NCBI GenBank assembly: GCA_964016885.1
Contig: OZ024745.1
Span: forward strand, 35,216,001-35,280,000
DNA: 64,000 nucleotides
Origin: Eledone cirrhosa
Taxonomy: Eukaryota
Direction: 5' to 3'
Part shown: positions 1-64,000 of the stretch, one piece after another
Numbering within the stretch: the stretch's first letter is position 1
Layout: each line of letters opens with the position of its first letter
Program-made: the position numbers and the translations under genes
Notes under the pieces: model-generated
The model's database searches: none
What the model saw: the letters and a program-made list of their open reading frames with translations, nothing else
What the model was told of the DNA's origin: nothing

Positions 1-355
1 TCAGTAAGTGCCAAATCAGGATAACTCTTTTCGTGTTAGAAGGGTGGACTAAATCTGGGACGTCATGTGTTGCAACACGTTCACCGCTTCCAAATTTATC
101 GTTTTGGCCGAAACTTCGAGTACTAAATCTCGTAACTCAGAGGAGCTCAAGATCCAAATACCACGACTTCACCAGCCGCTTTTCTTTCGTGCCGGTCACC
201 GTCGATACTCTCGATATTCCCAGTCCATGGGCTACCGTTTTCCTCCACAAAATTGGGAGTAGGGAATTCCGTCTGAGGAGGGAGCCCTGTGAGGTGTCAA
301 TGGCTGATCTTTGTGGCAATGATTCAGGTATCTTATCCGTGGGATGCAGTTAAAA
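1..355 (+). mobile_element. 3' fragment of a CRE-like non-LTR retrotransposon (restriction-like endonuclease C-terminus, frameshifted)
   Basis: Across frames reads IWDVMCCNTF...RSKYHDFTSRFSFVPVTVDTLDIPSPWATVFLHKIGSR, resembling the WDVT...KY...FVPVAVETLG...FL..LG.R pattern of CRE-type RLE domains. Confidence 0.6.
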
Positions 356-866
356 GATACATTCTAAACAGATGTGAAGTATCTTGCCCTCAATCATCCT
401 TTCCGTTTATATTTCAGTATTTAATTTTTTCCCTCTTCTTGTTTATTATGCAAAACATTCATACGAATAAAATTTGTTTATACTGTTTCAATGGTGGTTT
501 TCTGTAAGCAACAAATACACGTTCCACTGACTCTCGCATATTAGTATATGTGTACAATGTATCTTGTAATATATGATTCTGTATGAAGATCATTATACAA
601 CCTTCATATACTATTTATTTTACCTTATTATATGATATATTTTACTTCATTCATTTTATTAATCTATTTTTCATTTCGTGTCTATTGTCATATATTCGTC
701 TAACATAGAGACTTATCAAACTGTCTCAATAAATACCTTTTTGTCCCTTGCCACTATTACTCTGCTTCTGATGTTATATAAACAACATTTTTAGAAGTGG
801 TTTTTGTTATGATTTTGAAATTCTTCAGATGATCAGCTTTTAACTGTAATGTAGTATCTCATTGAA

Positions 867-870
<4 letters not shown>

Positions 871-906
<36 letters not shown>

Positions 907-1123
907 CAATTATTAAGGCTAGATACTACAACGGTGCCATACCATGTACGTAGTTTCGTTAACCTTCAAGACCAACTTGTTCAACTTGTGCCTATGAAAA
1001 TGAAATATATATATATATATATATATTCGCACATACTCATGTATATATATATAAATATATATATATACATATATGTGTGTGTGTGTATATATATGTGTAT
1101 ATATGTGTGTGTATATATGTATA

Positions 1124-1219
<96 letters not shown>
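871..1219. repeat. (CA)n and compound (TA)n/(TG)n microsatellites, representative of dozens across the window
   Basis: Direct dinucleotide runs; they produce the YIYI/HTHT/VCVC ORFs. Confidence 0.95.
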
Positions 1220-1222
<3 letters not shown>

Positions 1223-1310
1223 ATAATAATAAATTTGAAGACTAAAATCCAAAGAGGGCTCGATAAGGATAAATATATATCAAATATATAAGAACCGTAG
1301 AGCAAATATT

Positions 1311-1712
1311 TATTAAAATAACAGATTAAAGCTTAAGCAAAGAATCGCTGCTTTCACCTTAACGGGATCTTCTGAAACTAACAAACCCAATCTGTGAACG
1401 CAGAAGTGAATATTTCAAAAAACGTTGCAACCGGAGGAGGACAGGAAGACGATACTTTGGTTCGTGGAAACGTTCCCTGGCAAAGAACGGGAAAAAACGA
1501 ATATAATACGTCATTATTTGGAGCGGTGAAAAACATGCCGTTCTTTGCCAGGGAACGTTTCCACGAACCAAAGTATCGTCTTCCTGTCCACCTCCGGTTG
1601 CAACGTTTTTTGAAATACTCACTTCTGCGTTCACAGATTGACTTTGTTAGTTTCAGAAGATATCCCGTTAAGGGTGAAAGCAGCGATTCTTTGCTTAAAC
1701 TTTAATCTGTTA

Positions 1713-1720
<8 letters not shown>
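1311..1720. mobile_element. Fold-back element (~180-bp arms) with a variant hammerhead-like motif
   Basis: Arms 1311-1490 and 1538-1720 are reverse complements. The right arm has CAGAAGA-TATCCCGTTAAGGGT-GAAA at 1654-1679. Single-arm copies at 38536-38660 and 60155-60278. Confidence 0.85.
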
Positions 1721-1775
<55 letters not shown>

Positions 1776-2546
1776 ATATATATATGTCTGTGTATATATA
1801 TATATATATAAACTTATAAAATTAAGTAACCTAACGGTTTACCAACAGCTTAATAACGGTTAATACAAACCTTAGAAAAGATAATTTACAGATAAAAAAT
1901 GCATAAGATAATATACCTACAATAACAACATGGCCAGTAATTCGGAGGAATTTACATTTAACAAACAAACACCTATTGACTATAAACGACTTAAAATAAT
2001 CCCATGGTTAATAGCTGTGAGTAACAAACAACACATGCACATAAATACGAACTACAACACAAAAACACTTAAATAAAAATCACATACCCAACTCTATCTA
2101 GTGCTTTACATTACACCATACATAAAAAAATACCTACATTATCACCATACGCCTCTCTAACAAATTGCACATTATCTTAAACATTTATAACAATTATAAC
2201 ATGCTTTAACACCCCACATAAAATATGTTTATTTCAACTGCATTATAACTCTTTCCTCATACATGCATTATTGACTGTATTGACTCCTACATTGTACACC
2301 AATTGTCCTTGCTTATAACTTCTTTCCCTGTGTTTTTTTTGCTTGTGATTTTTTTGTTTGTGCCTTTTGCTTTTACTTATACCTATTACACTTCCAACCA
2401 GTGCTGCCTGTAATTGTGTTATTTCAAGCGGAACATCTTTTTAACTCCTGAATCTCCACATGATGCATTTGACACTAATAACAACTATGTACCCTAAATT
2501 TTCTAAATGACTAGGATTCTAGTTACACGTTTTCGACATTCCTTAT

Positions 2547-2591
2547 GCTCCGATGATTCCAGACTTCCCTCTGGAAGAAACAATTGACAGC
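2547..2591 (+). ncRNA. Degenerate type I hammerhead ribozyme (Penelope-like 3' end)
   Basis: GCT-CCGATGA-TTCCAGA(cttccc)TCTGGAA-GAAA-CAATTG-AC-AGC followed by AATAAA; two core substitutions. Confidence 0.65.
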
Positions 2592-2627
2592 TAATAAATG
2601 TTCTAAACTAAATTTGATCGTTTTAAC

Positions 2628-2659
<32 letters not shown>

Positions 2660-2908
2660 CTGATCGTTAAGCTAACTTAATGGTAACATATTCACATGGT
2701 ACAAGGAAGGTGTGAGTTTGAGTCCCAAGTATGTACACTTGTTCCCCCTCCAGGGGCTTTCATACTAAAGAATCTGTTGTAGAGCCGTTAAGTTGAATAA
2801 TTTTCTAAAGAATTCGTAACTTCTCCAGTGTTTCTAAAACGTACTATTGTATTCAGCGTCTGATGAAGTGAGGTCTAAGCGTTGCACATGTATTGTGTGT
2901 GTGTGTGT

Positions 2909-2976
<68 letters not shown>

Positions 2977-3029
2977 AGGAAGGGAAGGTAATAAGTTAAA
3001 CGGTAGACAGAACACTACAGAATGCTTTT

Positions 3030-3205
3030 GAGGACGGGAATGTCGATTAACTCGACACCAATGTTTTACTAGTACTTTATTTTCTCAGCCCCTAATGATG
3101 AAATGCAAAGTTAATCTCGGCAGAATTTGAATTCTGAACGTAAAGGGCCGTAACTCTACGCCACAAAGCATGTTGTGCGACACTTTACCGACAGTGCTAA
3201 TCCAG
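3030..3205 (-). mobile_element. Degenerate tRNA-derived SINE
   Basis: Reverse complement resembles the SINE at 18292-18482 (aaagttaatctcggcagaatttgaattc). Confidence 0.6.
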
Positions 3206-6093
3206 ACATTGCATAATAAGAAGCCATAGAATTGAGATTTTGCATATGGTGGTATGCAGCCTTGTCTAGATATTATATAAGTTACTGATATTATATTCGT
3301 ATCTGAGTTAGAAGAAAAATATGGTGGTATATTTTGTCTTGTAGTGTATATCAACAATTTGATATAGTTTGACTGATTGTTTGATTCTAAGGAGATAGAG
3401 AATTAGCAATGTTTGCAATATAGCACTTTCAGCTGAGATCAATAGAGTATGTGGTAAAGGAGGAAGCTCTTAATGTTAGGTGTGTTTCATGCTGGTTTAT
3501 TTGTCTTAGAAATGGAGAATATTTTCTGTCATTTAGTATTGATACATTTCCAGTACCCCTACGGTGCAGAATGAGAACAATATCCTGTCGGATGTGTTAA
3601 TATTAGCAATGGATCAGATATTAAAGTGAGGTAGAATGGGATTTACTTTCCTCCGTTTGACGTAAATGGAGATTTATGGAAAGTTGTTAATGAAAAGAGG
3701 ATTTTGATGGAGATATAATCGTTGATATATTTTGAAAGTATATCGATTAAGATAGATATCGAGCAAAAATTTAGTAGCAGCTGGATCTGCGTGGCTGTTT
3801 CATATAAATATGTGGAGATTCTTTACGAAAATTATAATTCTTAACTTCAAGCTGTTTTTTTTTGTTTAGTGATATAAACCTTAGATTCAACTTTAGAAAA
3901 TACTATTTAGTTTATTTATTTTCTTTTAACAAACGATCTTTTATGTATATTTGCTTTAACATATACCTAGTAGCAAGGAAAATCTTGCACTAAATATATA
4001 CAAGTAAGAAATAAAACAACTTGTAAAAGGCAGGTGGCATGGATGACCTGTTGCAGACTGTATACTCCCTCACCCGAATCAAGGTATATGGAAGCTTGTA
4101 CTTCGTGTTTAAGACACATAGAAATGATGCACCATATATTTCTTTATAGACTGGTGCAGCAACACATGGCTTCAGAAATATGACTTCGGGTACAGTGGTG
4201 AACATAGCGTAGGAAAAGCCAATGGAAGACCCCCAGAGAAGCAAAGAGAAAGCCCCCCACCCCAAATGAAAAATAAATAAAACATATGAAGGCGACAGAG
4301 GGTAGCAGATGCGTTTAAAACAGCAGGTCATTGTGTAGAATTTATGACCACTCCTACTAATCTTAGATAACACCGACCACAGCTTCGAGAACAGCCAGGG
4401 TAAAACTCACATTATCCCCAGTCCCACAAGAATTAGGTGCAGATAAGAGAGCAAAGAGAAGCCTCATCCCACACGGAAACGACTAGAGATTACCGATTAT
4501 AGTTCCGCTACATCGTCTTGCGGCAGTGGAGTAATGGTGGCCAGATGAATGTGAGACACTTCTTACAAGGGAATACCCACCCTTTTTGTCTTTGACAACA
4601 TTATCCGACAGAACAGTTTCAATCTCCATGTCTGCGTGGATAGACATATATCATATTATCGTTACTGTGCTATCTTCTGAGAGGCCTTAGGTTTATATTT
4701 CTACCACCTATTTTCTGTTGGTATTTTGTTTTGCTGCCACAGCTTACAGTGTTTGAAAGCTCCAAAACTGTCATGTAGTATTTGGTGGTTTAACATGAAG
4801 AACCATAAACGATATATTTAATTGTTTCTTTCTAACCTCTAAATGTTCTGCCACCACCTAATTAAATATTATATATGGTTTTTGGTTGGATGGCTTTGAT
4901 ACAGTGCTGTAATCAAATCTCTGCTTCACACTTACAGTCGTCTTTGTGTTATGTCTATTACCCTGCTGCTGGGTTTTTCAGATATTGGCTATATAGGTTT
5001 TGTTTTTACCACGAATGTAACAAAGCGTTCTTTAGCACTACTTTTTATATAGCTTTCTTTTTGGTGCTTTCTTTGAAAACAGAAACCAATTCTTGTTTTG
5101 TATTCCCAAAGAAAATATTTTATAATAGTTTTCTATTTGCACCTGCCTCTCTGTAGATATAGTAAATATATATCTTCTGTGTCAAATGTATATGCATTTT
5201 TAAAAGTTATCTTTGAGTTAATGTTTTATTTCACTCGTTTATTTAGCGTCTATTTAGGACTATTATTACTATAATTTGTTATTAATATGGCTATGATATT
5301 GAAGCTAAACGATTGGGCATTTAACTCTGCCTTTGACTATAAATGTCTTGCACATATAATATTCAAAGCTAAGTATTTCTTTCCTTTGTGTATTGTATTT
5401 TGTCTACTTCAGTGAAGTCTTAGTATATACAATCTGTATATAGTCTAATTATCTAATAATCTTTTTCTTGCAGGATATTAAGTATTCATAATTTATTTTC
5501 TTCTCGCAGTTTTGCCCTGACGCATTTTGCTAATTCAAATGTCATATCAGTTCTTCTAGTAAATATATGTGCTGACTGCAACATTAATTCTAGTTGTTGG
5601 AAAGATGGGGGAGAGTGACAAAAATGGCATAAATATGTGGCGCCTTTGAATGTTGTCAGACGCGTGGTTTTCATTAATTGTGACTACTACCAAACTCCGA
5701 ATCTGCCAGCCAGACAATCGAAAGGCTTCAATGCACTCATGTTTATGTGGGTCTACGCCCTAATAAAGTAACAACTAAATTTTCTGTATCGAAAACAAAA
5801 ACAATTCCTACACATTTACTTTTTCTTTTCCTTCATTTCCTTTCTTTCTTTTGTTTCCTTATGGCCATGTATATTATACAGTTTTAATCATATTTACCAG
5901 AATTTATATTACAATGAACTTAACATAGTGCTATGCAATGGAATCGAAACCGGATCTCTAATTGTTTGCAAATATGATTCTTAATCATAGGGCATATCTT
6001 AGAAATGATAAATAGACACATAGACGAATGCGTAACCCAATGACGTACATCTATACACAAAATACAGTGAATATTACAACACACTATATATTC

Positions 6094-6457
6094 TAGAGTC
6101 GGCTGAAAGGTTCCTAGGCTGACTAAGAAGGAGTGATGCTGGAGCTGGGGAAGCTTGCATGCGGCAGAATCGGTAGAGCGTCCGATACCATGCTTTGCAG
6201 CATAGAGTTATGGCCCTTTATGCTCTAATTTCAAATCATGCCAAGGTTAGCTTTACCTTGCGGGGTCGATAAAATAAAGCACCAGCAATGCACTGGGATA
6301 ATTGCTGGCCTTGTGCCAAAAGTAGAAACAATTAATTTCAACTCTTCTTATTAATAACTGCACTGTTTCTTTCCAGAGACTATGTTGAAAAATGAACCTC
6401 ATTTGGTCATTCCATGAAAGTATCTTGGTCAGCCTATGAACTTTTCAGCCGGACTTG
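6094..6457. mobile_element. Mariner-type MITE interrupted by a SINE (6162-6335)
   Basis: TIRs tcggctgaaaggttcctaggctgac / gtcagcctatgaacttttcagccgg; an uninterrupted copy lies in the opposite orientation at 17841-18037. Confidence 0.75.
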
Positions 6458-6620
6458 AAGAATTATTTGCAGTATTTGTTTTGGTTTAGGAATTCACTTA
6501 AAGAGTGGTTTCGGGTTCAGTTCCACTCCTTGGCACGTTAAACAAGAGTTATCAACCAATGCCTTATGAATGAAATGTGAAAGACAGCAACTCTATGAAG
6601 CCCGTTGTATATATACATAC

Positions 6621-9600
6621 GCACGAGGGTGAGTTGCTGTTCTGTTTCGAAAAAACTTGGATCTCTAAGCACAAACGGTTCACTTGGACCCGGAGGGCAG
6701 CTTGGTGGTCGTGGACGTGAATGGTAGTGAAGGTGGAGCTTTCAGACTGGTGGCCGCTGTATATGCCCCGACTGGGACATCGCGACCAGAGTTCTTGAAG
6801 CGTCTGGAGCCATTCCTGGGAGCGTCTGCTCCTTAGTGTTAGCGGGGGACTGGAATGGCATCTTAGATGCACGTTGGGACTATGTAGGAGCTTGTGATAA
6901 TAGAGGGGGTGTAATAGCCTCAAAAATCTCATTAGCCAATTCCAACTGGCTGATAGATATCGACTAGTCTTCCCAAGTGTACCACTGTGGACGTGGAGCA
7001 ACCGCACTGGGTCTACTAGATCGTATTTAGATAGATTTTTAATTAGACAGAATGATAAGGAAACATTCAGCTGTCCACAAATGCACATGGTTGCCTATTC
7101 AGACACAAATTAGTCACCTGCGTAGTCAACCTTGATAGAACACATAGACAGGGACCCGGATACTGGAAGCTAAACATGTCGCTTCCGGCGCGTAAGGCCT
7201 ACAGTAAACGGATTAGCACCTTAGTTAAGTGCCAGTTGACGGGGGCGATCGTCAACAACAGGTGGTGGATCTCTCCCAAGAGAGCAATTAGAATAGAATC
7301 GATAGCATTTAACAAGGAACTAGCTTTAGAAAATAAAACAAAACCGAAAAGGAACTGGTAGCTAAAGTAGAAGAGGCACTTAGGAATGGCAGTACAGCTG
7401 ACGTGCTAGCGGCGAGAACGGCACTAGACCAGTTCTTCAGCGTGAAACACGAAGGTTGTATTGTCAGAAGTAGAACACGTGGTCTAAGAAACGAGGGAGC
7501 CAAAGCTGCTAGCTGGGCCCGAGTGGTAGAGGCGAAAAGTGGCTACAAATCTACAATTCGGTCCTTGCAAGACAAAGATGGAAGCATTCTACTTGAATCC
7601 AAGGAGATGTAGACGGCCTTCCAGCAGCATTTTGCACAACTATTCGGGCAAATCGGTACGTCAAGGGAGGTGATGGATTTCACATCCTACCTCGACGGCG
7701 TACTACGACTCTCGAGCATGGATGCGTAGAGGTGCGAAAGGCCGATCACAGCAAGCGAAATAGAAGATGCCCTAGGCCGCTGTCGGAAACGCAAATCACC
7801 CGGTTTAAATGGTCTACCCTATAGGTTTTACATAGGCGTGCTAGACTTGTTCTCTGGCGTCCTCAAAGCGGTCTACTGCAACTGGCAGCAGAACAGGAGG
7901 ATTCCCAGTTCTGTAGGCAGAGGCGTAGTAATACTGATCAGGAAAGATGAGAACAAGGGGGATGAGATAAGCAATTTCAGGCCCATAACTCTGCTCAACA
8001 CAGAGTTAAAGATTTTGGCCAAGGTGTTAGAGCTTGTCGTCAAGAACCTGGTAGGGGAAGCGCAAACGTGTACAATCCCGACCAGGTCCATAGGCGACAA
8101 CTTCCACCTCATGCGATACATCATAGAGAGGGTAGGGCGTAAACCTGGCTTCGGGGGGCTCTGATCTATTTAGATCAGTCTAAGGCATTTGATAAGGTTG
8201 ACCATCAATACTTGGAAGCGGTTCTCAAGGCGGCCGGCTTCGGTCCCGTCTTCCGAGGTTGGATCACTGCCATGCGCACTAGCATCTGCTCGGAGCCATT
8301 CCAAATCATGTATTCCATCCGTCAGGGGTGCCCTCTCTCCACCAATCTGTATGTACTGACTCTCGAGCCATTACTGCGGAAGCTGGAGCTGTTGCAGAGC
8401 ATCCCGATCGAACCAGGACTGCGGAAAGCAGCGTCGGCCTATGCCGACGACATAACCGTAACGGTGTCGAAAACCTCGGACATCGGAGTAATCAGCAACC
8501 TATTACAGGAATACGAAATGTTGACAGGAGCAAGACTAAACCCAAACAAGTCTGTCGGTTTGCAACTCGGCACTTGAAGAGGCAAACCCATGCCTTCCGA
8601 CAGTGTCGTTGGGCGCTGGACGGAAGGACCGGTGAAATTGATCGGGGTCTGGTTTGGCCCAGACGTCCAGGGGGACAAGAACTGGAACGAGGTCACGGCG
8701 AAGGTGTTTGCATTCACCCAGAAGTGGGCTGAGTGCAAACTCTCCTTGAAAGGTCGAGCGGAGGTGGCGAACACTTACATAGCGTCCATCATCTACTACC
8801 GTGCCTTGTCTCCGTGACTACCCTCATCAAAATGGAACGCCTACTCTTCAAGTTCCTCTGGAAGAAACAGGCTCCATTAGTGAGGAGATCCATCTGCTGT
8901 CAACACCCTTCTAAAGGAGGGCTGAGCATGCCGTGGCTGATGATGCTCAAACACGCGCTGAGGCTACGCCATCTCCAGGTATTCCTGACCGGCGAACCGG
9001 TGTGGCTGTCGTTTGTGAGACGAGCTCTTCCTCAACTCGTCTCACTAACAGGGCTGCAGTCCTGGGTCTAGTGATGACAGAAAATGGGCGCCTGGCACCT
9101 CGAGTGCTTTCAGGCGCTCACAGCCCTCTACCAAGCAGAAACGGCAATCAGCGGAGACTCCACTTCGACATTCTACAGGGGATTAGTGGAGGATAAGTGC
9201 GACGACGTTCTCGTGGAAACTCTAGGTATCGAGGAAGACGAACTGACCAGTCTGTTCGGGAGGACTTTCCGTCCAGGGCCTATGGATAACTTCCAGAGGT
9301 CTCTGGCCTGGCAGTGCTACCGAGGAGCACTTCCAGTTCGAGACAAAATCTACAGGCACAGACGCCCTGGCAGAGATCCTGCCAAAAGGACCTGTCCAAG
9401 ATGCGAGCAGGACACCGAAACCGTTCTGCACGCAATTGTTCAGTGCCCAGGGGTGACCGACCTGTGGAATTATGTCGAACAGCTACTGTCACGTGTAGGA
9501 CGCATCTAGTTGTCAGCCGAGTCCATTGTGAGGATCACTCCGCCGCCTTCATTTAAGAATGAAGGAGAGGCGGTCTTCCTCTGTCTTGTGGCTATGGCGA

Positions 9601-10046
9601 AAGAGGTAATATGGTGGACGAGGTTAAAAGGACTGAGGGCAAGCACCTTTCTCTCCGGACAATAACTCATCCCCTTCGTTAAGTACCATTTCAGAAGGAA
9701 GGTGAGAGAGGAGAGAGAGGTGCTACACCCCAGTAAATTTGCTGAAAGGTGGCGAAAATGGCCCGGTTGAATGGGCCTTCTCTGTATATAAACCTGTAGG
9801 TTGAGGAAGATAAACAGAGGGAAGACGGGAACACCTACAAAACGTTTTGCTGGTGTTGAGGGTTGTTCTATCCACGGGGTGTAAAACAACACCGCAGTAG
9901 CGTTACCACCCCCTCCCAATGGGGATTTCAATTGTTTTATTTTTATATAGTTTATTGTTATTTATCATTGTTAAAGATTTTATGTAAAACCCCCGCCGTC
10001 ACGTCTTGTAATGTCCCATTTTTGTACACCCCTGTGGCAAATAAAG
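6621..10046 (+). mobile_element. 5'-truncated L1/Tx1-clade LINE, disrupted ORF2 (APE endonuclease, RT, Cys-rich C-terminus) with (TATC)n at the 3' end
   Basis: Motifs WTWSNRTGSTRSYLDRFL, FRPITLLNTELKILAK, LDQSKAFDKVDH, RQGCPLS, AYADD, CPRCEQDTETVLH; multiple stops and frameshifts; ends GTGGCAAATAAAGA then (TATC)n. Confidence 0.92.
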
Positions 10047-10047
10047 A

Positions 10048-10122
<75 letters not shown>

Positions 10123-10124
10123 AA

Positions 10125-10368
10125 GCTTCTATGTTAAAGAAGAGAGAAAAAGAAAGAAAGGAGCACTTGCACAACACGCTCCTGAAGTTGAGAGTTGTTC
10201 TATCGAGGGGGTATTAAACAACCCATTTGTGGCGCCTCCCCCCTATTGGAGATTTCGATTGTTATAATTGTTTGTTTAAATATTTTTACACGACTGTATG
10301 TAAAATCCCAGACATGTGTCTTTGTATTGTCCCCTTTTCTTGTGCGCCCTTGTGGCAAATAAAGAAAT
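10125..10368 (+). mobile_element. Second Tx1-family 3'-UTR fragment in tandem within (TATC)n
   Basis: Homologous to 9840-10046 and ends GTGGCAAATAAAGAAA followed by (TATC)n. Confidence 0.75.
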
Positions 10369-10412
<44 letters not shown>

Positions 10413-10430
10413 TGATCTAGCTATCTATCT

Positions 10431-10497
<67 letters not shown>

Positions 10498-11509
10498 CAC
10501 AAATATAAATAACTTCTACAGGACTACTGGACTAGAACTGTTTCACAGCCATTTCTATATAAAATAAACAGTGCCTGTACTCTACTAATGTATTGAGTGC
10601 CTTTTTTAATTCTGGTTATCCCTCGATAGAACTCAGGAATGTACATATTATGTATATATATATATACATAATAACCAGAACGAAAACCTGCTGATAAACT
10701 GATTCCTCAGTTCAGTCACCAATACCATGAACTTGCCACTAAAGTAAGTCTGATATTTGATTTCGGAGTCAGAGAAACATTTCAAACGCTCGTCTGATTT
10801 GTCCAGGTCTATTTTTCTCAACCAGTTTCTTCGTTACTTTGGTATGTATTGTGTGTTAGTTTAGCCTACCACAATGTCCGATTTGTCAAGCTATTTAAAC
10901 GTATGTTATAACTCTGAGACCTATCTTATCGAGTGCTTCGCTAACCCATCACTTCATATAAGTAGGCCGAATTACTTGCAAACCGCCAGAGATTCGATTT
11001 TACTGATTCCCAATTATATATATATATTGTGTGTGTGTGCGCGCGTGTGTGAAGCTAGTTGAAGAATAAAAGAACATATATCCATGATACTCGATATTGT
11101 GCTATGAAAGCAAGAATGTATGTTATATGCTGTTTTATGGGTGAATTAATATATTGTATACATCTTTAAAAGAGGAAAATGAAATGAAATTAGTAGCGAT
11201 TAGTTAATTCTAATTTTAGTTCTTATCATTATTAGGAAATCTTAGTTGTCGCCATGATTTTGTAATTCTGATGAAGACGAAGAATAAATGTTGTGTACAT
11301 TGATGTATTACTGTGTGGAGAATATTGTTGCACATGTTGGTATTCATTATATTTAATTTTGAATGAAAACGTTTATAGATATGCAGACTTTAGAATGTAT
11401 ATTATGAAAAAATACTAAATTTGGTATGATGCACAAGGAATTTTGCTTTTAAAATCAATAGTAACAATACCAACAACAGACATGTTAACGGAAGTAGCAG
11501 TGGTAATAC

Positions 11510-11512
11510 TCT

Positions 11513-11584
<72 letters not shown>

Positions 11585-11660
11585 TAGTAGTAGTTGAAGT
11601 GGTAGTAGTAGTTGTAGTAGTAGTAGTAGTAGTAGTATCAGTAGTATTAGTAATGGTAGT
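11510..11660. repeat. (GTA)n trinucleotide microsatellite
   Basis: Direct run; source of the poly-T/poly-V ORFs. Confidence 0.95.
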
Positions 11661-11719
11661 AGTTCTTGTTGTTAATGTAATTATTATTGTAATAGTAGTA
11701 TTTCTTTTTACTTGGTAGG

Positions 11720-12437
11720 TCTGCAGGATACAACAAAGGCAAACATACAGCATCGTCATTGATGCGAGATAACAAGGAACACATTCAGGCCTTAGGTAGA
11801 GGGGCCTGTTCGAAAAATATATTGCAGTCTCCACCCAACGCCGTGACATGTCCTGGAAGTCGTGGGACGAAAACACAAATGATATGTACCCCGAAAACCA
11901 TGTTGGCACTGACCATCTGACGTTGCAAGGAGTAATTGGAAGGACTGGCGATCCCGATCTAAATACGAATGGAGAGGCCTTATTAAACTTCTGTTCTATT
12001 AATGGGCACTTTATTATGAACACCTTTTTCCAGAACAGAGACAACCATATATAAACATGGTATGAGAGATTAATAATTGATTTTGTTATTGTCTCTGATT
12101 TATTCGATTCTGTGTCTACGAATGATGAGGGGTAGGAGGCTGAATTAAGAGAACAAATTGCTGGAGCTGGTACATTAATGCGCCAGCTTCATCATTCGGT
12201 CATCAGAAGAAATGAAGTAGAAAAGTCAAACTAAGTATCTTCACTTCAGTATCTGTGCTAACTGTTACCCGTGGTCATGAATCTTGGCTAATGACCGAAG
12301 GAATACGATCTCGAAAATAGGCGGGCGAAATGGGGTTCCTCCGAAGGATCCTAACGTTACTCGATAGAGAAGAAGAAGAAGAAGAAGAAGAAGAAGAAGA
12401 AGAAGAAGAAGAAGAAGAAGAAGAAGAAGAAGAAGAA
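11720..12437 (+). mobile_element. Degenerate, internally deleted RTE-like LINE remnant followed by (GAA)n
   Basis: GVIGRTGDPDLNTNGEALLNFCSINGHFIMNTFF (APE end), then GHESWLMT...GEMGFLRRI (post-RT region). Confidence 0.65.
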
Positions 12438-12922
12438 GGCGGCCTAGAGGAAAGGGCTGAACTTATACTTTTCACAGACTCCTGTAACAATTAGTAACAC
12501 TTACGAGATATCATTTTAAAATACAAAATAGAAGTGCACATATTAGGCTCTTTTCCACAACACATAATTATTTCTAGTTAGATATTTTTCAATACTCACT
12601 GTATTAGATATGTTATGTTAATGTTAACTTAGAAAATATATACGTCAACTTATATAGATAAAGTGTTTCAGATGTATAGGAAAAATAGTGCTTTTCAGAA
12701 CTTGATCAGTTATATATATATGAAATGGAACGTCTCTTTCAAGGCAAGGATCGAAACTAGATTACAGTCTAGAGTTTGCACAAGATTACTACTACACTTA
12801 GGCGTTTTATGACAACAACAAAAACAACAACAACTACTACTATTTCTATAATATACAAAAAGCATGCATAAATCTTTTGTGATTATTTATCTGATTATAG
12901 ACAAATGAATGGTGTTTATTAC

Positions 12923-13114
12923 TTCGGCAGCAAATGATTGTCCTCCGATGGTATGTTCCGAGCCAGCATTATCGACCGTTCCAAAGTGTATTTTCAATTG
13001 GTATATCCGAAAACGATAGGAAAATGGACCTGTCAGAATAGTGATATAATTGGACGGATCTTCACGGATAGCCATTGTTACATCACGGCCAGTGTTCATT
13101 AGCATAGCATCTAT
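12923..13114 (-). CDS. Internal exon of a carbonic anhydrase-related protein (CA10/CA11-like CARP)
   Basis: ttttgacAG|ATAGAT...GCCGAA|GTaata, 192 nt, phase 0/0. Encodes IDAMLMNTGRDVTMAIREDPSNYITILTGPFSYRFRIYQLKIHFGTVDNAGSEHTIGGQSFAAE, with the alpha-CA NTG, HFG and GSEH motifs. Confidence 0.9.
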
Positions 13115-14299
13115 CTGTCAAAATAGAGAATAACATAAAAAATAAAAGTGTCTGAATATTATACGTTTAGTTTGTTATAACGTGATTCAAGGAAATGTTT
13201 ATGACAAAAGAAGCGAAAAAAATGTGATGAAGCTTTAATGTTGAAAAATGAATCTACAACTTCGTGATCGTGCAAATGATAATGCATCTGTGAAAATATT
13301 AGTTAAGAATCATTGTAATTTTTCTGAAGTGTTACTGTTTATTTATTCACATAAACTCTCATGTATAAATTTTCGTTGAAAGAGAAAAGATTCTAGGCGA
13401 GTGAAGTTTGCACGAAACTCCACAGAATATAAGCATTTTCGCGGTGAGCGTGAGGGTAAGATAGCAGAGAACTATAATTATGTTTAATTACACTTTTCTT
13501 TCTTGCCAACGATAGGCTTTACATTAACAGATCTGTATTTTGTCATGCTCACACCGGTTATATTCTTTTGCTCTCTCTTAAACAGTGATACAGTATTCCT
13601 GACTGAAATAAAAGAGCTGCTGTCTTAGTTCTATACTTTTTTCTACTGACCAACGAATCTTTAATTGAACGGTATATTTGATATGTTATCTAAATAAGTA
13701 TTTGTGTGGTTTTCATGCTGTACAGAAAAGTATACTGAAGGTAGTTAAAATAATGAGAAATGTATCTAACTTTCAACTCTGGCCTATTGGCCCTATTGTA
13801 TCGATAAAAGACCCAAAGAAAGATACTATCCTAAGTACAATATCAATGAAACTCATTTTAAATTAAAAAGAAGTTAGCTGTATAGTTTATATGAAGCATT
13901 GTGAGATAAGTGTTCAGGATTGTTTTTGGAAAGACGGTGCAATGCAAATTGGAAATACAAGAGTGGAAACTAGAGTAAAGTAATAATATCAAAACAAACA
14001 ACATCACACACCGACTTTCTTTCTTTGAAAACGAGGTTATATCCTCGAAATATAATGAAATATAGGGTATAATGTTAAAGCCATTGGCTTGTTTTGCTTT
14101 TCTAACATAAATCTACCTGAGAATTGTACCATATTCCCCAAACAATAGTTAAAATAAGTTAAATGTTGCCTCTGTTTTCTAACTAAGTAAAGATATCCTA
14201 GGATTAATGAAATCATACGTTGTATATTTACGCGATCTGTCTTAAAATATCCAAATTTATTTTTACCTGCTGTTAGGCAGACGAACGTGTGAAGAAGGG

Positions 14300-15100
14300 A
14301 ACAATTCATACTCATGCGCATACGTAGCTTATGCCGAGCTCCCTGGGTTCGTTAGTCGCTGTCAAAAAGCCAGTGCATGAGGTGCTGTACTACTTATTCG
14401 TCACGGTTTCATTTCACGGGTTACTGTCAATAAAGATCCTGAGTTTCTGAAAACTGGGGTAACTGGAGACGAGCCGTGAGTGTACGGACACAATCCGGAA
14501 ATCAAATATCAGTCATCACAAGAGAAGTGTACAAGGTAACTAAGATCCCCCAAAAGCATATAAAGTGCGGAGCACAATCAAGGTGATGATGACTATTTTC
14601 GTCGACTAGTAAGGCGTTGTGTAACAATGATACGTTACAGAATGATTAACAGTTAAGAAGATTGTGTCGATGGCTATCTTGTGCAGTTGGGTGCAAGTAA
14701 CTGGATATGTGGACCTCTCAATGCTGGTAGCTTCATCATGGGTTACCCCAGCTTATTCGTCGCACTTGTTCCAAAGTTTCTAGGCAAAGAAAGCGGTTTC
14801 GCTCATTTGATAGACTCCGTATTCTGCAGACCTTTTTCCTTCTGACTTCTGAGTGTTTTTTTAAAAATAACAATACGCCTGAAAGGCTCCTGGTTTATGA
14901 ATTGATATGAGATTATCCGGACTGCTACGAGGGCAGCTGATAGAAATTCCGGAAGAAGCGTTCCAGACGTGCTTCGAACAGTAGAAGGATCGCTGGATTA
15001 AGTGTGTGGAGACACAGCAAGTCCACTTTCAAGAGGATTAGCAATTCAATCCCGCAAAGTACGTGATTCGTTTCCCAGCCTAAACGCTTCTGACAGACTT
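14300..15100 (+). mobile_element. Degenerate mariner transposase remnant
   Basis: VTGDEP*VYGHNPEIK and PYSADLFPSDF, decayed forms of the mariner TGDE and YSPDLAPSD motifs. Confidence 0.75.
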
Positions 15101-17840
15101 ATGATTTTTTTTAATAAATAAACCTTATACTTCCCTGAGGCAATTAAAATAAAAAAAGACAGCTAAAAGAGGAATAACGTGGGGAAGGGGAAACCCAACA
15201 TTTTGGGCTGAACAAGATATCTGAGCTACAGATTCACAACACACATATTTACGATATATCTCATACAAATCAATGTTGTTATTGTTAACATTAAGGCATC
15301 TTTATTCAAGTATATTCAAAGAATATACCGATCCGGTCGTGATTTATTTAGATACACGGTATTTATGACGATATTATTCGTCTTTTATTTAGACACATTG
15401 TATTTATGACGATATTATTCAATGTATCATCTTTTTATTAAAGAGTATAGTAAACCAAAAGGAGGCCCGAAGTGGATCATTAGCAAATTGGTTGGATAAC
15501 TTGGGGACACAGCCGGATCGAATAGGAACATTTGCTTCTAATAAGATTTTCTGATGACTCTGTCGCCAAGACCCTCCCAGAAATAAGTGGAAGAAGAAGA
15601 AGAAGAAGAAGAAGAAGAAGAAGAAGAAGACTTCTAGCTTGCTAAGTGACCAAGTAGAAATTTCTTGATTAGCTCGTTTCCAACAATTTGAGTTTCAACT
15701 GAGGCTAACTCACTCTTCTTAAGCTAAGTACATATACACGATAAAGATATGCACGCTACACAATCTCCTTCCCATCATTTATACTTGATTGTATGTGTAA
15801 ACAAGAAACCAAGAGTATATACAAAATAAAACATTTCATATATGGATACTTTTATTTACAGAAGAGAAAAAAATAACACGTTTTACGCTATTGATTTCCC
15901 AAGAATATTTGCTGTAAAAACTATAACCGTTTTCAGCTAAACCTAGGCAACAGAAGGCGAAGTAAATATAGCCATTCTGATCACTATAATTTACTTTTCA
16001 GAGCAAGAAAATACCTTAGCCCCCAAACAATTGCTGATTCTATACACAATATAAATATACTTAACACTATAGTAGATGATCGAACACATGTTATGTACAC
16101 ACTTTCTAGACCGGCCCAACGTAGTTGCTCGACTGGCTACAAATAGCGAACAAAGTGTCCTCAAATAATATATTCATAATCAATATATGTGAATTTCGTT
16201 CATTAAAAAATGTATCTTAGCTCGGAAATGTTTTTGTGTAATAAACTTAAAAATATATACTTAGGTAGTTTTTATTAATCTAGAGTCGATACAGTATTTT
16301 ATCTAGCTTGGGTGATAAAAGAGTAAATAGAAGTCAAATAATTATCTTTCAAATGAGCTTAGTCTCTAAATAATCGCAAAAATGTAATTTATTTTTCTTG
16401 TTTTCAGATATAGAGAAACAAAGACGAAAATATATATCTTTTTTTAAAGAGAACAAATATATTTACTAAGTGTTGAAATAAAAAATTATATTATAACACG
16501 TTTCATAAAATGAAAACTCTAATTACATATGGTTGGGAATACAAAATATGAAAAAAAAGAAAATCAACCATAGAAAAATAAACAGAATCTGTAATGATTT
16601 TCATATTTTATTTAATGTCTATTGCAATATCTTTATATAAAAAATAAATACACTAATGGAAAAGGTCGAGACTATATAGATCACCCAGTCTTCTTTGAAT
16701 TTCGATTTACTACTTTGTTCTATAGTGAGGTGAATCGATACAGATATAGTTTAAAATGTATATCCTATCTAAAGAGTCTGACTTTATTGAAAGGTCATGT
16801 CTTCGGGGAAAAACATAAATACTTTTAATAGGTAAGAGTGGGTAATTCAGTTTGGCAAGCAGCTTTATAATTGTAATATTTTAACACAGTATATCAAAAA
16901 TTCTTTCATTCAGTAGTTTTCCTTACAATGTTCAATATAATCTAACATTCCAGAAAGATTGATGCAAAGCTATAAGAATATCAAGTGTAATTACGGATAT
17001 TCATATGAAGAACAACAATTTGGAGAATAAAGTGCTGGTTGAAGAAAAACTAAAGAATAGACTAAAATAATGACGTAGTCAGGATGGTTTGATAAGATGA
17101 TTATTATCAAAAAAGAGTAGATGGGCTATAATCATTTCTTGGTCTAATTATAGTTGGCGTATCATCACATCAGAAAATCACCGTGTCAAAAATCAACAAA
17201 TATTTATAGCTACCCAAAATAAACAACCGATAAGGACTATGTCATAAAAACACACGATTCTCTCTATAATTTTGCATCGATTTCATCTCAGTAGAAGGAA
17301 AATATTGATTGATTTGAAATTGAAAATGTAAATTTAACTAGTTCAGTCGGTTTTCCTATAATTGTTACCCCAGAAATAGTCTTTAAATATTGACACGAAA
17401 GCTAGAATCAATGAATGAAATCTCAAAATATGCAGTGCACAATATATGATCTACTTTATATGAATTCTGGAAGAGTAATCGTTTGAAAAGATTACGGAAT
17501 TGATTTCTTTTCTGTTCGAAGTATCTCTGATAATTTTCTCTTAATATATATTGGGAGATAATTATACGAAATGTTCGACTCATCTGTACTGAATTATTTC
17601 CAAAACTTGTTGTGTAGAAAATAAAATGTCCGTAAATTATTCTTAGCATCAAATAAATAAGTAGTTAGGAGAAAACCAATTCCCATTACATACCGAAATA
17701 TAAACATTTTAAATTTTGGCTCGTATTCACAACTCACATATAATCGCACAGATAGTATATTAATCTTAAAATAAAATTATATCTGTGCATAGTTATATCT
17801 CTGGGAAGGAGTAAAATATATCTTCAGGAAAGGAGTAAAA

Positions 17841-18037
17841 TACGAGGGCCGGATGAAAAATTCATAGGCTGACAAAGATACTCTTATGGAATGACCAAAT
17901 AAGATTTATTTTTCAACATCGTCCCTGGACAAAAACAATGCAATTATTAAGAAGAGTTGAAATTAATGCATGCATTATTTCACAGCTCTAGCATCAATCC
18001 TTCATAGTCAGCCTATGAACTTTTTAGCCGACACTTG
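17841..18037. mobile_element. Mariner-type MITE (~195 bp)
   Basis: TACGAGGG start; TIRs ccggatgaaaaattcataggctgac / gtcagcctatgaactttttagccg. Confidence 0.75.
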
Positions 18038-18291
18038 AAAACTGCCCTCTCCAGTTTATTTCTATTAGTCAATCACTTTGAATCTATGTATAAAAAGTCG
18101 ATCTCTATATGATTAGACAGAAACTGAGATCTCAAACATCTAAGCTACTAATCTCGGGCTACATTGTTTACCCCAACTCATCCAATGTTGATATAATATA
18201 TGATACATATAACCAACAACGTTATTGGTCAACCAGAACTAATACCCAAAATATACGTTCAGTTTTATTTCTATTATATGAACGATAAAAT

Positions 18292-18660
18292 GGCGGTGGA
18301 TTGGCAGTATCGGTAGAGGGTCGGAAACCATGCTTTGATGCATAGAGTTACGGCCCTTGCGATTCAGAGTTAAAATCCCGCCGAGGTTAACTTTGCCTTT
18401 CTTCCTTACGGGGTCGATAACATAAAGTAGCAGTAATGAACTGGGTAATTGCTGGCCTTATGCCAAAAGTAGAAACAATTATTATTTGAAGTAAAGGGCG
18501 GTGAATCGGCAGTATCGGTAGAGGGTCGGACATGCTTTCAGGCATAGTTCAAATCCCGCCGAGGTTAACTTTGCCTTTCATCCTTACGGAGTGGATAAAA
18601 TAAAGTACCAGTATTGTACTGGGTAATTGCTGGCCTTGTGCCAAAAGTAAAAACAATTAT
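18292..18660 (+). mobile_element. Two tandem tRNA-derived SINEs (octopus OK/Nin-domain-like)
   Basis: GGCGGTG..TGGCAG A-box-like head, GTTCAAATCCC B-box-like motif, core gccgaggttaactttgcctttcatccttacggggtcgataaaataaagtaccag, tail ggccttgtgccaaaagtagaaacaatt. Confidence 0.85.
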
Positions 18661-20260
18661 TAAGATGAGAGAAATTTAAAATGTTGATGTTCATAGATTT
18701 TATCAAGGGTAGAATTTGAGAAATAAGAGAAAGTGAAATGAATTGAAGTAGTTAGATCTGGGATTAAATTGGTTTATTAACATGTTAATATTTCATGACA
18801 AGTTCATAGGTCTTCTCTTATTTACAACAATTGTTTTTTAACATACAGATTTATAACAAGGTGGAAATGGGGTAACTGCATCTGTATCCTTCAATATTAG
18901 CTAAAAAATATAACTGATCGATGGAATAATGAAAAACCTGGGTTTTTGCTTTTATCCGTTGTAGTTTTGTGGTTTTACATTGCTTCGACGTATAGGTTTG
19001 TAATTATAAGAAGTTCGCATGGTTTTTGTTATGAAGTTTTCAGTAGCAAAGATTGAATGTGAAGACAGTTTACTTTGTATATAAATAATCTCAATTAATA
19101 ACGTCTGAGTAACAAAATTTGATGTTGATGATATTTCACTTGGTGCCCCAATACACTAGTTATGTATAATTTAGATTTTTCTGTATGAATATTTATACAA
19201 TGTTGTAATCATTTGAATGGAAGTGAGCAACGTATTGATACAGATTGAACATATCAGATTAATTGCTGGGTCTCAGCGTAACTTTCAATTTGGTAGCTCA
19301 TTTAAGTTAATTCACTGGCTTTCAAGTGCGGCTGATTGACATATTACGTATTGTACAACAACAACTCTTATACTCAAGTAAACACACACAAACACACACA
19401 TTCTATCCCCATCAGTTTTTCACACACACACATACACATGTACGCATACATATTGATTTAGACTTATTAGAACTATTCAAATATTTAGTAATGAGAGTAG
19501 CATATTGCTGAAACTTACTCTTCTGTGTTTAATGGGGTATTGACATCATGTCAAAGACAGACATTAACCAAATGAATTCTAGGAAATTATCAAAGAATTA
19601 GCAGACTGGAATATTAAATACGGTAACATTATGAATAGAAATGAGGTATTAAAATCAACCTAATTGTGTATCTAATAACGTTGTATTTTATTGAGATAAT
19701 CTATTAGGCAGGATATTTCAAATAAATTTGTCATGTAAAATTTGGAAATTATTTCAACTTCTATTGACGCGAAACTTAAAACTAATGTGGGTCTTCTTTT
19801 TTGATGAATTCACAAAACTCTGCACTTAAGAAGTAATTAAACATAAATATAAAATAACTGATGGGATTTCAGTTACAGATTCCAGGAGATGTCATGAAAA
19901 ATTAATGAATATTTTGCTGAAAAATTACTAATCTTTACATTCGAATCTAAATTTGACTGTTATAACCAACTAATTTTGTTTATCAGCACGCTTGTACTGG
20001 TCTTATAGCTGACGTTTGGAATGTGGAATTTATATTCTGAACAAGGAAGCCGTTGTATATGTGTATGTATATGTATAAAACCATAACCATTTGTTAGCAG
20101 ATGGAATATCACGAATGACAAAACTATTATCTCATATCCCTTTCGGCATAACGGGTAGATATTGTCTTATGATACCAGCGGACAGAATTACGAATGCGTG
20201 ACCATAACATTATTCGATGTTACGTGTTTTTATGTTAAGATATATGGAATATATACTTAC

Positions 20261-20397
20261 TCGTTTCTTTTCCATTCTAAATGGCCTTAAGTTAGGATCA
20301 TATACTAATGACCTTGGATCAATATCAACGGGTGACTGTTGTTTGCCTTTTTCACATAACGTCCAATCAGGGTTGATTTTTCCCCAGTACTCTGGAC
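20261..20397 (-). CDS. Upstream internal exon of the same CA10/CA11-like gene (absent from the ORF track)
   Basis: tttgtacAG|GTCCAGAG...AAACGA|GTaagt, 137 nt, phase 1/0. Encodes GPEYWGKINPDWTLCEKGKQQSPVDIDPRSLVYDPNLRPFRMEKKR and joins in frame to the 12923-13114 exon. Confidence 0.92.
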
Positions 20398-20424
20398 CTG
20401 TACAAATAAGAATATTACAGAGAT

Positions 20425-22330
20425 AATCAATTATTAAAAGCTGAAGAATTATACAAAAATTTGAATGATCAATTACTGATCGACCAAATTATAGTGAAAA
20501 ATAGTAAGAGGAGATTAATATCATTTAGAGTCGCATGATAGATTATTGCATGGCGTATTATATGGTACCTCACAGTTGGATTGAAAAATCAATGGAAATG
20601 TTTGGATTGACCATAAATATGAGACAGTTCTTCAAAGAGAGTTTGAAACAGTGGAATACTGAATTAATCACTGGCAATGAAAAGTTAGGAAATGTGAAGA
20701 TAAGGCGTAAGATATTCCAAGGAAACAGTTTGTCACCATTGTTTTTTGTGGTAGCGATGATTCCACTGACACTGAATTTCAGAAAGACAAAGCCATTTTA
20801 CGAACTAAAGAAAGGAGAAGAGAGCGAGTCAATCACCTTCTCTTCGTGGACGATCTTAAATTGTTTGCGAAAAGTGAAGATTAAATAGACAACTTAGTAA
20901 ATGTAGTCATGATATTTTCAAATGATATCAAGATGGAATTTTTATTGTCAAAATGCGCTGAGCTGGTTATGAAGAGAGGAGAAGTTGTTCGGAATTGCGA
21001 TGCCAGACGGAACATGATGAAATACATTGAAGAAGGAAGTGGATATCTTGGAATATTGTAAGCAGATGGAATAAAACATGAAGGATCAGGTAAGCAAATG
21101 TATGTATGACGACTGAGGACAATACCAAAATCAAACATCAATAGTGGGAACATGATTTATGCTATCAATTCAAGAGCAATATCATTAGATATGAGACTGG
21201 CATCATAAATTAGAGGAAAGCACAACTGGAGACGTTGGGTCACAACAGGTGGAAGCTGTGGATGATAAATATAGCACATCACCTCAAGGCAGATGTGGAC
21301 CAATTATAAATGAAAAAATCAAACGGAAGCCGAGGTTTGATTGGGACAGAAGATTGTGTTTGAACAGAAACGCGCGTCTATAGAGGAATTACTGAGTGTA
21401 GTGAGCGGAGTAGATTTATTTGGAACTAACAATGGTGGCAAAAGTAAAGAAGAGGTACACAATAAACATGAAACTGCATGAGGACAAGACACTACAAGGA
21501 GGGTTCAGAAAAATAACCGAAGAAGTGAGAGGAATAAAATCGTGGGACAGGCTAAAGAAGGGGTATTTGCAAAAGGAAACAGAGAGCACAATAATTGCAG
21601 CACAAAATCAGGCAATTTGCACAAATAGCATTAAAAAAGCAGTATATGTCTCCTCTGTGTAGATTGTGTGACAGTGCAGTTGAAACAGTGGCACACATTG
21701 TCTCAGAGTGTCCGAAACTTGCTCAAAATGAATATAAGAAGGTGAGACATGATAATGTGGTTAAAGTAATCCACTGGAAACTGTGTGAAAAGTGGGGATT
21801 TGAAAAGGCAACCAAATGGTACATGCACCAACCGGAGAAAATATTGTAGTCGGAAAACTAAAATCTTATGGGATTTATATATACAAACTAACAAATGGCT
21901 AGATCATAATAGACCAGACATCACTGTAATCGAAAAGAAAAACAAAACGTGTTAGTTGATAGACCCAGCTTACCCATTTGATACTCACAAAGAAGAAATG
22001 GAAAAAAAGGAAAGTGCACAACCTACTGCTCTGTGAAGTATGACATTTCAAGAACGTAGAAGATGAAATAGGTTGAAGCAATACCAGTAGTCATTGGCGA
22101 TTTGGGGAAGATCACAAAGAATTTTGATGAATTGATAGAAAAACTAGAGTTGAATCTTATAGTGGAAATGTTACAGAAACCTTGTTTGCTTGTTAGGGCT
22201 AGGATAATACGAAAAGTATTGAATATAAATTGAAAAGAATGAAACAACGTCATGATACCCAAGGCCACTAAATGTGGTCCGCTATCTTGTCTAAACCAAG
22301 AATTAAGATCAATCTCGAGCGAGGAGAAAA
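20425..22330 (+). mobile_element. Degenerate R4/Dong-like non-LTR retrotransposon (RT plus RLE), TAA-rich 3' flank
   Basis: IFQGNSLSPLFF, CRLCDSAVETVAHIVSECPKL...RHD, HNRPDI; followed by AATAATAATAATGATAAT. Confidence 0.85.
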
Positions 22331-22361
22331 TAATAATAATGATAATGATAATGGTAATGAT

Positions 22362-22522
22362 AATTATTTCTACTTTAGGCACAAGGCCAGCAATTACCCA
22401 GTGCATTACTGGTACTTTATTTTATCGACCCCGTAAGGATGAAAGGCAAAGTCAACCTCGGCGGGATTTGAACTCAGATCGTAAAGGGACGTAACTATGC
22501 TGGAAAGCATGGCGTCCGACCC
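22362..22522 (-). mobile_element. tRNA-derived SINE copy
   Basis: Reverse complement of the 18292-18482 family. Confidence 0.85.
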
Positions 22523-22994
22523 TATGATAATGAATATCTTCAAGTCGATGTATCAATCTCCACATCTAACAATATGTTTACCAAGGAAATGGAGAATCTA
22601 TCCAAATATAAATATCTAGAGCTAAAATTATCCGAATATAGATGATGAAAATAGAAACAAATCAAACTATCGTAATTTTATTCATTTATTTCCAGATGTT
22701 AGTACTGTTGTTGTTTAGCTCCAGATATGTCCGCATTGAGCAGATCTATGATTGAAGGCTTTCAAGTCGTGTCAATACAGTGTTTTGTATAGACTTAAAT
22801 ATGCATATCTAAGTCTACATTGTGCAAAGATGTTGTTGTTTAACGATAAGGTGTGGTTTTAAGGAGATTTGGCTAATATTTATAGCATCATCCACATACG
22901 GGTTATTTCTCTCTAGATCTTTATATTTGGGGAATTTGTCCATTTCCTCTCTTGATTCGGGTTTCCAAGTCGTTTTCCCAATTCAACTTTAATT

Positions 22995-23061
<67 letters not shown>

Positions 23062-23543
23062 TTATTAATAAAAGGAATTCCAACTTGGTTTGATTTACTC
23101 GTTTTATTTACAATCCTTTAAAATTATAATGATATTATAATGAAATGGTATGGTAGAATATTAAATGTTAAGTGTTAATTGAACAAGTACTTTCATGCTT
23201 TCGCAATCTTCAGGTTCTTATTCAGTGGTGACAGTCAAATTTGCAATTTTCAACTGTTGAAACTGCGAACACAGTTGAAAATTGCAAACTTGACTGTCAC
23301 CACTGAATATGATGCCTGAAGATTGCGAAAGCATGAAAGTACTGGTTCAATTAACACTTAACATTTAATTGTTTCTACTTTTGGCACAAGGCCAGCAATT
23401 ACCCAGTGCATTACTGGTACTTTATTTTATCGACCCCGTAAGGATGAAAGGCACCATACTATTTCATTATAATATCATTATAATTTTAAAGGAGTGTAAA
23501 TAAAACGAGTAAATCAGACAAAGCTGGAATTCCTTTTATTAAT
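23062..23543. mobile_element. Fold-back element with two divergent hammerheads, flanked by (TA)n; SINE fragment in the right arm (23367-23452)
   Basis: ~200-bp arms are reverse complements around a loop at ~23259-23271. Confidence 0.88.
23181..23217 (-). ncRNA. Minimal type I hammerhead ribozyme, intact core
   Basis: Minus strand reads GAAC-CUGAAGA-UUGCGAAAGCAU-GAAA-GUAC-UU-GUUC: 4-bp stem I, stem II capped by GAAA, palindromic GUAC in stem III. Confidence 0.8.
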
Positions 23544-23573
23544 ATAATCGTCTATACACAATCATATACACCC

Positions 23574-23651
<78 letters not shown>

Positions 23652-24189
23652 TCATTGCATTATATCATTTTCCTGTTTTGTTTATCCGATAACATTTCGC
23701 ATATAAATACATACATAGATACATACATACATAAATATCTATATACACATATGAATGTGAGTCTGACTGTTGCTTGTTTGTGTTTACCTTTACTCTTTGT
23801 TTATGCCCCATAACATACCAGCTGAACAGAAAAGATCAACGAGCAAAAACATAAAAAAATATGTATGTATCACAAGTAAATATTTAGAAAATTTAGTTAA
23901 ACTATAAAACAAAATTGAGAAGTTATTTGCAAAGATAAAGAAGTAGTATGTGACGAATCATTAAAAAAAAAAACACTCGTATACGTCTTTATTTAAAATT
24001 GAAACAATTTCTAATATTTGTAATCATAATGGAGATTTGTTGTTGATAGCCAAATATTGTTTTCTTCTTCAACGTTCGACAATCAGGCACCAGTTTAAAA
24101 AATGACTGAATATAATTATTTTTATGGTAATGAAATTTCTCAAATGAAAAGATGAAACTTTTAATAACAATTATGTATGTATGTATGTA

Positions 24190-27100
24190 TGTATGTATGT
24201 ATGTATGTATGTTATCTTTTTCTCTTAATTTCGAGTATATTTTTGACCAACCACCTTCCTGGTGGCAAGGTTGTAAAAGAAAAGAAATTGTCATTCCTTG
24301 AATTGCAAAATTTTGAAGGGGCCAGCTATCGCAGCCATTTGTAGATTATGAATTAAGGAGCTGCGCTCTTTGTCCGCAAATCCAAGTTCAGTTATACATT
24401 GGTCCAAGCGGGTTGGTATATAACCCGTAGCTCCAATAATGATGGGTATGAAGCTAAAGGCGTATCTTGGATACCGGATTTGTAAACTCCTCATCAATGG
24501 TCCGTAGATGTCCTCCTTCTCCTGTATTTTTCTGATAACGTTTATATCAAGTGGGCAGCTAATCTCCACAACAGAACATGTTTTCAATGTGTGGTCCCAA
24601 ACAACAATATCAGGCCGGTTGTGCTTTAATTTGGTGGCAGTTTTTATTTTCAGGTTCCACCAGTATTCCTTAGTGCCGTCTGTCTCAATATATTCTTCCT
24701 CGTTTGTTTTTAATTTTGTTTTCCGAAGTGCGTTCCAGATGGTTCTAGCTAGCCCATCGTGTCTCATGGGGAGGTAGTAGCGAGATAACATTCTTTCGCA
24801 GCTGGCAACAATGTGGCTTACATCTTCGATCTTTGTTTTACATAGCCTGCATTTATTGTCAACTGATAGCCCTCCTCTTTTGTGCAGCAGATATTTGGTA
24901 TGGAGTTCGTGTTCCTGTATTGCATAGAGATATCCCCCAAGGTGTGATGTCATAAACTTGTCGGAACTCCATGCCAGGCTTTTTGAGTGGTTTATCCCCT
25001 CTATGGTCTGTGTTTTACGTCTCAAGTATCCATGCAAACCTTTTCTGTAAATTGGTCAATTTTTTCATCTTGTTTGACCATTGAATAGGATCTTCCGATT
25101 TCTCTGGGTGAGAGATTTATATCAGGCTTTATTCCATATATCTCCTCCAGATCAGTGGCTATCCTAATGATATTTCTTTATTCATGCTCATAAACCTGGG
25201 CTTGATGGTTGCCAACCCTTTTCTTCTGTTGAAGATGTTGCTTCAGTGTTACTATCCGGATCTCATATGATGTTAATATGGATTTTAGACCCCGGCCACC
25301 TTCCTTGCGTGAGAAGTATAGCCTATCCACATCACCATTGATGTTGAAGTTCCCAGTAACACTGAGAAGTTTGCGAGTTCTAACATCCATCTCACTTAGT
25401 TCTTGCAATGACCAGTTCAGCAGGCAAAATGTTGGCGTTAGAATTGGCACAGCATAAGTATTGTGGGAAATGTACTTGTACGCTGACAGTTCTGATGACC
25501 ATATTTTCTTTACTCTTCTGAGGTATTCAGTTCTTGTTCTCTCCTTATTTATGGGTCCATCATATCTGACATTCTCATCCTGACCAAGATATCTGTAGTT
25601 GTCACCTGACTGTAGACGTTGTATTGTCAGGCCGTTCATCTCTAGATTTCTAGAGGAGGGCACAGCTCTTCCACGTTTTACTGCCAAATATGCACACCTG
25701 GACTCACCAAATTTCATTTTGATGTCTGTTGAAAATTGTGTAATGAGGTCCAATTGTTTCTTGATGTCATTGATATTTGGCCCATACAACTTCAGGTCAT
25801 CAACAAAGAAAAGATGGGAGATACTTCTGGACCCACCTCTTTGTCCACCTTGTTTCCTGAGTAGGTAAATAGTGGATTTAGTGAGAGAACGAAGAGTAGC
25901 ACTGACAAGCTATCACCCTGAAAGATGCCCTTCTGGTAATGTATCTTATCAGACTTAACTTGCTCCTTCTCACCTCTAAGGATCAAATTGGTGTACCAGT
26001 TCTTGGTCAGAGGTTCAACAGCAGCTACCAGTGGTATGGAACTTTGGCTAACTGTAAAGCCTTAACAATCCACCCATGAGGTACACTATCAAATGCTTTT
26101 TGATAGTCCAGCCACACCACAGTCATATTTCTGCGATTCTTTGTTGTTTTTTCTTGATTCCTTTTATTAGGTAGTAGGTGATCTATGCAACCCACACCTC
26201 CCTCTTTCCACCAGCTTGCTCAGGTGTTATAATGTTGTTGGTAGCACAGTGATCCTGTAAGAACAGGTTAAGGTACCCAGTATATAATTTATACATGATG
26301 TTTTGGCAGGCTATTGAGCGGTCATTTTTAGCAAGGGTGGTTTGGCTATTTTTGGGAACGAGGAGAGTAGTGGCAGTTGATAACCATCTGGGCAGTTCTT
26401 GTGTGCCTTTAATGGTTTCTGTAAATAGCCGTATGAGATCTTGCCGATAGAAAGTGAAATTCTTCAACCAGTATCCTGTTATGAGGTCTGAGCCTGGTGA
26501 TTTCCTATTCGACATTTTCTGTAGAGCTGTTTCCAGTATTGACCCATCTATGTAATATTGTTTTATCTGGACATGTTGGCAGTAGTCCTGTTCCAGTTCT
26601 TTTAGCCATTTAGTTTGTTTGTTGAATCCGTCGCCCGTTTCCCATACAGATCTCCAGTAGCTCTCAACCTGTTCATTTACAGAGATTGAGCTTTTGGCTC
26701 CGAAGCTGCGATAAATTGATTTAGGATCTCTGGCAAACAATCTATTTAGCACTTGTCGTTTATGTGCTGTTGACTTATATTTTAGTCTTTTTGTTGTAGC
26801 TGTGAGTTGTTGTTTCAGTTGGTGTAATTTGGAGTTTAAAGTTTTAAATTTTGTATCTCAAAATCGTCTCTCTATTTTTTTTACGTCTTCCTGGTGTCGT
26901 GTGAAGTTGCTCTCTATGTTGCATTTCATAATGACTGCGATTTGTGAGATACTTCGTCTCAGGGACAAAATTTTGCTTTTTAAATTTCGCATCCACGTTT
27001 GTTCAGGCTTTTTGTTCGTATCTTGATTGCGTGGTTTTAGATGTTTTTTCATATGATAGCAATGTGACAGCTGAAACATATAACAAAATGTTAAGCATTT

Positions 27101-27730
27101 CAAATTTCGTTTCTACACCTTTAGATCGTATAGCCTTCAGATAATTGTCAGCTATCTCGTTCACCGCTTCCAATTCCAATTTAGTGGTTTTTTTTTACTG
27201 ATTCTGGGGTGGTATGGTCTGTCACTCACATTAATGCTGTGTATCTCTTGAAACATATCATCCCATATCACTTGTAAGGTGTCCAAAAGTTTTTGGTGTT
27301 CTGTTTGTACAGTAGAGTTATGAATTTCAGCCTCGTTGTTGATGTCGCTGTTCTTCAGTGGAAGTGGGATGGATTTCAGAAAAATTGTTGGTGAGCTGTT
27401 TACTGTTAGATTTAGCTGGCCATTCTCTTTGTCTGTCAGTGGAAGTGGGGTGGTTGTCTACAAGGGCTGTATTTGTAGTATCACTCAATTCCGTTAGATG
27501 TATCAATTTACATCTAATGATACGTTTGCCTGTTCATTTAAATGTTTTGGAGAAAAGTCTAATTCTGGGTGTTTGGAGTTCCATAAAGTTTTTAGCCTTT
27601 GCATAAAACCGAACTTTTGGGGTTCAGATTGTTTGTATGCTTCATAATTCTTTGTTAAGCTCGTAGCTCCACTGTATACAACGGTTGTAGTTGCGATTTG
27701 GTCGGAGGAAACTTATACGTTTTGCCATGA
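24190..27730 (-). mobile_element. Near full-length, disrupted R4/Dong-clade non-LTR retrotransposon
   Basis: ORF pieces with KSPGSDLI, DYQKAFDSVPH, GIFQGDSLS, FVDDLK, CRLCKTKIEDVSH, RHD, NRPDIVVWD...EISCP; (TACA)n at the 3' flank. Confidence 0.9.
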
Positions 27731-27934
27731 TGAGTTCGTCTATTCACTAATATATTGTATTTAATTTTCAAAATAGTCGATGATCTTCTTTAAAAGTTTC
27801 GACAAATTTCAGTCAGAATCAAATTTAAAGTTATTCACAACTTGGGTTATATTCTTTTCAGTTAGCTTTTAATTCTACAACTGTGTTTTAAACGTTGTTT
27901 TTGAATCGTTTGAATCGAGAACAAAAAAAAAACC

Positions 27935-28290
27935 CGTTACTTAGTATATTTCTTTATGAATGTAATATAATATAACAACGCTGTATTTATATGTTAAAGT
28001 TTATGTATGATTCATATAAATAGGTGTTCTACAACATATTCACAACATATTCATAGTTCAAACACTTATGTTTTTGTTTCTGAATTGAAAACGTTACTTG
28101 CATATTTCTTTACAAATGTAATATAACAACGTTGCATTTATATGTTAATGTGTATGTATCGTTCATATATCATAAGTGTATGTACCGTTCATATATCATA
28201 AGTGTATGTATCGTTTATATATCATAAGTGTATGTATCGTTCATATAAATAGGTGTTTTACAACACATTTACAGTTCAAACACGTATGTA
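27935..28290. repeat. ~160-bp tandem duplication containing a 26-bp minisatellite (about 4 copies, 28150-28245)
   Basis: Unit GTGTATGTATCGTTCATATATCATAA repeated; cgttactt...gttcaaacac occurs twice. Confidence 0.8.
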
Positions 28291-28499
28291 GAATTATTGT
28301 ATGTAATCTTACCGCGTAATGTAGCTCAACCTTTTCCAATATATGGTATGTTGCCGTCATGTGAGCCGTAATTACACACGTCCGATTATTGGACACTGAC
28401 CACAACGGTCGCCATTATGTATGTATGTATGTATGTATGTATGTATGTATGTATGTATGTATGTATGTATGTATGTATGTATGTATGTATGTACGTATG

Positions 28500-29108
28500 T
28501 CAGGTCACCAGTTGGTGCTACTGGTAACATGTATCCCAGTACAACCTGTCCCATGGTCGGGTCGTTGGCGACTAAACTGGCAACCCCACCAAGGTTTCTT
28601 GGTGAGGAGGGTGACTTTGGACATCCTGCAGAACTAAAAACAAAACCTGTCAAAGGGAAAAGGAGCTCTAAAGAGTCAATGGCTATCCCAAATCACCGGG
28701 AGAGATGACCCCTTAGCCTTTGTCAAGGCAGAATTCTAGGAGAAGGAAAACTCTGATATAACACCTGCAACCCTGATGGTATCCAATGATGTTGACTTGT
28801 TCTTCTTTTTGGTAAATATCATCTTGGTTAAGAGAGTGGGACTGGCTTTGTGCAGTGCCTTTGCTCACTATAAAAGCTTCACGGCAGAGGCATTGCTTTA
28901 TATCTGGAGATCTCTCTGCACTTGTCGTCACATGGTACCATGGGCCCAGCACTATGTGTCAATAATTGTCACAAGTGTAGTGTTTGTACCAGAGTTTTCA
29001 AGTCGCTGGCTGGACTAAAAAGTCACACTCGTTCAGCGCATCGGTAGGGGTTCTCCTACATGGATATGAAGTAGTGGCCGTACTCGAAAACGAGTTGGCA
29101 GCCACCAT
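28500..29108. mobile_element. Young non-coding interspersed repeat, possibly derived from an RTE 5' UTR; copy at 53023-53425
   Basis: 28705-29108 is a near-identical reverse complement of 53023-53425 (both give the same 79-aa translation); both sit in (TATG)n/(CATA)n. Confidence 0.8.
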
Positions 29109-29174
29109 GTATGTATGTATGTGTATATGCCAGTGTATGTGCATGTGTGCGTATATGTATAAGTATACATATAT

Positions 29175-30300
29175 GAGGTGAAATTCCCTTCAAAGTAGCA
29201 TCTTCTGACTTCAGTGTACTTGTAGCACTCCAGTCAATTCGTGCAGACCCCATGGAAATCCCCCAAAGTTAAGGTATCTCGTACCTTTCTCACAGCCCCC
29301 TTCATCATTTCATTGTATTCAACTGTCTGTCCCTGACGTTTTCCTTCAGCATGGAGAACAACCAATATTCACTGGAAGCAAGGTGTGGACTGTAGTGAGG
29401 GTGAAGGATATTTTGGAGGCCATATCTGTCAAGTAGTTGGTTACCAGGATGGAATTGTGGACTAGTGCATGGTCCTGGTTCAGGAGCCACTGATCGGAAT
29501 GGAAAACCTCTAGACTTTAGCGGCGAAATCACTTTCTGAAATCACCCATAAGTTCAACAAAGTACTCTTTCTTGACCCTTTGGCCAGAAGGAACACAGTG
29601 GATATAGATAACTCTCTTGCTGTCGAAACATGGGATTATCATGAGTTTTCAAGTGCATTTGCTTGGTCATCGCGGGACTGGGGAAGGCAGGATGCTTCCA
29701 TTGTTAACTCTGTATCTTGGTCTTTGATCATAACAGTAGATTCAGCTTTCTTCATAGGTCACAAGAGACGCAAGTGCTTTTGGATTGGATGTAATGTGCT
29801 CAACCATCTCTCTGCTGTCACATTCGAACATATGCTTCCGTTCGTCACTGAGCACTCTGCGAACAAAAGTTTCACAGATTTTGTGCATTTTCAGATCTTC
29901 ATGAATAATTCTGTGTACAATTGCTACACCAACTCCAAATTATGCTTATTGTCTTTAAAGGCACACAACGTTCTTCATCCAGAAATTTGCGAATTTTCTC
30001 AACCAGCTCTGATGTTCTGATACCCTTAACCCTCCCACACCTCTCATCGTCTCACATACCTTTCTGCTGTCGTTATCCTCTTGTGCCAGCAAAAACAGAT
30101 TCTCAGCTGAAACAAGTTAATCCATAAGTTGTTTGGAGCATTTCATAAGTTTCTGGAGCATTTTTACCCAGTTTAAATCAGACCTTTATTGCATAGTGAG
30201 CTCCCAAACTGTCTTTCCATAAAAAAACTGCTTTCTGCAAGCTAGCCGGATGTGACAAACAGTATTTTGTATTGTGAGTTCAAAGTGTTGTTACAACTAT
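29175..30300 (-). mobile_element. Degenerate mariner element
   Basis: LHPHYSPHLASSEYWLFSMLKENVR (YSPDLAP motif) and a C-terminal DW..ATSTLKSEDATLKG resembling mariner C-termini. Confidence 0.75.
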
Positions 30301-30314
30301 CTCCTTCAATATTG

Positions 30315-30393
<79 letters not shown>

Positions 30394-30689
30394 TGTATGT
30401 ACGTGTATGTGTGTGAGTGTGCATGCGTGTGTACGTGTATGTATATACACACACATACAATTATATATACACATATATGTATATATATATATATTGATAC
30501 GCACACGATAAATAAGAGAGGCCAGGTGTTGTCCCCCTCCGACTAAAAACTTTCCCCTCGGAATATCCCCAGTTGATGGATGAGAAATCCAAAATATAGG
30601 GACAATTAAATCACTTCCAAGGTAACTCTATCTCGTGTTATTATTTTTACATTCTTTCCTACGTTCTCCTTCACCCTCTACATTTCCCC

Positions 30690-30779
<90 letters not shown>

Positions 30780-31410
30780 TTACCACATGATTCTGTTACC
30801 CGGAGATTTACCCATCTGCATTGTTGAGGCTTCCAAAACGACCAATTTCATATATGTTTATGTATATATATATATGTATATATATATGTATGTGTATATA
30901 TATATATATATATGTATGCGTATGTTGTTAAAATTATATGTAACGTTTTATTTCACAATGGCCTTTGTGCTTTTTATTCAATAGGAGAAATGAGAGAGCA
31001 ATATCTTGCTAGATGGAACATGGATAACCGTTACCAAATGGAAAAGTAATACATATCTCTTAACAAAAAATTGTGAAGTTTCCTACTTAACCATGAGACC
31101 GAGAAAAGTAAAGAATAAAAACTCCTATTAGGCGAAAAGAATATAAGTTTAATAAGAGACAAAAGCTGAGCAAAGTTTAAGTTAAAGAAGGTGACTTGTT
31201 AAGATCACATTAAGAGGCTTTAAAATGAGAATATATTCCTTATCACTTTTTAACAAAGTGTATGTATTATTAGACAATGGATACTAAGTGATACTGAATA
31301 AGATAATAGTTACATTTTGCACGAGATCGCGTTATATAGCATAGTTACAATATAGCAATTTGGCAGACCTATCTGTTTACAAACAACTGTGTCTGTCTGT
31401 GTGTCCATCC

Positions 31411-31472
<62 letters not shown>

Positions 31473-31473
31473 A

Positions 31474-31508
<35 letters not shown>

Positions 31509-31846
31509 ATGTCTATCTATCTATCTATTTCTCTTTTATTCCGTTCTTTCTTTCTATATACGAGATGCTTTTCTCTCTCTCTCTCAACAAATATATACCC
31601 ACACACACATACACCCCCCCCCCCACACATATATATATATGGAGGTGGATCGACTTCGGTCGTAAAACTTGAAAGACGGCTTGGGAGCAAGCAACACACA
31701 CCCTCCTGCGATCTAAGTGTTATCGTTGTCGCAGATGATCCCCGCATAATCTTACGTAACCAGGACATTAAAATATATATAGTGCTTTTGCAACAATAAA
31801 ACCTTAAAGAAGGAACATTACCAGTCCGGCATCTTATTGTTTTAAT

Positions 31847-31929
<83 letters not shown>

Positions 31930-32217
31930 GAAATGACTTCTATAGGACTAGAATTGGTTCATGCTAAGGAAATCATCAGGAGAGCCCTGATGAGGAGCTT
32001 TCCACACATATAAATATATATAAGAAGCATTTCCGTAGAAAGAGTTAAGGAAGGAGAGTGCTGTATATATGCTACAGAGCTATTTAATTATGTAATAAAC
32101 AACACAATACAATTATTCCATTTACCAAAGGTTTCATGAAGACAGGCAAGCTCAACAGAGACGTCTGAAATCGTTCATCAGAATGAAAATTTCATGGTAA
32201 ATGTACTGTTTATTACA

Positions 32218-32288
<71 letters not shown>

Positions 32289-33108
32289 TCTGTATATATA
32301 TGTATATATGTATATATATTCTGTATGTATATATTCGAGTAATAGCCGACCTCCTATATTTGGCAAAAAAAAATTAAAATTTTCCATAGACCTCGTATAA
32401 AAGTCGATCCCACTACTTCACGGATAATAGGTCAACATTTGTGCGTCAAGGCATCAACCTGTACCTAAAAATAACAACGTTACAAATTCGTCATGATTGT
32501 TAGTGTTGTGTTTCCTCTTCTTTTATCAATTTTGGTAACCTCAAAATTTAATGACATGTAAACATCTCAACTGCATATCCTACCCGAAACTACACTAAAA
32601 CCACCCCACCACAGCACGTGCTCCCCAAGTACATTATCGCATATAAATGATCTCATAGACCCAAACTTCAGCACCTCTCACATAGCAACTACCCAAATTT
32701 AATAATAATTAATTATTTAATTAATAACGAACTTATTAACGCATCTCCTTTCAGATTTCTGGTTCTTTTAATATAAAAGAGAAATATTTTGAAATAGTAA
32801 TAAAAACAACAAAACTCCAGAATAAATTTATAAAAGTAAAAGAGAAATGACGACATAAATAATTTCAACTTTTTCCTGACATCTCAAACACGATTACGTC
32901 CATAACAAGTACTAAAAATAAGTATTACACCACCTATCTAACCAGGATAAACACTTACATTGATATCTACATTAAAATTTATTATAACAGTCTACATAAT
33001 AATTAATAAATACATATGTATGTGATTTGGCACACAAAATCAACCCAGGGTAACGATAGAGTACAACGAAGATAAGTATTAGTTTAACGCCAGATATAGT
33101 ACTAATCA

Positions 33109-33145
33109 GTCTTAACTTTTCGGATTTTAATCCTTCATCAGAAAA
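33109..33145 (-). ncRNA. Minimal hammerhead-like motif of the CUGAUGA-AGGA...GAAA-NG-UU-AAGA family
   Basis: UUUU-CUGAUGA-AGGAUUAAAAUCC-GAAA-AG-UU-AAGA; relatives at 47355-47390 (-), 61530-61566 (+) and 62563-62599 (+). Confidence 0.6.
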
Positions 33146-33209
33146 TAGAATGAGATATACTAGAGCAAGAAGAGGAAGAAAAAGAAACGAAAAGATACAT
33201 TTTACGGGA

Positions 33210-33325
<116 letters not shown>

Positions 33326-33457
33326 ATATATTACCCACTCTACTACTCCAAATATCGAGTACTCTGGTGCGTTATGGTCTAGCTGGTTTTTATCACATCC
33401 TGATCAGCATGGCCTCAGCCGGATGGCTGGAACAGGTAAAAGAGTAAAAGAGTATAC

Positions 33458-33787
33458 ATAGAATGGAAAACGGAGAATCATTGATGCATCGGAACTCAAT
33501 TTATTGTGTGTTACAAGTGTTTCCCCGGCGAACAGCTCGAGGTGCGATCCCTGTGTGGATCAACCTGACTCTAGACTCGCAGGTTCCTCGGATACGTCTA
33601 TTGATTTCAGAGTATATCCTCATTCGGATATGTTCCGAAATCAATAGACGTGTCCGAGGAACCTGCGAGCCTAGAGTCAGGTCGATCCACACACGGATCG
33701 CACCTCGAGCTATTCGCCGGGGAAACAATTGTAACAAACAATAAATTGAGTTCCGATGCATCACTGATTTTTCGTTTTCCATTCTAT
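33458..33787. mobile_element. 330-bp near-perfect palindrome whose arms end in a hammerhead 3' half plus AATAAA
   Basis: Centre atatcc-tcattc-ggatat; right arm CGCCGGG-GAAA-CAATTG-TA-ACAAACAATAAA (33722-33745). Confidence 0.85.
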
Positions 33788-33862
33788 AATACTCTGATCC
33801 GTAAGAGCATAGAGTGCTCAACCGGCATACCGCCTATGGAAGCAGCTTAGCTACCATTAGAC

Positions 33863-33907
<45 letters not shown>

Positions 33908-33977
33908 TTTCCGAAGAGGAATTAAAAGAGATCAGGCTTAAACAAGGTATGCAATACATTAAGAGGAAAAGTAATAC

Positions 33978-34104
33978 ATTTCGGATGGAAATTACTTCTA
34001 CGGAAGTAGGAATCTTTCATTCAGTTGAAACCTTCAGGAAAGTTCTGATGGTTTCAAGCGAATGAAACAGTGCAAGTTTCGTAGAAAACATTTCAATCCG
34101 AAAT
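33978..34104. mobile_element. Diverged short fold-back with back-to-back hammerhead-like cores
   Basis: Plus strand CTGATGG-TTTCAAGCGAAT-GAAA (34045-34067); minus strand CTGAAGG-TTTCAACTGAAT-GAAA. Confidence 0.6.
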
Positions 34105-34105
34105 T

Positions 34106-34187
<82 letters not shown>

Positions 34188-34199
34188 ATATATCTATAT

Positions 34200-34802
34200 G
34201 TTCTTCTGGTTTTATAATTTCACAAAGTTTTACCAATAGAGAGAGAGTCGGTTTCCAACATAGACACAAGACTCTCTCATTGGAATTTACACAACATCAA
34301 CTAGGTAGATATGCATGCATGTGTAGATATGGATGTTATTATATGTGTGGATGTGTATGTTTTGAGTTGTATGTGTGCATGTGTATATATATGCTTTGTA
34401 TCGGTACATGTGTATATGCAGTTATTAGATGCACAATGTTTGGAATGTTTTACATATTTTTACTGTTCCATTAATGGATTGTACTTGTAATTTCCTAACT
34501 AGTTGTGTTCTTTCTGTTCTTGTGAAGCCTAGCTTCTCAAGATTTGTATTGAGGCAGTTACTAACATATCCCAGTGCCCCAATAATCACAGGCATAAATC
34601 TGAAGGTGTAATCATGGAGTATTTGCAGATTTCTCATCAGTTCTGCATAAATATTCTCCTTTTCACTAATCTTTGATATTATATTGGTATCTGCTGGGCA
34701 GCTAATTTCCACTACTGTGCATGTTTTCTTCTCCCTGTCCCATATCATAATATCTGGTCTGTTATGCCTGCATTTTATTGGGGTTTTCACTGGAACATTC
34801 CA
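34200..34802 (-). mobile_element. R4/Dong-like 3' fragment (RLE domain plus 3' UTR)
   Basis: [26 protein letters not shown]...PVIIGALG. Confidence 0.85.
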
Positions 34803-34858
34803 CATGTATGTATGTATGTATGTATGTATGTATGTATGTATGTATGTATGTATGTATG

Positions 34859-34915
<57 letters not shown>

Positions 34916-34938
34916 GTATATATATGAATGTATGTATG

Positions 34939-35003
<65 letters not shown>

Positions 35004-35034
35004 GAATGTATGTATATATATATATACATATATA

Positions 35035-35920
35035 CGAGGTGTGTCAGAAAAGTTCCAGGACTGATGTCACAAAAGATTTATTTCAAACCCAAACTTCACA
35101 CCGAGAGTTTTCTCCTTCAAAGTAAACCCCCTGGAGTATTTAACTGTAATCTTAGCTCTCTGCAGCGATCAAAAGTTTTTCTTCATAATTTTACATACAT
35201 GTCCTCTGTTTCAGGTCGTCAAGCAATGAGCACAGAGCAACGAACAAACTTGAAGTTCCTGGTATGGTTTAGGAAAACTCCGTCAGAAGTACTGGTATTG
35301 ATGCAGCAAGTGTATGGAGATGAGACGATGTCACGCTTCCGTGTTTTTGAGTGATGCAAGATGACCCCAGGAGCGGAAGGCCCTCAACAACCAGGACTGA
35401 GGTCAACGTTGAGCGCGTCAGGCAGATGGTGCGTAGCGATCGTCGCCTGACTGTTCGATTGATGGCAAATGAGCTGGGCATGAATAGGGACAGCGTCTGG
35501 AAGATTCTCACTGAAGATTTGGACATTTGGAAAGTCTGCGCGAAGATGGTGCCAAAACTGCTGAACGATGACCAGAAGGGTCGACGCATTCAAGTGTGCC
35601 AGAACATCCTCGAGCGTCTTGAAACCGAACCAGACTTGCTAGGGACAGTCATCACCGGTGATGAGTCATGGATCTTCGAGTACGAACCGGAGGGGACCCG
35701 TTTTGAAGACGTGGACGATATCAAAAAGGCCGTGACGACGGAACTGCGGAGGATCCCGGAAGAATCTTTCCAGGAGTGCATGCTAGTGTAGCAGAAAAAG
35801 ATGGAAAGGTGCATTAGACTCCAAGGGGATTACTTTGAAGGATAAAACTCTTAGTGTGAAGTTTGGGTTTGAAATAAATCTTTTATGATATCAGTCCTGG
35901 AACCTTTCTGACACACCACG
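35035..35920 (+). mobile_element. Internally deleted mariner transposon with ~66-bp TIRs, flanked by TA
   Basis: TA|CGAGGTGTGTCAGAAAAGTTCCAGGACTGAT...ATCAGTCCTGGAACCTTTCTGACACACCACG|TA. Contains DDPRSGRPS and ITGDESWIFEY, fused directly to GTRFEDVDDIK. Confidence 0.92.
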
Positions 35921-35938
35921 TATATATATATGTATATA

Positions 35939-35974
<36 letters not shown>

Positions 35975-36021
35975 TGTATGTATGTATGTATGTATGTATG
36001 TATGTATGTATGTATGTATGT

Positions 36022-36198
<177 letters not shown>

Positions 36199-36280
36199 CA
36201 TGATAGGATATATATATATATATTTATATATATATATATATATATATATACATACATGATAGGATATATATATATATATT

Positions 36281-36354
<74 letters not shown>

Positions 36355-36774
36355 TACATATATATACATATATAAGATACACTGATACGACAGACTGGGT
36401 AAGGTCCATAGGCGAACATATATAGTTCCTATCACAATCAGAAAATGTTGATATCAGTGAATAGAATCTTATAAACTTGCACAACTCAACTGGCCGTTGC
36501 GCATTATCAGTAAAAATGTTATTTATGATGCTTAATGATACGCTAGGTATATTTAATTCTAACTTTAGCGCTTTTGCAGGTTTCGTAGCTATCTAGCAAA
36601 GGGAAGGATGTTAATGTTAAAAGTGTAGCTATAAGAATATTAAAGGCAAACCTGAAACCATCATGCAACGGAACAACGAGGAAAAACCAATGCAATAAGA
36701 TTTATTGCAGAAACATAAAAGTATATGAGAACTGATACATACATACATATATGTGAGTGTGGGGTGGGTGGGTA

Positions 36775-36888
<114 letters not shown>

Positions 36889-37536
36889 AATGCCTTTGTG
36901 TGAGTGAATCTGTGTGGGTCTGTGTTTATGTGTGAGCATGTTTTTCTTCTTAACTATAAACAGTCGTATGCGAGAGTATAAAGAGTGCTATATAATCAGA
37001 TAGCATGCTCTTTTTAACAGTCTTTCATTTCAAATGTCTTTTACTTCGACTCGACATTAGCTTTGTAATTAATGGAGATATTCAGACATTTATCTTGTTT
37101 TCTATGTTATGATATTATACACACAATACTATCATGTATAACACACAATACTTTCATGGCGTCCCATCAAACAGTGTTTTTGTAATCAACCATCAATACG
37201 ATAAGTAACTAATCTCCAAACAGCCATAAACCAAAGACTCAATCGGATTTCTTTTCTTTCACTGCACATGCCAGTATTCCAACCATAAATATATTTCTCT
37301 TACAGTACTTTACAGTCAGTAGATATTAAAAGTAGTAATAAACTGATTTTGTCCACGGACTTTCGAGATGCCAATCCAGTACACACACACACACACATAC
37401 ACACACACACACACACGCACACACACACACATATATATGTGTGTGTGTGGATGGTTGGCTGGGTGAGTGTGTGTGGGTGTTTTTGTACCTATATATATGT
37501 GTGTATGTATATATATGTATATACACATATATTTAG

Positions 37537-37581
<45 letters not shown>

Positions 37582-37900
37582 CACACACACACATATATAT
37601 ATATGTGTGTATAAACATTAAGAATCGTAATTGTCCCAAGAGATACCTTTCTATGCGCCATTCATATTACTTATAGTACAAAACCCCATAAATTATTCCA
37701 AAGCAGTTAAATGACGGCACATAAGAGAGGAATCGGGTCATGTTTTAGATTTAACCCTGTGAAATCAACAAATCCCATTCACGTTGCCCCTATTTCTCCG
37801 TCTCTCTCTCTCTCTCACACACACATAGACATCTATCCCCCCCTCTCTCTATATATATACATGCATACACATATATATATATACTTATATGTATATATAT

Positions 37901-37976
<76 letters not shown>

Positions 37977-38430
37977 GATAAATCTACCAAGAGTTTACGG
38001 TAGTGTCCAATCCGTATGAAGAACTCAATGTATTCCGGATATCATGGAAAGAAGAGATGTAATGAAAATCCACTTTCAGTGAAAGATAAACGGTATACAG
38101 AGTCAAGATAAAATATTAAAGAAATAATGAATAAACAATTCCTTATATTAAACAAAAAAAGTTCATTATTTAACGATCGTTTCTAGGGTATATATGTGTT
38201 ATAATTGGTATGCATATTCAACAGATCTATGTACAAAATTATACAAAATTATACAAATTATCAAGATTAAATATACATACCTAACACATATATACGCCGT
38301 CTTCAGAAATAATGAAGTATATATATATATATATTATATAACGAAGGAGGTGTGGTAAGGAACCAGATGGACCACAACCAGAAATAGCCGTCGAAACGGC
38401 TTGAGTATTACCGTCGGGATTAAACATTTT

Positions 38431-38539
<109 letters not shown>

Positions 38540-39713
38540 TAAAATAACAGATTAAAGTTTAAGCAAAGAATCGCTGCTTTCACCCTTAACGTGACCTTCT
38601 GAAACTAAAAAAATCAATATGTGAACGCAGAAGTAAATATTTCAAAAAACTTTGCAACCGTATTGATGAATCACAGGGGAGTTGGATAGTAACAAGATAA
38701 TACTTTTTTTGTTTTTTTGTATGTTTACATTATTAATGTCAGGTCTTGTCCTGAAGTATATATGTTTCCATTTCATATTTATATATTACAACCATTTTAG
38801 AATCATAGATATTCGATACGAAACATTTCTAACTTACAGACCGATGGGAGACAAGATGGTTTGTGGTTCGTGTTTATTATTGGAGCTATACATAACCCTG
38901 GTAATAAAAATTTAAATTCCAGTTCCATAGATTCGTAAGGTGAAAATAAGTGTTAAGTTAAGGTGATAACAGATTTACTGCCGGTTTTTCCGTCGAGGAT
39001 TTATTTGTTCCTTCAGTTGAAACTTGGACTCCTGAATCAATGTGTAAGTATTTAGTTACACAATAGCAAACATAATTCCTAAGCCGAATCAGCAGGACAC
39101 AGCGTGTGAATTACTGATACAATCCAACCGACGGGCCTACATACATTTTCCGTCAATCCACTTTCACTCACGGGGAAATATTTTTCCAAGATACCACGCA
39201 ATATTATCGAACTTGAGACTGTTCGATCACATTGCAGACATTTGAAACATTCAGCTATGAAGAAAGCCAGTTTAATTAGACAGTATTTAATGATGAGAAC
39301 GTATTAGTCCAATTTGATCGGATAAAATTCAAAAAGATTCTCTACAGATATTTGGGTAATATTGTTTTAAACACTTTCTAGCTCATCCATTTAAACTGAC
39401 AAGATAATAATTCTTTAGAAACATATGAATCCTAAAATGCTACAACTACGCTTCAACTCTAATAATTTGAAGTCGCAAGTCTTTAAGTTTAAATCTACTA
39501 CGCCTTGATGTTCTAACGTGAATTAATATGTATGAAATGTTCGGTAATAATTATTTGAGGATTAATAGAAGTGTCGAATGATAAACGCCGGGATATTGAC
39601 GCTGGACCACTACGCCTTCTATACTACAGGATTGCACAGGGAGGTATTAATAGGATCCTTAAATATACAATAATTGTCTCGTCATTTCATTATTGCGAAA
39701 ATGAGATGTGTAT

Positions 39714-39834
<121 letters not shown>

Positions 39835-40089
39835 AACACACACGGACACATACACGCACACACACACACACACGTATACACACATACAACACACACGACA
39901 CACACATACACACACACATACGCACACATACACGCTCTCACACACTTACACATTTATATACATACATTATGCAATTATGTGTTACAATTTACATTGTATT
40001 CACAGAAATATATATATATATATATATTACATCAAGTAATAACAAAGCTGTTTCTGTCTGTCTTTCTGTTCCCCTCTCCCCCCTCTCTA

Positions 40090-40122
<33 letters not shown>

Positions 40123-41192
40123 AGCGACACAGAATAACTCTCTTATTACTCTTCATGTAAAGTACAAATTTCCCAATGTTATTTTACGGATAATGTTTGA
40201 TTAGAATAAGCAAAATATTATTTTATTCTTATGCAATTTCAATTAATAAATATGAGAAAAACTATGTTCCATTAAACACAAGTACTTCATACAAATCACT
40301 TTACAAAGACAATAGATATTTTATATCTTATCAGCAAGCAGCTGGTAATATTCACATTTCCATATTTGCCTATTAGAATTTTATATTTTCCTTCTTTTAA
40401 TATTTCCTTTTTCCTACTTGAATGATTGCGCATATTTCAATAAACAACTGTGTATTGAAATTTGATAAATTCGAAATTGTAACTGTAATAATACTCATTC
40501 TGTGTTAGAAGGGAAGAATTCTCCTTACAAATTTATTTCAATTCTTTTTAAAAAAATATTTCAATAAGGAATTTGTACTAAACTTTTCTATAACATATAA
40601 ATCTCTTATATATATATATTCTTATGCATACTTTCAACGAGTAAAGTTGTCAAAATTACATAATTGATCCTTTAAACGTTTCATTTCGAAATCTTTCACT
40701 ACAAAATAATTCGAAATACGTAGTGAGTTTTTTCTGATGATGGAAAAATTGTAGTATTTACATGTGCTGTAACATCACAAGAAAAATACTTGGAATGTTT
40801 TTCAAAGCATTACATCACATAAACCCGCCCCTTCAATGTTACTATTTGATCTCCAGTCACATATCCGACGAATAGAATTGCCAATGTTTTAGACGTACGC
40901 GAATGCAGAAGGGTTATAATATCGACCGTTTATAGAAGTGGTAGTAATATACCAGCACCACTAAACATATAACTGTTTCTACTTTTTTTCCTCTTTATTG
41001 TTTCTACTTTACCACTAAACATATAAGGAAACATTTCTCATTGTCATCTGTTTATTCTTGGACAGATTATATCGCATTGCTAATGCGAAGTATAACGAGA
41101 CATGTATGAGACATATATGTCACATTCGACTAAAGAGAGAAAATGACAAACCTTCGGCTATGCTGGTCATACCTCTGACATTATTGTATATG

Positions 41193-42832
41193 TTTATGAT
41201 TTTTGTATAGAAACATTGACACTTCTATTATACAGACTATCTTATTCTCACTCACCGAGCTGCAATCCTGGGTCAAGCAAAGACCGAGAAAACTGGGCGC
41301 CTGGCACACTGAGTGTGCCCAGGCGCTCACCGCCCTCTGGCAGGCGGATCCGGTTATCAGTGGAGACTCCACCGCAACATTCTATAGAGGGCTGGTACGC
41401 AGCAGGTGCGACGACGCCCTCGGAGAAGCCCTAGACATGGAGGAGGACGAACTGGCCAGCCTGTTCGGTAGGACATTCAGCCCGGGACCTATGGACAACT
41501 TCCAGAAGTCCCTGACCTGGCAGTGCTACCGAGGGGCTTTACCCGTTCGAGAAAGGCTCTACAGACACGGGCGCCCGGGTAGGGACCCCGCCAAAAAGAT
41601 CTGTCCCAGATGCGTGTGCGACGAGGAAACCGTTGCACACGCATTGGTACACTGCTCGGGCGTAGCCGATCTGTGGGGCTATGTCGAACAACTGCTGTCA
41701 AGGGTGGGACCGATCCGGTTGACCACCGAGTCTATTGTAATGATCAAGCCGCCTCCCCCCTTCAAAGATGAAGCAGAGGCGGTGTTTCTGTGCGTAATAG
41801 CCATGGCGAAAGAGGTTGTATGGTGGACGCGTCTGAAAGGACTGAGGTCAGGCACCTTTCTCTCTGGCCAACAACTGGTCCGTTTCTTCCGATATCATTT
41901 CGGAAGAAGGATCAGGATGGAGAGAGAGGTGCTGCACCCCAGTCGTTTTTATGAAAGGTGGGTGAAAGTGGCGAGAATGGCCCGTGTGAATGGGCCTTCT
42001 CTTTACATAAGCCTGTAGGTGGAAAAGAGGAAGGAACGAGGGAGCACCCCCTCTTTGTGCTCCTGAGGAAAAGGGTTGCACACTTTTTTCGGGGGTGTGT
42101 GCGACCCCCCAAGGCGCCTCCTCTCTATTGAGGATTTTGTTAAAAATTTTATTTTTTGTTATATCTTATTTTATTTTTATATTTTGTTATTGCCTCCTCC
42201 TTATTGAGGACGCCTTTTTGTGTAAACTCCCCCCTTTGTACTTGTCCCACTTTTGATGCCCTAGTGGCAAATAAAAGAAACTTATCTTATTTTATATAGT
42301 ATCCTTATGTTAATACATATATTATTACTCTAATGGGAATTGTAACTAAAATTGAGAGTGACAGCCGCAAATACAGTCAGTCCTTCGTTTTTCTATCTAT
42401 CTCTACCATATACTATATATTTGCAATGGTATATAAAATACGATATGAAACAGTGTAGGGGTATGTTAAAATCACAGCGATTTTTTTTTGTGGTTATGTC
42501 AACTTCAAATTAATAACACAAGTCAAATAGTTATAAATGTTAATAAACACAACCACACAAAAAAAAAATCATTATCATTTTAACATAACCCTACACTGTT
42601 TCATATCGTATTTTATATACCATTGCAAATATATAGTATATGGTAGAGATAGATAGAAAAACGTAGGACTGACTGTCGCTCTCAACTTTTAGTTACAATT
42701 CCCATTAGAGTAATAATATATGTGTTAACATAAGGATACTAGGGCTGATTCATTTGCATATGTCTCAGTATATACAATTAGATAGTCTGTATAATAAAAG
42801 TGTCAATGTTTCTATACAAAAAAAATCATAAA
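41193..42832. mobile_element. AT-rich fold-back (MITE-like) element split by a Tx1 insertion
   Basis: 41193-41243 pairs with 42778-42832; 42297-42741 is an inner palindrome. Confidence 0.8.
41247..42282 (+). mobile_element. 5'-truncated Tx1-clade LINE with an open ORF2 C-terminus and a 9-bp TSD
   Basis: ORF homologous to 9040-9800 (WQCYRGALPV, CPRC..EETVAH); ends GTGGCAAATAAAAGAAA; TATCTTATT at 41238-41246 and 42283-42291. Confidence 0.9.
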
Positions 42833-44635
42833 AATTTGATGGTTTACGAATAAATTCTTTCTCAATTGTATCTATTTCAACAATCCAAAAACCATTACAA
42901 GAATATCATAAACGATTTTAAACATAATTTCCAGCAGTAGTAAAACATTCTATATGAAATAAACATTATTTTTAGTAGGCAGTTAACTGATCATGTTAGC
43001 CATATGGGAGCCCCCAAGCACTTTCATATTTAACAGCCTTATGTTAGGTTATGTTTAGCATATAGCGCATGCAAATATTTTGCAATCATTCAGAGTAAAC
43101 CCACTTCTTGTTACTCCAACATGTCTTTCTCTGCAGATATTTCGGTTATATCTGTGGAAATCATTTACATCAATTTTATCAATCTGGGAGGTTTCGTAAA
43201 GTCCATTAGCACTGCGTATCTTTAGTGTCTATCATTTTAATAATTAATATTTAGATAGACGTATTTTAGATATATGAATATTTTAGATAGACGTATATAC
43301 ATTTGCAGGTAGATCGAAATACAAATAAATACATACATTGATAAACGTAATTCGACAGAATACATTTTGTGTATTAATTCATTTTATGACTATTAAATAA
43401 CATTAAATGAACATTATAAAAGAATATTACATTTAACAATGAATTCTAGATGTAAACAACATTTTCAGTTCTAGATTTCGGACCAACCCAGTTCTAATAC
43501 TCGAAATAAACTATGTGTCTTTTGAAAAGGTAAGGATGGTCCTCATTACTCGAATTGTTTAGAATTCCAAATGAAGTTTATACATATTTCGGTGCGAGAA
43601 AATATAGTTATATATTTATAAAATATTTAGTATTTACTGCAAAACAATACTGTTAGTATATCATGTAACTGACAATTAAGAACTAGTTGGAACTTATTGA
43701 TATATATTATAACTCCTACCCAGTTTCAAGGCGCCAAAATTGGCAGATTTGTTAGCGGCTAAATGTTTTACATTATTCATCCCGACACTCAGCGTTGTTT
43801 GTGTTCAATTTCCGCTGAGGTCAATTTGTAATTTATCCTTTCGTGACAGATAAATAGAAGGATAACTAAAAATACCAGTCAAGTGTTCGGTTAAATCTTT
43901 TATTTCCCCTTTTCTCGCTTTCTCTGCACAACTTCAGCCATGTTAAGGCTTAGAGAGAGAGAGAGAGAGAGAGAGGCTCCGTCCGTTTAAATGTAAAAGA
44001 AGCACTTATGTACCGACAGTGCTTCTATGACTTCTTCAGGAGCCCTGAGCTCATTGATATCCAGTGTACTATAACGATATCATATATGTTTGAGGATATT
44101 AGATCTCTGATCAAATCACTTTCCAGACATTTACAATTCCCCCCAAAATACTTTGCATATACTGTTTCAAATTATTTTGATACACATTTATCATTGCGAA
44201 TTGTCACCCTCTGTGAGGTATCATACACTCCACTGTGAACTTAATAAGATATCCAAGCTGACGAGTGAGGTTTGGTGATAATTTCTTACTCTTGTAAAGT
44301 ATTCAATCTTGATTTGATATTAATCTAAGGCTTACACAAATGGATAAATTTGCGTGGTAACGAATGAGATTAAACAAAAACATTAAGTGTAATAGAGTAC
44401 ATTTGCTAAATGATTAATTATGTAGCTCTCAAAGAGAGAGAAGGTTGTCTGATTATCAGAATGCGAATGGGACCAACGATTTTAAAGTTTATGTCTAGAT
44501 GACATAAAGTTGTAGTGGGAATGGTGTCTTATGAAAAATTTGAATAGTTTTTATGAATTATATTAATGAGTGGTGGAGCTATGACAACATCATAAGATTT
44601 AAGTGAACATGGGCGCTAAGCAAGATGGTCATATA

Positions 44636-44717
<82 letters not shown>

Positions 44718-45932
44718 TATATATATATATATGCATATATGAGAGATACAGAACAACTTTGTTATTATTTCATGTAAAGTACAAGATGACTTATGTTATA
44801 CATTTATCATTTCATTGTATACAGATGTTGTTTGAAATATTTTAGGGAGCTTTTTTTAGGATTCAGTACCAGTGACAATATTTAATAGTCATCAGTATAA
44901 TAATGAGGCAAGGGTTACACAAAACAATGTTATCAGAGGTAAAATATGCTGCATTATAGTCAGAATTTTACAGTTAAGAACCGGTCAAGTGTATTAAAAG
45001 AGTGAACCAAACGGTGGGAGATATTCACCGTGGAAGAGTTTGATAAGGAAACTCGTTGAAAGATTGTTTTTACACTAGAATATGTTGGAAAACTTATGAA
45101 TGTTATGAATGTTACAATCTCTGGGTAATGTAATAGAGTGGAAATATGTCGATGATAACTTCAATATAAGAATTGATTTGAGTGAAATATTAGATGCGGT
45201 CGAAAGAGCTTAGAGCTCAGAGAGAGAGAAAGAGAGAGAGGGAGGGGCATGGGAGGGAAAGAGTGAGAATAAATGATTTCCAAAAGTTGAAGTATATGGT
45301 AAATATACTCTACTACAATCCATCGATATTTCTCTAGCTGCAAATATATCCTTTAATATATTACTATTCTACATAACTATATTTATTTTTGATGTAGCTT
45401 GCTTTGAAGAAAAAATCCCAAAACACATTAAAAAAACTCACAAGTATACTTTTAATCAAAATAAATAAAATGCGTTTATATGCACAACAATATAAAGTTT
45501 TATAGTCGAGATTTTTTAAATCAAAATATAAGCCATTGAAATAATATGTTAAATGTAAAACTTTGAAGCAATGGGGAATTGTATTGTGATTGAAGTGTAT
45601 TACACAATAGTTCGGTGATTCATATTGTTGACATGGATTAATTAAAAAAAATATTGCATCAGATTCAACATCTTTTAGATATTTTTTGAATGACAGCAAT
45701 GCGCGCTACACACACACATATACGTCTCGTATATATTTTTTACTATAAATATATATGTATGTATGTATTAGTTCTGTGTTGAAGGTTCTAGTTGGTTGAC
45801 AAGACTGGCCCATTGAATAACAGGAACATCTTCTTTCCAGTGCAGTAGACTGGAATACCGCCAAATAAAGATTCTCGTTGAAATACATGAATATAATAGG
45901 CCAAACATCTTAACCACTAGGCTACGACCTTT

Positions 45933-46011
<79 letters not shown>

Positions 46012-46096
46012 CTAAGGAGGTGTGGTACGGAACCAGATGGACCATAACGCACCAGAGTTCTCAATACTTAGTGTAGTAGAGTGGGTAATAGGATAC

Positions 46097-46197
46097 AGTT
46101 TAACCCCGACGGCAGAGCTCAAGCCATTTCGACGGCTGTTTCTGGACTCCAGAAATAGCCGTCGAAACGGCTTGAGCTCTGCCGTCGGGGTTAAACT
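46097..46197. mobile_element. Short palindrome made of a duplicated hammerhead 3' half
   Basis: GACGGCTGTTTCTGG-act-CCAGAAATAGCCGTC-GAAA-CGGC(ttgagctct)GCCG-TC-GGGG; single-arm copies at ~38376-38430 and 55573-55625. Confidence 0.75.
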
Positions 46198-46247
46198 TTT
46201 TCATATATATATATATATAAGTAGCTCCACAGCAGTTAGTTCACCAT

Positions 46248-46290
46248 ACCGAGAACAAATGTTTCACCTTATGCGGATCTTCAGCTCGGT
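46248..46290 (-). ncRNA. Type I hammerhead ribozyme, intact core
   Basis: Minus strand reads ACCGAG-CUGAAGA-UCCGCAUAAGGU-GAAA-CAUUUG-UU-CUCGGU, with a perfect 6-bp stem I. Confidence 0.8.
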
Positions 46291-46501
46291 CTGAGTGAAG
46301 TTGTGCGGTTGCTTTTCCTTTTCCGTACAACTTCACTCAGACTGTGTTAGATTTTGCCTACCACAATGTTCAATTTGTCAAGCTATTTAAACGTATGTTA
46401 TTACTCTGAGGACCTACCTTGTCGAGTGCTTTGCTAACTCATTCATATCGTACGTCGAATTTGCTTGCACACCGCCAAAGATTCGATTTTACTAAGCCTC
46501 C

Positions 46502-47190
<689 letters not shown>

Positions 47191-47192
47191 TA

Positions 47193-47254
<62 letters not shown>

Positions 47255-47861
47255 CGCGTGTGTGTGTTTGTAAAAGGTAAACACAAATTATAACAAAATC
47301 GGTACAGTATATGGAAGGATATATTAGGTTAACGCTTGAAATTGCAGGAAGAGGGTCGTAACGTTTCGCACGCTAGTCCTTCATCAGAAGAAAGAATAAG
47401 AAAGTAGAAGATTGAATGGACGGGCGGGGTGTAATGGGAAAATGTCTTTAGATATAAATAACAGATAATAAATGCCATCTCTTGGATATATACGCTCTTC
47501 TCTTATTTCAGTTATCGTATGTATCAAGGTTTTGACTCATCGTCTGTTAGACTTCATATTTCTCCCAGTTTCTGTAAAGCCAGCTGTTTGATGAAAACTG
47601 CCTCCTCAGATCTTAGCACTACCATTAGTTCTTATTTTGAACTCATTTCTCTTATTCTATTTCTTGTGTGGTTTTCATTCTTCGTTTACTCTTTATAAGT
47701 TTTAGCCATACATTTATTTGTAACGTCCATTTTTTACTATCAATTTTAAATAAATCTTTATATAGACACCTGACCCCCCCCTCCACACACTCACACACAC
47801 ACATTTATAGTATATATATATATTCCATGTATTTATATGTATTTATATATATATATATATT

Positions 47862-48285
47862 CTAGGGCGAGTAAAATTCCCGAGATCCATGGACGAGTTC
47901 TCTCCAGCGGTCTCTGTCCCTCATTATCGCTGCCATGCCCTGCGTCTCCAACAGACCAGTGTCTGCCCTTAGGGCATCAACACACGTTAACCTTGGTCTT
48001 CCTCTTCCAGTGTGTCCATGTAGAGCCTCCCACAGGAGCACTGAGTGCAATGTCAACTCTGGATGTCGGTGAGCATGTCCAGCTAACCTCAATCTCCTCT
48101 GTGTCACTTTTGAGCTAACTTTTGGGAGGCTCCCATACAGCTCTGAGTTTTTCATCCTCAGTGTATACTGATTAATGTTCAGAGCCATCCCCAGCATTCT
48201 CGTGTAGCACCCATCCACCATCTGAGTGTCCAAGTCTCAGACCCGCACAGCAGCTCAGACTCCACTACAACAATGAAGAGGCGGA
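47862..48285 (-). mobile_element. RTE-clade LINE 3' fragment
   Basis: GCYTRMLGMALNI...RRLRLAGHAHRH...GRGRPRLT...DRDRWR. Confidence 0.85.
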
Positions 48286-48667
48286 TTATATATATATATA
48301 TGCACATATAATGTTGAAAAAGAAATTGTAAAATAATAGAGTTAACGTACATCCAGGCTCAGGTACTAAGGATTGAAATATATACACATACAAGTATGAA
48401 AGCACGCGTATAAACACACACACACGCGCAACCACGTCTTATTCGGGAAACCTCTGGTAATGAGGTAATTATATTGTATTGTTTATTATACATTAAATTT
48501 AGTTCTGGTACTTACATAGAGCATTCTTCACTCCTATGACTTTTTCAATTTTCAACGGAAACTTCAATACATATATATATATACATATATATAGATAAGT
48601 TTTAGCCATACATTTTATTTGTAACGTCCATTTTACTATCAATTTTAAATACATCTTTATATAGATA

Positions 48668-48757
<90 letters not shown>

Positions 48758-51700
48758 ACTCACCCACATATATATGGGAAAGAGGGAGGGAGGCAGAGAT
48801 TCAGCAGTAGGGAAGAAGGGTGGAAAAGAAAGAAAGAAAAAAGGAAAGAAATGAAAGGACCATCAATGAATTTTCGCCGAAGTAGACATTGATAGATTGT
48901 AGGCCGAATTGCGAAAGACAAACAAAACAAATATACAAAGGAAGAAACAAATAATATAGTAGATATACATTAAGTTAGCTTCTTTATAAAACTCAATTAT
49001 ATTCTCTTTGTGTAGTATATCGTAATTTCAGTTTGTCGATCATGTGTAAATAATTCATCTGCAAATCATGTAGACGACTTATCATTATTAATTGTTTATT
49101 CGTTTCCGATGTTTACTGTTATTCTTCTTCTCCTTCTCTCTGTGATCATTATTTAAGTTATATTTTAATATATGTTTGTAAAGCCGAGACAACCAATAGA
49201 ATCATATATACACTAGGGACCTTGTGCTTGTCGCTTCAACGTCAGATTAATTTTACTGGCTGCCGGATGTTTAATTATTTGTAAAACACACAGATATATC
49301 ATTTCACTCCACTGCACTTTCCTTTTAGTTTAATGTCACACTATATTGAACCGTGTCTTTATTTGGTCGTTCGACCTTCTAAAAATAGGTACCAAATATC
49401 TTTTAGAATGAATGATATATTGAATAATATTATATTAATATTGTTTATACGTATATTTTAGTTTGATATCTAATTATACTGAAATGTGCTTGTATATAGT
49501 CGTTTGATTTGTTAGAAATAGTAACCTACTCTTCCAAAAGCATGAAGGGAACATAGAATAATATTGTGATATTAACATTGTTATATATACATTGGCTGGA
49601 GCAAAATAAAAGTAGGGGGTTTTCTGCTCAAGGGAGGAAACATTTGTGAAATGTGAAATCACAGTCCTGTTCCATGGGTTTAGATTGGGCGGATATAAAT
49701 CTGCAAATTCAGAGCAGCGGACCAAAAGAAAGATAGTGATCAGAGGTGTTGTATTGTTGATGAATAATGGCTTATCTATTAAACCGAATTTAATTGATAT
49801 GATTGAACCTTCCCAAATGTTTGAGTAGCACTGATGTCTTAGATCTATTAACCATCCATAGGTCCTTAAATCCAGAATGAGTCACAGAGACTTCATAGGA
49901 ATATAATTGGGCATTTAAACGTCGCTGTGCCCATCCTACTTCAGATTAGAGCACAGCTGATTTCTTCCAGGTTTTACTTTATTCTTGTCTCAGTAACGAG
50001 TGAGTAAATGTCACCGATGATGCACAGAAATCTAGAAACATGGGTCTAACATTATCATACGGCAACTGTGACAGCTTAAAACATTCATAGCGAGATTCTT
50101 ATGTTTTAATATACAGAAACATATCGTATATGGCTTCATATACACTGCTATTGTGAACCAGGCGATGCTAGTTCTTCAACTAATTATTCCTAGCCAGTAA
50201 ATTTCGCATTATAAGCAAATGAGCATTTCTACCGAGATTTTTCTATCGTTATTGAATGTAAACACATCGTATATGCATTCATATACATATCCCTATTAGG
50301 TTATAGCAGTTGGTCAAGTTTGAAATAATTTTTAGTTCTTAAGAGAAACACCTACCCTTTTCATATTCACATATATGCTATCTTTAAGAAATATCAATTT
50401 ATTGTAAAGTGCAGCTTTTATAGTAAGTGTGATAATTTAAACGCCATTTACATATGTAATAGTTTGTGTTGAGTAGTGGACTTTCCTTATTGTCTAATAT
50501 AAAAACGAATATTGTCATGTAACATAAGAGACAATTACTGTGAATTCTCTTCCGAAACTAAACAATACCCTTGACATGATTTCTTTTCAGGTAACATAAA
50601 GAAATCCATGAATTCTACATTTCTACTCAATAATAAATTCTAAATGAGGTAAAATTTGAGTCTTGTTCCACAGAATGAGGTAAAATTTGAGTCTTGTTCC
50701 CCAGAAATGTCTTTGTGTACTCAACGATCCTACGACTATGCCAATTCGCTGTGTATAAACAAAAGTTAGATTTTTGTGATAGTTTAGTCTGTGGAAGAAG
50801 AACTACACACAACCATTTTAATGCCAGCAAAATAATAAGTTATCTTCCAACCAGAGTCCTGTCGCAACTTTGGATTAAAGTAAAAACATCGAAGGACCAG
50901 GTAGTGGTGTTTAATCGAGCTATTGAATACGTCCCCCCAAATTAAAAAAATAACTTTCCATTAATATATTTATTAAAACTGATTTAGAAAATAATATTTA
51001 GCTAATATTAGATTGGTCGCATTATTCTGATTTGCAATATATTGAAAAGTAAACGTTCTTATTAGAAACTTCGAAGCACCGAACTGAATGCCTTATTGTG
51101 TTCAGGCTCTTCTCTTTGTGTCAAAGAAAACCAAATCTGACTTTGATATTCATTTATTCGAGGTTGATGAAACGAATACCAGTAATATCAAATGCTATGT
51201 TAGGAAACAATGATTTTAGAATGAATGCTGTTTTTTTCTCTAACAAGGACATTCAAACTGATTATTACTGAAAGTGTTGTTCTTAGATCGATGTATTAAA
51301 CTATTAGTTTGCCAAGTAAAAACATTTCCAATATTTATTACTGAACAGAAATAAAGAAATATGGTATGGATTCTAATATCTGCTTCATTACCACATATTG
51401 ACTGAAGCAAATATCACCAAATATCAGCAAACGTGTTGTTAGAGTCTGGCAGAATAATAATTCATCAAAGTAGCCACTTTCTAATTTAGTAATCTAGATA
51501 TACGTATATTATGTATCTCTCATTCACATCATGATTAAAGATTAGCGTCTATCAAATTAGTACAGAGGTTTCTGAGAATCAAATTCTACTCTTAACTTCT
51601 ACGTCAATGATTTATACATGTCTGCAACTACAGTCACTTTCAACAAACTGTCACAACCCACTATTTGTATCAATTATTTTACTCCACAGCACATAATCAT

Positions 51701-53022
51701 CAATTTGACGAACACCTAATATCCATACACCTTGACTCATTTCCAATATAACTTTTCCCCTTCTCTTACAACTCTGTTTGGTCTCTACTCAGAAGTTTCA
51801 TACTCTACCATACATATACACCGTTCCTCGCCTCTCTTGATTACTAAAATGCACCTCACCTCTGAATATGTAGTGATTTAGTGATCTTGTTGATGCTATT
51901 ATTTGTGATTATTTTCGAAGATTTTACTTGTGAAATCCGATTAGGTAGAAGTATAATCTTGCTTCTTTGATAAATATAGTGACTAATTTCGAGGAACAGA
52001 GTAACCTTTGTTGTTATTTACTATTTATTCAATGCTTTCCCGTTATGAACAATTCGACATTTGAGGAGTATTTAGAATTACATTATCAGTTTGATCACTT
52101 TTAAAACAGTAGGGACATGGTTTGTGGTAGATTGGCTGCTATTTCTAGCAGGTCGTACTACATCATAATGGAAGTCTCTCATTAGGTAGCAACTCATGGA
52201 AAAATTGGAGGCGTGAAGGGGAATTTTGTATGAATTTCGTGGGGCAAATGTGAACAAATTTTCAGCTGCTAAATGATCCATCTGAGATGAGAAGTGCTAG
52301 GTAGAAAGACTCCGGAATGTTGGTGGAGTCTCTGTTTGAAAGTAACAGGAAGGCTGCACGGGTAGATTTCAAGCTGTGTGATGCAGAAATACATGTAGAC
52401 ATAAACTATGTATCGTCAATTATATCGCAGGCAATATTTGTGTACTAACTAGTTATTTTGTTGACTCCAGCTCAGAGAAAGTATAGGCCGTACACAACAG
52501 GGCGGATTTGAACTCGGGACATAAAGAGATATTAGGAGACAGAATATTTTACTAGAACTTCTACTGGCTGTGCCAGTTATGAACTAGTATTCTTTTTTTC
52601 CATTCTCCATATTCTATTCAACTTTTTAATGCACCATGTATTTAATATTCACAAAATACAAAGTATGCATAATACATTGAATATATTGATAATAACTTCC
52701 TGTTTATAAAACGGATGGCGTCTAAACATTATCAGAAGCTCTTAAAATTACATACTGGCATCACTATTTCAATATGTAATAACATTTATCAGCATTATTA
52801 TTTTTCATCAACATTATCATAATTATCATTCTCAAAACTACTTGTTATTTAGAACTTGGCGTATGTTAACATTATATTTAGAGATAAACTGTGCAGATGT
52901 ATGTGCATGTACGTTTGTGTTTACACATACATAAATACATATATACATGCATAAACATATAATACATACATACATAGATATTAAAGGCATTCATACATAC
53001 ATGAATACATATATACATGCAT

Positions 53023-53425
53023 ACATGGTGGCTGCCAACTCGTTTTCGAGTACGGCCACTACTTTATATCCATGTAGAAGAACCCCTATCGATGCGTTGA
53101 AAGAGTATGACTTTTTAGTCCAGCCAGCGACTTGAAAACTCTGGTACAAACACTACACTTGTGACAACATAGTGTTGGGCCCATGGTACCATGTGACGAC
53201 AAGTGCAGAGAGATCTCCAGATATAAAGCAATGCCTGTGCCGTGAAGCTTTTATAGTGAGCAAAGGTACTGCACAAAGCCAGTCCCACTCTCTTAACCAA
53301 GATGATATTTACCAAAAAGAAGAACAAGTCAACATCATTGGATACCATCAGGGTTGCAGGTGTTATATCAGAGTTTTCCTTCTCCTAGAATTCTGCCTTG
53401 ACAAAGGCTAAGGGATCATCTCTTC
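53023..53425. mobile_element. Second copy of the 28705-29108 repeat, opposite orientation
   Basis: Near-identical sequence with a ~9-bp indel; the block is bracketed by 23-bp direct repeats at 52981-53003 and 53795-53817. Confidence 0.85.
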
Positions 53426-53526
53426 CATGCACACATACATATTTATATACATACATACATACATACATACTTATATACATACATACCCACATACCCACAG
53501 ACACACGCACACACACACATATATAT

Positions 53527-53559
<33 letters not shown>

Positions 53560-53705
53560 CATGGAACATACATACACACATATGTACATACATATTTATA
53601 TACATACATACATACTTATATACATACATACATACCCACACACACACGCACACACACACACACATATATATATATATTAAGTATTTATGTGTGTATGTAT
53701 GTTCC

Positions 53706-53769
<64 letters not shown>

Positions 53770-54620
53770 GGAACATACATACACACATAAATACTTAAAG
53801 GCATTCATACATACATGCATCTTTATTTCTGTAGTGTCTGTTTCGACGCTGAGAGTTCCAGTGGCTCCATCAATATAGTAGCCTGGTCATGAAATTAACG
53901 TGTATTTGGTAGAGCATTCCAGACATTCTCAGTGAGATTCTCCATGAGATAGTCTGTAGGAATACATGCCATTTAAAGTACAAGTATAGATCATCCGACA
54001 GGCTTCTAGACAGTTTCTGTCTATTCAATTTCACTTCCAAGACATAAGCTAGTGTGTATATTTTAGTAGACATTGATGCTTCCTGATTCGTAATTCTGAG
54101 TTTCAAACTATTAATTAATTAATCAATCATTTGAATACTTTCTAACTTAAACGTCAAGACTCCATAATCAACAACAACAATACTAATTATGTTTGTAAGG
54201 TTTGTATAGCAATCGGTTGCAAGGTGAATCGTATTAATAGGCGTCAGATCAGTCTCTGGTCTCAGAGGCTCAATATATCGCGTAGGAATCTGGAAGTTCT
54301 AGTGATCGTAGACATTTGGGCACTACCTATGAAGTCAGGGATCCCAAGACTTTGGATGAAAGACGTGAGGCGTTTAAGGATCGTGCCAATCGCCCTAATG
54401 ATAATTGGCAGGAGTTCTGTCTATACATTGTGATTAGTTCTAATTGTGCCTGTATGATTTGCATAATTATTGGTCTTTTCTATTTCCTTTTCAGCCACAT
54501 TGTGGTCTTGAGGGATCGCAATGTCAATTAGAGATCATGTTGGGGTTGTTTGTTTCCACGACAATATCAGGGGTGTTGTGTTGGACTTGATCTCGTAGTC
54601 CCAAAATAACTCTACTGCCC

Positions 54621-54656
<36 letters not shown>

Positions 54657-54664
54657 AATATTAA

Positions 54665-55035
54665 TAATTGTTTCTAATTTGGAACAAGGCCTGCAATTAT
54701 CCCAGTACATTACTGGCACTTTATTTTATCGAACCCGTAAGGATGAAAAGCAAAGTGAACCTCGGCAGGATTTGAACTCAGACTATAAAGGGGCATAACT
54801 CTAATGTTACAAAGCATAGCTCCGACCTTCTACCGATACTGCGAAAATATTAATTATTGTTTCTACTTTTGGCACAAGGCCAGCAATTAGCCAGAGCATT
54901 ACTGGTACTTTATTTTATCGACCCCGTAAGGATGAAAGGCAAAGTTAACCTCGGCGGGATTTGAACTCAGAATAGCAAGGAACGTAACTCTATACGTCAA
55001 AGGATGGCGTCCGACCCTCTACCAATACTACCAAT
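54665..55035 (-). mobile_element. Two tandem tRNA-derived SINEs
   Basis: Reverse complements of the 18292 family. Confidence 0.85.
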
Positions 55036-55722
55036 CCAAATGGTTTCATTTCAGGCACGAGGCTAGACATTTTTAGGGGTATTTTATTTTATTGACCATG
55101 GAATGTGAGACCACAACGTTTATCCTTCCAGGGTTCATAAAATAAAGTACGGTCAGGTACTGGGGCCGGTATAACGAATTCACTTCTAAAAAATTCCTGA
55201 CATTTTATCTAAATTAGAAACCATTACTACTCGGCGAAGCCCTAATTAACGTTTTCAGGTTTCACCCGAAGAGAAAAAATGAAGGTAGAGAGGGAAATGC
55301 TGCCTTCCAACCAGTTTGTTGAAAGGTGGGTGAGAGAAGCGAGCATGATCCGACTGAATGGGTTTTCTCTGAATGGTATGCGCTTGTGAATTAGAGGAGA
55401 ACATCCGTGAGAGGGCATTCGCCCTAACAGTCAAGTTTAGCACTTGTGATTTTTAAGTTTTATTTATTCCAAGCAAACAATAACTATTCATTGGTGGGGT
55501 GTCTGCCAAAATGGCCAGGTCTCTACAATCACCCCCTCACCCACCCCACACGTTCATATATATATATATATAGTCCAGAAATAGCCGTCGAAACGGCTTG
55601 ATCTCTGCCGTCGGGATCATACTTTCTCATATATATATATATATATATATAAAGGACGTAAAATAAGAAAATATTTTTTTAAAAAAAATTTAAAAAAAAA
55701 TTTTTTTCTTACTTAAATTTTC

Positions 55723-55804
55723 ACTCCAACTAATTAGTTTCTGCAATGGGATAAAGACAGTTATGTAATCCAACTGTCGAGAATTCATTGCGTCATCAGG
55801 AAGT
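55723..55804 (-). ncRNA. Type I hammerhead ribozyme, copy 1
   Basis: Reverse complement of 56609-56690. Confidence 0.85.
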
Positions 55805-56281
55805 CTATTCTCAGTTAAGTCTCCAGGCAATGCGCGGACACTGGCGGCTCATATAAAAATAATAATAATTCGGTAGATCGAACAGCTTGCGAGGACTGAA
55901 TTCTATGTACCGAAATTCTCACTGCTTCAAGTCAAATGGCCGATTCTAAAGAATCAATCACGTGACACAGAGGCTAGTTAGAAGGAATGGGATGGTAAGA
56001 TGACTGACGCCTACTAACACCCCAAAAAAAATTTTTTTAGAAGTGGTTTTGACAAGTTTGCTCGACAAATCAGTGATTTGGAGATAAATATAGATAATTT
56101 AATATATCAACTAACATAAGCGCACAGATGCACGCCCATGCCAGCAAATACACAGGTTATGTCATAGTACCTAGGTGGTTCAATGCAGGAGAATGCAGAA
56201 CAATAATATAAAGGACGTAAAATAAGAAAATATTTTTTTAAAAAAAATTTTAAAAAAAATTTTTTTCTTACTTAAATTTTC

Positions 56282-56363
56282 ACTCCAACTAATTAGTTTC
56301 TGCAATGGGATAAAGACAGTTATGTAATCCAACTGTCGAGAATTCATTGCGTCATCAGGAAGT
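56282..56363 (-). ncRNA. Type I hammerhead ribozyme, copy 2
   Basis: Reverse complement of 56609-56690; 559 bp from copy 1. Confidence 0.85.
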
Positions 56364-56608
56364 CTATTCTCAGTTAAGTCTCCAGGCAATGCGCGGACAC
56401 TGGCGGCTCATATAAAAATAATAATAATTCGGTAGATCGAACAGCTTGCGAGGACTGAATTCTATGTACCGAAATTCTCACTGCTTCAAGTCAAATGGCC
56501 GATTCTAAAGAATTCAGTCCTCGCAAGCTGTTCGATCTACCGAATTATTATTATTTTTATATGAGCCGCCAGTGTCCGCGCATTGCCTGGAGACTTAACT
56601 GAGAATAG

Positions 56609-56690
56609 ACTTCCTGATGACGCAATGAATTCTCGACAGTTGGATTACATAACTGTCTTTATCCCATTGCAGAAACTAATTAGTTGGAGT
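56609..56690 (+). ncRNA. Type I hammerhead ribozyme, copy 3
   Basis: ACUUC-CUGAUGA-[C GCAAUG..GACAGUU..AACUGUC..CAUUGC A]-GAAA-CUAAUUAG-UU-GGAGU; predicted cleavage after 56685. Confidence 0.88.
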
Positions 56691-57167
56691 GAAAATTTAA
56701 GTAAGAAAAAAATTTTTTTTAAAATTTTTTTTAAAAAAATATTTTCTTATTTTACGTCCTTTATATTATTGTTCTGCATTCTCCTGCATTGAACCACCTA
56801 GGTACTATGACATAACCTGTGTATTTGCTGGCATGGGCGTGCATCTGTGCGCTTATGTTAGTTGATATATTAAATTATCTATATTTATCTCCAAATCACT
56901 GATTTGTCGAGCAAACTTGTCAAAACCACTTCTAAAAAAATTTTTTTTGGGGTGTTAGTAGGCGTCAGTCATCTTACCATCCCATTCCTTCTAACTAGCC
57001 TCTGTGTCACGTGATTGATTCTTTAGAATCGGCCATTTGACTTGAAGCAGTGAGAATTTCGGTACATAGAATTCAGTCCTCGCAAGCTGTTCGATCTACC
57101 GAATTATTATTATTTTTATATGAGCCGCCAGTGTCCGCGCATTGCCTGGAGACTTAACTGAGAATAG

Positions 57168-57249
57168 ACTTCCTGATGACGCAATGAATTCTCGACAGTT
57201 GGATTACATAACTGTCTTTATCCCATTGCAGAAACTAATTAGTTGGAGT
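57168..57249 (+). ncRNA. Type I hammerhead ribozyme, copy 4
   Basis: Identical to copy 3 and 559 bp downstream; predicted cleavage after 57244. Confidence 0.88.
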
Positions 57250-57571
57250 GAAAATTTAAGTAAGAAAAAAATTTTTTTTAAAATTTTTTTTAAAAAAATA
57301 TTTTCTTATTTTACGTCCTTTATATTATTGTTCTGCATTCTCCTGCATTGAACCACCTAGGTACTATGACATAACCTGTGTATTTGCTGGCATGGGCGTG
57401 CATCTGTGCGCTTATGTTAGTTGATATATTAAATTATCTATATATATATATATATATATATCAACTAGAAATAGATTGACATATATATATATATATATAA
57501 AATAAACATATGGAACAATCACAGTGGATATGGCGAATGTCTCTCAGACATGACAACCCTTAATTTAATTT

Positions 57572-57637
<66 letters not shown>

Positions 57638-57662
57638 TATACATACACACACACATAAATAC

Positions 57663-57699
<37 letters not shown>

Positions 57700-57929
57700 A
57701 AAAGAGAGATAGAGAGAGAAAGAAACAGAGAAAGAGATAGAGAGAAAGAATCAATCCATTATTGGTTAAGCGTATTTCCCATAGGATCTGGTCGACTCAA
57801 ACATTGCAAGTGAATTAGGATAGATGGAAACTGTGTAGAGGTTCGTCGAAAGGTTTAGCTTTGTCACATATTGTGTTAAGTTGATTCGGCTTGGGAATTA
57901 GGTTAATGGTACAAGTGTTTGTCTGTGTG

Positions 57930-58240
57930 AAGGCGTTTGGTTTAGGGGATTCGGCTCACGATCGTAAGATCGTGATTTCAATTCCTGGCTGCTCGTTATT
58001 AACGAGCAAGACACTTCATTTCACGTTGATCCAGTTCACTCAGCTGGCAAACATGAGTTATGCATGTAATTCGAAGACCCAACCTTTTTGCATTCTGAGT
58101 CACGCTGAATTTCCATGAGAGCTACGTTAAGGGCATGCCGTGTTTGTGGAATTTTCAGATGCTTGCACGTTAATTTCATGAGTAGGCTGTTTCGTTGATC
58201 ATATCAACAGGAACACTTGTTTAACCGACGGAATGCCAGT
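57930..58240 (+). mobile_element. Degenerate second SINE family (tRNA head with a gagcaagacactt core)
   Basis: tRNA-like head ...tcacgatcgtaagatcgtgatttcaattcctgg followed by gagcaagacacttcatttcacgttgatccagttcactcagctg. Confidence 0.6.
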
Positions 58241-59363
58241 TTTGTACAAGTATGTGGGGAATACCCAAGCACTTAAGTTTTGAATTGTGTCTCGCTGATT
58301 CGGCTTGACAACTCCATTAAGTGAACATATCTCTGTGGAACACTAAACCACTAATGTTAATTCGCGGGCTGGACGTTGAATGGTCATTGTCGAAACCAAA
58401 TGATGTCCCACCATATTTAAGAAATTTAAAATATAACCAAGCAATAGACATATATCTAAAGTTGTTACGGTACACATGTTTGTATGTAACGATCCACATG
58501 TTTGTGGAATATTCAACCACTTACATGTTAATTTCAAGAATTGAATGTTCAGTGTATCGAAAGTCTGGTCGGTCATCTTTAAATAACGATCCATTACACT
58601 TAAGAAATGTAAAATATAACAGACCTATAGACATATCCCTCAAGCTAAAAAAAACAAAAAAATAAAAAAACAACAACAATAAAACGCATTTATAATTAAA
58701 TATATGTGACTATATTATTGATGGATAATTAATGGCATTTATTCCATTCGTTAGAAAATGTTAATATGTCATTTATTTATATATTTATCTTTAACTCAAT
58801 TTCTTTTCCTCTCTTTAAATCAGACTAATTTGACGTCTTAAGACCCGCTGAGGGGGCCTTGTTCTTCTGTGAGAACGTCTATCGCTCACTCATCCTCTCA
58901 CTATATATATAGTGAGAGGACGAGTGATATATACAGTATGTGTTTATAGTCACACACATATATATATATGTGTGTGTGTGTATGTATGTATATAAATGTA
59001 TATGACAAAAAACAAATAAATTCTCATTATCATGAATTTTTTTTGTTCATTCCGGTTCATTTGATGTGAGTTTTCTTTTTAAAAGTCCATTTTCTCTTAT
59101 TTTACAATATATATTTTTATGTATTTAAACATTTTTTCGTAGTTTTCAGCTTTATCATTTGAAAGAGAAAAAAAGGAAAAATTTTAAAATTATTTACTTT
59201 AAAATTAGTATGTTAGTCTCAATTTGATGCCAATTTACATTAGTCTCCTGTCTTCAAGCGAATTCTCATTTCATCTTTAATGAAAGCGAATGTTCTGGAA
59301 GACATTAAGCTGAGAACATTACTTTTTCATTGTCTAATTGCATTGCTTATACATATACATATG

Positions 59364-59428
<65 letters not shown>

Positions 59429-59492
59429 AGAGAGAGAGATACATATATGTATACACATAGATACATACAAACCAACACACACATTTATATAT

Positions 59493-59551
<59 letters not shown>

Positions 59552-59824
59552 TTACTAAATTACATTCAAACTGTGTATATATGATTTTTACGAATTTGCA
59601 TCATATAGTTGACATTTAAATATTCTGAATCTCCCCTCTACTCTACTACCCCCCCTCTCTCTACACACACGTGCACACACACACGTGTGTAGACCGTTCT
59701 GTCATCCTACTGAGATATTTTCGCGTGTATAAACATATTAAAGTTTAAGATTATAAAAATCCTAACCATCTATATTGAGCGCACATACACCTATACACAC
59801 AAACGCACAGACTCGTAAATACAT

Positions 59825-59858
<34 letters not shown>

Positions 59859-59899
59859 GTATACTTGTTATATATACATGCATATATATATATATATAT

Positions 59900-60079
59900 A
59901 AAGTTATCCCGGGTTGAATCGGAGGTGACCACAGTAAGTAAGGTACTCAATACATAGCAGAGTATAAAAGTTTTAATATATATGAGATACTACAGGACTA
60001 GAAATGTTTCATTCTTGAGAAATCATCAATGAGAATCCTAATGATTTCCCAAGAATGAAACAGTTCTAGTCCTGTAGAA

Positions 60080-60086
<7 letters not shown>
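59900..60086. mobile_element. (TA)n-embedded element ending in a short fold-back of hammerhead-like cores; copies at 63612-63724, 31935-31980 and ~10512-10545
   Basis: 59981-60086 is a palindrome; right arm CTAATGA-TTTCCCAAGAAT-GAAA-CAGTTCTAGTC. Confidence 0.7.
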
Positions 60087-60159
<73 letters not shown>

Positions 60160-60603
60160 TAAAATAACAGATTAAAGTTTAAGCAAAGAATCGCTGCTTT
60201 CACTCTTAACGGGATCTTCTGAAACTAAATATTTGCTCTAGGGTTCTTATATATTTGATATATATTTATCCTTATCCTGATTATGGTGTATGTTTCCTCC
60301 AGTGTATTAATCTATGAAAGCAGTCCGTTTTTGTAAACGTCGGGTAACCTGTGTGCTCAGAAGTAAGTGCATGTTCATTGTTCTTATCACAGAAACCTAT
60401 ATATATATATATATACGCACACACAAATACACACAGAGACGCGCACACACATATATAAATGCATATATATATATATACATATATATATGTAGTGTTATAT
60501 ATATATATGAACAATATATATATATATACATATATATATGTATTGTTCCAATTAAAGAAACATTACTTGATGAATTTAACCACCTACTGTAGTGTAACCA
60601 GAC

Positions 60604-60664
<61 letters not shown>

Positions 60665-61268
60665 TATGAGAATATTGAGGGCTTCTTTTAAAGGAGATGT
60701 CCCACACGGGTATAAAAAAAATTGAAAATGGAACTAGAGCTTTTTAAGAATATTTATTTATTTATTTATTTACTTTACCGGGTTCATAGTTCTTATGATT
60801 TTCCAAAGTAAAATTGAAATGGAGGGTTTGTGTTTCTCTTGTGGTTTTTCTATACTTAAGTTGTTGAAGATATTATAATTTTTGAGTTTTAATTTCTTTA
60901 TTTGCACCTTCATGCATTTGCTACCAGGGCCCTTACAGCTTGGAACTATGTAGTTGTTAATGCTATGAGAACTGTAGAGGCTGTATAAGAAAACAGAAGG
61001 TTCTAATCAAGGCACTCAAACACGAAAGAAGTCATGCCTTCAAGAATACGTGTATTACTGTACGGCTGTCTGTCCCCATCTGTAACCACACAACCACACA
61101 CCACAATAAAAGGGAAAAATCATAACACGAAAGGAACCTTCGTTAAATACCTTTTCTTTCTTTCTTTCTTTCTTGCTTTTCTTTCTTTCTTTTTGATAAA
61201 TGCAAAGCTCCTTTCCTTTTCAATCATGTTTATAACTATATTTGCATTTTTATTTACTTCTCTTCACG

Positions 61269-61343
<75 letters not shown>

Positions 61344-61685
61344 CCACTCAAAATATTCAATGATTATTTCCCTATCTAAACCTCTTAAATACCAGGGATA
61401 CACACTGACCAACATTTCTCTAAAATGGCTGACTGAATAAATGCATGTTTTTTTTCTCCCATATGTTTTCCCCGTTTCTTCCTTTTCGTACTCTTTATCT
61501 TTCTGTTGCATCTTTTATTCCTCATTTTATCTCCTAATAAAGGATTAGTATCCGAAACGTTAAAAATGTTTTCCTACTCTATCAAGCCTTAAGCTAATAT
61601 ATTTCATCATTGTACTGAGCTGTCTGCTTTGTTATTTCTGTATACGTTTTGCACCCCCACACAAATACACACTTCCATATATATA

Positions 61686-61893
61686 TCATCATCATCATCA
61701 TCATCATCATCATTTTACGTCCGCTTTTCCCTGCTTGCAAGGGTGGGACGGGTCTTATTCAGCACAGCATCTCTCCACTCGTCACGGTCCTTCGTCATCT
61801 CCACCGTGAGCTTCAATGATCTGAGGTCTGTTCTCACCACCTCCGCCCATGTTTTTCATGGTCTACCTCTACCACGTCTTCCTTCAACTGGCA
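61686..61893 (-). mobile_element. RTE-clade LINE 3' end with (GAT)n tail
   Basis: Minus strand reads VEGRRGRGRP*KTWAEVVRTDLR...KDRDEWR followed by (GAT)n. Confidence 0.75.
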
Positions 61894-62411
61894 TAATAAT
61901 CACCCAGGTGGCGGTCCTGCCCTTAATTGTAAGTTGAACTCTATTTATTTATATTATTTCGATTTGTACACATTTGGCATCTCTGTCTTTCTTATTCATC
62001 TAACTAACCAGGTTGAGAGCCTCGGCTCTTATTCGGTTATTTTACCGCAACAGTGTTTTCCCTCGTAATGGCGGATTCCAATTACCCTCCTCTTTTGAAG
62101 ATCACGTGGTCCTGCCACAGTATGAAACTGTTATCAATATCGCTGTGATTTATTAGTCCAAATCTGCCAGTCTATCTGATAAATATCTTCTGTTTAGGAT
62201 TGAACTTCCGCTGATGATATGTCACGACAACTCTAGTTATGTAATATTTGGAAGTATTGCATATATTCTATAGGATTTGCTCACGTAACTGTTGTGCACA
62301 GGATTTCGCATGGAAACTGTTTGTTTGTCTTCCACAAAAACACCTTGACCGGTCTCAGAGGTGAAATTTCGAGGTGTAAAAACCCATAGTCTTTATCATT
62401 TCTTATGTATG

Positions 62412-62463
<52 letters not shown>

Positions 62464-62704
62464 GGCTAACTGAATACACACGTGGTTTTCCCCAAAACTT
62501 CTTTGTTTTTAATTATTTCTCTTCTCAATCTCCTCTATCTGTTTGTTTACTTCTTCATTTTATCTTCTGATGAAGGACTAACGCCTGAAAGGTTAAGACA
62601 CCTTTCTTACTATATCAAGCGTTCAACCAATAATTATCTTCATTGCATTGTATCGTTTTCTTGTATCATTTTGTATACACACACACACACACACACACAC
62701 ATGT

Positions 62705-62747
<43 letters not shown>

Positions 62748-62771
62748 GGCACACACACTCGCACACACTCG

Positions 62772-62829
<58 letters not shown>

Positions 62830-62874
62830 TACATATAGTGAGCGAAGGCTTTGGAATAATCACAGAGGCAAATT

Positions 62875-62947
<73 letters not shown>

Positions 62948-63018
62948 ACAGAGATACAATATATACTTACAGACATATACAAACACAGGCATACGCATAT
63001 ATTTACATATATATAAAT

Positions 63019-63087
<69 letters not shown>

Positions 63088-63090
<3 letters not shown>

Positions 63091-63236
63091 AAAAAAGATG
63101 AAATCGAAAATACAACTGAAGTCTTTTTTTTTAATATATTTATTTGGTTCCTTTACCGGTTTCGCAGTTCTTGTGCTTTTCAAAAGTAGAATTAAGATGG
63201 GGGTCTGTGGTTTATATATATATATTATATATATAT

Positions 63237-63312
<76 letters not shown>

Positions 63313-63330
63313 TGTATATATATATATATA

Positions 63331-63414
<84 letters not shown>

Positions 63415-63564
63415 TGTATATATATATATATAATATATATATTGACCAAAAACCCTCCATCTCAATTCTACTTTTGAAAAGCACAAGAACTGCGAAACCG
63501 GTAAAGGAACCAAATAAATATATTAAAAAAAGACTCCAGTTGTATTTTTGATTTCATCTTTTTT

Positions 63565-63567
<3 letters not shown>
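63088..63567. mobile_element. Fold-back centred on (TA)n, with variant-core hammerheads in both arms (63151-63186 -, 63471-63506 +)
   Basis: CUU-UUGAAAA-GCA(CAAGAAC)UGC-GAAA-CCGG-UA-AAG then AAUAAA; nested in outer inverted arms 62942-63012 / 63762-63834; degenerate copy at ~60750-60830. Confidence 0.8.
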
Positions 63568-63612
<45 letters not shown>

Positions 63613-64000
63613 GTTATTCCGGGTTGAATCGGAGGTAACCACAGTAAGTAAGGTACTCAATACATAGCAGAGTATAACAGTTTTAATATAGATGAGATTC
63701 TACAGGACTAGAACTGTTTCATTCAATATATATATATTTATATATATATATATTTATATTTATATATATGTAAATATATGCGTATGCCTGTCTTTGTATA
63801 TGTCTGTAAGTATATATTGTATCTCTGTACACACGTTATTCTGTACAGGTTCATTAAATAATTGGTATTCAAAAAAATGTCGAACGTTTTGATTGTCGGA
63901 TATTTGATTGACATTTTTGGCTATTCCAACTGATGTGTCTTCTCTCAGCAATATTCTCTAGATACTATTAAATCTTTTATAGCTTTTTCGTGATTCGACA

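What the first reader, a model, noticed from the sequence alone, without database searches (positions are those of the whole stretch)
55645..57440. Young hammerhead-ribozyme retroelement (retrozyme-like): 559-nt unit, tandem plus inverted, four intact ribozymes
Seen: a non-coding 559-bp unit repeats in tandem on each side of an inversion. Each copy holds a full type I hammerhead: stem I ACUUC/GGAGU, CUGAUGA, a long two-tier stem II (GCAAUG/CAUUGC plus GACAGUU/AACUGUC), GAAA, palindromic CUAAUUAG in stem III, and a GUU cleavage triplet. Units are essentially identical, so the insertion is recent. Established: tandem type I HHR repeats define animal non-LTR retrozymes, which yield circular RNAs, and Penelope-like elements show pLTR hammerheads, partial tandems and inverted ends. 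Inference: transcription either way would release an exact 559-nt monomer (56686-57244 on +) that could circularise and be mobilised in trans by a PLE reverse transcriptase. I do not know of this family being described in cephalopods, but could not search.
Basis: partly seen in the sequence, partly recalled or inferred. Interest (0 to 1): 0.88.

Follow-up and report, generated by a model that had tools for sequence, protein, structure and literature searches.

The report
Hammerhead retrozyme with paired Penelope-type ends
This is one young copy of a protein-free jumping repeat whose hammerhead (predicted self-cutting RNA) motif occurs about 10,000 times in this animal genome; all 38 two-armed insertions scored end at one each of two fixed points, as an intact Penelope retrotransposon of the same genome does, so a Penelope enzyme likely copies it, probably round a small RNA circle.

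Summary
Observation confirmed: two divergent arms (1.56 and 1.68 units of a 559-nt non-coding unit) carry four type I hammerhead motifs inside a (TA)n tract. The hammerhead pattern has 9,989 hits in the genome (control 0), and stem II covaries strongly across subfamilies. Rfam does not detect it: long two-tier stem II, C·A at its base, GUU site. Outer ends fall at only two unit positions about 119 nt apart, and 38 of 38 two-armed insertions use one of each. An intact 784-aa Penelope-like element (PLE) of this genome shows the same rule (12 of 12, 39-nt tail). This fits the published two-site internal initiation of PLE reverse transcriptase. Arms cross up to 7 cleavage sites, private variants fill whole insertions, and an internal strand is predicted to pair across the cut/ligation junction, so a circle is the likely template. 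Correction: read-through of this locus would form an 817-bp hairpin burying the ribozymes. Cleavage, expression, circles and the helper PLE are not shown. The scan reported this kind of element before on other octopus DNA. Verdict: new variant of the metazoan non-LTR retrozymes.

The parts
55643..56513 (-). Left arm, 871 nt (1.56 units), 5'-truncated at unit position 333, ends at the short 3' site (unit ~76-84) fused to (TA)n
56509..57447 (+). Right arm, 939 nt (1.68 units), 5'-truncated at unit position 383, ends at the long 3' site (unit ~194-203) fused to (TA)n
56686..57244 (+). Full 559-nt unit between two predicted cleavage sites; 35% GC; longest ATG ORF 55 aa
55728..56286 (-). Full 559-nt unit, identical to the + unit
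56609..56690 (+). Hammerhead motif 1 (core 56614-56620, C 56621 / A 56671 unpaired, stems IIa and IIb, GAAA 56672-56675, palindrome 56676-56683, predicted cut after 56685)
57168..57249 (+). Hammerhead motif 2, predicted cut after 57244
56282..56363 (-). Hammerhead motif 3
55723..55804 (-). Hammerhead motif 4
56509..56513 (.). 5-nt overlap (microhomology) joining the two 5'-truncated arms
57328..57447 (+). About 119-nt 'tail' present at the outer end of this arm only: the stretch between the two inferred RT start sites, holding a long conserved hairpin
56982..56998 (+). Internal strand (unit 297-313) predicted to pair across the cleavage/ligation junction
56601..56634 (+). Candidate pseudoknot between GAGAAU (56601-56606) and AUUCUC in the stem II internal loop (56629-56634); weaker support
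55629..55650 (.). (TA)n target tract, left
57439..57461 (.). (TA)n target tract, right

Best explanation
This locus is a young two-armed insertion of an abundant non-coding hammerhead repeat family (a metazoan retrozyme variant) that is likely copied by the reverse transcriptase/GIY-YIG protein of a Penelope-like element from a predicted 559-nt RNA circle. Shown: no ORF; a covarying hammerhead fold; (TA)n targets; two fixed 3' ends about 119 nt apart with one of each per two-armed insertion; variable 5' ends joined by microhomology; arms that run through up to 7 cleavage sites. Inferred steps: (1) some one-armed multi-unit array is transcribed; (2) adjacent hammerheads pair through the CUAAUUAG palindrome and cut after GUU; (3) the internal strand at unit 297-313 holds the two new ends together for a host ligase and then keeps the circle from refolding into the ribozyme; (4) a PLE protein, probably a dimer, binds the tail region, nicks both strands of a (TA)n tract and primes one cDNA from each nick, one at each start site; (5) both cDNAs run round the circle for up to about 4 kb and are joined at a short microhomology.
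For: Ends: 63 of 63 arms in 40 loci end at unit 81-84 (36) or 199-203 (27); 23 of 23 two-armed loci have one of each. The rule holds in 15 of 15 scored divergent arm pairs from 40 more loci of 520-560-nt subfamilies. Positive control: an intact 784-aa RT + GIY-YIG PLE ends in (TA)n at two sites 39 nt apart, one of each in 12 of 12 two-armed loci among 20. Published: PLE insertions carry an inverted 5'-truncated copy and a tail on one end (10.1101/2021.04.23.441226); the tail lies between two internal RT start sites and both DNA strands are cut and extended (PMC11167929). Hammerhead: 93.8% of cells paired, 8 of 17 pairs with changes on both sides, score 0.385 against 0.164 shuffled and at most 0.109 slid. 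Position 17 is not U in only 73 hits (36 A, 28 C, 9 G, counted by hand) against 9,989 with U, and the one subfamily that amplified with another letter uses cleavable GUA. Short stem II: 38 hits, sporadic deletion derivatives. One-unit template: 61 of 63 arms cross at least one cut site, 53 at least two, and none starts at unit 1-5; 6 private substitutions fill every unit of their locus, 4 of them across both arms; tract lengths match within loci 117 of 336 and between loci 242 of 4035, with no same-rank excess between arms (12 of 37 against 50 of 141). The best internal partner of the junction lies at the same place in 18 of 18 units; stem I probability in the circle is under 0.2 in 15 of 18.
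Against: No cleavage assay, transcript or circle is shown. The helper was not found: no sequence likeness to three intact PLE families, and the 119-nt tail is far longer than the 39 nt measured here or the published 30-40 nt. In vitro, an anole PLE used unprocessed RNA and needed no ribozyme cut, and 8 of 9 Xenopus retrozyme dimers did not cleave. One variant lies at the same rank in both arms of L043, as a linear multimer template would give; two variants shared by neighbouring units (L038, L048) point to spreading after insertion, which could also homogenise arrays. Homogeneous source arrays would mimic a circle. The junction duplex beats shuffles at p<=0.05 in only 9 of 18 units (20 of 200 shuffles as good for this window's unit), and 3 of 18 circles favour stem I instead. 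Core columns of the hammerhead alignment are invariant because the search pattern fixed them.
Confidence: 0.7

Rival explanations
1. Same element and same PLE helper, but the template is a linear, uncut multi-unit transcript. The slow GUU hammerhead only trims some transcripts or acts late; no circle is needed.
For: Unprocessed RNA was the main substrate of the anole PLE in vitro (PMC11167929); same-rank variant in both arms of L043; non-canonical C·A and GUU; the internal strand could block the ribozyme in multimers too.
Against: Private variants fixed in all units of both arms; no rank correlation of tract lengths between arms; arms up to 7.3 units despite 5' truncation at every insertion; position 17 stays cleavable in amplifying subfamilies.
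Confidence: 0.2
2. The repeats are terminal stumps or deletion derivatives of an autonomous PLE (pLTR fragments), not an independently replicating retrozyme.
For: The insertion layout is that of a PLE; 24 of 57 Xenopus retrozyme families resemble known TEs, nearly all PLEs; only three PLE families were compared here.
Against: The whole 520-560-nt unit repeats head to tail and is conserved across subfamilies (80% mean column identity); no ORF; no link to RT sequence in 80 loci beyond separate neighbouring insertions; no short-stem relative that could mark a parent.
Confidence: 0.07
3. A satellite spread by DNA-level recombination, or an assembly artefact, with a chance or vestigial hammerhead.
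For: Tandem and palindromic DNA between microsatellites is hard to assemble; the junction of this locus was not checked in reads.
Against: 38 of 38 paired ends with different central junctions; covariation; contigs of four runs hold parts of the unit, and X1 shows the two common variants seen in the assembly.
Confidence: 0.03

Closest known systems
Metazoan non-LTR retrozymes of coral, mussel and axolotl (Cervera and de la Pena 2020, PMC7229834, parts 2-4 of 6 read, supplement not readable; Li, Clavereau and Pollet, bioRxiv 10.64898/2026.07.22.740005, parts 1-3 of 5 read)
   Same: Non-coding tandem units, one type I hammerhead per unit, GC under 50%, short palindromic stem III suited to dimer cleavage, thousands of copies, co-occurrence with PLEs.
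   Different: 559-nt unit (150-450 in the 2020 paper, up to 972 in the preprint); long two-tier stem II with C·A at its base and a GUU site; predicted self-blocking of the circle, which the 2020 paper reports as unusual for animal retrozymes; fixed paired 3' ends and inverted arms, not described for retrozymes in the parts read; no pLTR homology found; cleavage and circles untested.
Endonuclease-bearing Penelope-like elements (Craig et al. 2021, 10.1101/2021.04.23.441226, passages read; Frangieh et al. 2024, PMC11167929, parts 1-3 of 4 read)
   Same: Inverted 5'-truncated copy, partial tandems, tail on one end, AT-rich or (TA)n targets, hammerhead upstream of the 3' ends.
   Different: No RT or endonuclease ORF; tail about 119 nt instead of 30-40; up to 7 full units per arm.
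PLE minimal hammerheads (Cervera and de la Pena 2014, PMC4209133, passages read)
   Same: Large helix II, unpaired base at the 5' end of stem II, palindromic helix III, dimer cleavage.
   Different: Second helix and internal loop in stem II, a candidate Watson-Crick pseudoknot to the stem I 5' strand, U at position 17.

Membership tests
Metazoan non-LTR retrozyme | Tandem units, at least two consecutive with a complete type I hammerhead | tested here: met
   Two consecutive motifs on each arm, 559 nt apart
Metazoan non-LTR retrozyme | No protein coding, no LTR structure, GC under 50% | tested here: met
   Longest ATG ORF 55 aa, GC 35%; no LTR pair; PBS and PPT not searched
Metazoan non-LTR retrozyme | Unit of a few hundred bases, dispersed in many copies | tested here: met
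   520-560 nt, inside the 51-972 range of the 2026 preprint but above the 150-450 of the 2020 paper; 9,989 motifs
Metazoan non-LTR retrozyme | Co-occurrence with autonomous PLEs | tested here: met
   Open frames of 784, 822-828 and 711-715 aa in three families
Metazoan non-LTR retrozyme | Homology to a PLE pLTR (seen in part of the Xenopus families) | tested here: inconclusive
   None to three families; other PLE families of the genome not examined
Metazoan non-LTR retrozyme | Self-cleavage of the transcript | not testable with these tools
   Only indirect: covariation and position 17 usage
Metazoan non-LTR retrozyme | Expression as linear and circular monomer RNA | not testable with these tools
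   No raw RNA reads were available to lay
Metazoan non-LTR retrozyme | Target-site duplication longer than 4 bp when present | tested here: inconclusive
   Hidden by (TA)n on both sides
Type I hammerhead ribozyme | Core CUGANGA...GAAA...UH with three helices, stem I open | tested here: met
   stem III is 2 bp plus a palindrome that pairs between two copies in cofold and in the right-arm fold
Canonical hammerhead (Rfam models) | G10.1-C11.1 pair, short stem II, Rfam score | tested here: not met
   C·A instead; only 3 hits with neither letter, none G-C; no Rfam match. It works like a type I hammerhead but is not filed under an Rfam family.
Autonomous Penelope-like element | RT plus GIY-YIG ORF | tested here: not met
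   No ORF in the unit
PLE-type insertion | Inverted 5'-truncated copy, tail on one end, microsatellite target | tested here: met
   38 of 38 scored arm pairs; control 12 of 12

The most novel reading that the evidence does not exclude
A 559-nt self-splinting ribozyme circle hijacks a PLE protein dimer that primes both target strands at once from two fixed sites on one circle and rolls round it. The long stem II pseudoknot and slow GUU site form a switch that cuts only in multimers and stays shut in the circle. This would be insertion-level proof of rolling-circle retrotransposition of an animal circular RNA.
Probability: 0.4. Interest if true: 0.8.

Novelty: new variant of a known kind. Interest (0 to 1): 0.6.

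Why it matters
Which enzyme spreads animal retrozymes, and whether it copies a circle, has been proposed from co-occurrence and pLTR likeness, not shown. Here the two RT start sites, the target and the template can be read from the insertions, next to an intact PLE with the same rule. That gives defined reagents (a 559-nt RNA, a (TA)n target, candidate PLE proteins) for the existing in vitro PLE assay. The strict one-short, one-long pairing also constrains how PLEs prime their two strands.

Tried and rejected
Rfam: no hammerhead hit. One search used a mis-registered structure string and is discarded; one search is the corrected count. Sequencing runs: no RNA holder listed; reads were laid on part of the unit only and all runs were contigs, so the central junction of this locus, strand and expression stay open; the high summed depth in X1 is not used. 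Helper search: blastn and a profile of 18 units against loci of the 784-aa, 822-aa, 715-aa and a decayed family gave only separate neighbouring insertions; no short-stem parent. Linear cleaved monomers as template: rejected, since 0 of 63 arms start at unit 1-5. An AT-rich repeat beside 6 loci was considered as a template-switch partner and rejected: it flanks both sides in L058, so it is a target. Print: searches listed no paper on a cephalopod retrozyme or on paired ends in retrozymes; one search listed none on this hammerhead variant. The library lacks most subscription papers, PMC5785218 (PLE hammerhead variants) is not held, and the supplement of PMC7229834, which may list other molluscs, could not be read.

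Full report
Observation. The window holds two divergent arms of a 559-nt unit: minus 55643-56513 and plus 56509-57447, sharing 5 nt at the centre and running out into (TA)n on both sides. The two full units are identical. Four hammerhead cores are present. Rfam finds no hammerhead. The unit is 35% GC with no ORF over 55 aa. The host is probably an octopus; this rests on my recall of its repeat landscape and on earlier scan notes, not on a call.

Family. A search of the own genome with the unit gave 246 matches from 40 scored of 585 candidates, most listed full-length matches 98-100% identical, on many chromosomes. A hammerhead pattern gave 9,989 hits, control 0. Subfamilies have units of 520-560 nt and 80% mean column identity over 18 units.

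The hammerhead is under selection. On 57 distinct motifs, 93.8% of cells pair, 8 of 17 pairs change on both sides, and the covariation score is 0.385 against 0.164 for shuffles and at most 0.109 for slid controls. The signal is in stems IIa and IIb; the core and stem III were fixed by my pattern and say nothing. Patterns that free those positions show how fixed they are. Position 17 is other than U in 73 hits: 36 A, 28 C, 9 G by hand count. About 22 of the A hits form one amplified subfamily; GUA and GUU are cleavable triplets and GUG is not (PMC3138052, passages). That GUU is slower than GUC is recalled. Only 3 hits lack both the C and the A at the stem II base, and 38 have a short stem II. 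A possible pseudoknot between GAGAAU and AUUCUC has 10 cells changed on both sides against 4.1 expected, 84% paired; it is suggestive only.

Insertion rule. In the 40 best-scoring loci, all 63 arms end at unit 81-84 (36) or 199-203 (27), each at a TATAT shared with the target; one older neighbouring copy in L046 was left out. All 23 two-armed loci have one short and one long end. In 40 further loci that I picked from the first 100 pattern hits to cover subfamilies, 15 of 15 divergent pairs with both ends scored follow the rule; L167 (two convergent, separate insertions) and L151, L159, L160 (one end not scored) were left out. The 5' ends vary. As control, a young PLE with intact 784-aa frames (RT and GIY-YIG) ends in (TA)n at two sites 39 nt apart, one of each in 12 of 12 two-armed loci among 20 fetched. 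Craig et al. describe the inverted copy and the one-sided tail (passages). Frangieh et al. show that the tail lies between two internal RT start sites, that both strands are nicked and extended, and predict a dimer. The two ends of this family are therefore read as PLE RT start sites (inference).

Template. 61 of 63 arms cross a predicted cut site, 53 cross two or more, the maximum is 7, and none begins at unit 1-5, so cut linear monomers are not the template. Six private substitutions fill every unit of their locus, four across both arms; of 22 partial variants only one (a common allele, in L052) occurs in another locus. Homopolymer tract patterns match within loci (117 of 336) far more than between loci (242 of 4035) and show no same-rank excess between arms (12 of 37 against 50 of 141); sequencing noise lowers the power of this test. 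Against a circle: one variant at rank 3 in both arms of L043 and two variants shared by neighbouring units. The consensus circular fold pairs unit 1-7 with 298-303 and 551-558 with 305-312. The junction's best internal partner is at this place in 18 of 18 units, significant against block shuffles in 9 of 18; stem I is below 0.2 in 15 of 18 circles. Two copies pair through the palindrome, the dimer route described for short helix III hammerheads (passages). This fits cutting in multimers and a shut circle (inference).

This locus. Read-through from a flank folds into an 817-bp hairpin that takes up both sense hammerheads completely. A conserved CACGTG at unit 323 is missing from both first partial units; whether it is a promoter is unknown. 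The locus is likely a progeny copy.

Helper and expression. No likeness was found between the unit and three intact PLE families or a decayed one. No RNA holder was listed. Contigs of four runs hold parts of the unit, and X1 shows the two common variants of the assembly; X1 may be the source sample.

Comparison and verdict. It meets the sequence-level features of metazoan non-LTR retrozymes; cleavage and circular RNA cannot be tested here, and 8 of 9 Xenopus dimers did not cleave. It is not an autonomous PLE and not an Rfam-type hammerhead. Searches listed no paper on this family or on paired ends in retrozymes; supplements and subscription papers were not seen. The scan's own notes report the same kind of element on other octopus DNA; I had reached this reading before seeing them, and they are not evidence. 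Class: new variant of a known kind. Interest 0.6.

Noticed in passing
window 55574-55628, also 46105-46219 (inverted pair) and 38378-38454: A 70-77-nt repeat with a GCCGTCGAAACGGC hairpin abuts the left (TA)n tract. It may be the scrambled-hammerhead repeat of earlier scan notes; not tested.
   Followed up: no
L101-L120 (G000): Very young Neptune-like PLE (clade name from the CX4CX2C linker), many intact 784-aa frames, 1.2-kb microsatellite-rich 3' region, 39-nt tail, and no canonical hammerhead found by my scan.
   Followed up: partly
L203-L210, L122, L123: A second intact PLE family (822-828 aa) with a minimal hammerhead about 1.35 kb after the stop, ending in (TA)n.
   Followed up: partly
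L215-L222: A third PLE family with 711-715-aa frames and a CPLxGxC motif before GIY-YIG; its 3' ends were not resolved.
   Followed up: partly
L103 7648-8333; L114 7144-8701: Two unrelated hammerhead tandem families (310-nt and about 500-560-nt periods), one with inverted arms: likely further retrozymes.
   Followed up: no
L031, L033, L050, L064, L067: Five of 63 arms have their 5' end at unit 540-547, at the foot of stem II, against about 0.9 expected; possibly RT stalling at the folded stem (not corrected for multiple tests).
   Followed up: partly
window 62567 (+), 47387 (-), 33141 (-): Single minimal PLE-type hammerhead motifs.
   Followed up: no
window 54657-55029: 189-nt tandem pair resembling a common octopus interspersed repeat (recalled).
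   Followed up: no
window 24294-26857 (-) and 41200-42015 (+): Broken LINE-type frames with zf-RVT matches.
   Followed up: no
L036, L045, L058, L061, L065, L066 flanks: An AT-rich repeat that this element often inserts into.
   Followed up: partly
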